Assembly: GCA_021432655.1 (NCBI GenBank)
Contig: MU271459.1
Span: forward strand, 1-61,143
From: Atractiella rhizophila
Lineage: Eukaryota
Reading direction: 5' to 3'
Length of the DNA stretch: 61,143 nucleotides
Below, in pieces: positions 1 to 61,143 of the stretch. The translations under genes were made by a program, and so were the position numbers. The notes under the pieces were generated by a model. The model worked only from the letters and a program-made list of their open reading frames with translations, was not told the DNA's origin and did not search any database. Positions within the stretch are counted from its first letter, which is position 1; each line of letters starts with the position of its first letter.

Positions 1-360
1 ACTTGACCTTTCGCGACTGGAAGGCACTTCGTACGTTGCAGCCAGTCAGCGGCCCGAAGTGCCCACGTCGCGACTGGGAGCGAACTGGGCCCCCTTGCTA
101 TGAACCTTGCATGTTTGAACGAGTTCGCTTCGGGGCTGATCCCACCTCGCGAGACAATTTGGCCGTCGCGTCCGAGCTGACGGGACTCAACGGTGCGTTC
201 CGTCCCGTCAGGTTAGTTCCGTCAGTGAGAGCCTCGCAACTGGGCTGACGGGACTCACCCTGGCCCTGACCCTAACTCCGTTCCCCAGCCAAATTTGACT
301 GACGGAACAGTTCCGTCACGAAGGAATAGTAGTAGTTCCGTCACGAAGGAATAGTAGTAG
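1..360. mobile_element. Terminal part of TCTCGCGAG-rich repeat element (copy 1, runs off window start)
   Basis: Near-identical to 1039-1372 and 12181-12512. Ends with hairpin TGACGGAAC-A-GTTCCGTCA (300-318) then CGAAGGAATAGTAGTAG; the last ~25 nt are duplicated (336-360). Confidence 0.6.
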
Positions 361-1372
361 TCTGCTCTATCGTGTTTGCATTTTCGCTAGTTTGCTGTCT
401 AGCGAGTGTGCTGTCTCGCGTTTGCAGTCTCGCGAGTTTGCATTCTCGCTAGTTTGCTCTCTCGCGTTTGTTGTCTCGCGAGTTTGCTCTCTCGCGAGTT
501 TGATGTCTCGCGAGTTTGCCCTCTCGCGTTTGCAGTCTCTCACGTTTGCAATCTCGCGAATTTGCGATCTCGCGAGAAAGTTGCTCTCTCGCAAGTTAGC
601 AACCTAGCGTTTGGGTTCACCTCGCTAGTTTGCTGTCTCGCGAGTTGGCCGTCTCGCGAGTTTGCTCTCTCGCGTTTGCAGCCTCACAAGTTTGCATTCT
701 CGCGTTTGCATTCTCGCGAGTTTGCTTTCTCGCTAGTTGGCCGTCTCGCGGGTTTGCAGTCTCGCGAGTTGGCAATCTCGCGAGTTGGCCATCTCGCGAG
801 TTGGCAGTCTCGCGAGTGAGCTGTCTCGCGAGTTTGTTGTCCCGCGAGTTTGCTCTCTCGCCGAGTTGTTGCTGTCTCGCGAGTTTGCAACCTAGCGTTT
901 GGGTTCACCTCGCTAGTTTGCTATCTCGCGAGTTGGCCGTCTCGCGAGTTTGCTCTCTCGCAAGTTTGTTGTCCCGCGCATCTGCTCCATCGCAACTACA
1001 GGGGCACTTCGCACGTTGCAACCCATCGCTGAACCAAACTTCACCTTTCGCGACTGGAAGGCACTTTGCACGTTGTAGCCAGCCAGCGACCCGAAGTGCC
1101 CAGTTCGCGACTGGTAGCGAACTTGGCCCCCTCGCGATGAACCTCGCATGTTTGAGCAGGTTCACTTCGGGGCTGATCCCACCTCGCGAACCATTTTGGC
1201 CGTCGCGTCCGAGCTGACGGGACTCAACGGTGCGTTCCGTCCCGTCAGGTTAGTTCCGTCAGTCAGAGCCTCGCAACTAGGCTGACGGGACTCACCCTGG
1301 CCCTGACCCTAACTCCGTTCCCCAGCCAAATTTGACTGACGGAACAGTTCCGTCACGAAGGAATAGTAGTAG
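361..1372. mobile_element. TCTCGCGAG-rich repeat element (copy 2): minisatellite body plus conserved ~400-bp terminus
   Basis: 361-975 is a ~17-bp-period array around TCTCGCGAGTTTG; 976-1372 matches 12103-12512 and ends sharply at GGAATAGTAGTAG. Confidence 0.6.
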
Positions 1373-1639
1373 GTCAACCCCCAACTACTGTCCCATCTCA
1401 TAGCCACCCACTTCATGCAATCCTTACCCTAGATACATCCCTGGCTTAACAACTTAACCCACATCCTTAAGCCCTCCGGTCCTATTTCCCTATCTAACCA
1501 TTCATTCAACTCCTAACCCTACTACAACACCTCTCATCACTTCCACACTTACACCTTCCTGTCATATTTTCTCAAATCATAATCATTCTTCCCTTTCCTC
1601 TCCCTTTTCTCACTCACCATCTTCCTTCCCTCATTCAAA

Positions 1640-2350
1640 TCAAAACTTTCTCAGACCTCTCATCATCTCTTTGATCCTCAGCCCCTTCAAACGCACTTCC
1701 TCCTCCAGTCTTTCCATCTTTATCATCTTTCTCACCTCCAATCTCAATGCATCTGCCACCGTGAACACACCCTCAATTTCCGAACCTGACTCAAAACTCA
1801 AATCCTCAGAACCCCCATTCCATCTCCTCTCCTTCCCCGGTTCTTCCATCCTGCTCCTCAGAGGGTCCCACGTCATCACCCACTGCCCCCGTATATTCGC
1901 CCTCTGGATCACCGAAGGGTACCAACAGTACCGTCCCCTTTTCACGCAGTTCCTGCAGTCGAACGTACCCGCTGGCCCTTGCGATTGCCAGCCATACCCA
2001 CCCGGAGCCTTGCAAATCCATCCCCTGCGGTGGCAACCCTGACACACCGGATTCGCCTCCCAGAACACCTGCGCACTCATCCTCCCTAACCCACGCCCCT
2101 CTTCCCACACCAAATCCACCACTGCTGCTGCCGGATAGTAATCAGAACCGTCCTCATCTCGACGCTCCACCAGCCCGCCCCACGCCTCTCGTTCCGCCTC
2201 CGAACAACCCGCCAGCATCGAAGCCCCCACCTTCATTTCCTCCTCCCTTATTTGGGCTGTCCCTTCGTCGCATCTGTTCTGTTCTCCCTCTCGCGAGATG
2301 GTTAGCTGCGGAGTCTGAGTCTCAATCGCTGGCATGCGGCGTGCTTTCAT
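1640..2350 (-). CDS. Hypothetical protein with Zn(II)2Cys6-like motif and C-terminal coiled coil
   Basis: ORF 1640..2620 contains CQGC-x6-C-x18-CRNC-x6-C (1925-2044) and a charged helical C-terminus. Start is uncertain; an in-frame ATG is at 2350. Confidence 0.5.
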   Translation of the reverse strand: MKARRMPAIETQTPQLTISREGEQNRCDEGTAQIREEEMKVGASMLAGCSEAEREAWGGLVERRDEDGSDYYPAAAVVDLVWEEGRGLGRMSAQVFWEANPVCQGCHRRGWICKAPGGYGWQSQGPAGTFDCRNCVKRGRYCWYPSVIQRANIRGQWVMTWDPLRSRMEEPGKERRWNGGSEDLSFESGSEIEGVFTVADALRLEVRKMIKMERLEEEVRLKGLRIKEMMRGLRKF

Positions 2351-3192
2351 TGTTCCTGGCTGGTGCCTTGCGGTCATTTCGGGCGCTAGGATTCGCTGTG
2401 AGCTGCCACGGTCATCGTCGCGACCTTTGAATGAACTTCTTTTCCAAGGGCCCGAGTGGCGCTTCGGAGGGCCCTGCGACCCCAGTTTAGTCTCCACATC
2501 TGCATATACTCGCGAGCCTCCTTCACCTCTCGCGAAGCTTGCTTCTCCTTCGCGACTTCGAATGGTCTCGCCTTCTGCACTGCCGAACCTTGCGCTTCGC
2601 GACTCTCCTTCTTCGCCCAAAGGTCTTTCAGCTCTTCCAGCGCTGATCTGTGCATGTTCTTGCCTGGTCCTTGCATGCTTTCATTTGGGAGACACAGTGC
2701 GTTTAGGGGCCCTTTTATGGTCCTCTGCCAGATGCTGACTAAAATGGGTATGGTGCGAGGGGAGCGGGGACGAAAGCACATTTTCATTTCACATGCTCGT
2801 TTCGCTACCCTCCTCCTCGCTCCCTGGCTCGAAGGCTGCATCGGGATGCTTTTGCCTCCTCATCTCGCTCTCGATCGCCACTTTTGTCCAAATCCTCGCC
2901 TCCCTTACTGCCTGCGTCTTGTCCCAGCTAGAAGGCGCGCCAGCTTGCTCCAAATTGGTGGGTGTTCATGGCAAACTAGGTGGAGGGCTAGCTGTTCCCA
3001 CGGAGATTCAGAACAGATCCAAAGTGGGGGTTCACATCTCACCTTTTGCTTTGAAGGCTCTTCAGAGATGTTTTTCCCTATCGAGTTTGTGCTTCGCGAC
3101 TTCTCCCTCCCAAAAGTTCAGCTGCTCGTACGGTGGTAAGAAGTTGGTGCTTAAGAAGCGAGCCATGGTCATTGAATCCAAACCTAGGTGCA

Positions 3193-3627
3193 NNNNNNNN
3201 NNNNNNNNNNNNNNNNNNNNNNNNNNNNNNNNNNNNNNNNNNNNNNNNNNNNNNNNNNNNNNNNNNNNNNNNNNNNNNNNNNNNNNNNNNNNNNNNNNNN
3301 NNNNNNNNNNNNNNNNNNNNNNNNNNNNNNNNNNNNNNNNNNNNNNNNNNNNNNNNNNNNNNNNNNNNNNNNNNNNNNNNNNNNNNNNNNNNNNNNNNNN
3401 NNNNNNNNNNNNNNNNNNNNNNNNNNNNNNNNNNNNNNNNNNNNNNNNNNNNNNNNNNNNNNNNNNNNNNNNNNNNNNNNNNNNNNNNNNNNNNNNNNNN
3501 NNNNNNNNNNNNNNNNNNNNNNNNNNNNNNNNNNNNNNNNNNNNNNNNNNNNNNNNNNNNNNNNNNNNNNNNNNNNNNNNNNNNNNNNNNNNNNNNNNNN
3601 NNNNNNNNNNNNNNNNNNNNNNNNNNN
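3193..3627. other. Assembly gap (435 N)
   Basis: Run of N. Confidence 1.
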
Positions 3628-3722
3628 TAACCCTAACCCTAACCCTAACCCTAACCCTAACCCTAACCCTAACCCTAACCCTAACCCTAACCCTAACCCT
3701 AACCCTAACCCTAACCCTAACC
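3628..3722 (+). repeat. Telomeric repeat (TAACCC)n, ~16 copies, left-end orientation
   Basis: Perfect TAACCC tandem array starting immediately after the gap; TTAGGG is the common fungal telomere unit. Confidence 0.95.
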
Positions 3723-3765
3723 TTCTGCCCTCTCCTGTTGATGTTGGTCCCACCTTCATCCCTAA

Positions 3766-3957
3766 CCCTCTACACGAGGTGTCGATAACCTATCGACATG
3801 GGCCACTTTCAACAAAAATTGCACCCCTCAGACCCCTCTACACGAGGTGTCGATAACCTATCGACATGGGACACTTTCAACAAAATTGCACCGCTCGCGC
3901 CCCTGTCTACCTGATTTCGATAACCTATCGATCTGGCGCAGTTTTGCCAAATTGCAC
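3766..3957. repeat. Telomere-adjacent 68-bp tandem repeat, 3 copies, with internal palindrome
   Basis: Units start at 3766, 3834 and ~3901 (third is diverged); each has TCGATA-ACC-TATCGA. Confidence 0.85.
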
Positions 3958-6035
3958 TTATCGTTAATAACGTACAGAGAACATATTTCTAAACTACTAT
4001 AAAATCATTGTGCAACTTTGAATGTACTTTGTTCAATTGGACATATATGCCAAATATGAACCAAAGCTCTCCAATGAAGCAAGGATTTCAATATATAAGT
4101 GGATGTCTTAGAGAGGACATTGCCTGTGCCTGTAAGTGTTTATATGTACATGACATTTTGACTGGATTGTTATTCCTATCTATGGCAGGGTTCCACCCTG
4201 GTTGACTAAGAGACAACAGTTTTGTAATGATGCTGTTTTTATTGGGGCAGGGTCGCACCTTGGGTGCCTAGGAGGCAAGGATATAGCCAGGATCCTGTTC
4301 CTGGCAGACGCAGTGTTGAAACGTGAGTGGCATGGAGGCAAGGATTCAGCCTGGATCTCATTCCTGAAAGAGGCAGGGTTGAACCCTAAAGTACCCTTAG
4401 TAGCAAAAGAGTTGTTGAAACAGCTTGCCAGTGAGTTGCGCTTTGTCACGTTTGGTTACAAATGTGAACTCAGCGAAAATTCAAAATACAGGTAACGCAT
4501 TGCAGCAAGACTTCAAGGAATGACCGGTTGCAAAGTTTGACAAAATCTTCAAGGGATGGAGCTTTTACTGTGAGAAATCAGACGTGCTTAGTGCAGAGGA
4601 CTTCGTAAATCACATGCAAGCCGGTTTGCGAAGAGCACATGAGAACTGGCTAAAAGTGTTGATTGAACAGCTAGAACAAGGTAATGTCGTCCTTCAGGAG
4701 AAACCAGGGCATAGTAGGAAGAAACAACGGTTGGAGGGATAGTAAGGTATGTCTTCTCATATTGCCTACTGAACTGAACTGATGACGCTTTGATGGTCCA
4801 GTCCACACCGACACCGTTCCACATTCTCTCTATTTCTGGTTTCAGGAAGTAAATCAGATTGAATTGATATCATGCAATGGCGTATTACGGCTCAATTGAA
4901 AGAGATAAGTACTCGGTACTGATAACACGGCATCAGTGATAAAGATAATATAAGTCATGTTTTGGGAAAGACACTGTTACAGCTCAAAGAGGACACGAAT
5001 CTTGAAGGCCGTTGCTTGAAAGCGGATGTATCTGATGCCCGAATGCTGAACGAGGTGTCTTTTCTTCTCACTGGTATTCTCAGAGACGGTCAGGGCAGAT
5101 GACCATATTATATAGTACCATTGCAATAGAAGACATCTACACACAAACACAAATGAAAGATGTACTGGCTTACCATCTGTACGCTCTGTCTTATGCTTCA
5201 GTTGGCTTCTTCTCTTCTTTACGTGACCACAGCAGTGAAATTTAAAGGGAGGGAAGGGGAGAGATGGGATGTCGTGCATTTTCCACTTAGTATACAATTC
5301 ACACTCAATATAACTTAGGGTTTAGGAGTAGAGGGGATACGACATATATTGATTTAGATATACAGGTCCCTTCCCGCCTTTAACGCTTTCCTAATTTGGA
5401 ATTTACCAGACTGCCAATTCACGAATTCAGAGTTGTTTGAGAATTGGCTGGGCCACAGTCTCGAAGGCCGTGAATCTGGTCTTCATTTCTCGGTCTCGTA
5501 AGCCTCAAAAAGAGCCGACTGGGGTGCTCTGAGGCTGAAAAGCTGATGACGGTACAGTACGAGCCGAGACAACGGCACGTCCCGTCCGGAACTGGTCCGA
5601 AAACGACGGTACGATACGATACCCATCCCTATCGGGGACGTACAAACCGTCCACAATCCCAACAATGTTCGCACCACGAAGATATGTCCCTATGATAAAG
5701 GTTTCGTGGCGTTGGAAGGATATTCGGCGCTTGTTGTTGGAGCGTCTGAGGACGATTGCGGGAGGCTTGTGGATGTGTCGGGGAGATGTTGGACGGGCCG
5801 TGGGAGGAGCGTTTGGGCGGTATTGGAGAACTGTTTTGGATTGATTTGTGGATCGTGTGGTGGTCGTTTTCGAAGCGTTGCGGAGGCGTTGTTTCACGAT
5901 TGTGTAATAAGCGGTCTGGTGTCTGTGAAGCGTTACAGTGTAATTGCACCATCATCTTCAAAGTAGATTCCCATGGTTCTTCACATGCAACTCATTGTGC
6001 AACCCTCATATTATTGCATACATTATAAGGTAGTT

Positions 6036-7265
6036 ATCCATCACATTTGAGGCATGAGTAGGGCCAACACAAGGGCTGAGAGCCAGCTACGATGACATGT
6101 AATCCTTAATAAGAATGAATGAATATTAAAAAAGCAGAGGACAAAATACGCACCTTATATATCAAAAATTGCACTTCCCCGTTTCTTCGCCATTATCCAG
6201 GGCATTTCGGGCGTAAGTCACGCGAATGGGAGCACCGAAAGCCAGCTACAACAACGTATAATTCTTAATAAGAATGAGAGAATATTTAAAAAAGCGGAGG
6301 TCAAAATACACACCTCATATATATCAAAAATTGCAATTCCCCATTTCTTCGCCATTATCCATCGTATTTTCAACGTAAGTAGCGCGAATTGGAGGCCTGA
6401 GATGTAGGTTTAACGACATGTAATGCGTATTGAGAATGAGTGAATATTGAAAAAAGCGGAGTACAAAATACGCACCTCACATATATAAAAAATTGCAATT
6501 CCCCACTGCTTCGCCAATATCCATCGTACGTTAGGCGTAAGTAGTGCGATTGGGACGACTGATATGTAGCTTGAACGACGTATAATTTTTAATAAGAATG
6601 ATTGAATATTAAAAAAAAGCGGAGTACAAAATACGCACCATATATATCAAAATTGCAATTAACCGTTGGTTCGCCATTATCCATCGTGTTGTAGACGTGA
6701 GTAGGCCTGAGATGTAGCTTTAACGACGTATAATTATTAATGAGAATGAGTTAACATTGAAAAAAGCGGAGGACAAAATACTCATGTCATATACATCAAA
6801 ATATTGCAATTCCTCATTGCTTCGCCATTATCCATAGTGTTTTAGACGTGAGTAGCGTGAATGAGACGGCTGATATGTAGCTTCAAGGGTTTATAATGTG
6901 TATTGAGAATTAGTGAATACTGAAAAAGCGGAGGACAAAATACTAACCTCAGATATATCAAAAGTTGCAATCCCCCATTGCTTCGCCATTATCCATCTTA
7001 TTTTAGACGTAAGTAGCGCGAATGACAGGTCTGAGGTGTAGCTTTGACGACGTATAATTTGTATTGAGGGTGAGTGAATATCAAAAAAAGCGGAGGACAA
7101 AATACGCACCCATACATATCAAAAATGCACTTCCCCATTGCATCACCGTTCTTCTTCGTATTTTAGATGTGAGGGTGGTGGGTGGTGGGTCTGAGGGTTA
7201 GATATCACTACGTATCATGCGTAATAAGAGTGAGCGAACATCAAAAAAAAAGCAAAGGAAAAATA
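6036..7265. repeat. ~161-bp satellite array 1 (~7-8 monomers)
   Basis: AAAAAAGCGGAGGACAAAATACGCACC...CTTCGCCATTATCCATCG...GATGTAGCTT recurs at ~161-bp spacing (anchors ~6127, 6288, 6449, 6613, 6760, 6923, 7084). Confidence 0.9.
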
Positions 7266-7719
7266 CACACAGAGGAGGCGAGGATTTGGGTTGGCGAGCC
7301 AAAGCAAATGCTCGCACGAGCTTTCTCATGTCGTGTTTCGTTTTTGCATGCATATTCCTTCAGCAGGCCACAGTAGTGTTCGCTTCGTGGCAGCTTGGTT
7401 GAATGCTCTCCTCGCGAAGCATGCAAACGTTTTCGCTTCGCGAGAGGTTGCAATCATGCTCGCCTCGCTTGAGCGAGACTTGCAATCATTCTGGGCTCGC
7501 GAGAGCTTGGACTTAACTTCTTTTCGTGAGACCCAACCATTCGCGGCAGCTTGCCCCAATGTTCTCCTCGCGAGAGCTCGCGAACGTTTTTGAGTCGCAA
7601 TTGCTCGCGATCGTGTTCGCGCAGCGACAGCTGGCGAGAATCAGCTTTGTTTCGCGAGAGTTGCAATCTTGTTCGTTCGTGAGCAACCCTTCGCAGCAGG
7701 ACTGTTGCAAACTCGTCGC

Positions 7720-8480
7720 GAGTTTGCTCTCTCGCGAGTTTGCAGTCTCGCATTTGCAGTCTCTCGCGTTTGCCATCTTTCGCGTTTGCAATCTCTCACA
7801 TTTACAGTCTCTCGAGTTTGCATTCTCGCGAGACAGCACATCTCGCGAGGTGGCACCCGAGACACTTTGCAACGAAACCAAACACCTACTCACACCAGCG
7901 GACAGCACTCGTGAGGCAGCATTCGAGCCACTTTGCAACGAACCAACACTTACACAAACCAGCCGACAGCACTCGCGAGGCTACGCATTCGAGTCTCATC
8001 TTGCGAGGTGGCACCCGAGCCACTTTGCAACAAACTAACAACACAACCAGCCGACAGCACTCGCGAGGCTACGAAACCAACCCTCATCTCGCGAGGTGGC
8101 ACCTGAGCCAGTTTGCAAGAAATCCAACACTTACTCACCCACCCGACAGCACTCGTGAGGCAGCGCCCGAGCCACTTTGCAACGAACCAAGACTAACACA
8201 AACCTGCCGACAGCACTCGCGAGGCTACATGCGAACCACTCCTCGGCACCCGAGCCACATCGCAACGAAACCAACACCAAGACAGTCATCTTGCGAGGTG
8301 GCGCCCGAGCCGCTTTGCAACAAATCAACACCACAACTCGCCGGACAACAGTCGCGAGGCGGCACCCAAGCCACTTTGCAGCGAAACCAACACCAACACA
8401 TCCCATCCGACAACACTCGCGAAACGACATGCAAACCAACACCCACACAACATCGCACAGCACTCACGAGGCGACACGCG
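7720..8480. repeat. Short TCTCGCGAG array followed by ~60-90-bp GACAGCACTCGCGAGG...GAGCCACTTTGCAAC repeat
   Basis: 7720-7830 is like the element minisatellite; from 7832 the motifs GACAGCACTCG(C/T)GAGG and CCCGAGCCACTTTGCAACGAA recur about 8 times. Confidence 0.8.
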
Positions 8481-8639
8481 AACCAGTGTCTGAAAAGGAA
8501 TGTGTCTGTCTCTGAAGCAAAAAACAACAAAATAAAAGAGATAGGTATGTGGAAACTTGAATTGTAATTGCACCTCCGACATCAATACACAACGTGTTTT
8601 CCAGTTAGGTCGCATTGTAACGCATGTAATGTTGTTATT

Positions 8640-10757
8640 GGACTGTATAAGATGTAATAATGATGAGTGAACGTAAAAAAAAGCGGAGCAAAAAGATGCA
8701 TCTTCATATATCAAAAACACAATTCGCTATTACTTCACCATTATCCATCACATTTGGGGCGTGAGTAGGGCCAACGCAAGGGCTGAGGGCCAGCTACAAC
8801 GACGTATAATTCTTAATACGAATGAGTTAATATTAAAAAAAGCGGAGTTCAAAATAGGCACCTTGTAAATATCCAAAATCGCAATTCCTCATTGCTTCGC
8901 AATTATCCGTCGTATTTTGGACGTGAGTAGCGTGAATCGGTGGCCTGAGATGTAGCTTTAACTACGTATAATTCTTAATGAGAATGAGGTAACATTGAAA
9001 AAAGCGGAGTTCAAAATACGCACCTTGTAAATATCCAAAATCGCAATTCCTCATTGCTTCGCAATTATCCATCGTATTTTAGACGTGAGTAGCGTGAATC
9101 GGTGGCCTGAGATGTAGCTTTAACTACGTATTATGTGTATTGAGGATGAGGTAACATTGAAAAAAGCGGAGTTCAAAATACGCACCTCAGATATATCAAA
9201 AATCGCTTCGCCATTATCCATCGTATTTTGGACGTGAGTAGCGCGAATCAGTGGCCTGAGATGTAGCTTTAACTACGTATTATGTGTATTGAGGATGAGC
9301 TAACATTGAAAAAAGCGGAGGACAAAATACTCACCTCACATATATCAAAAATCGCAATTCCTCATTGCTTCGCCATTATCCATCGTATTTTAGACGTGAG
9401 TGGCGCGAATGCGAGGCCCTATATATAGCTACAACGACATATAGTTCTTAATAAGAGTGAGTGAATATCAAAAAACGCGGAGGATAAATACGGACCTCAC
9501 ATATGTCAAAAATTGCAATTCCCCGTTTCTTCGCCATTATCCATCGCATTTCGGACGTGAGTCGCGCGAATGGGAGCGCCGAATGCCAGCTACAACGTCG
9601 TATAGTTCTTAATAAGAATGAGCCAATATTAAAAAAAGCGGAGTTCAAAATACGGACCTCATATATGTCAAAAGTTGCAATTGCTCATTATTTCGCTATT
9701 ATCCCTCGTATTTTAGACGTGAGTGGCGCAGATGAGAGGCCCAAGATGTAGCTACAACGACGTATAATTCGTAATAAGAATAAGCCAATATTAAAAAAAG
9801 CGGAGGACGAAATACGCACCTCACACACATCAAAATCGAAATTCCTCATTGCTTCGCCAATATCCATCGTATTTTCGACGTAAGTAGCGCGAATTGGAGG
9901 CCTGAGACGTAGGTTTAACGACATATAATGCGTATTGAGAATGAGTGAATATTGGAAAAAGCGGAGTACAAAATACGCACCTCTCATACCTCAAAAATTG
10001 CAATTGCTCCTTACTTCGCCATTATCCATGGTATTTTAGACTTGAGTGGCGTGAATGGGAGCCCTGAGATGTAGCTTCAACTACATATAATGTGTATTGA
10101 GAATTAGTGAATATTGAAAAGCGGAGGACAAAATACTCACCTCACATATATCAAAAATCGCAAATCCATATTGCTTCGCCATTATCCATCGTATTGTCAA
10201 CATAAGTAGCGCGAACTAGAGGCCTGAGATGTAGCTTGAATGACGTATAATTCTTAATAAGAATGAGTGAATATTAAAAAAAGCGGAAGACAAAATACTC
10301 ATCTGACATATATCAAAAATTGCAAATCCTCATTGCTTCGCCATTATCCATCGTGTTTGAGACATAAATGGTGCAAATGGGAGGCCCAGGATGTACCTTC
10401 GACGTCGTATAATGTGGATTGAGAATGAGGGAATATAAAAAAAGCGGAGGTCAAAACACACACCTCATATATATGGAAAAATGCAATTCCATATTGCTTC
10501 GCCATTATCCATGGTATTTTTGACCTAAGTAGCGCGAATGGGAGGCCTGAGATGTAGCTTTGACGACTTATAATGTGTATTGAGGGTGAGCTAACATTGA
10601 AAAAAGCGGAGGACAAATACGCACCTCTCATATATCAGAAATTGCAATTCCTCATTACTTAGCCTCATGCAATTTTAGATGTAAGTAGCACGAATAAGAG
10701 GTCAGAGATGTAATTTCAACGACGTTAATGTGTATTGAGAATGAGGGAATATTAAAA
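8640..10757. repeat. ~161-bp satellite array 2 (~13-14 monomers)
   Basis: Same monomer as 6036-7265; anchors ~8678, 8836, 8998, 9159, 9308, 9470, 9631, 9792, 9955, 10116, 10276, 10437, 10599. Confidence 0.9.
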
Positions 10758-10759
10758 AG

Positions 10760-12512
10760 TGACTCGCGAGTTAGCTGCTGTCTCGCGAGTTTGCATTCTC
10801 GCTAGTTTGTTGTCTCGTGAGTGTGCTCTCTTGCGTTTCCAGTCTCACGAGTTTGCATTCTCGCGAGTTTGTTGCAGTCGCGTGAGTTTGCATTCTCTCG
10901 AGTTTGTTGCAGTCTCGTGAGTTTGCATTCTCGCGAGTTTGTTGCAGTCTCGCGTTTGCAGTCTCGCGAGTTTGCATTCTCGCTAGTTTGCTCTCTTGCG
11001 TTTGCTGTCTCGCAAGTTTGCTGTCTCGTGTTTGCAGTCTCTCACGTTTGCCAGTCTCGCGAGTTTGCGATCTCGCGAGTAAGTTGCTCTCTCGCAAGTT
11101 AGCAACTTAGCGTTTGGGTTCACCTCGCTAGTTTGCTGTCTCGCGAGTTGGCCGTCTCGTGAGTTTGCTCTCTCGCGGTTGCAGCCTCACGAGTTTGCAT
11201 TCTTGCACGCTCGCATTCTCGCGAGTTTGCTTTCTCGCTAGTTGACCGTCTCGCGGGTTTGCGGTCTCGCGAGTTGGCCGTCTCGCGAGTTGGCACTCTC
11301 GCCAGTTTGCTGTCTCGCGAGTGCTCTCTCGCTAGTTTGCTGTCGCGCGAGTTTGTTGCTCTCTCGCGAGTTAGCAACCTAGTGTTTGGGTTCACCTTGC
11401 TAGTTTGCTATCTCGCGAGTTGGCCGTCTCGCAAGTTTACTCTCTCGCGTTGGCAGTCTCGTGAGTTTGCATGCTTGCGAGTTGGCCACCTTGCGAGTTT
11501 GCTCTCTCGCGTTTGCAGTCTCGCAAGACAGCATTCTCGCTAGTTGACCGTCTCGCGGGTTTGCGGTCTCACGAGTTGGGCGTCTCGCGAGTTGCCAGTC
11601 TCGCGAGTGCTCTTCGCTAATTTGCTGTCTCGCGAGTTTGTTGCTCTCTCGCGTGTTAGCAACTTAGCGTTTCACCTCGCTAGTTTGCTGTCTCGCGAGT
11701 TGGCCATCTCGCGAGCTCGCATTCTCACAAGTTTGCTTTCTTGCTAGTTGGCCGTCTCTCGGTGGTTTGCAGTCTCGCGAGTTGGCCATCTCGCGAGTTG
11801 GCAGTCTCGCGAGTTAGCTGTCTCGCGAGTTTGTTGCCGTCTCGCGAGTTGGCCATCTCGCGAGTTGGCAGTCTCGCGAGTTAGCTGTCTCGCGAGTTTG
11901 TTGCCGTCTCGCGAGTTTGCAACCTAGCGTTTCGGTTCACGTCGCTAGTTTGCTATCTCACGAGTTGGCCGTCTCGCGATTTTGCTCTCTCGCGAGTTGG
12001 CCGTCTCGGGATTTGCTCTCTCGCGAGTTGGCCGTCTCGCGATTTGCTCTCTCGCGAGTTGGCCGTCTCGCGAGTTGGCCGTCTCTCGAGTGTGCTCTCT
12101 CGCGCATCTGCTTTCTTGCAAGCCTGCTCCCTCTCAACTACAGAGGCCCTTCGCAGGTTGCCACCCATTGGTGAACCAAACTTGACCTTTCGCAACTGGA
12201 AGGCACATTGCACGTTGCAGCCAGCCAGCGACCAGAAGTGCCTACTTCGCGACTGGTAGCGAACTTGGCGCCCTCGCGATGAACCTCGCATGTTTGAGCT
12301 TCGCGTCGGCGCTGATCCCCACCTTGCAAGACAATTTGGCCGTCGCGTCAGAGCTGACGGGACTCAACGGTGCGTTCCGTCCCGTCAGGTTAGTTCCGTC
12401 AGTCAGAGCCTCGCGACTGGGCTGACGGGACTCACCCTGGCCCTGACCCTAACTCTGTTCCCCAGCCAAATTTGACTGACGGAACAGTTCCGTCACGAAG
12501 GAATAGTAGTAG
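10760..12512. mobile_element. TCTCGCGAG-rich repeat element (copy 3): ~1.35-kb minisatellite plus conserved terminus
   Basis: Minisatellite 10760-12105; terminal hairpin 12477-12495; ends GGAATAGTAGTAG as in copies 1 and 2. Confidence 0.6.
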
Positions 12513-12838
12513 GGCCTGGAGCCACCTGACCGGGTTCATGACCTCAAGAGGATGTATTTCAGTTAGGTTTGAGTGTCTGCATTTCTTGAGAATCATGACT
12601 GAATGTAATTTCCCCCAATTTCTCTCTTTTACATGGAGTCGACCCTGAATCAATTCGCACTTCTTCATGAAGCTCAAAAGTTCTCTTTGTACAAGTCTGC
12701 ATAGTTCATTTATAGCGCTTTGCCTACGAAACTGTATCAAATGAGCAAGGTCAATGTTTGACCAAATGTAGGTAATGGAGTTCAAGCACTACTCACGATG
12801 GCCTCGTGAATGGGTCCTCATGCCTCTGTCCATCCAGT

Positions 12839-15800
12839 TCAGTGTGCCTCGACCATCGTGATGCATCGGATGGAGTTTGCTCTGCCCTGTGGATCTCCCG
12901 TCGAGATGTACAGCTCCTCTGCCTGCTTGAATCGCTCCAGCGCTTTGTCGTTCCTCCCGCATTGGAAATCGATGAACCCCATGGATTGGATGCAGTTTGC
13001 TCTGCCCTGTGGATCTCCCGTCGAGATGTAGAGCTCCTCTGCCTGCTTGAAGCTCCTCTGCCTGCTTGAATCGCTCCAGCGCTTTGTCGTTCCTCCCGCA
13101 TCGGAAATCGATGTCCCCCATGGATTGGATGCAGTTTGCTCTGCCCTGTGGATGTCCCGTCGAGATGTAGAGCTCCTCTGCCTGCTTGAATCGCTCCAGT
13201 GCTTTGTCGTTCCTCCCGCATCGCAAATCAATGTCCCCCATGCATCGGATGCAGTTTGCTGTGCCCTGTGGATCTCCCGTCGAGATGTACAGCTCCTCTG
13301 ACTGCTTGAATCGCTCCAGCGCTTTGTCGTTCCTCCCGCATCGCAAATCGATCTTCGCAATGGCTTGGACACAGTCTGCTTGGTTTCTAATGCTTGTACT
13401 GTTCTTCATAGAGTCATGCAGCTCTGTTAAGGCTCTACTAGTATACCCTCGAAAATCAAGTTCTTGTCCAAGGTAGAACTGCAAGCGACTCATCATCGCG
13501 GTGGACAACTCCTTTCTTGATAGTATTCTCTGGAGCAGTTGCGTCGTATCAAAGCTCTTGGATTGGAGGATGTTTGCATTTTTCAACACGAATGCTTCAA
13601 TGCTTTCATTCATTTTTGGAAGGTGCAGTAGACTGTCAAAAACGACTTGTTGAAGGTTCACATATTCATCCCTGAACTCCAGTAAGGCGTCTTGCTTCTT
13701 CGCCCCATCAAATTGGTCGATTCTTCCTTGTGCTTTATTCAATAGGCAATTGGTGATGGGCTGAAGAGAATCCTCGACTCGTAAAGAGCATGGGTAGATT
13801 TGCCTCAAAACAAGTTCATTGATATATTTTCGAACTGGTGCGAGCATACGCAAGCGTCTCCTCACCCCAGGAACATTGTCTGCAAGACCAACATCCAGAA
13901 TGGAGTCAAGGGAACGATAATCTCCCGCAAGTAACTCTTTCAAGTCGAAGAGCAGGAGACCATCTGGAGACCAAGACAGAAATGATAAGGCGAGGGAACT
14001 GCCCGGTAGTTCTTTGAGAACGGGAGATGTGAGAGAAAATCTGAGTGATATCTCTAGAGTGGGAGTACCATCTCTGCCATCAGCTTTCTCTGAAAGAACT
14101 GCGTCGGCTCGGTGTTGCCACTCTCTGAGAAGGTCAGCTGCGCTCGAGAAAGGATCGTGACGCGCTCTCAGAGCAAAAAGGCGGATCGATAGTGGATGGT
14201 AATCCAAGCACGATAAAATGTCTTGTGTGACTGCCACATTTTGTGGATCACGACCATTCTCATAGAAGTGACAAAAGGTATTGGTTGCTGCTTCCTTATC
14301 CTCAGTCAGCGTGTGAATGACAACTGGCACAAAGGCAGTGTTGTTCAGGTCGATATGAGGAGCACGATGCCCACGCATGGCAAGGACAAGTATGGAACCT
14401 GCTCCAGATTCCCCAAAAACGGCCTGAAAGAAATGTTGCATCCGTTTCGAATCTGAATGTGCAGGTGTCTCAAAATTGTCCAAGATGAGAAGACATTTAT
14501 TGCTTCGAAAAAAGTGAGCAACGGCCATCAAATCTGTCGTATCCAACTGGCGAGATAGAGTGAAAACACGGGAACACAGATGGCTCTCGAGCGCAGCGAA
14601 GGAAGTGAAGCCGTCACATCGGACCCAAAAGCGTCGCTCAACCCAAAAATCTCCCTCTTGAATTATGAAAGCAGCTTTCACAAGCTCGTCATGTAATGCA
14701 GCAAGTGCGACGGTCGATTTTCCGTTTCCGGCTAAACCTATGATTGCTACGTGCTGGCCACGTAGAATGGCGGTCCGCACATCTTCAACCTCCTTTGTTC
14801 GTCCGTAGCAAAGCCCTCGTGGCGGGACAGATTCTTTCTCATGAACCGCCACTCGTGCGGGATGAGCTGAGGGACATGTCATTACTCCATGCATGGAGGC
14901 GGATAATAAGCGTACCGAGGATTACAGATTCCGCCACGGCCTTCATTTCATAACGGAATCCTTCCAAATGAGCTTTCGTCTGTCCCACCACTTCCTTCAT
15001 CCTCCCAAACTCGTCCCATTCGACACCACCCAGCGTGTCAACGTTGAATCGATGGTAGCAATGGCCAATCCCACGCATTCGCACTTCGTCCTTCATTGTT
15101 TTGTCGACACGAGAGCAGTCTTCGACGACTTTTTTGAAGGCATCCTCGATTTCGTCCGAAGTCGACCCAAGTTTCACTGCGGAACGAATACCAACACCCA
15201 AGGAGAGGAAACAAATAACTTCAATCCCAGCCCCCCAGATCCTCTTCGCCTCTGTCGCAGCGAAAGAGGATGGGTTGTTGTTGCCAAACAGGACGTACTC
15301 TGCCTTGTCGAGAGTGATGGGAGGAAAGAACGTCGGTTCAGCAGATGTCGCTCTCGCAGCTTCGACGATGGAGCACTTGGCAGATCCGCCACCAGAGGGA
15401 AGTCGGTAAGTGCGCATCTCTAAAGGAACTACTGAGTTGGCTCGGTAAGTCGCAACAACAAAGGTTCGACATCGCTTGTCGAAGTTGAAGTTGGGATCAA
15501 GCATCGATCTTTCGAACTGTGGTGCGTGATCCCTGACGATCCTCTTGAAAACGCGTTCAAAGTTTCTGGCGGAATAAGCAGATGAGCCTTCTGTACGAAG
15601 CGTCTTCTCAGAGAAGACCTCCTTTACGATGTCGTCGAAAGCGTGCATACATTCTCGGACAGTCATCCCCAGCCTCCCAAGCATCAAAGCAATCCATCCT
15701 CCGGTCGAAGTGCCGCAGATGAGGTCGAAGAATTGGCATGGTCGAAGGGTTCGGGAGTCTGGCTTCCCAGGAAGAAGATCGGCTACTTGCTCCATAATGG

Positions 15801-16143
15801 CCTCGAGCATGTAAAGGCAAGAGAAGGCACAGACGCCTCCATTGTCGATCGAAAGGATCCGGAGACCTTTGGTGTTAACCTTCTTGATCTCCGCGAGTCG
15901 TATCTGCAAGTCGGGGTCCATCGACCTATTTCTGATGGACTCGGAATGCAACGTGAAAGGCGGAGGGATCTGTTGATTTGATGGAGGAACACTTGGTAGC
16001 GTTACGGGAGGGAACGCGGGTTGTGACGGGTGTAAGTTCAGTTGACTCGCATTCGATTCGTTCTGAAACGAATCAGTCGGTTTTGCAACCTCACGAGATG
16101 TGGAATGACGGACGCGGAAGATGGGTCGGAAAACGTTGTCCAT
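12839..16143 (-). CDS. Fungal NLR-like STAND protein: patatin-like domain - NB-ARC - TPR repeats (apparent frameshift in TPR region)
   Basis: Patatin motifs LRILSIDNGG, DLICGTSTGG, AARATSAEPTFF. A 49-nt GTACGC..CAG intron (14915-14867) joins this in frame to the NB-ARC exon (Walker A GLAGNGKS, Walker B LLILDNFE, PLSIRL). Four 40-aa TPR-like repeats follow. A 19-nt duplication at 13032-13069 shifts the frame. 5' end uncertain. Confidence 0.88.
12863..13361 (-). repeat. Four near-identical 120-bp TPR-encoding repeats
   Basis: Unit RCGRNDKALERFKQ(S/A)EELYISTG(D/H)PQG(T/R)ANCI(RC/QS)MG(D/F)ID(L/F). Confidence 0.92.
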
Positions 16144-16854
16144 GACGTCCACGCTTTTCCGTTCTAACGAAAATGAAGGTCAATACAATATCCCCTTTTG
16201 CATTGCGAGGTGCAGCATGCAATGCTCCATCGTAACAAGCGCAAGTAGGTTGAAAACCAATACCTTAGTCATTCCATAACTCATTCTTGGAGAAGAAACC
16301 TGATTCCAACGACAGCCGCAGGAAGGCTTTTTGGAGGAAGTGGTCACAAGCCCAGAACAACAAACTCAGCTCAAGACAATACTGTCATAGAAGATGAAGG
16401 AAGAATAATGACTTTGTTAAAATCGCACTTGGTACGCTAAAGCCTTCCTCATTCCATCCTCAACTTCAACTTTGTTGCTAATATTCCATGCTTTAATAGC
16501 CTCACTTTATGGCAATGTCGCTCAGCATTTGCTCGGTATGTAAGATGACCCGCCAAAACATGACAGTTTACAGTGACTGGACCGTCTGAGTATCCCATCC
16601 CACCACATACAAACGAGTCTTCGTTCGCAGTTGATCATGAGGAACGCACCTTTGAAGGTATCGATCACAGTTCAGCTCGTTAAGTAACTGCCCTCCTAGG
16701 TAGCTCTAACAGACGCGCATCGATGTTGCTTTCGTCGTCCTTTCGCGAAATTCGAACACTTCAGCATTGATTCGACCATGGCATTCCAGATTTAATGCTT
16801 AACCTTGCTTCTTTTCAATGTTAGTTTGCTCTGCTTTGCCATTGTGTTGGTTCG

Positions 16855-17100
16855 TAGGGCTTTCCACCATCCCGTCCGGAACAGAAGCAGTTCTCTTCAA
16901 CAGCTCCCGATTAGGGCTTTGCACCGTCACCGTCAAGACGGGTGACGGGTCCGGGACGGACGGCATTTTTGGCCCCCCGTCCCGTCACCGTCTCCACTCT
17001 GATTTTTTGATGACGCACGGTATAAACGGACGGGTGCTACCCGTCCGTCAGCCCTCTCATGCGCTTCCATGACGGGTCAGACGGGGAACAACGGGTGTTA
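16855..17100. mobile_element. DNA transposon-like (hAT-like) terminus with GACGG/CCGTC subterminal repeats
   Basis: TAGGGCTTT(C/G)CACC(A/G)TC at 16855 and 16912, followed by more than 10 GACGG/CCGTC motifs in both orientations. No transposase or second TIR seen. Confidence 0.45.
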
Positions 17101-17432
17101 TATATGAATTTTAAGTTTTAAACCTGTTTTACCGGTTTTTTGGTTGTTCTGCTGCAAGCGTTTCGTAATTTCATATTTACTTGTTTGCAGCAGAGCAAAC
17201 ATTCCTTTGCATGGTCCAAAACGGCCAGAAAGGGACTTCCGGGTCAGTGCAAACCTAACCTTATGTGGGCCGGCTGCTTAGGGGCCCTAGCCGGCTCAAC
17301 CAAATCACCTTTCCGCCCTGCCAAACAGGCCGAGGCTTGCCGGCATTAGTAGTTAGCGACTAGAACATGGCATGAATGAGATATTCCGGTGGTGCCGGAC
17401 AGAATAAAGGAACATTTTGTTGAACACCCGTG

Positions 17433-18775
<1,343 letters not shown>

Positions 18776-18980
18776 CTACTTTGGATGGTGTCCTGGTGGA
18801 CGGAGACCGTCGATTCCGGATGTGATTGTGTGATTGAGCCTTGTTCGAGAACTTTGCAACGAAACGACGAAGGGCTCGACGTGTTACTGTAACTGCTCCA
18901 AGGGTTAGGTGTATCATGTCAGCTTGAATACTCCTAGAAGGAGTATAGTGTATCTTTGGCTTTTGGTGAAAGTTGCAAGG

Positions 18981-21900
18981 ATGGACAAGAACTTCGGCGT
19001 GAAGCTTAGCACTGAGGTACTACAAGAATATCAAGCATTACAATGTAAGCCGTCTTATTCCTTATTCCACCTTGTGTTGTCAGCACTTGTTGTGCATTAT
19101 TTTGATTACTGCCACCTGGAAAATGATACTTTTGATACGCTGAAAGTTCAGCTTATCGAACCTCGTTCCCATTCATTAGGTTAGGAAAACAAATGTTCTG
19201 ACGACGTTTAACGAGCAGCAATCTATGTTGGACATTTCAAGACTGTTCGCACGTCGACGGCATGGGCGGTTTGTCTCTCATTCTGCTGTCCGAAAATTGT
19301 ATTCGCTCATCCGATCCGAACCCCACCCAGTCCGTCAACGCAGTTCTCGAATTCATCATCCGTCTCCTGTCCTCAACTTCTCCCGACATCTCCCTCGAGC
19401 TGCACTACAAGTTTGTCTCCCTCTGCTCACTAGCAATATTGCAACTAACCGACACATTCTGTAACCAAGAATCCCTGCGCAGTATCCCAAAGTATTACCA
19501 AACGTAAGCCTCAACAATCCGAAGAACGTGCCCAAGGATCTGGTTTCGGAATTCACAAGAGAGCAACTACCACACATCTTGAAAGCAAAAAAAGGCACAC
19601 CCATGATCTACGAGGTTAATAGCCAGATTGTTGAATGGCTCGACTCTATTGCTGCGAAGAGAAAGCCAGGGGCAAGTTTGCAAGAGGAGAAGGAGGCGAG
19701 AGAGCAGGAGGCGAAAGAGGCTGAAGAGAGGAAACAACGTGCCGTAGGTCGTTTCACTCCATCCTCCCTTGAATGTGGGCAAGCACTGAATGCACGACTT
19801 CGACAGGAGAAGGAGAGAGTTCAACAAGAGATCGAGTCGGAGCAAAAGAAAAAGATAGCAGTAAGTCACATTGCAGCATGTTGTTGAGGGAAGTGCTGCT
19901 TATGTGTGCAACCAGGTGAAGCAATCCCGGCAAGCCAACAACACTCAGGACCGTTCCAAGGTTGGGCAATCCCACCAAGGACCGAAGGTCTGGGGAACGC
20001 AACCTAGAGCCACTGTTGAAGCTGCCAAAACCGAACGCTTTCGATTGCAAGGCAGCACCACTCCTACTCCGGCGTCAATCACGTCACCTCTGACTCCGCG
20101 TCCAGTGTACCGCCTAATGCAACGATCGAACAGCATTACAGCACCACCAGGCATGTTTCCCGTCGCGGTTAGGAATGCTGAGCAGGAGGACTTGGAGATT
20201 CTCGATCCGCCACTGAGGATGGGGGATGGCGAGACAGCGTATTCGGTCAAGACTGGGGGAAGGATCAGGGATTCGAACCCGCCTGAGTTTGAGGCAGAGC
20301 TAATCGGTGGCTTTGGGGAGAGAGGAGAGATGAGATGGAAAGCCACAGTGCTGCATATCAATGTTGGTGTGACGATGCAGAACTTGTGGCAAGGTAAGCC
20401 CTTTCATTTCTTCCCCCAGTGCTCGGATATGGATGTTTACACACAATCAATGGGGACAGTGAAGGATCTTTTGGAAAAAATCATGCACGAGACGCTAAAG
20501 GTGTCGCATATCAAGCACCCACATCTTCACAACCTCCACTACTCATTCCTCATCCGTCTAAGCGCTAGTGGCGCCAAACCGGATGCGTGGCGTCTAATAC
20601 AAATTCTGGATTCCAAATCTCGAATGTTACCCCTCTTGGACGTGCTTCGAATTTCAGGTCCGCTTCAAGTTTCTCTCACGATGGAATACGTCAAGCAGAT
20701 ATGTCTCGCTCTTCGCGCATTGCATAATGCGAAATACGCCCATCGAAGTTTGAGGCTCGCTCATGTTCTGATTGAAGGCGAGAAGAAGAAGGTGAAGGTC
20801 ACCAATGCTTACTGGTTTTGGAGCCTTCTTCAACTTCATGCGAATCACAAGAACTTAGATCTCGAGACGCTAGAAGAAGATAATTTGAATGCCGGTAGCG
20901 AATGGTTCGACTGTCTACAGACCGGAAAGAAGGAGAGGAACTCGAATGGATGGAAGGAGAAAGATATTTTCGACCTTGGGATATGTCTGGCTCAAATGCT
21001 CTTTGGTCTAGACATCATTAAACAGTTTAAAACTCCGTCTGCCTTTCTTCGATCTATTGAGTACGAGGATGCTCTTGATACCTCCGTTTTGGAACTCCTC
21101 CGCGCACTCCTTAGCTCGCAGGAACCAGGTGGGAAAAAGCTGACAATTTCAAAGGTGCTAGAGATGGTAGATTTCGCCATCGAACAACTCGATGCATCCT
21201 CTTCTAATCTGTCGCCATCTACCTCCGACCTTACCCACTCGAACTTGCACAAGCGACAGTCCCTGCTGAAGTCCCCTCGTTCTGCCCATCCGGACCTTCC
21301 AAGAGAACTCAATGCATCGAATCAGCGAGGACCCTTCTGGCAACCGCATCAACAAACACCAGCGCAACCTTCTCAAAACCTTCGAACGACATCTCGCTAT
21401 CTTGAAGATTTTGAGGAGGTTTCGGAGAAGCGATTGGGGAAAGGAGCGTTCGGTGAGGTCGTCAAAGCGAGGAATAAGCTAGATGGAAATCTCTACGCTA
21501 TCAAGAAGGTCAAGTTGCCGCACGATGAATCGTCCCAGATTAAAGTTCTTAGGGAGGTTACTGCGAAATGGCCTCGCATGAACCACATTTACATCGTACG
21601 CTATCATGCCAGCTGGGTCGAGACGGTTATCACCACCATTGCTCCCAAAGGAAAGGTGATAACGAGTAGTGGGATTGGCCTGAGCAGTGAGAGCATGAGC
21701 ATGCTGGGTAGGGGTAGAGAAGATGAGGAGCCGACCAGCGCAGAGAAGAAAGAAGACACCACGACAAGAACGCTTTCAGTCTCTTTACCTTCCGTTCGCA
21801 ACTTTCCCGATGAAGACTTCTTGAATTTTGACGATCCCGCAATCGAAGAGCAACCACTGGACCTGTCCTTTATCCAATTTAGGAACGAGGACGATTCATC

Positions 21901-24900
21901 CCAGGTTGATAGCGGGAGAGGGAGTGATACTAGCGAAAGTACAGCGGACCTGAGCACCGAGGAAGGGGAAGAAACGGCAGAGGAAGAGAGCGAGGACGGG
22001 TCTAGAAAGACTGGGAGGAAGTTAAACCGGAAGAATAAGAGTAGCAAAGGAATATTGGCCGTTGGCCACAGTAGCAATAGAGACGCACATCAGCCGATGC
22101 TCACAAAGTTCCTCTACATTCAAATGGAACTTATTGAGAATATTACTCTCAGAGACGTACATCCCTCTCCCAATGTGTTGCCTCGTACTGAAGTATCTCG
22201 TAGGCGATTGATGAAGGAAAGCTAACTGCTCAACCGGAAAGAGCATGGAAGTTTTTTCGTCAAAGTGAGCCCGCTATTCCTTCCCCAATAGGACTTACAT
22301 AACCTGCTGATGCAGTGTTAATGGCCATGGAGAATTTCATGTCTATCAAGTATGATCCTCTGTTTGCTTCGTTCAACCTTTCCTCATGTTGCCGACAGCA
22401 TTATTCATCGGGACCTCAAACCGGCTAACATCTTAGTTGACAAAGAGGACAATATCAAGATTGGCGATTTTGGCTTGGCTATCGATGCGGACGACGAATT
22501 TGATGGAGGTGAGGGATATGACCCTAACAACTCAGAAATGACCGGCAGTAAGTCTTACCTTCTCAATAAATGTAACCTTAACAACTCCCAAAGATGTCGG
22601 CACGACGTTCTACATTGCTCCAGAAGTAAGGAACGCTAGCAAGAGAAAAGGTCAGAAGGCAGCGAAAGGGTACACCAATAAAGCAGATATGTACTCGCTA
22701 GGAATCATTTTCTTTGAAATGTTCCATCCGTTCGCTACTGGCATGGAGAGAACGCAAGTTAGTAGTCTTCGTTCGCTTGAAAGAAATTGTTCTAACGTTA
22801 CCCTCAGGTTCTTGGAGGTTTGGGCAAAGAGAAATTGTTGTTACCCGACTCCTGGACTAGTACGGTTTCGAAGCAGCAAACCGACATTCTAAAACGGTGC
22901 CTCGACCACGATCCTGTCAAAAGAGCCAGTCCTACTGAATTGCTCAACAGCGATTTGCTGCCTCCTTTAGCGGACGACGAGCTGATAGTAAAAGCTGTCC
23001 GCGAAATCGGTGAGAACCACCGTTGCTGCTATCGCATAATTCTTACGTTGTTTGCAGGCCTTCCTAAAAGCACGTATGCGAAAACGCTTCTAGGTGCACT
23101 TTTTGATTCTCGAAGCGAACAAAGTCAAAAGGTCGAGTTCACATACGACTATCAACCAAAGGCTCCAAACGCTCGGAAGGACCCCGAAGGCAGAGAGACG
23201 GAGCTCATGATGACTTACGGGGACAACCTCAAAATTGCCTTGCGTGCCATTTTCAAGAAACGAGGGGCAGTAGAGCTCAACACTCATCCGCTCATGCCAT
23301 ATCGCCCAAATTACGACATGTCCGGCCCAGTCCGGTTGCTGGACGAAGATTCCAACAGTCTCATGCTCGCCCCAGATATGGTCTATCCCTTTTGCCGAAT
23401 GGTTGCTAGAGAGGAAAAGAGGAACCGCTTCAAACGGTGGTCCATCGCTCCTGTATTCAGAAACAAGTATGGCGTGATTGGTACGTCGTTCCTTATGAGT
23501 AGGATGCCAATAACATCTTTACAGAACAACCAAGATGGCCGCTTGCCGCAAGTTACGATCTTGTCTCTGAAACGAAAACGGCTGCTGCAGAGGCGGAGTG
23601 CATCTCCGTAGTAGACGACGTTTTGGACTGTGTCAGCTTTCCAGAGGAGACTGTCCATCTCCTGAACCATTACGACATCTTGCATTGTATCATAGGCTCG
23701 TTCCGCGACAATGCTAAGGATATTGTTCTCTCCTCCTTACAAGGCCAAAAATATCTCTCGTCAGTATTTTCCCACTTACCGTTTTTAACTAATCCAGTTG
23801 ACAGTATCGAAAACGTGGTCAATGAGCTGAGAGTGAACAACATACCTCAAAACGATATCAATTACCTTTTGACCTTCAATTTTTATGGTAAGACAATATT
23901 TGCCTTCTTTCTAAATCAGCTAAATGGTATGCGGACCAAGATGACCTCGAGCCGGTCCAAGAACACATATTGGCCTTGTTCCCCTCGTTCCAACTCGCTC
24001 TAAAAAAGGCATTCGATGAGCTGCGAGAAATAGTTCAATACTGCTCCATGTTATGCAAGCGTCCGGTCAAGATCTGCCCTCTCTTGCCGTACTCAAAATA
24101 CATGCATAAAGGAGCTGTATTTCAGACCGTATTACCAACACGACAAATCTCATTGGCGGTCGGAGGCAGGTGCGTATCGTTCCCTCCACTGAGTAAGCTC
24201 ATTTTGGATTTCAGATATGATTGGCTCGTACAAAATCTAGTCCAAACTGGCACCAAGCTGAACACGACAGTTGTTGGCGTGTCCCTCGCTTTCTCACGGT
24301 TGGCTGCGGCCCTAGAGGAGCGACCCTCCATCGATTCATCACTTATTCAACAAGCTGTTGGGGCTGTCAACTGGCTCCCATCTCGCTGCGATGTTTACAT
24401 CGTCTCGCTTCAAGAAGGTCTTTTCGAGCACAGACTTGAGCTTTTGCGAGATCTCTGGGACAACGACATCAGTGCCGATATCATGTACGACAGAAAGTCT
24501 AATCTGCTCGAGGTGACAGAGATTTGCAAGACAGAAGGAGTCCGATTCCTTGCGATTTTGAAGGAGAAGCAACTAAAGGTGACGTACAAGATCAAAGATG
24601 TGATAACTGAAGCTGAAGAAGAAGGTACGGTTGGATGTCCTAGCAAAGTGTTACTCACACGCTGCGTAGTTCCTCGAGAGAATATCCCTACATGGCTACG
24701 TGAACGTCTAGCGGAACTTCGAGGAAGCACCCAGATTCAGCCTATCGTGCATCGACCTGACACACCGGTTGAGACATATGTCCCTGAGGTTCAGGTCATT
24801 ATGCCTCCAGACCAACGTCCGAATGGCTCCAAGACTCCGAAACATCGACAACGACCCTCCCATGCCGACAAGCAGAAGCAAGCGGTCTTCAGCGAGCGCG

Positions 24901-25178
24901 CAACAGAGGTGGTGAAGAAAGCGTCGGCGGCATTCAACCAGCAAGCACCAGTGTTCGCCATTGACGTTGATCCTCAAACGTTCTGGAACATCATGTCCAC
25001 TCCAGGATGGATTCGACACGATCAAGACTTCAAAAAGGTTACCACTGGCTCTGTGCTAAGGCAGTACCTCAGCGAGATTCGTGACGAAATCAAGGGCATC
25101 TCACAAAGTGGGACAAAGTGGTGTTGGCTTTTTAACTCAAGGGACAATAAGGTTGCAATCCAAAGTCTCGAGGTTTGA
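18981..25178 (+). CDS. GCN2: eIF2-alpha kinase GCN2 (RWD, pseudokinase, kinase, HisRS-like, C-terminal domain); multi-exon
   Basis: RWD start (EVLQEYQALQSIY, YPKVLP); SRYLEDFEE..LGKGAFGEVVKARNKLDGNLYAIKK; acidic insert; LYIQME, HRDLKPANI, DFGLA, DMYSLGIIFFEM; HisRS-like AVGGRYD and LWDNDISAD. Confidence 0.95.
19065..19194 (+). ncRNA. Candidate intronic H/ACA snoRNA in GCN2 intron 1
   Basis: Intron 19045-19218 is 174 nt versus ~50 typical. It has a TCCA..TGGA-closed hairpin, H-box-like AAATGA (19121-19126), GCTGAA/TTCAGC and AACCT/AGGTT stems, and ACA at 19189-19191. Confidence 0.3.
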
Positions 25179-25508
25179 AGTGTTTTCTTGTGTACATGTT
25201 GAGTTTCGGTTCCTGTCTCGTTGAGAATTGTCAGTTTCGTATCGATCTGCTTGCAGTCTAATCCAAATTTAAGTCTTGTTTCAATCAATCTCACTTTACA
25301 ATCCATGTGGTTTTCATGTATGGTATCCTGCTGTACATCAACAAATAAGTCCTTTTCAATGACATCTCAGTTGCATTTACATCGTTTTCAATGATCGGGC
25401 AAAAGGTTCCATGAGATTAACTACTTGTATTAGTAAACAGCGTCCTTTAGACAGGATATCAGCACTAAGGAAACAAAGCATCACTGTTCCTTTCCTTCTT
25501 AACTCAAC

Positions 25509-28500
25509 TCAACTCTCGCCAGTCCCTTCCGTCATTGACGGCTGTGATTGTGTCGGCGGCGAAGATCCCGCGTTGTTGGAAGCAAACATAGCCTTCAACG
25601 CCAATGCGCTCTTCTTCTGTCGTATCCTCTCCACTTCCTCCGTGCCGCCTGTTTTCTTCAACATTTTCCCCGACACGAAGGAGGCCAAATCGTTGGCGAA
25701 TTCATCTTGCGATGACAAAAGCGATTGTTCTCGAGCTTTCTCCGCCTGAGCAAGAGCTTTCATGCGCCGATCCGGATCGGAATTGACAAGCTGTACTTCC
25801 TTCATCACGGTTGAAAGACCTTGATGCCCTTCCTTCGGAGGTGGGGGAACGAAGGCACGTCCCGATGAAGCGCCTTTAAGGTTGAGGTACTGCTCAATGT
25901 TGGAAAATACGGCACAGAAATCTTCGTGATCGGCCTGAAGATCCTTCAACAGCTCCTCTTGGAAATTAAGCAGTTGCTGCTCCTCCACGACGTTCTGCAA
26001 TTCGGCCGCCCAGGTCTGTTTCCAGCTCGGCTTCGTCGAGGAAATGTATTCGCTTATTGACTCCAGCTCCGCCTTAGTGGACTCAATCAACTTCCTTACA
26101 TTCGCCACTTGTGTTGTCTTCGGCCGGATCTTTCGATTGGTAACATCATGCTTGAGGTCTTCTACAGTGTCAGATAGTTCGTCAATCTTGGTGACCAGCT
26201 CCTGAGTACGACTATCCAGCTTAGTCTTTCCAGCTTCTAAGAAGGCTCGTGCACCAGCAGGTTTCGTGTTTGCCAATCGCCGCACATTCTCATTCTGTGT
26301 CCGGAGGGTAGCAAAAAGCTGCTTAGTCTCAGAGGTAAAGGTGTCGTAGACCTGACGGATGACACCAATGTCTCTCCGAAGGTTTTGCACCTCGTCAAAG
26401 TTGTTCTTGAGGTCAGACACTATTTGGCCGACTCGGCCATCGACACTGGCTGACGTAGGTAGAGGGGAGACCACAGGAGGCGTTTGCGGCGCGCTTCCAG
26501 TTTCTGAGGTCAAGGGCAAAGCTTCTGGCGGCAGTGGAGAGCGATTGCTGATCAGCGATTCTTTCTTGAGTTTGAGCACCTTGTGCGCAATGGCATGGAA
26601 TTGGGTCTCTGTTGGCCGGAGGACAGGGGAGATTGGGTGATCTGGTGGAACGGACGCAGCGAGGGCATTCTGGCTGTAAGACTGCCGACGGAGGGAGGTG
26701 AGAGAAGTTTTGAGATCTTTGATGTCTTGTGAGAGTGAGAGGAGACCTTGGTCAATATGTTGCTTTACTTGGTCCAGGGCTGCAAACGAGAAAATCAGAA
26801 AACCTTCACGTCCCTCCAAAAAAAGACGTACGTTCAATATTCAAGCTCAGCACGCATCCATCTTGTACTTCCGTCATATCCTCCAATTCATATTGGACGC
26901 CGACTTTCGTATCTCGAATGTATATTGACGGGAAAGTCTCCATACCCGGATTGTACTGAAAACGTTCCATGAACAGCATCCTGAGGGACGAGATTGTTGG
27001 GCTCGAGTCAATCTTGCACTTCTTCACCTCTCTACCAAGTTGAAGGAAGACCTTTATTTCACTCTCACTACTTGACGACTCCCTCCTCGTCGGTGTTACC
27101 GTATTGATCTGTGGGAGTGGCGGAGGAGTAATGGTAGTTGAAACTGGTTCCGCCCCCTTCGACGCCAGAGACGGCACTGGTGGCACCTCCGTCTCCGCTG
27201 CTACTTCATCCTCCTTTTCTTCTGAGACGTCTTCGCTCGCGAGGGTAGGCATAGTCCCTTTCCGCTCCCTAGCTCCTCTAGCTCTCCTCCTCTTCTCCTC
27301 CTCTTTCAACCTCCTCCTTTCCTCCTTCGTCCCATTCACTAGTTCCCTTCCCGCATCTCCCTCCTTCCCAGATCCGCCTGCACCCCCAGTAAGGTTCATC
27401 ATCGCTGACCCTATCCCATAAGATGCATCGCCCTTCCCTCCCGGAGCACCGGTCATCTTATTGAACGTATAAGCAGAGAAACGCTTGGAAGCGCGCCGAG
27501 CCAATACATCCGACTTCTGCAAAGCTGCAAGTGAGTTCATTTGAGCTTCGGATGGGGGTTCTGGTGGTAGAGGAGGGGTATCGTGTCGCTCAGGCATGCG
27601 GATTTCTGGAGGTGGTGGAGGTGGAGGCGGAGGAGCAGTTTCTGGGAATAGTGGAGAAGCAGGTGGCAGAGGAGGGATTGCGGGGGCAGGGGGAAGGGAG
27701 GTAGCCGGTCGGTCAGGAGGTATGAATGGTGGGTCCCTGTTTTCCGACGATACAGCAGCAACTGATTTTGGACGATCAGCAAGTGAGGGAAGAGGTGGAA
27801 CGTTATTATCTGTCAGAGCGGTGGGCATAAGGAAACCTGACGTTGAATTGCGAAACAAGAAGGAATCGACTCACTATTTCCCATTCCCGGATAGCCAGCG
27901 GCAGCCGAATGCTCATCCATCGAACCTCCAATCCTCCTCTCGGCCTCTTCAATTTCGGACCGTCAGGCAGTCCTCTTGGGACAGCGGCAGATGTAGCTGT
28001 CGCTTCAGAAGCAGTCATCGAGCTTCCTCTCCGTACGCTACCGTTTGCATTCGCTGGTGTGGTTGGCCTTGATGGAACTCCAGTAGAACCAGGCTCGCTT
28101 GCTTGACTCGCGCGTGAGACGCGGGAGATGCTGCGATTGTGTACTGGTCGTCCATTCGCATCGTTAAGGACAGCGCTACCACTAGGCGGCGACCCAGGGA
28201 CAGAGTTATTGTCAGGGGGAGGAATGGGCTTGGATTCGCGAGCTCTTCGTTCAGCTACGATGCTCCGATAAATCTGGCAAACCTCTTAACAGGCTATTGT
28301 GAAGATGGGAAACATGACATACTTGTTGTTTTCCCTTTAAACCCTGCAACAAGCCAATGATAATCTCCCTGATTTGCGGCAAGTGAATCTCCAATGTTGC
28401 GGGGGAGACCTCCTCGGACGATAAGCAGGCCTCCAGACAAGTCCTAAGCTGATCAGGTACAGATAGTAGCTCTCTAATTGATTGAACCACAGATATCTCA

Positions 28501-29000
28501 AGACTGGTTCCGTGACGGAATAGAGGAAATGCGTACGTCATGCTAATTCCCTCCTTACTAAATGCACGGCAAGCAACATTGAACTCGTTCCCCAGCCTCA
28601 CGTAAATATCAGAAACATCCTGCTCTGTGATGCGTCCTTGAGACCATTTAGTTAAGCCTACACCTGTTCTTCAGCCCAAATTAGGAAACCAAAGCTTAAC
28701 GCACTTTCAAGGAGCTGCTTTGTTGCTACAAGCAGTCTGGTGACCGAGCTCTCCATGTGTGAGCTGGATGTGCTTCCTGAAGTTGACGAGTGCTGCACAA
28801 CATTGCATTAGTCAGGCATGCTGAGTGATTTTGACCAATAGACGACAGCCTCCGCTACCGACTCCTCAATCAAACCAGAGCTAACGACATACCCGCGAAG
28901 ACCCTCTCCCACTTCCATTCCTCCTAGCCACAGATGAGGCAGATGCAGTGGAAGAAGAAGCCATAGAGTATCTAGGATCGTTCAAGTTCGCATTCTCCAT
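25509..29000 (-). CDS. BUD6: Bud site selection protein 6 / actin-interacting protein 3; multi-exon
   Basis: MESSVTRLLVATKQLLE.., IKVFLQLGREVKK..LRMLFMERFQYNPG..FPSIYIRD..YELED..VLSLNIE, KPSWKQTWAAELQNVVEEQQ, LKKTGGTEEVERIRQKK. Confidence 0.9.
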
Positions 29001-29318
29001 CTCAGGCACTGTGCTCAAGCCTCCGGGACTGCTGAGACTTGTAGATTCGTTTGGATTGACTCTCCCGGTTGTAGCTGAGGTGTAGGGAGCAGACCCCGAG
29101 AGGGTGTAGATCCTGTCGACGACGGTCTCCGTGGTTGCGATGGCCTTATGGCTAGCTGGCGGAAGGCTCGTTGAGCAAGAGGTTGGTGGTTGCGGTTGCG
29201 ATTCTTCCAAGAATTAGGTTCCTGATCGGGTCACTCAATAATATTTTTCTGTTTGCCTCACACACCGTACTTGAGGACTATACCTTGCTGTACATTTTCA
29301 GGTCAACAGCCATCAAAG

Positions 29319-30146
29319 ATGCCTAATAACAGAGTAAAAACGACGAAGCAGCTCCAATCCAAGAAATCTGGTGTAGCGACCAAGAAGTTGCATCCAGAGT
29401 CCAGGAGGGCAAAGCAGGTGATGCGCATCAATCTCAGAACTGAAAAACTGGCCAAAGCAAAGAAAGCACGGAGAGAGGTGGAAGTGGGAAAAGGTGCGAT
29501 TCAGTGATTATCTAAAGAAATGACTGATATGTCAGCTTGTGAAGTGGACAGGCATATCCATATCATCCATTCCATGGCACCAGAGAAATCCAGACTCTCT
29601 CTCCAGGAACTGCACGAATTATTACAGCAATACATTCACCGGAACACAGAAGAAGTACGTTTTCTATCTCTTTACCACCTTGTGCCATGATATTGATCGA
29701 GGACTTGGATGTTCAGCTAACGAAGCTTCAAAAAGAGCGACGGCCTGGCCGTCCAAAAGGTAAACGCGAAGTCGAGATCGAGATGGCGGTCTCACGAGAC
29801 ACAGAAGAAGGGAGAAGCGGATTCCTACTTCCTGATCTAACAGACTCTTGGTGTGTCCAACTTTGTCGACAATGGATTGACGATCCACTCAATGGGGATC
29901 CTTCGTTTCTCGTATGTCCTTCCAGTTATTCCTCTACTTCGAATACGTGGCTGATGCTCCATGAATAGCCGCGTATCAAACTTATAAGAATATCCACATC
30001 ACATATCGAGGAGGTCGTCGTCGTTCAGGACGGCGCGAAGCAAGGGCGTTGAGTTTGTGGATCCAGTGGATCAGGAGATGGAGGATGGAGATGAAGAAGA
30101 AGATTCAGCAGAAGGGGACAAGATGGAGACTGGTGACGGATCTTGA
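29319..30146 (+). CDS. TMA16: Translation machinery-associated protein 16; multi-exon
   Basis: LHPESRRAKQ, ERRPGRPKGKRE, GFLLPDLTD. As assembled it stops at 30052; removing one A at ~30043 extends it through an acidic tail to TGA at 30146. Confidence 0.8.
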
Positions 30147-31399
30147 TACTGAAGCCAGATGCCTGCATTTTCGTTTTGCCCTCTCTCCTCTTGGTCTTAA
30201 TCCGCTGCTTTGCTTCATGTTTTTCTCGTTTGTCTACAGAGATTTGGTCCATGATACGTCATGTGTTTAGTAGAAAGCCGTGTATTACACAAGGCAGAAG
30301 CATTGTATGACAATCTTCGATACGTATTTGAATCAGCCAGTCAACTATTGTTCGATGTAAGGTAAAGTTGAGAGAGGAGAGCGAAGACAAGCAGTCAAAC
30401 ATCGGCAAGATGAAAGAGAACACAAGAAGAAAAAGGCAATCGATGGGTTTGAGACGAAAGCAAATGCATGACTTCTTCTTGTATCCACTACTGCAATGAG
30501 CAGTGGCATTGGGGAGGCATGCAGGACCTTTGCGGATAAAGCTATCTTTGAAAACTTTGAGGCAAAGGTCGATTCGGTTGGACATGGTAGTTGTGGACGA
30601 TTGAAGAAATTGATTGCTGAAATCCATTGGGCGAGCAGAGCAATGAGAACTGCCAACTTTGAAAACATACTGACAACAAGAAGGAAAAGAGGAAGAGGAA
30701 AGGGAAGACAACGGGAACTAGGGGTATGCACACAAATCTGAAGGCGAGGCATGGAATGAACAAAAACCAAGGCAAGAGACGGTTTTGAGAGTAAGTAACG
30801 ATTCGATGAACGTTTGCCATTTGGTAAGGTATTAGAACTGAGATTTGCGTATGAAGTGAAGGCATCCGAATTTGTCTCATCTGAAATTGGTTGGGCTGAG
30901 GTGGATTGGATTGGATTGGAGTTGGTGAGGTGACTGAAGTAGCTAAAGATTTGGATTTGGATCTGGCTGAAACGTGCGTGTTGTAAACGTCCTTTTGTGT
31001 TAAGAAACACAAGAGCGAGGAGATCGTATGTGCCTGCGAGCAATGTAGAGGTACAGATTGGTATTAACTAAACACTGTAATGAATCTGCTCTCCTCATTC
31101 ATCAACAATCATCGAAAGACAGAGAAAGGATAAGCAGACCTGGGAGCAATCACTCCCGGCCTGTCGCCACATGTTTCGTCAGGCTGGATGATAGATCCAG
31201 CTCGCCTGCCATTCGACAGACGTCGCACACTGAACAATGACGTGAGGGAAAAACAAAAAGAAAGAAAAAAACCTAAAACCGAAAACGGCCCGGCAAACCA
31301 ATCAAAATGAAAACGAAGAAAAATCCCGAAAAACAACCCCAAAGCAAAAAAAAAAAAAACCCAAGCCCAAAAAACCCGTGGCCAAAAAGAACAAAAGAA

Positions 31400-32760
31400 A
31401 TAACTCACTTTGCATCCTATGCGCTCTGTTCTGCATGATCTCTGCCAATTTTACCCTATCAGCATTCATGTTCTCCAGTCCGGGTCCCAACGTCAACAGA
31501 GTCTTCTTTGATCGGGATAGGAATTGCACCCAGAAGCTAGGATGTGCTCCCTGTTCTCCTCCTCCTTTTCCCTCGAGGAGGAAGAAGAGGCGTCGAACGG
31601 CGGCGAAGGCTTGGATGTAAGCATAAAGGGCTCCACCTCTGTCGCGAATGAAGGCGTATTCCTCGAAGCTGACGTCGGTACCATAGATGAAACAAGTGGC
31701 TTCAAATTCGGCCTCCTCTTGACTGACCTGGATGACATACATCAGCATCGATTAGATGCTGACAGGGAAGGGCGTACCTCAGCATTGCTTGATGTGCCAG
31801 CGCGACGACCAGCTCGTTCTTTCCTGTTGCCACGTATCAGACAAGACGACAAGAAGGTAAAGTCACTCACCTCTTTGCGCCGACGAGAGGTTGACGAGTC
31901 GGTAGCGCAGCTCTATTTGGTTCGTTTACAAGGTATCGTCTGAAGAATGGAGGAGGCTAGATCGCATCGAAACCGCTTGTCAAAATCTCGGTTGTCCACG
32001 CAGATCATCGCGATCACTTACCAAGGGGAAGTGTGGGAGATTCCAATTCAAGTCGAGGAGATGGATGTAGTCGATTTGCAGGGTGAGAGATTTGAGATCC
32101 CAGTCGGGATGAACGGGCTGATCCGTGACCCAAGGCGCGATCTCTTGCATGGTGTATGTTGGGGATGGCGAAAGGACGGTGGTGGCTCTGGACGAAGGAG
32201 GGGATGGATATACTTCTAGTGAATGAATGGAACAATGAAACGTCAACTTCAATTCACTTGGGCGAACAAAGCCACGCAAACTTACCGATTTGGGGTGCTC
32301 CTTCGTCCATCGATGCTTCCAAAGCTAGATCCCTTTTCTTCTTGAAGATTCGACAAGCCTCTGCACTTAAGGTTGGGTCATCGCGTGCAACCGGATGTAA
32401 CCACAGGCAAAGTAGAACCCCTGGCGGCAAATTAGCAAGATCGTTGGTCGGAACTTTGCTGAAATCAATGAGGTGAAGGTTATGGATCGTGAGCTCGTCG
32501 ATGGGGAGTAATCGAGTGTGAGACCTTGGAGAAATTGAAGATGAAGAGGTGGATCGCGTTGCAGACATTCTAACGACGCGCCGCATCTTGTATTCGTCTG
32601 CGTCCACTCCAAGTGTCCGGCACTCTTCCTCCTTAGCCAAAAATCGGGAGCCACGGATCGTTGGAAGTGGCGACCACAGGAGGAATGCTGCACTTATAGG
32701 TGATATTGAATTAGAATTTGCCCTGACGTAAAGCCTATTGAGATGAATGTAGTTTCGTAG
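31400..32760 (-). CDS. Hypothetical multi-exon protein
   Basis: Consecutive protein-like minus-strand ORFs (32254..32640, 31980..32279, 31302..31748) separated by intron-like signals; no recognisable family; ends approximate. Confidence 0.4.
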
Positions 32761-33376
32761 ATTGTGGTGTCAGGGCGCACGAGCAAAGCGGTCGAAAATG
32801 CGAGGACGGGCGGGAACTCCAGCTCGCTCCAAAGCTACCTCTGTTGTGATTTGGGCAGATTGGGGAAGCAGAGGCCGGTTCTATAGTACGCCAGCTTGGA
32901 CAGGCGAGATTGATTGCTGCCCGTGACGAGATGAGACTCAAAAAAAATTTCTGAAGGCCGAAGACATGTCTGTTTGAAGCTCAAAGTTAACGTTTATCAA
33001 ATAAGGTTTCAAATACAGTTTACGCCTGGAACCTTGTGGATGCCTCTCAGGGACAACCAAATTTCTGGATCCTCAGCTCGATCCTTCACACAAAAGGAAC
33101 TTGTTTGCAAACCAACCTAAACAGCGTTTGGAAAACAATGGACACAACCCAAACCTACCATCTGCTTCATCAACGATGAAGTTCTGAGAGATGGAGGAAA
33201 GCAGAACAATAGCCCACCCACAAAGACTTGACAGGGACAAGCATTGATGAAGGACAATGGTAAATTAACTTTTCTGCGCCTCCGTTGGCATTCTCGGACA
33301 CCCTCATTCCAAACGGTTGGGGCTGCTCCTCATATGGAGCTCTGCGCTCATCCTGAGCTCAGCCGACGCGGAGGAT

Positions 33377-33754
33377 TTATTCATTTGCATGCATGACATG
33401 CATAACTGTCAACAGTTGAGTGATCCAACTTTGTCCTTCTACATTTGGGTCGGATCTGGGCGCTCTCAGCTTTGACAGAGTTGCGGAAGTCCAGAATGTT
33501 TGCGTTAGCTTATCCTCCGCCATCATCACTATTTGTTTGATTTCAGATCGACAGTAAATTACTCGCATTTTCGAGAAAGCATCTCCTTGCCGTTTATCTC
33601 TCGGCGCAGCTGGAGAAGCGACTGAAGGGATCAATATTGTTGCATATTGCTCAATCTCAGCAGCGGAAAGCTGTCCTAGACGGAAAATTTTCATCAAGCT
33701 TTCGGCTAAAGATGGCAGCAGCAGAACGGAGAAAGTCAGTTGATTTCTCGTCAA
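33377..33754 (-). CDS. Probable exon of a hypothetical gene or gene relic
   Basis: 125-aa ORF with protein-like helical composition; no motif recognised. Confidence 0.25.
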   Translation of the reverse strand: MTRNQLTFSVLLLPSLAESLMKIFRLGQLSAAEIEQYATILIPSVASPAAPRDKRQGDAFSKMRVIYCRSEIKQIVMMAEDKLTQTFWTSATLSKLRAPRSDPNVEGQSWITQLLTVMHVMHANE

Positions 33755-35918
33755 CGGGATTGACCGAAATATCCATGCTGTGGCACAGTTTCAGCCTCCT
33801 CCACTGGTTTCACGTCGAAATTTCATTTCCTCTGATAGCCATATTGAAATTCATCGTCCCGAGAGTTGAACTTTCTAGAATTGCAGGTCACGAGTGCCTT
33901 CAAACGCGACAGTGCAGCGACACCGTGTTTTGTTACATATGTCCAAAAATCTCATTCATTGCGCTTCCCTTCGCTGGCGACAGCCACTGCAGAGAAGAAG
34001 ATGCTTTGTACCGCCATATCGTTCCAAGCATATCAGGAGCAAAGGAAGATCAGGGCAAGCATTGCATTTATTGCTCATTTCTACAAGTGACGAGGCTCGC
34101 CTCTGCCCTCGACATGCGCGCGTCAACTATTCTGACAATGTTTTCAAAGTGAGAAGCCTGCTGTCAATAGTTAGGTGCTCTTGTGCTCTTGCTGTCTCCT
34201 CATGAAAAGCAAAAGTGAACATCGACAGTGCTGGCTGGACATTGATATATATCGTTATCTGATCTGCCCTTCAGCAATATTGGGTTTGACGGCCATGAAG
34301 GTACTATGAGTGGTAAAACTCTGCATAACAGTTCTTTTGTAGGAATGTTGTATAATTCACTCTGATGCCACAGCCAATAATATTAGGTGTGGCAAAGGCG
34401 TTACGAATGCTTGAAACCGCCTACACCAAAATTGTGCAACTTGTCTTAACGAATGACAGATCTGGCAAGGGGACTGAGCGTTCAGCCGCCGAAACGGAGG
34501 ATACCAAGTAAATGTTATGGAGGAAGACTCTCACCTTCAAGTTGATTGCATTCCCAACAATTCGGTCATTCTTTCATACGACCAATGTGTCTTTGTTGCC
34601 TTTTTGACTCCTCCTGATTGTACGTGCTGAGCAGCTGTTGTGGATAGCTGTTGAGATTATGGACACTGCGCATGCAGCGAGTGAGGGATGAAATCGAGAA
34701 CCACGTGGCGATACGCCCAATCAAGCGTCGGCATTTCCGAAAGCAGAGGAAAATACTGATATTTCTGCCCAGTCCAATCAACATCGGCTAGGACATCACC
34801 GTTTCAGCATCTAACATTTCCATCCTCGATTGGCACCTTTATGCAAACAACTACATCAAGATTGAAACAGTTATTAAATCGGACAAAGGATGTGACTTCG
34901 ATGAGGGATAGAAGCTTCCCTGCAGCTGTCAATGATAGTTAACTTGAACGGAACGAAAGGTGTGAGGATGAACCCATTTTCACCTTAACCTTTCTGGGCT
35001 CATTTTATTTTATTGACGTGTATCCATTCTCTGAGCCATTGACTAATCGAAATTTTCGACGAATAGCTTTTTCTCTGGACCTTTTCGAGTCTAGCCTTGT
35101 CTAGCCTTATGTCTACATTCATTGTTATCTCATGGAGAGACAAGTGATGATGGGGCTCTCGTCGTTCTTGATGCGTTTTGATCTATCTCAGTCATGCTGC
35201 GGTAATACTTGTTTCGTGTCACTTTGTCGATGTTAGGTAATACTTGTTTCGTGTCACTTTGTCGATGTTTCTAATGATGAGGAATAGCTGAAACTTCGCA
35301 TATGTGTACTTCCTGACGGAAGAATAGCCGATGCTAATGTCTGGGACGTACTCAGAGACTCTCGAGTCAAGACTGCTCCCACTGCTCGAACTGAATCGTA
35401 GATGATCTCAGCGACATAATCAGGCTGTATGACAATCAGCATACCTTGGTGTTCGAGTGTCACATCCTGCTTTGTTCATGCAGTGAGTTTGCAACCTGCG
35501 AGACTCGCAGACAAGCTGGTGCGCAAGAATGATGGTGTATTGTGCGATCCACATTGGATTAACATGAAGACCGCCAGCAGAACGCGTTGTAGCTTCGCTT
35601 TCCATCAGTTTGGAGTTCCAGAGTTCTTCAGCCTTACTATATAGGTATTGACATTCATTTCCTCTCCGCCTGCAACTGCCTGTGCCTCTTTGACAATTCT
35701 ATCACGTGCTGAGGTCGCGCCACGTAACCTTCTTCCGCATCTACAAGTGATGTCATGAAGGAACGTCACTCTAGCACACATAATGAAATCGTCAATGAGT
35801 GAGCTCATCGTGATGTTCCTCTCATTTTCGCTTTATAAACAGTCCTCCCCCTATCCTCGACCGCACCAAACCAATTCTAATTCCTCTGTTTCACTGAACG
35901 AACACATAACGACTTATT

Positions 35919-36770
35919 ATGGCTTCTCCTGCTCCCTCCAGGTCTCCTTCGACTTCTCCTCAAGTCAAACCCCAAGATCAACCCGCCCAGGATCCTTCCC
36001 GCGGTCGCTCCCGTCCCCCAGGTGGTCGCTCCGTCTCGATGTCCTCAAACAATGCTTCAGATAATGAAAGCGAAGCCGGATCGGTGACGGGAGGACGAAA
36101 CCGACGACGAAGGAATCGAGGACGAAAACAACCCCAGAATTTGGGACAAATTGACGAGGGTGGCAATCAAATTCAGCAAGTCACGAATACCGCCAATGGA
36201 GTCGTGGATACCGTGAAAGGAACGGCTGATGGGATTATCGGCGCAAAGCCCGGTGGAGGTGACAAAGAGACGTTGAGTTTGAGGTTGGATCTCAACATCG
36301 ATGTAAGTTTGCATCAATTTATAATAGATACTTGGAACTGAGGGATCAAACAATGCTTCAGATAATGAAAGCGAAGCCGGATCGGTGACGGGAGGACGAA
36401 ACCGACGACGAAGGAATCGAGGACGAAAACAACCCCAGAATTTGGGACAAATTGACGAGGGTGGCAATCAAATTCAGCAAGTCACGAATACCGCCAATGG
36501 AGTCGTGGATACCGTGAAAGGAACGGCTGATGGGATTATCGGCGCAAAGCCCGGTGGAGGTGACAAAGAGACGTTGAGTTTGAGGTTGGATCTCAACATC
36601 GATGTAAGTTTGCATCAATTTATAATAGATACTTGGAACTGAGGGTCGTTCGGTGAAAGGTCTATGTCGAACTGAAGGCGAAACTTCATGGAGATGTCAC
36701 CCTTGCACTTTTGTGCGTCGCCATTCCTCCCTCTCACCCACGCAGATCGCTTACTGATGCTTAGGCGTTA
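35919..36770 (+). CDS. Small conserved fungal protein with C-terminal LRLDLNIDV..ELKAKLHGDVTLALL motif; contains a 300-bp duplication
   Basis: Low-complexity N-terminus; TLSLRLDLNID | intron | VYVELKAKLHGDVTLALL; TATAAA at ~35833. Confidence 0.7.
36045..36645. repeat. Exact 300-bp direct duplication separated by one A
   Basis: 36045-36344 equals 36346-36645. Confidence 0.95.
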
Positions 36771-37458
36771 AATAGGGGATAAAGCATTCGAATTTGTGAA
36801 TATTGCCGTCTCCTTTGTTTATACCTCAAGAGAAGATGTACACCACAATAATCCACGCCGCCTTTCTCATTTCCATACGATGGACCTTTAAGTGAATGTA
36901 GTTTAGTCACAAAGGGGCCAGATTGGCCGGAGGTCAGAATATTAACTTTCGCAGTTTCCTGTACAAATGTTTGGCACAGATTCAAATTTCTAAGTGGTAC
37001 AATCACACAATGGTTGAAGGCAACATACAATATACCAAGCAGAAGCTTGAGTCCCCTCCCCCGAAGTAAGAAACCAAAGTCCGAAACAAAACTTTTCGAA
37101 CAATTTCGTCTGCCCAGCCTGCACTCCAAAGCTCCAAATATGAGCACAGCTCCCAGTGTCTGCTTCGCTTATAGACGGGCAGGTAAAGCTTCCATGCATC
37201 AGTGCTGTTGAAACATCCACCTGTTTCGGAGACCATCTCACCTTGCACGCCTATTAGAGAAAAGTGTTGCTAGGAGCTGGCTGTACGAATAGGGCAATGA
37301 ATTGACAATAAAGAATCACTAAATTTCGATAAATCGTGTATAATACAATCTGATAGCTGCTTTCGCGCAGTATCATTATTCCTTGTTCTCGTCCAAAGTC
37401 CATGCAGTCATTTGGCATTTGGCATCTAAAGTCCATAAGAAATGATATATATCATAAC

Positions 37459-38081
37459 TCAAATCAAAGCTGCAAAGGTGGAAAACACGAGGACGCCAAT
37501 AAAGATGGCTCGTTTCGGAGAAAGAAGTGGCGCAGCGTTCCAAACAGTCACTGTTTTCGTGACTATTGCATCGGAGGGCACCGATATCGTAGTAGTAATG
37601 GTAGTCGTTCCTCCATTGCCTACATTCCAAACAAATAAGGGTGGTTAAAGCGCAACTACAGAGAAGAGAGAACGAAAAACCGCACCAGCTTGTGAACTGC
37701 TAGTTGTGGTTGTAGTTTGTCCTTCGCTTAAATGTCAATTGTTAGATTGTACACCTGGATTAAAGGCAAGCATCGTACATGACGGTCACTATGCAACGTT
37801 CGCGTCACTCACTCCCAAGTATCTCTCTAAAGGGAACACGAACCAGTTACAGTGGTCCATTCTTCCTGGCGCTTCTCAAGCTTTATATCCGATTCAGCTA
37901 CATTTGCGCCAAAGACATACTGGCCGTCATTCCCGTTCCACGGCGTAGGGTCTAGGACAAGGGCTGAAGGAGCTGGAGAGGCAGTGATTTTGGGGTATGC
38001 AGGAAACGGGTTTGAGGTGCTCGCGTGCAGCGGTGACGCAAGACTGGTAAAATAGGCAGGTATATAAGGTATGAGAGGCAT
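37459..38081 (-). CDS. Small Ser/Thr-rich protein with C-terminal GPI-anchor-like signal; multi-exon
   Basis: MPLIPY..LEKRQEEWTTVT spliced to EGQTTTTTSSSQAGNGGTTTITTTISVPSDAIVTKTVTVWNAAPLLSPKRAIFIGVLVFSTFAALI*. Confidence 0.55.
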
Positions 38082-38314
38082 TCTAACGCGTAGGATAGAA
38101 AAGAACAAGCCCTTTGAGGAGAAGTCGTTGGCTGGTCGATGCTGGACTGGGATCACAATACATGTACGTACTCCGGTCCTTGCCGACATCGGCCACGCTT
38201 CGGCTTCAGAACAACTGCTTAAAGCCAGGCTACAGGCTGGCATGGATGGCACGCTGCTGCCTTGGAAGCAGCAGTTGATCGCCTGCCTGAGCTTACGATA
38301 CAGCATCATCCGCC

Positions 38315-40447
38315 ATGGCCGTCTCCACCAGACGACAAGATGAAGAGTCCCAACCCCTTCTTACTGGCCTCAGAAAAACGACCCCTCTGCCTTTTGCTCA
38401 GGTCTGTTCGCTGTAACCATTGTCTTTACCATTGAATTCGGGAGCAGTTATTCGTTCTTTGTTCAATGAGATTGACTGAACCTGTATCTGCGACTGTGCT
38501 TCAACCCTTCATTAACAAAATGATTGAGGAATCGGGAGTTACCGATGGTGAGCAGCCCAAATCTTCCCATGGCAGCTTCCAGGCTGATGCAACCTGTTCA
38601 GATCCTAAAAAGGTCGGGTATTATGCAGGCAAGCTCTACTAAAGCTTGCATATAGCTGAATCGTTACAATGTAATCAGGAATCATCACGTCTCTATTTGC
38701 TGCATCCCAGCTTTTAACCGGTATGTGTTTCCTCGTTATTGCGTCGTTTTCGAGTCTTATTCACCTGCACAAATAGTATTTTCCTGGGGTATGTCGTTCA
38801 AGGTCCATTCGAAGCATGCTCAAAGAGTTCCAGGGCGACTATCCGACAGAATTGGACGCAAACCAGTCCTGTTGACGGGATTGTCAGGAGTGTTGGTACC
38901 CAATTCAACTATTGTTGATTGCAACGGCTCAATTAAGTTTTCTAGATATCTACCTTCCTTTTTGGCCTTCAGAAGAGCTTCGTAGGAATGGTGATCGCCC
39001 GCTGCATATCTGGAGCCATGAACGGGAATGTTGCCGTGATTAAAAGTGTTCTAGCAGAAATAACTGACGAGTCGAATCAAGCAAGGTGCACGTTTTGACC
39101 ATTTTTAAGTTGCTGATGTTTAAGGAGGTTGGGTAGAGCCTTCACCTTGCTACCGCTTTGCTTTGCTGTTGGTGCGTAAGTGTACAAGTTCTCAGAAGAA
39201 GCCTGACAATCGCAGGAAGGTTCGATTATTGGACCCTTGGCTGGAGGATATCTCGCTCACCCAACTGGTACGAAAGCTCTTCTTGACGTTCTCACTGTAA
39301 CTGGCTGCCCAGATCAGTGGCCGCGCTTATTCGGTTCCATTGACTTATTTCAACGACATCCTTACTTTCTGCCATGCTTTATCGCTAGCTTGCTTAACCT
39401 TTTCGCCATTCTGATGGGAGCGTTCTTTCTGAAAGAGGTTAGAAATTTTCCTCGCAACACGTTGCTGTTGCTCTAACAAATAATTTAGACGTTACCAAGA
39501 AAGCCACAAACGAAAGGAGCGAGCCCAAACGTAAGTCGCGGACATGACGGCGATGTTGAAGAAGTCATCGAGGAAGATGTCATCGTGGATCCAGAAATCA
39601 CCAAAGCAGCTCGAAGGTACACATTCAGGGATCTGCTGACAAAACACATTCTGGCAGTGCTCTTTACCTTTGGCTTAATCGGTACATTCCTCCTAATCCC
39701 ATCTGAAATAAAGTATCGACGAATCTGCTCTAGTGCTTTTTAACAACTCGTACTTCATTCTCCTGCCTCTTTTCGCATACACTCCAATTCAATCCGGAGG
39801 CTTGTCATTCTCAACACAAGAAATTGGAAACGCTATGTCCATAGCAGGAATCGTCGCCATCGTGGTTCAAACGTTAATATTCCCTCCACTTCAACTACGC
39901 TTCGGTTCTCTCCGTTTACTTCGTGGCGCCCTCGCTCTCTTCCCATTTATCTTTATTTGTTTTCCATTCTTGAATGGCATCGCTCGTTGGCAGCACAAAG
40001 AGGACGCTCCTCCAGGTCACGAGCTCACCATTTGGATCGGCCTTATAGCGATGATAGGTATCAAAGCGTTCGCTAACCTTAGTACCGTATGCATCACCCT
40101 CATGATCAATAACTCTGCACCGGAGCGAAGCGCACTTGGAGCGATCAACGGGGCTGCTCAGACTTTTGCTTGTCTTGCTCGCACAATAGGACCAGTCGCT
40201 GTGACGTAAGTTATTCTTGTGCTTGAAGGCCACAACCTCACGGGGAGGAATAGGTCCCTCTTCGCTATAAGTGCTAGCCGCAATGTTTTGGGAGGAAATT
40301 TGGTCTGGATCGTGCTCACAGTCTCCGCTGTTGGAATGTGTGCGATGACCTTCCGACTCAAGGAAGTCAAACCCGGTAATTGTCTTATGAAAACCCTGAC
40401 CCTGCAAACTGATCTGTTGCACAGCTTGGAGAAACGAAGGAAAATGA
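38315..40447 (+). CDS. Major facilitator superfamily transporter (DHA1/ZIFL/YCR023C-like); many short exons
   Basis: TPLPFAQ..MRLTEP, VGYYAG, motif A WGRLSDRIGRKPVLLTGL, MNGNVAVIKSVLAEITDESNQ, HPYFLPCF, LMINNSAPERSALGAING. Confidence 0.9.
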
Positions 40448-41145
40448 ATGCACATTAGACGCGGAGCCAGTGTATCTAGAACCATCACTATAAAGACATG
40501 CAACGATACAACCGTGACAACAACGACGCCGTGAGCTCCGGATCGAGCCCAGTCGGCTGAAAAGTTCACTTTCAGCATGATACCTTCAGAATATATTACT
40601 CAGCCTCAGAATATTGGTCGCTTGGACTAGGAGATTTCGATATGGAGCAGATCCAGGTTCAGCCTGAAGCTGATTCCACCATGCTGAAGTGTTTTTGAGA
40701 TGATGTAATGGATAAAATTCCATCGTACCGAACCCCAAACACGTAACAGAGAACTCAGGACAAGGACAAAATCGAGAAATAAAAAGATCATAGCATGAAA
40801 CGAGATGAGGCATAAAGAACGGACGGAGGAAGTAAGAAACGTCAAGGGGAAAGGGGAACGCGGAGAGGAGGTAAAGCAGGTCAACCGTGTGGAACTTCGC
40901 GACCGAGATGTTTTTGACAACAGGAACTTCAGAGAAGATACTACGAAAACAGGAACCCTTCCGCTCCACCACTTACGACCTTTGAGAAGGACGCGGATGG
41001 TAGGAAGAAACCAGGGTAAAGAGTGAGATAACTCGAGCACGCAAAGTCCACACGATATCGCTGCCACCTTCCCTCGTATCGGGGTAACAAAATCTAGAAC
41101 GGGAACTAGGGATGCCTCTCCATCCCTTCCTCGAGAGCAGACTGA

Positions 41146-43064
<1,919 letters not shown>

Positions 43065-43173
43065 GGCAAGTCTGATTGAATGCCGAGATTATGATGAGCG
43101 TAATGAATTGCACCTGTAACAGAGAAATGTCAGCCCTCGGAAACCCTAGAACATAGATGTCCTCCAATGCATC

Positions 43174-43267
43174 CTTCGTTCTCAGCACATCACTAGTGTA
43201 AAGTATCCTCATTAATAGCGGCCAATGGGATTAAGCCATGACCCTTAGGGAAGCATCATCCACGAAG
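43174..43267 (-). ncRNA. Candidate box C/D snoRNA in a 5'-UTR intron of PP1
   Basis: Terminal stem CTTCGT/ACGAAG flanks C-like ATGATGC and D box CTGA, with internal ATGA (D') and GTGATGT (C'). It lies ~40 nt upstream of branch GCTGAC and ~60 nt upstream of acceptor TTACAG (43114). Confidence 0.45.
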
Positions 43268-44337
43268 AGAACAGCGTCGTCCTTCATAGCGGTATATCGG
43301 GCACAAGAGCGGGAGCCGGATATTTGTGTCTGAAGCTCAAAAATGGTTGTTTTTTTCTCGCACAAGCAGCACCGCTACTTAGAATAGCATACTGGAGAGC
43401 GCTCAGAGCAAGATCAAGCGTAAAAACACATCTCTTTCGACGAGAGAAAAGAATCACAAGACCCCCGCAAATTTGCTTTCAGTCGTCGTATTTTCACTTC
43501 GAAGTCCCAACCAACAAAGCGTGGAAAGAAAGACGCGCACCTTTGACTTGGGCTGGCTCTGAGGATCTGAAACGTTTGCTCAGACGCAAGACGCTTGTGA
43601 GAGTTGGTCGATGTGGGTGGCTTTGATGTACCGCCTGGAATTTCCTTTCCTGGAAAACGCCGCAACAGTCCCGTGACTCTGGCAACTTTCAGCTTCACCT
43701 CTTGAACATCTAGGAACTGCATAGACGCAATGCTGCAAGTGTGCTTTGGTCTCAAGAAACAGGAAAGGAGGCTGAATTCCCACCCGATTTGCGCTTCAGT
43801 TTTGGGCAAAATTCGGGTAGCTGCCGTTCTCCTTCCTAGTTATATGTTCACGGTCCGCCTGTCCTCCATGACTGTGCAGACGAGAAATTGGTTTGTAATT
43901 CCTTCACGTGGTGCATAATGGTGCCTTTAGCATCGAGTATGTTACTGTAAATTTTGACTCAAAGAGCAACACCATAATACCTTTTAGCAACGCAAAAAAG
44001 CGTGTTCATCTAATTAAGTCTTTGCGTGGAAATGACCCTAAGCATATTCTTCCTTAACTCCCTTGACCATTTGTGTTAGTGAGATGAGTTTCTGGTTTGT
44101 ATAATTAAATTACGATATTACCTACTTGCTTGCAAACTGGGGTAAAAATCCGACTTGATGTTCTGCTCTTTCACCAACGGGTTATTTTAAGGACCATATC
44201 TTGAATACATGGTTGGTCAGTACTCAGTACTCAGTCCAAGGCCTTTAAAATCTTTATTATTGTGCAAATTGGACCGTTTCAGATTGCCTGTGCCTAATTC
44301 ATAAACATGGACAACTTGGTAATGAGATCATGGTCAT

Positions 44338-45225
44338 TCAATCTTCTTCAACCATTCTGTACATAAGATCCGTGCGCACCGTAAACTTGATCCCCTCATT
44401 TACCTCCGCGCCCGAGTGCAGCAATTTGGCGTGCTGAAAGATGAGCACTCTACCAGCTTTTGGGTGAACGTCTAGATCCTTCTTAGCGTGAAATGTGGTT
44501 GCCCCTCCTTCTAACGTCCCCCCGTATTCTTTCGAATCGTTGAGGTAGAGATGGAGGGTGTAATAGCTTGATTCGAAATCTGGAGCGACATAACGTCCGT
44601 CGCAGTGTGCCTTGAAGAATTGACCACTTCCATATTTAAGGAATCGAAGGCGATCGTTCGGACGTGAGAGTTTCCAGCTCTCCCCTCGCTCAACTGCTCG
44701 CATAGACATGACCCAAGGCTTGTCCTCCAATACTTCAAGGTCTTTTTTAATCCCTGGGGCGAGCAAACAACGTTCCAAGATACGATCGGCGATTACTTGG
44801 GTGTCCCAAATTATGCTGCGAATCTCTCATCAGCAAATGCCATTTTGAGCAGAAAGTTGCATTACCGGTCACAATTCCTGTAATCTAGAGCAAGCACTTC
44901 CCTTCCGATCCCAGCATTAAGCATTGCAACTCCCCACCCTTCATTTTCCGTTGTCGTCGACGATTGCACGGCCAGCTCAAGCAATTTCTCGCATTCTGCG
45001 GGCATCAACACACCGTCCAGGACGACAGCGTAACAGTCCACATATTCTGGCAGTCCCTCTTTCTCCCAATCGACATATTCAACAGTTGGAGGAGGGATGG
45101 GCTTCTTCAAAAAATCTTTTGGGATATCGACTTCGCGAGAAGTAATAGCTCGTCTCTTGAACTTGAAATTTGCGTGGTGCAGCAACTCCATTGCCAGAGG
45201 TGACTTTCTTAGAACGAGAACGCAT
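44338..45225 (-). CDS. 2OG-Fe(II) oxygenase, prolyl 4-hydroxylase-like; 2 exons
   Basis: YAVVLDGVLMPAECEKL, NDRLRFLKYGSGQFFKAHCDG (HxD), TLHLYLND, GGATTF, GRVLIFQH..LLHSGAEV..KFTVRTDLMY. Start is 45191 as assembled, or ~45225 if one A at ~45145 is spurious. Confidence 0.88.
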
Positions 45226-45538
45226 TGTCAAAGAAGGACGTAGATGTCTGGGCAAGTAGACCGTCTTTGTCTTTTATACAACTCGATCAGAGTCCGGAAG
45301 CGAGTCATCAGCCGCATTGAATTCCGAGCCCAGCCCTTTCAGGTCCCTCCGCCTCGGGATATACCGACTTAGATGTGTGACTTGAGCAATCTAGAGACAT
45401 ACCACAAAAGTAGCACGCACAATCTAGACAAATCAGGAACGACCTGAAGCCTCAACGCCTCAACTCCGGTGAAAGATTAGGAATTGCAGGATGAAGAAAT
45501 ACATGGTGCTCAGCTTTCCAAAACAGAAGGAAAAAACG

Positions 45539-48437
45539 TCAACGAGTCCGTTCCGCCTGACTGAGGTAGAAATCGATTGTAAATCTGTTTTCGTCACATC
45601 TTTCCATCCGATCAGCATTGGCTGTGTCAAAATAAACAAGAAATCAAATACTTACATACGCAACATCTGGCTCTGAAAGTCAAGTAACGCCTTCTGTACA
45701 CTCCTAAAAGGTGCCATATATCTCATCGAATTCTCCTTTAAATGCGTCCCATGAGCCTTGAGGATGGCACAGATCCAGACCAGGTGAAATTCCACGTGCG
45801 GGCTTTCTTCCATTTCTTTTGCAATAAACACGAGCAATTTCTCAACGTAGACAATGGGGAGATTTCGACAAATGATAGGGACATCTGTTACTGGTATTTT
45901 GTGATAAACCGATCGGATGATTGGTCGCTCGTTCAGTCGAAATGCCATGACTAGAGCTTTGAGGTATTCCTTATTTGCGGTGGTCGCTTGGATCGAGGAA
46001 GGAGTGATGTCAATCTCCAGGTCGAAAGGATCGAACTCGATCGCTCCATCAAGAGAATAGATGAGTAGACCTTCGGTAGATGCGGCTGCCCAACTCTTTC
46101 CAGCAGGAGAAAACCGTACCGACCTCGTCCTTGCCTCCGGCCTATATTTCCTCTTCGACATGTCACCCCCCTGTGCTCCAGGTAGAAAGTTGTCCAATCT
46201 GTCTTCCAAATCCTCCAGATCGCCTCTTTCATCGATTTCCTCAAGCGGACCAGCTTCGGTCAGCTTTCTGGAGTCAAGATATTCCTGTATGCCATCAAGT
46301 GAAAGGTTCTTGGATATCTGAAACTTCTTCAACAGCAATCCTTCGCGGCACTCATAAAGGCAAATCCACTTCGAACTTCCACCAGCTAGGATCGTGCTCC
46401 CATCTGCGGAATAAGCCAAAGACTCGAAAGCCTTCCCAGCAGCTGAATTTTTCGCAGTCCTCCGATCGTTGACCTTCCTACCACCACTTACATCCTTCCT
46501 TCCCTCCAAAAGTTGAGTCTCCCTCCCGGTATCCACATCCCAGAAAGATATCTCGCCGTCAAGCGTAGAAACAGCGACCTCCTTGCCATCAGGCCGAAAA
46601 GTGACTGCGAGGGCGTCGGATGCGAGCTGAAATGTCTGTGTATTCTTGTTCCGGGAGTAGAGGTCCCATAACCTTACCGTCTTGTCCCAGGAACAGCTCG
46701 CCATCTTGTCACCCATCGGCGAAAATGCGAGGCAAGAGACTGGTGCTTCGTGCCCAACCAAGGTTTCGAGGAGCTTTCCCGTCTGCACAGACCAGACATA
46801 GATGTCGAATGCGTCTCCAGATCCACCGGCGCAGACAACATCGCCGCTTGGATCTACTGCGAGACTTGTGAACTGCACAGGGGTGGGAGAGGTAAACGTC
46901 CTGAAATTACGGTAGCGTATCAAGTCAAAGGCTCGGACGGTCCCATCGAGAGAAGAAGAGAAGATGACCGTTCCGTTCTTCGAGAAAGTGACGGTGGAAA
47001 TGGAGGAGGTATGTTCGGAGAAAGTAACAAAGTTGAACCCGGATTCTACGTTCCACACCTTCACCTTTCCGTCCTCTCCACCAGTCACGATCCTCTGTCC
47101 GTCAGGCGAGTAATCTAGAGAGTTCATGCTATAGTAATGACCCTGCTGCTTGAGAACATAGCTTTCCGAAGCCCATTCCCATACCAGTAATTGCCCCATC
47201 TTGGCGGCGCCAAAGGCGAGCCATTCTCCAGTAGGATTAATAGTCACGCTAGTAATTTTTTCGGAGGAGATAGAGAGGGTATGGATCACCGGAAGGGTCG
47301 GAGTAGATGAAGCGAGGGAAATGTCGAAGAGGGAAAAGATGCCATGACTGTATCCTACGACGAGGATGTTGGATTTGACATGAAAAGTGACGCAGGAAAC
47401 ATAGGCTGGGCTCTGGGGGAAGAAGTGCTTTGCCTTAACTCCCCACCTGGTTCTCGCAACAGCATTTTCCCCCATATCTTCATCCACTTCCATTTCTGAA
47501 TCATCTGACAGCTCAGAATCCGATGAAGACTTCTCCCGCTTTGCTTGCCACACTAACAGTGCGCCGTCTCTGGAGACAGTATAGATAGTCTTCTGATCTT
47601 GAGAAAAATAAGCGGCGAGCACGGAATCTCGGTGACCAGAGAATGTTTTTGGACGGAAACCAGGAAGAGGATTGAGGGTGTAAAGTTTAGCTGTATTATC
47701 CTTGCTGGCGGTGAGGAAACATCTGCAATTTCCTCAGTTTCAAGGAGGAGAGAGAGAAAAGAGAAAGAGACGAACCGTGAATCAGGGCTCCATGTGATGC
47801 TTGAAACATCATCGTTATGTCCCGTGTAGGTTCGATGAAGTTTGAACGGCGCAAATTCGCGAATAAGGAGTGACGGAGTCTTCCATACCTGAATGTGTTG
47901 TCCGTGGGTGACAGAAATATACCTATCCATGTGCAAAACAGCTTTCTCAGCGAAAGTACAGAGATTCAATCGAGGGGACGCACTTTCCATCAGGTGAGAA
48001 CTGAATGTCCTCCACGGGCTTCTTGAAATTGATGTGTCCTAGGACCACTCCTCTCTGATAATTCACCAGAAGGGCTCGACCATCTACGTAGAGAAGATTA
48101 GTAAGTTTAGAACAGTAACAGCAGCAGACTCGCCTTCGTCTACAGGTATGAGTGTTCTGCCATCTGGGCTCAATGCAATCCGCTTAATGTTCTTCGCATT
48201 TTGCGGCTCTAACGTGCGAGTCTTATTCCTTTCTTCCACTCCACATGAGCATCATTTCTTCCCAAAACGGGGTATAAAAAAATGAGAATGGGGAGCATAC
48301 CGCACCAAATCGAAAGATCCAACTCTGTTCCCAAGTGGCGAGATCACGTTGTTCCCATCAGCAGTAAAAAGTAAGTTTCCAGCTGTATAGACTGTTCCTA
48401 GGAGATTCTGGAAACGATAGGCACTGGAGGATGCCAT
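45539..48437 (-). CDS. PWP2: Periodic tryptophan protein 2 (Utp1), WD40 SSU processome subunit; multi-exon
   Basis: YRFQNLLGTVY..GNLLFT, GEWLAFGAAKMGQLLVWEWASESYVLKQQGH, DGTVRAFDLIRYRNFRTFTSP, FDPFDLEIDITP, ALVMAFRLNE. Confidence 0.96.
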
Positions 48438-48604
48438 GGTCCATTCACCCAGCTTCAGCTAAACGTACCTCTTTGGAGGAATGCGAAAAAGTTTGGACAC
48501 CAGATTGAGTTCCGGTTGTGTGTCTGTACTCCTGAAACACCGGTCGGAGAAATGGAGGCTTGTGTTTTCTTTGCGCAGCGTTTGTGACTTTTCGAAACGA
48601 CATC

Positions 48605-49485
<881 letters not shown>

Positions 49486-49820
49486 TGACAATTGTTGCTG
49501 CTGAGTTGAACTGGATTTGCACCGTCAACTCTCACTCAATTCTCACTCCTCCGTCGTACTTTGCACAGCGCCCACTTTCACGTCTTTCCATATCTTGGTG
49601 AAACTCAAGTTCTCTGCCAAGATGAGCATCCGCTGGTACATCCTCACACTTCATGAACTGACATCAGATATCTGGAAATGCACTGTATCCTGTCAAGCTG
49701 ACTACCCGGTAGCATCCCGTAGTTCCGCGAAGTTTCTTCACTTCACTATCCCTGCTTGTGGTGCTTGACTGTTCCTGTTAGCTGCTCCAGCGACTAACAA
49801 GCGTAGTCTCCCAACTCCAA

Positions 49821-51504
49821 ATGTTACGCTTGGGTCTTACGCGTTCGTCCACAGCCTCCACGTCTTCCACCCTCCTGTGTCCCTACGTGGCCGCACCCAT
49901 TTCCAGTCCAGCGACACGAATTTTCCGACATGGCGCAGGGCATCGCCAGCAGCGAGGGGCGCGTATGAAAGGTCCTACACGTCCAAAAGACAACAAGAAG
50001 ACATACGGCTTCCTCCGTTCCTCTGCTCCACAAACCACCTCTCGAGTGCGGTGGGCGGATAGCTCGATGGACGTTGCGTCGATGTCTCCGGAGCTCATCG
50101 CTGCCAACTACGCCAAGTGGGCGACGAACACGCCTGATTTGGGATACAACGACTTGCTCGCTTTCCCTGAACAGTTTCCGCCCGATAAATTGACGGCTAC
50201 CACTTTTGCTGGTCCCCTTTCTGGCAAGACTGTGTTCGATTCGTCCCTCCTGGCTAAGAGAATGATTAAGGCTTGGGGACTGGATACCATGGAGGATCTT
50301 GTCGTTATAGAGTGTTGGGCCGGAGTTGGGACTTTTACGGAGGAACTGCTGAAGTTACCGAATCTCAAAAAGATTGTGGCAATAGAGGACAATAGGTGGT
50401 CTACAAAAGTGGCACTCGAGAACAAAGTCAGATTCCTCCTCCGCCTCTCCTCTCCCTCGTGTATACGGTCTGATAGTTGTGATTGCAACAGCAAATCGGC
50501 TTACGATTTGGAAACAAGCTGCTGTGGAAGTCTCACGATCCCGGTTTCTGGAAATCGTGGAGCGACCCCGAGATCCAAGAGGTGGTATCCCAGATCCCAC
50601 GGCACCCATGGTCGAAAGGTAGTTCTCTCCTTCTCATCTCTTCTCTATGTAATTAAAATGTGTGACAGTGCATCCGAACTTGTTCGTGCTCACACACGTC
50701 TCAGACGATTTCAACGGCGAAAAGTTCCTGTACTCTTGCACGACCTCGACTCTGCCCAACAACTGGCTCTGGCGTCTCGGACGCTTCCGACAGGGTTTCA
50801 TACACACGGTAGGATTGTACGATCGCATCTACCCCACCGATCCGACTACTCCTCGTCGACTCATCTACCCGACCAACAAGCTGGCCATCCTCATGTCCCT
50901 CATCGGTTCCTTCCGTTGCACCCTCGACCCTTCCCAGTTCTTTCCCGTTCCCGCACACTTTGTTCTGCCCACTAGGATACAGGATGGCGATACGAGTGTG
51001 CAGACGAGACGGTGGATGGCTAGCGAATATTTACCCTTCAATTTGGAGAGGGAGAGGTTGTGGTACGATGAGATGGAACACATATTGACCAGCGCGTTCT
51101 CGTCCAGGAATAAAAAGATCAGTACCTCTCTAGAGTCCGTCTTGTCCTGCCTCCACTCCTCTCGTAACATTCATTGACTTTATGCTTCTATTGGTTTTGG
51201 TTCGTTGCGGAGTATAGTCAGATAGCGCATGGAGCGTCGAACATACTCAAGAGGCTGAAGAAGAAAGGAGTGGATATTGACGAGAACCTTTGGGTGGTCA
51301 ATCTCAACAGTCAACAGTGGCTCTCGATAATCAACGAGTTCCACAAGTGGCCCTTCAAGCCTGACGTGCGTCCTCACCTCCGTTTTCCTCCTTTACCTGT
51401 CTTCTATTAGGAGGTTTCTTGAGCTCACATTGACTCTTGCGCAGGTTTATGGAGAGGGCGGATGGTCGTGGAGGGAACAAGCGGAGATGTTCCACAAGGA
51501 GTGA
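49821..51504 (+). CDS. Mitochondrial transcription factor Mtf1 / KsgA-like methyltransferase-fold protein; multi-exon
   Basis: Arg/Ser-rich presequence-like N-terminus; SAM-fold VVIECWAGVGTFTEELL..KKIVAIED; C-terminal QQWLSIINEFHKWPFKP. Confidence 0.7.
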
Positions 51505-51991
51505 TCTTGTTCTTATTTATTCAACTTTCAAGTCGAAGTATTACCATTCATGCTCTTAGAGTCCCATAATAAGTAAAGTCACAATTACCACAGGCAGTAC
51601 CAATACCCTCATTTCACGATCTACCAATATCAAAAGCGACGGTACAGGTCATTGAGTATAACACAATAGGTGGAAACAGAAATCTCCTGCAGAATCTTGG
51701 TGATGACCAATCCATAGGTCCTGAGAAATTCTGTCAGCTTGAATCAAGCTGGAGTCTGAAGTTTTCTTGCGACTCACATTTGTAGAAAGAGTTGGTTTTT
51801 AAGTCATTTGCTGCTTAGTTCTTACGGATAAGATTACGAAAGACAGGCTTCCAACAGCGACTAGCAATATGGAACCGGAGCGGAGACAGACCCAAGGGAG
51901 AAGTGAGAGTAGGGACAAAGCTTTGCGACACAGACCAATAATCCATTAAACCCGATGTAACGACAGAGCAATAATCTACTTCGAACGAACC

Positions 51992-54067
51992 TTAGTGCGG
52001 ATCCCACTCCACTTGGTGGGTCAGGCTATTATACCCTCTCAGACGGAGGACAGAGGATGCGTAAAGGGGGAGGACGGACCTGAAGGAATTGTAAGACGGC
52101 GTCCGTGGATTCAACATGGGTTGAAAGTTTTGGACCTCCGCCCACCTCTTGAACAGTCTGATCCAACGCTCGTCAGCCCTCATTCCCTTTCACCATTACA
52201 AGAGAGAGAGAAAAGTAAGAAAGGGATTGGAAGGGGGAACGAACCGTCTCCAATAACAGTCCACGGCGCTCGGACTGAGGTTCTTCCTGAAGAACTCGAA
52301 GCTGGTATTCGCTATCCTCTCCGCCTTATCCTCGTACTGAATGAGGTCCTGCATGATATTCGGAAGCTCTTTGAGGTCTTTGAATTCGACCATATTCTGA
52401 GTTTTGGAGGTCGGAGAGGTATCGAAGAGGTGATGAAAGTGTTGTAGGTACTCCATCTTGTAAGCTACCGTCACAGATCGACATTGGAGGATGTACCTTC
52501 ACAATCATCCGTGTCAATTCTTTCATTGTCGTCGTCGTTTGGTACAGGAGGGAAGGAGAGGGAAGGAAGAAGGGACTGACTTGAGACGACCGGAAGCGGC
52601 GAAACCCTCGACGTGACCCAGGAACTTATAATCGCAATGTTCAGCCTGAGTCTTCAACACGTCCTTTGGCGATCCCCAATTGATTTCCATGATGTCCTTT
52701 CCCCACTCAAACTTGTTCGCCAGTTCCATGAACTCCTGTCATCCCACCCATAATCACATCAACATGCGACGATAAGACGACGAGGATACGATATGGATGT
52801 GGGAAGGACGTACACGTCGAATGGGGATGAGCAAGGCACCGCGCCAGAAGAGAGACGTCAGTTTGGTCTTCCACGTCAATCCAGCTTCGCGCTCCAAACA
52901 CTGGTCCGCCACTTCCTGGAAGCTTCCCACTCCCGGCTACCGCACCACCACCACGCGCGATCAAGAGTCAGTTTCTCCCTCTCACTGCAGAACAAAGCCT
53001 GGAAAGAAGAATGAGGGAGAGACGAACCTCGGGCCAGGAATACCAACTGTAATCGGGCATCAACCACAGATGTTCCTCCCTCTCCTTCCTTCCCAACACC
53101 CAAATCGGCAACCCCAATGAGGCGTCACCGGTGTCCGTCGTCTGGATCACGAATTCGATGTCTGGGACGGGGTGGAGGGAGGTTAAGACGGCTTGATTGA
53201 TTGCTGCCAACGTGGCTGTTCAACCACCAATTAGAGCCCATTGGTGCGTGTGAGGGAGGGAGGCGATGACGAACCGAGTGTACGTGTGCCTTGACCGCCT
53301 CGGTAGTCTTTTACGTAGAACTGCATCCACGTCACTTCATCAACCCAGTTCGAGAATGAAGAAAGGAGGAAGGAGACGCACGCGGTTGCGCAATATCACT
53401 CCTCGTGCGTTCGCGCCGCGTTCCATGGCTTTGTCGAGGTCGGAGGAGGAGATGCCTCCCCTTCTTTTGAAGTAGGACGCAGCGCGGTCCGCTTCTCTGT
53501 TCACCGATGCTCATTATGGTCAGCCGTATGACGATGGTAGAAAGGACGAACATCCAGTTTCTTTTGTCGAAAACCATCTGCGTCGTTTCACTCAGTTGGG
53601 TTTAAGAGGAAGTGGAGGAGGAAACACTGACTTCGCATTGCTCCTCGTTGAGGTGCCTGTCGACGGCTAAATCCCAACGACCCAAATCTTCCACGCCACT
53701 TCCCTTCCCTGGAGGTTGCCACGCATCGCAAAGCTACACCGTTACATTCCGTCAAAATCAACCCACGCCATTCCCTCAAACCAACCGAACCACATGAAAA
53801 TAAAAAACACACCTGTTCTATACTCCCAAACGCCGGCCTGGGAGAACAGACATACGGATTCTTGACGTAACTCTCGTCCCAGCGCGGCGCACTGCTCGGC
53901 TTAAAGAGCCAATAGAGTATGACGAGCGCAGGGAGTGCGAGGTAGAGGAACTTGCGGCGCTGCTGCTGCGTTGAGTTCTGGGAGGAGGTGGGGAGCGGGC
54001 TGTAGTTGCCGCGGTCGGAGAGAGGGAGGAGGCGACGGGAGAGGTCGCGCAGTTTTATGCCGCTCAT
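51992..54067 (-). CDS. Glycosyltransferase family 90 (CAP10/KDELC-like) type II membrane protein; multi-exon
   Basis: N-terminal TM (FLYLALPALVILYWLF); PVPDIEFVI, WLMPDYSWYSWPE, HCDYKFLGHVEGFAASGRLK, AERIANTSFEFFRKNLSPSAVDCYWRR. Confidence 0.85.
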
Positions 54068-56255
54068 CGCTGCGGCTGCCACTCGCGTGAGTGGTGTGGA
54101 GCTGTATGGGTGAAGAGGGAGAGAGGGAGAGTGTGAGAGTGAAGGAGTTGGAAATTTTGACTGAATGCGGGAACTCGGTGCGGCTTCGGAGGATGCCGAC
54201 CGGGAAGGAATGAATAGAATGGTGTGTCTACGGACTCAGCCCTGTTTGTTTGTGGTTCATTGGCGTTGGTATCCTCCCGGTGTGGTAGTACGGTGACAAT
54301 GCAGAGGATGTCGAGGGGGTAGTTGACTTAGGTGGGAATGCTAACTGAGAACTGGGAATGGCAACTGATAGAGGAGACATTGGTAAAGAGCGAGAACTAT
54401 CAGGACACGGTGTGTCTTTGAACTACTCTGAAGAGAGGAATTTGGAGACTCGAGATTGCTTTTCTTCACATGCCATGATACAACAATGTGGGAATGGCAC
54501 AATGTAAAGGGTTGGGGGTTGGGTTGGAAGAAGGCAGTCCCCTGCGGAGCAATCAAACCCACAGAAATTGCTCCACGTATCAATTAAAGACATTACACTG
54601 CATAGAGAAGACTTGGAGCGTCCCCGAACAAAATGCAGACTCGGATACATTTGCCTTCTTGCCACCAGTGGCGGTTCTGGTCCCGAAGTCATGGGATAAA
54701 TTCCAAGCAGAAAGTGTATCACTCGAGCTGTTCGATTTTTCAAAGAAAAAAGTAGATTGCGTGATATTTATGTTCGAACTCTGTTGAAGGTGTCCTACCT
54801 TCAACCATCACCAGGCCAACATTATGTTAGGCCATGTAGCACAATACCTTTTCTGCCTGACAATATTTTTTCGCTGTCATTGCAAAGCAATGACCATATT
54901 ATGGCCTGAAGCTCTGGTTTTTCCTTCAATGACAGTCTCTGTGTGTGTGGGTTGATAGAAATTGTGACGTAGCACATTTTCCAGACAACATAGTTTGCCA
55001 CCTATTGCCACACTGACGATACAAACCACAAAGCACCCCTACCAAATTTCTTTCCCAAGAAAAGAAAAGAACAGAAATCACTCAGAAAAGGAGGAAGACG
55101 GTTTCCTGAACATTTGAAAGAAAAGCGAGAGACCTCGGTCTCAAGAAGCTGCGTGGCAGTGTAGAGTAATTACATGAAGGGAACGGAGTTGCGAAAAGTC
55201 TTCTTCGTCCGGAATTGCGACTCGTGTGGGATGTAGATGTGGATAGATGGGGTTACGATTCGGTTCGCTTGATTGTCTGCGTCAACTGGAACTCACACGG
55301 CACGCGAGAGTGATGCGTGATATGTGTGTGTGGAGGTGCAGGAGCCGTTCCCGCCGTGTCTGCCTTGTCATGTTTATGCAGCGGGTTCTTACGGCGCAGT
55401 TGACGACCTGAAAGCATCACATTCAAATGTTTTGACCCTGTCCTCCAAGTGGTATCAGCGAGCGTGGAACTTTTCGTAAAAGAGAGTCGGCATGGTGGTT
55501 CATTATCAGCGAAAACAGCCTGCTCTTCAAAATCAAAACTAGCTCAAAGCGAATTAGTGTCTTGAGGACATGCATCCCGTATTCTGAATGAGACTCGCCG
55601 GGCCGTTGAGGGAAAGAACCGTGACGGAGATGCGTTCGTCTCCTCTCGGAATTGCGTCTCTGGCTGGCGTTACGAGAGAGCATGCGCATCTGAGGACGAA
55701 ACGAACTAAACCAAGGTCAGGATCTGGTTCATTCTAGGTCAGATGCATTCGTAACGTGAAGGTCCATGGTTTCTCCTTCAGGAATCAATTCTCCACAATC
55801 GTTTGCACCTTGCTTTTACTCTCATAATTCACCCGAGAGCAATTGGGTATGCTGCACGGAGTAATTGGGTTCTTTCAGGTCCCTTCAAAGGTCGCCGACC
55901 ATTCACTCGAGCTCATGTTGGAGCCCAAACGGGGTCGTGCTTTAGATATTGGCGGCTTTAGCCTCGCGATATGCGATGCCACTATGTTCGTATCGTGTGC
56001 ATCATTCATGGTACAAAAGTCCTCTTGCTCCTCAAGTCTACATATATAAGGAACCATGGGCTCTTTCGAGGCTAACGTCTTCGTTCGACCTTCTGACCTG
56101 GAAACACTCGCACGTCCTTTGAGGTCAACCGTCGGAATCCGCTGTGTTGACCTTTTCTCAAAGTTTCTACCCTCTCGCAGTGTGATCTGGTAAACATTCT
56201 AGCCTTATTGCCAAGGTCCATAAACCCACCTCGTTTGATCGACACTCCTAAGTCG

Positions 56256-56971
56256 ATGGCTCAACAGACTCTTCCATTACCTGCCGTTGGTGCGATCAGA
56301 GAGAATGATCGTGCATTAGGTGTGATTTTACATCGTTCGCATCGATGACGTTGTGACCACATTGCAGGAGAATGGTTCGAGGCACTCGTACCAGATTTTT
56401 TCCCAAATACGACAAACTGGGAAGCGGTGGTCCAAGAATATTTCGATGACAATGTTTCTGGACGGTTCAACGATCAAGTATTGAGGGGCAAATCGCAGTT
56501 CCAAGTTCGTGACCACGTCCCTTTGGTTCACATCGAATGTTGAGCCCCTTGGTCCTTCAGGCACTTTGGCGGTCAATCAATGCACTCATCACGAAGAGCG
56601 ATTGGGATAGCTATACCGTTCAACCAACCACAATAGCCGCCATTGCATTTGACGCCCAAGGGTACGTTAACCGTTAACCCGTGCCCGTGTCCGTTTTAGG
56701 AGGCTGGTCTCAATTTGTGGTCTTCAGGAATAGTGGAATAGTAGTAGCAGGCGGATTCATGCGAGGAATAGCGCGAGATGGAACAGTTTACGACTCTGGG
56801 CGAGTGGGATCGTACGTTCGGATAGCGTACAACGAAAAGTTGGGACGTCGGCAGATCGTAGAATATAATGAAGCGTGAGTCCCTTTCATTTGGACTCTCT
56901 AATGGGTTGAGGCTGATGTGCAACTCAGAACCAATGGTTCGTGCTTCATGTTTCTACGAGGTCGCTTGTAA
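56256..56971 (+). CDS. Small multi-exon hypothetical protein, possibly NTF2/SnoaL-like fold
   Basis: Spliced read MAQQTLPLPAVEWFEALVPDFFPNTTNWEAVVQEYFDDNVSGRFNDQVLRGKSQFQ..GIVVAGGFMRGIARDG..RRQIVEYNE with GT-AG introns; 3' end uncertain. Confidence 0.55.
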
Positions 56972-57511
56972 CGAGTATGTAGGAGCAAATTTCCCTTTGT
57001 ACCCTTGGCATATGAAACGAGATATACGAAACTAGCTGAATTGTGCCATTGCTCCTTAGGAAGCAGTACTTTTTGAGTGTATAAAGAGACCTGTGAACTT
57101 GGCTACGTCATCCCTCGAATGGAGGGAATGAAAACCGTCCAATTCGGAGTCAAAAGTCACAAACCAGTTGCTCACGGTTGTGAGCAGGACACAGACTCAT
57201 CTAGAGCGTTCCCAACGGTGAGAAAATTGAAGTCGATTGGTTGTATGGTGGCTTCGAATTCACCAGCGCTAATTCTGGTGTAATTCTTTTCCGCGATAAA
57301 CAGTTGAGGTATGTATACGACTTCCTATTTGAGCTCTTTATTTGTTGAAAGCACGTACTTGCCCAATTCTTAGGTAGTTCACGCCCAAACTTGCGCGAGT
57401 ATTCCGGCGCTGTGGTGAGAAGGCTAGACTGCGATACCCTAAGGGATTTGCATGTCGAACTCTGACGCGTCGTTGCCTTCGTCGTCTCGTCCCTGAACAC
57501 CACAGTCCAAC

Positions 57512-58571
57512 ATGAGCAGCCGTTCCTCTTACGATCGCTATCTGACAGTATTCTCTCCGGAAGGGCGTCTTTACCAAGTCGGTGCGTCAAAGTTGCATGT
57601 CCTAGTCTGCTCCATTGCTGAGAAACGTCTCATTAGAATATGCCTTCAAGGCTATCTCTGGTTCTGGGCAGACGGCTGTAGCTGTGCGAGGGGAGGACAG
57701 TTGTGTCGTTATTACCCAGAAGAAAGTCCCTGTATGCCTTCCTCCGTCAAATGATCTTTGTTGAAGATCAAGAATAGGACAAACTTCTCGACCCGGACAC
57801 GGTCACGCATATCTTTAACCTCACACCTACCATTGGCTGTGTGATGACTGGACTTATAGGCATGTCCCTGATATCTTTAACATGTTCCTTAGACTGACGA
57901 ACTTGGGATTGCAGCGGATGCGCGCTCACAGGTCCAACGAGCCCAATCGGAAGCGGCTGAGTTCAGATACAAGTATGGTTATGAGATCACGCCTGATCTT
58001 CTAGCGAAGAGGTTGGCCAACATTAATCAAGTCTATACTCAACGAGCAGCCATGCGACCCTTGGGCATCTGTTAGTCCGCCTCTACTCTTATGAGCCTCT
58101 AATTGATGCATTGCCTTGACACCTAGCAATGATTCTCATCGGTATTGACGAAGAGCGAGGCCCACAGTGCTTCAAGATCGATCCTGCTGGATACTTCGTA
58201 GGATTCAAGGCTACATCAAGTGGAGCGAAGCAGCAGGAGAGCATGAATCACCTTGAAAAGCAGATCAAGAAGGATGTGCCTTTGAAAACTCTCGAGAATG
58301 TCGTCGAGGTTCGTTTCTTACAATCTTGCTCGGCAGACATTTATGACATAAGTGGATGGTGTAGCTCGCCATCACAACCATGGCTACTGTTCTCTCAACT
58401 GACTTCAAAAAGGGGGAAATTGAGCTTGGGATCGTGACCTCGAAGGAGCCGCGCTTCCGGAAGGTTCGTACAATGTTGGCCGTTCACCGTCGTTTGAGGA
58501 CTAATGATTTGTCCTAGTTGACGGAGGATGAAATTGATGGTTATCTACAAAGGCTAGGCGAGAAAGATTAG
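57512..58571 (+). CDS. SCL1: 20S proteasome subunit alpha1 (PSMA6-like); multi-exon
   Basis: [77 protein letters not shown]. Confidence 0.95.
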
Positions 58572-58875
58572 TTGTGTCCGTGCAATGCAAACGAGTTCCC
58601 CATGACGAGCTATCGCAAACAAATCCATTTCACCATGTCGAGCATGCTAAAGGGTTCATGAACCCTACTGGTCCTTGAACGCAAAGTAACCACAGGAGGA
58701 ATCATTAGAACGGCAGAGGCACGATCGAAGGCGACAAACTACACGAGAGCACACTGATTACTGCAAGCTGTGTTGGGAGCAACACGCATGGTACATAGCG
58801 AGAAGGGAACAAAGAAGGCATAGGGGAAAGAAGTACAAAGAGCTCAATGGAGCGAAAGTGAGCGGAAAGAATCCA

Positions 58876-61056
58876 TCAGGTCTTTCTCCTAGTGGGGACC
58901 TTTGCAGCCGCGTCAGTCTTCGAACCCGCCGTCTTCCTTGTCGTTCTCCTCAAGGGCGGGGTGGGATCCGTTGTTTTCTTCGTGTTGTTCTTCGTGCGTC
59001 TCTTGGGCTGGGGTGTAATGACGTCTTCACTGACCTCCATGTCCTCCGCTTTCCTCTTTCCACTCGAACTAGGCGGTACTTGGAGCTCCATCCTATCCAT
59101 GAGCGTTCTCAAACCTGCACTTTCAGGACCAGGATTTGGAGGGGCCACAGGGAAGTGGTTAAGAGCAAACTTGAGGGAGCTAGAGGCCGACTTCATCTCG
59201 ACATTTGAATCTTCAGGTTGATTGGGAACTGGGAGTTGATCTTCAGTTATCGGCGGAGAAAGCGCCGAGGGAGATCCATTGGTTTGTGGAGAGAGTTGGA
59301 AGCTCTTCGCCGCAGTGTAAGAGGGATTGGGAGCAAGCGATTCCATTATCCATCCTTCGGAGAAGGATGGCTCCGCCCGAACGGTTCTCAACACCCGAAG
59401 GTTCGCATCGTCCCGGATCCATGGGTGTTGACAAGCTTCCGTGACGCTCATCCGCTCCTGGACCTTTTGTCTGCATAGCTGACGGAGGAAATCTTGACCT
59501 GTACATCACTTTCAACACCACATAATGGTTTATTGTGAAGAAGTGTCCTACATTCAGCTGAAGTCCCCTGTGGCAGATAGTTCCAGTTGGGAACACGAGC
59601 TTCAAGACGGGTGGCAAGAGGGAGTTCTGAATTTTCGGGTTCAAACGGAAGGGCGTTGATCATGCATGAAAAGATGACGAGACCCATAGCCCACGCATCA
59701 CATTTGTCGGTATACGGGCCAAACTCTTTTACGATGACCTCTGGGGCCAACCTGTACACTCCCATCACCAACAGCGAATGCAACAGGAAGGAGTGGCGTA
59801 CCAAGTAGGCGTTCCGCAAGTTGTCCTCAGCTCACTTCCTTCTTGTACCATCTTCGCCAATCCAAAATCTGCAATCTTCACGACAGGGCTCGCCCCATGA
59901 GTGATGAGAATATTATCTGGTTTGAGATCCCGATGGACGATCTTCTTCGCGTGAAACGCGGCGATAGCAGGGAAGAGCATTTTGGCAATCTTCCTGGCGT
60001 CTTCCTCCGATAAACCTCCACGTTTTGAGACGTAATTGAGAAGGTCTCCACCATCCACGTATTCAAGGACAAGACAGAGATCGTTTTCGTCCTCAAAACA
60101 TTCGATCAGCCTGACAACGTTCGGATGGTTGATCTCGTTTTGAATCATCATCTCTTTCTCAAACATTCCCTTGTTTGCTTCAGACCTCAATCTCGACTTC
60201 TGAATGTGCTTCACGGCTCGTGCAGTACTCGTTCCTCGCTCGATCACGCGAGACACCTTCGCAAAAGCTCCCCTGTTATAATCAGCCTCAATACCGGACG
60301 ACGTGGCTAGATAAGAATGCAGACATTCCGAGGGCTTCAACGAAGTCATACTTCCTCCAAATACCCCCGCAGAATGACAAAGGATCTTGAGGGAGCTGTT
60401 TGCTCGGGTCTTGCCAATAAAAACCTACATTATCACAAATTCTCAATATCTTGTAATGGCAAGAAGGAAGAAGTTTACCAATTCCAGTATCCGAATGGCT
60501 TCCGAGTTTAATCTACAGAGTCATAAGGAGAGACTGGCATGCAGCGACAGTACTCACAATATCCCCGTGCTTGAGTACTGTAAGTATCCCCTTCCCAACC
60601 TTCTTCCCCCTCACATACGTTCCATTCGTCGACGTATCCTTCAGCCAAATGTCTCGGAGGTTGTGGTCCCTCCAAATCTCGCAATGATGGTTAGATATTG
60701 TCTTCGCGTCCAAACAGACGTTATTCCTCCTAGCTCTTCCGATGGTGATACTCGTTCCCGGAGGCATGGCGAAAGGGATGCGGTTGATGCAAAGAGAAGG
60801 GCTCGTGGGGACCATCCTATCCACATCGAGGCACAGCGTGAGCAACGGTGGTTGAAGAAAGGGAGATTATGGCGCACACTCCCCAGCACCCTATCAGCGT
60901 ATTGCGTTGTCAGCTTCTGTCGCGTCAAGGAAGGAAGACAAGGTCACACAGACCTGGAGGCAAAGGATTCGCATACGGGTCCACAATCATATCATCATCC
61001 CTCTGGGTCGCTGGTTGAGTCGCCTCATAGTCTTCCTGTGTCATAGGTATCTCCAT
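58876..61056 (-). CDS. CHK2/Cds1/Rad53-like checkpoint kinase (TQ cluster, FHA, kinase); multi-exon
   Basis: N-terminal MTQEDYEATQPATQ; FHA IGR..ISNHHC..DTSTNGTYV; kinase GAFAKV, HRDLKPDNIL, DFGLAK, TTCGTP, YLAPE. Confidence 0.88.
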
Positions 61057-61143
61057 GATCTAGTCGTTTTTACTGGGTTGTGTAGAGGGAATCAATGGGC
61101 TCTACGCGTTTGAAGCTCGAGTTGGTGGTGCCAGTGTTTCTGA

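Follow-up and report, generated by a model that had tools for sequence, protein, structure and literature searches.

Near the terminal repeats of a scaffold from Atractiella rhizophila, a root endophyte of the Pucciniomycotina, lies a minus-strand gene that an earlier note had read as a patatin-NB-ARC-TPR immune receptor acting in non-self recognition or defense. The locus raises the question of whether such a receptor is encoded here and, if so, whether this copy and its N-terminal domain are still functional. The window analyzed is one entire scaffold of 61,143 bp, and its source bears out the probable basidiomycete host that had been proposed. Few fungal NLRs have been demonstrated to act in cell death; receptors of the patatin-NB-ARC-TPR kind count among them through PLP-1, and the patatin-NLR class itself is already well known. 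The reading favored here, at a probability of roughly 0.6, is that the locus is a member of a multi-copy Atractiella family of NLR type, that its patatin domain is non-canonical, and that this particular copy is frameshifted and disabled.

The gene is present on the minus strand, with its start ATG at 16143-16141 in the ORF list of the scaffold, and is built from two overlapping minus-strand ORFs, 14839..16179 (446 codons) and 12789..14921 (710 codons). Its features are as follows.

14916..16143, minus strand: exon 1, encoding a low-complexity N-terminal region and then the patatin-fold domain; ORF 14839..16179 is open
16063..16113, minus strand: candidate intron of 51 nt, in-frame GT..AG, in the N-terminal low-complexity region; weak evidence
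14917..15882, minus strand: patatin-fold domain, 322 aa, with GTSTG kept, the catalytic Asp absent and the anion loop reading DNGGVCA
14867..14915, minus strand: spliceosomal intron of 49 nt, phase 1, GTACGC...CTCAG (GT..AG)
13401..14867, minus strand: STAND NTPase module, with P-loop GLAGNGKST, Walker B LLILDN, and winged-helix and helical parts
12842..13385, minus strand: TPR sensor array of 40-aa (120-nt) units starting at 13385, 13265, 13145 and 13006, with a degenerate last unit of 15 aa
~13032-13070, minus strand: perfect 19-nt tandem duplication (2 x 19 nt) in TPR unit 3, causing a +1 frameshift
12839..12841, minus strand: stop codon of the TPR frame; ORF 12839..13405 ends in ...FKQAEELYISTGDPQGRANCIQSMGFIDFQCGRNDKALERFKQAEELYISTGDPQGRANSIRCITMVEAH followed by this stop
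12789..12791, minus strand: stop codon of the assembled frame; the product is 1101 aa, its last 86 aa out of frame

The first Met of the gene aligns with the Met of a paralogue, P0004. Removal of the 49-nt intron (14915-14867) joins the two ORFs in frame (...AESVIL to AHPARVAV...), and a second paralogue, P0005, reads through the site in tblastn, with residues 45-418 at 16011-14914 and residues 418-626 at 14870-14244. This confirms the earlier proposal that the overlapping ORFs are a single gene interrupted by one short intron. In addition, one contig of run X3 joins 14866 to 14916, omitting exactly 14867-14915; it represents a copy ~9% diverged from the window and therefore derives from a paralogue or another strain. 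The candidate 51-nt intron is based on one low-depth X3 contig joint (16062 to 16114, side 27), and the P0004 and P0005 protein models keep this stretch. Two soil-metatranscriptome contigs of depth ~2 are identical to 15402-15703 and could be DNA carry-over. X3 cover is absent over 13204-14007 and X4 covers 6 of 30 bins; nothing was drawn from such gaps.

A patatin fold, a STAND NTPase and a TPR array of 40-residue units follow one another in one spliced frame, with Pfam E-values of 4.3e-14 (Patatin), 2.1e-7 (nSTAND1) and 5.3e-14 (TPR_12). This is the tripartite order of fungal NLRs, with an N-terminal effector, a central NOD NTPase and C-terminal superstructure-forming repeats, and it supports the effector-NOD-sensor architecture proposed from the sequence. 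The gene is a genuine fungal immune-receptor-type (NLR) gene. Among the three Pfam families that had been named for it, Patatin and TPR pass, whereas NB-ARC does not.

The nature of the NTPase depends on the level at which it is compared. nSTAND1 (PF20703) passes with 32.0 bits against a cut-off of 27.1, and the NB-ARC (PF00931; E 0.13, 11.9 bits against 23.5) and NACHT (13.2 bits against 26.7) thresholds of Pfam are not reached. When seven family members were scanned, NB-ARC matched four of them within E 1, the lowest E being 9.1e-9. An AF2 model of the NOD (pLDDT 76.8, pTM 0.78), built on only 7 sequences, gave Apaf-1 (3sfz) as the best Foldseek match (E 1.4e-9, TMq 0.62), followed by NRC1, NRC2, CED-4 and ZAR1; NACHT proteins are missing from the best 50 matches. 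The predicted model contains the AP-ATPase fold (NBD, helical domain, winged helix) with Walker A and B; the 3sfz structure is ADP-bound, and these motifs are common to both. Sequence identity to Apaf-1, CED-4 and the plant NLR NB-ARC structures (3sfz, 2a5y, 8bv0, 6j5t), the best predicted-fold matches, is just 14-16%. A phmmer search of the NOD against PDB sequences returned chance-level matches, the best to protein A repeats (E 0.0043), and was discarded. The NTPase thus appears NB-ARC/Apaf-1-like only at the level of the predicted fold and is nSTAND1 by Pfam, so that the NB-ARC label given to it earlier stands for the fold and fails for the Pfam score. By eye, the MHD His position of the NOD is apparently L-A-P.

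Neighbors of the NOD in the Atlas carry NB-ARC/nSTAND1. Among 25 NOD relatives, nSTAND1 was matched in 10, and the N-terminal domains included MLKL_N in 5 and SIR2_2 in 5, a distribution suggesting that the NOD may be a modular chassis paired with differing N-terminal domains. The profile used for the representative search (1065 positions) includes the TPR columns, and its 147,693 matches at E up to 0.001 are therefore no measure of NOD family size.

The domain order is common to the locus and PLP-1 of Neurospora crassa (patatin-like, NB-ARC-type NTPase, TPR), which has counterparts in HET-Z1 of Podospora anserina and in the patatin NLRs of Botrytis and Cryphonectria. According to the available portions of PMC12881547 and PMC10197012, PLP-1 oligomerizes and its cell death requires the P-loop and the patatin domain. 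The window patatin domain is 31-39% identical to 120 fungal patatin-NLR proteins among the matches listed. Compared with the PLP-1 type, however, the window protein lacks the dyad Asp and the canonical anion loop, its NTPase matches nSTAND1 and fails Pfam NB-ARC, its TPR units are 40 aa long and near-identical, its host belongs to the Pucciniomycotina, the copy is frameshifted as assembled, and no sec-9-like gene was seen among 67 of the 107 gene-side ORFs within 15 kb. The gene is probably a variant of the PLP-1 type of fungal NLR, disabled in this copy, with a function that we infer; by analogy with PLP-1, the locus may have a role in allorecognition or defense.

The TPR array, which scores 52.6 bits for TPR_12 against a cut-off of 30.1, is made of near-identical units. 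TRF detects two periods, 120 (94% matches) and 139 (97% matches), and the units are spaced at 120, 120 and 139 nt. By our own count, 2-7 of 40 residues distinguish units 2-4 from one another, one pair being slightly below 85%, and the differences cluster in one helix. High internal conservation is defined in the available text of PMC4986451 as units more than ~85% alike over at least 100 aa; the DNA units here are 94-97% alike, which places the array in this category. Near-identical tandem units are likewise a feature of HET-E, HET-D and the TPR/ANK NLRs (Dyrka et al. 2014), and the clustering of differences in few positions within a multi-copy family resembles fungal NLRs with conserved repeats. 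The accessible part of PMC4986451 describes internally conserved repeats as enriched in fungal NLRs, with repeat shuffling, and most fungal NLR TPR motifs as 42 aa. In contrast, the window unit is 40 aa, only 4.4 units are present, and, unlike in HET-E/HET-D-type repeats, the frame is broken by a slippage-type duplication.

This 19-nt duplication (TRF period 19, 2.1 copies, 100% matches) shifts the frame, and the assembled copy therefore encodes ~3.3 TPR units followed by 86 nonsense residues. Past the duplication, TPR coding runs on in a different frame as far as 12839. With one 19-nt copy removed, the product would be 1078 aa, ending at 12839. The gene span of 12839-16143 given in the earlier note is thus correct at its start, but an open frame to 12839 with a single intron is not found, because the duplication intervenes. 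Both a second intron and a programmed frameshift were rejected for this site, which lacks GT..AG borders and, at 19 nt, is much shorter than the introns here (49-56 nt). Units past the break match those before it at 97%, and the lesion is therefore young. As far as the sequence goes, the assembled copy is probably a pseudogene of recent origin, or else an allele that is null or truncated.

The 3' side of the gene is occupied by repeats, as listed here.

12105..12513, plus strand: dispersed element copy of ~400 bp abutting the 3' side of the gene, also found at 1-360 and 990-1375; repeat families D11 and D13
10776..12104, no strand: 16-nt satellite array (TGCAGTCTCGCGAGTT, ~83 copies; TRF), families D1, D2 and D4
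8663..10758, no strand: 162-nt satellite array (13 copies; TRF), families D3, D5, D6 and D9
3628..3722, plus strand: telomere-repeat tract, (TAACCC)x15.8, 100% matches by TRF

The 16-nt satellite recurs at 374-968 and 7716-7832, and a second 162-nt array occupies 6100-7249. Depth over the dispersed element is ~15,000, against ~250-700 over unique parts of the gene, and many differing continuations start at 12512/12513 in both X1 and X2. The telomere tract is oriented as a left chromosome end, yet lies 3.6 kb inside the scaffold; it is ~9 kb from the 3' end of the gene, with only satellites between them. The locus is the last gene ahead of the terminal satellite and telomere-repeat block of the scaffold. 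The subtelomeric, repeat-rich setting described earlier is accordingly well founded, given the perfect telomere tract and the satellite arrays beside the gene, but the transposon-like component of the flanks had to be rejected: no match to transposase, RT or integrase Pfam domains was obtained in the flank ORFs scanned (sets of 12, 11 and 67, of at least 60-70 aa).

In Neurospora, sec-9, the polymorphic SNAP-25-type SNARE gene of the two-gene PLP-1/SEC-9 allorecognition system, is genetically linked to plp-1. Here, a SNARE/SNAP-25 match was absent from 67 of 107 ORFs of at least 60 aa at 16.2-31 kb, a scan that short exons could escape; the remaining 40 ORFs fall within the GCN2 and AIP3 genes, in antisense or overlapping position. 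These two genes are located on the gene side of the locus, within 15 kb, and the opposite side is satellite DNA.

The closest proteins to the window product are five paralogues on other scaffolds, with 41-81% identity, three of them marked partial. The family in Atractiella rhizophila thus comprises at least six loci. P0001 and P0005 are near-identical recent duplicates, and several paralogues still have long open frames, such as the 1235 aa of P0002. Contigs of DNA run X1 that fall on the locus are diverse (157 of 561 at least 99% alike, 226 of 561 90-95% alike), which together with the paralogues supports a multi-copy family with recent duplications. In a hand count covering 40 of 301 rows, 14 of 26 coding differences among copies fall at third codon positions, an excess that gives a weak hint of constraint. 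One contig fuses telomere repeats straight to family coding DNA at 15792.

The patatin assignment itself holds by Pfam score and by predicted fold. The PF01734 match spans ~15292-15840 (53.6 bits against a cut-off of 27.7), the AF2 model of the domain has pLDDT 82.2, and its closest solved structures are the CBASS phospholipase CapV (8zr9; TMq 0.77, phmmer E 4.9e-12) and potato patatin (1oxw; TMq 0.76). The GxSxG nucleophile elbow is common to all three, reading GTSTG in the window, and 121 of the 124 aligned domains have Ser at this position. CapV and patatin are stand-alone enzymes with a DGG/DGA Asp and a GGGxRG loop, whereas the window domain is part of an NLR and lacks both elements. The dyad Asp column (DGG/DGA motif) holds D in 120 of the 124 aligned domains, that is, in all 120 other fungal homologues, and the Asp is missing from all three Atractiella sequences that cover the column (the window, P0004 and P0005) through a two-residue deletion; the fourth domain without Asp, P0002, does not reach this position. 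In the CapV alignment, F of the window protein stands opposite the catalytic D. The anion-binding element of patatins, DGGGxxG with a conserved Arg, is altered to DNGGVCA in 2 of 117 sequences, the window and P0005, against DGGG[IV]RG in the others; the changed columns hold G, R and G in 115, 114 and 113 of the 117 sequences, respectively.

The loss of the dyad Asp, as read from sequence alignments, and the degeneration of the anion loop bear directly on the output of the receptor. The available text of PMC8593000 defines the Ser-Asp dyad and the anion element and describes the dyad as essential for patatin activity. The output of the Atractiella clade is therefore probably something other than canonical phospholipid hydrolysis, and PLP-1-like, lipase-dependent killing cannot simply be assumed. 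That the domain nevertheless remains an active lipase, killing by phospholipid hydrolysis exactly as PLP-1, appears unlikely against these losses, even if the retained fold, predicted to match CapV and patatin, and the PLP-1 requirement for its patatin domain (in the accessible portion of PMC12881547) speak for it. Conservation in all three Atractiella sequences also extends to the catalytic Ser and to the ATSAEP and NNP motifs, which would be unexpected if the enzyme were dead, and another acidic residue might replace the lost Asp.

The state of this copy is open to two further interpretations. One is that the organism carries an intact gene, since repeats arranged like these are easily misassembled: the 19-nt duplication would then have arisen in assembly or consensus calling, or would be confined to one nucleus, and the true product would be a protein of ~1078 aa with 4.4 TPR units. 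Apart from the duplication, both long ORFs are fully open; the units on either side of the break are nearly the same, and the end coordinate of 12839 in the earlier note agrees with this model. The array is also repetitive and multi-copy, and contigs are therefore ambiguous, with 83 of 561 X1 contigs fitting two places. Still, this interpretation is doubtful: a clean 19+19 nt event is typical of slippage rather than of homopolymer-type sequencing error, the indels of X1 and X2 contigs there weakly argue against it by including no 19-nt omission in bins with depth, and annotated proteins in the length ranges 390-1243 aa and 782-2230 aa did not include one from this locus. Quite improbable, in turn, is a decaying subtelomeric relic without receptor function, or a protein of non-immune signaling whose NLR-like architecture is merely inherited. 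Two of the three catalytic motifs of the effector domain are lost, the window copy carries a frameshift, three of the five paralogues have partial models, telomere repeats have been joined directly to family coding DNA, and the gene-side ORFs scanned hold no sec-9-like partner; however, the long open frames of several paralogues, the recent P0001/P0005 duplication and the third-position excess argue against decay, as do TPR units that are homogenized and differ in one helix like active fungal NLR sensors (PMC4986451, in its available part).

The favored reading, a disabled copy of an NLR-type family, suggests a mechanism by analogy with PLP-1 and other NLRs. The TPR array would bind a self or non-self ligand; the NTPase, a putative divergent STAND of the AP-ATPase/NB-ARC type (nSTAND1 by Pfam), would then exchange nucleotide and oligomerize; and the clustered N-terminal domains would act on membranes or signal cell death. 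The locus departs from the PLP-1 template in two respects, namely the loss of the Asp and the anion loop across the Atractiella clade and the recent 19-nt tandem duplication that frameshifts the TPR array of this copy. A more specific proposal, which we consider tentative, is that the locus belongs to an NLR family specific to a Pucciniomycotina lineage, in which the patatin executioner is a pseudo-lipase, with Ser kept and the Asp and anion loop lost.

The locus shows the PLP-1 chassis in Pucciniomycotina, a group in which the 2014 survey, in the available text of PMC4986451, reported no NLRs, with NOD divergence as one possible reason. The window NOD falls below the Pfam NB-ARC and NACHT thresholds, as that explanation would have it. 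Among the literature found on Pucciniomycotina and NLRs, this survey alone was relevant; the main text and 10 supplementary files of PMC9815663, as available, mention neither Pucciniomycotina nor Atractiella, and later surveys may list Atractiella NLR proteins. The frameshifting 19-nt duplication, placed beside satellites and a telomere tract, illustrates the making and breaking of such sensors, and the family-wide loss of the catalytic Asp offers a natural test of whether patatin NLR signaling needs lipase chemistry. If the pseudo-lipase proposal is true, activation would signal, or damage membranes, through oligomerization or binding rather than lipid hydrolysis, and repeat slippage at chromosome ends would be what diversifies the family, a process of which the 19-nt duplication would be a snapshot.

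The gene under study, which encodes a patatin domain, a STAND NTPase region (NOD) and tetratricopeptide repeats (TPR), lies on the minus strand with its first methionine codon at 16143. It is spread over two stop-to-stop ORFs that overlap by 83 nt, listed here with the intron that joins them and an exon of another gene of the window:

14839..16179, minus strand, stop-to-stop ORF of 446 codons
12789..14921, minus strand, stop-to-stop ORF of 710 codons
14915..14867, minus strand, intron of 49 nt, GTACGC...CTCAG
45652-47733, exon of the PWP2 gene, 693 codons

Removal of the intron joins ...AESVIL in frame to AHPARVAVHEKE..., and P0005, an A. rhizophila paralogue, reads uninterrupted across this point (AESIILAAHPHRVAVHEKE). 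By tblastn, P0005 aligns to the window in two frames, residues 45-418 at 16011-14914 and residues 418-626 at 14870-14244. In sequencing run X3, a 434-nt contig passes from 14866 straight to 14916, with precisely the 49 nt left out. It has 41 differences from the window and so represents a paralogue or another strain, and it shows that a homologous intron is spliced somewhere, in a copy diverged from that of the window. The length is normal for this DNA, since the PWP2 intron is ~56 nt. The in-frame joint, the P0005 continuity and the skip in a diverged copy together uphold the proposal of an earlier note that the two ORFs form one gene. Its placement in a basidiomycete is also correct: A. rhizophila belongs to the Basidiomycota (Pucciniomycotina), and the PWP2 exon matches A. 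rhizophila protein P0130 along its whole length with 100% identity. The gene is real, and its architecture largely matches that proposal.

Pfam scanning of the NOD region (residues encoded by 14867-13401) identified nSTAND1 (32.0 bits, cut-off 27.1), with NB-ARC (11.9 bits, cut-off 23.5) and NACHT (13.2 bits, cut-off 26.7) below threshold, and a phmmer comparison with PDB sequences gave no meaningful match. A structural model built from 7 sequences (pLDDT 76.8, pTM 0.78) best matched full-length Apaf-1 (E 1.4e-9, TMq 0.62), followed by the NRC1 NB-ARC domain, NRC2, CED-4 and ZAR1; no NACHT proteins were among its best 50 structural matches. The label NB-ARC therefore holds at the level of the predicted fold, but not at the Pfam threshold. 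The nearest named ESM Atlas clusters (scores 0.97-0.98) were NB-ARC with nSTAND1/nSTAND3, or basidiomycete NB-ARC/nSTAND1-TPR families. When 1.84 billion representative sequences were searched with a profile, many relatives had their best stretch over the NOD. Of the 25 scanned for domains, 8 gave an NB-ARC match and 10 an nSTAND1 match; at the N-terminus, 5 carry MLKL_N, 5 carry SIR2_2 and none carries a patatin domain. These varied N-termini indicate one NOD-TPR chassis combined with different effector domains; such swapping on a common chassis is usual among fungal NLRs.

The N-terminal domain scores well above the Pfam Patatin cut-off (53.6 bits against 27.7; E 4.3e-14), and its ORF matched 929 longer proteins at E <= 0.001. 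The 120 matches listed are 31-39% identical proteins of fungi, ascomycetes as well as basidiomycetes; in most of them NB-ARC or NACHT accompanies TPR, ANK or WD repeats. Among solved sequences, CBASS CapV phospholipases come closest (E 4.9e-12), and the AlphaFold model (28 sequences; pLDDT 82.2, pTM 0.86) superimposes on CapV and potato patatin with TMq 0.77 and 0.76.

Active-site columns were read from a profile alignment of 124 patatin domains. The nucleophile serine is kept in the window (GTSTG). The aspartate of the Ser-Asp dyad is present in 120 of the 124 and missing from the window and the paralogues P0004, P0005 and P0002, the column lying outside the coverage of P0002. Two residues are deleted alike in the window, P0004 and P0005 (EYV--LFGNNNP, where others have EYVDGGxGxNNP). 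Of 117 sequences, two (the window and P0005) have DNGGVCA as their anion-binding loop; the rest have DGGG[IV]RG. CapV retains the dyad aspartate, whereas a phenylalanine of the window aligns opposite it. PMC8593000 defines the patatin dyad as GxSxG with DGG/A and the anion element as DGGGxxG, and describes the Ser-Asp dyad as essential for activity. Judged from these residues, canonical lipase activity is unlikely for the patatin domain of the Atractiella clade, a substitute acidic residue being possible, and the effector domain of the studied copy reads as non-canonical.

The TPR array consists of near-identical units interrupted by a short duplication:

13385, 13265, 13145 and 13006, minus strand, starts of TPR units of 120 nt (40 aa) each
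13069-13032, minus strand, perfect 19-nt tandem duplication

Unit spacing is 120, 120 and 139 nt, and TRF reports 94% matches at period 120 and 97% at period 139; both identify the duplication as the extra 19 nt. In the assembled frame, ...ERFKQAEEL is followed by 86 unrelated residues and a stop at 12791-12789, while TPR sequence resumes in another frame with ...YISTGDPQ, one full unit and GRANSIRCITMVEAH before a stop at 12841-12839. Exons of 1228 and 2075 nt give 1101 codons as assembled, and removing one 19-nt copy gives 1078. The length of the span 12839-16143 with one intron, as given in the earlier note, is not a multiple of three and the duplication shifts the frame; an intact frame is not supported. 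The studied copy, as assembled, is probably disabled. No 19-nt omission at the duplication is listed in the indel rows of DNA runs X1 or X2, which is weak evidence that the duplication is real. Differences between units are grouped in the first helix (unit positions 2, 7-8, 11, 14-15 and 38), resembling the clustering that PMC4986451 reports for fungal NLR repeats of high conservation.

The NOD-TPR part is most similar to five A. rhizophila proteins encoded on other contigs, P0003 (81%), P0004 (79%), P0005 (78%), P0001 (66%) and P0002 (41%), followed by an Exidia protein at 28%; the five are paralogues of the gene, and three carry a partial label. Over the stretch that both cover, P0001 and P0005 hardly differ, so some family duplications are recent. 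Diverged contigs are plentiful on the locus in X1 and X2: of 561 X1 contigs, 157 agree with it to at least 99%, 178 to 95-99% and 226 to 90-95%. No product of the studied locus turned up among proteins annotated in the length ranges 390-1243 aa and 782-2230 aa. P0002 (1235 aa, another scaffold) has ~13 more divergent TPR units, and its C-terminus is extended by a stretch that contains a BAG domain (E 3.5e-9), whether as a genuine extra domain or through fusion of gene models. Two contigs (151 and 180 nt, depth ~2) of X4, a soil metatranscriptome, match 15402-15703 with 0 differences, a hint, short of proof for transcription, that RNA preparations from soil contain this sequence or a copy identical to it.

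The left flank is built of repeats, listed in order away from the gene:

12105-12513 (also 1-360 and 990-1375), dispersed element of ~400 bp adjoining the gene
10776-12104 (also 374-968 and 7716-7832), 16-nt satellite
8663-10758 (13 copies) and 6100-7249 (6.7 copies), AT-rich 162-nt satellites, 78-79% matches
7433-8485, other short repeats between the two 162-nt arrays
3628-3722, perfect telomere-repeat tract (TAACCC)x15.8, 95 bp

The 162-nt arrays contain no detected coding signal. The (TAACCC) tract has the orientation of a left chromosome end, yet 3.6 kb of scaffold lies beyond it. This gives the locus a subtelomeric character, and the tract marks a chromosome end that was healed or extended, or else an assembly join. 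The DNA beyond it at 1-1375 repeats the composite of element and 16-nt satellite that adjoins the NLR gene. In an X2 contig, telomere repeats (AACCCT)n run straight into coding DNA of the family at 15792, which suggests that a telomere-capped copy truncated in the patatin region exists somewhere in those data. The dispersed element is a high-copy repeat, with summed contig depth of ~15,000 over 12400-12533 against ~250-700 over unique gene parts, and a sharp end at 12512/12513 with different continuations (12+5 in X1, 8 in X2). The flanks had been called transposon-like; the ORFs scanned on either side gave no transposon-type domain, and this description is not supported.

To the right follow an SMC-like head fragment, a GCN2-type kinase, AIP3/Bud6 and Tma16; of the 107 ORFs that are 60 aa or longer and lie before 31 kb, the 67 scanned gave no SNARE or SNAP-25 match. 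ORFs with an SMC/RecF-type head (17349-18775, minus strand; AAA_23 E 9.1e-12, SMC_N E 3.6e-7) take up just ~1.5 kb in the gap from the NLR gene to the GCN2-like gene. A full SMC protein needs more room, so they may belong to a truncated gene on the margin of the core region.

The receptor class is already known from Neurospora PLP-1, in which, according to PMC12881547, cell death needs both the patatin domain and the P-loop. By extension, the gene would function in non-self recognition. A 2014 survey (PMC4986451) reports no NLRs in Pucciniomycotina and names NOD divergence as a possible cause; in the papers and supplementary files that our literature search covered, there was nothing later on NLRs of this group. 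What is new is the host lineage of the class, the apparent family-wide loss of the dyad aspartate, the near-identical 40-aa TPR units and the young frameshift in the studied copy.
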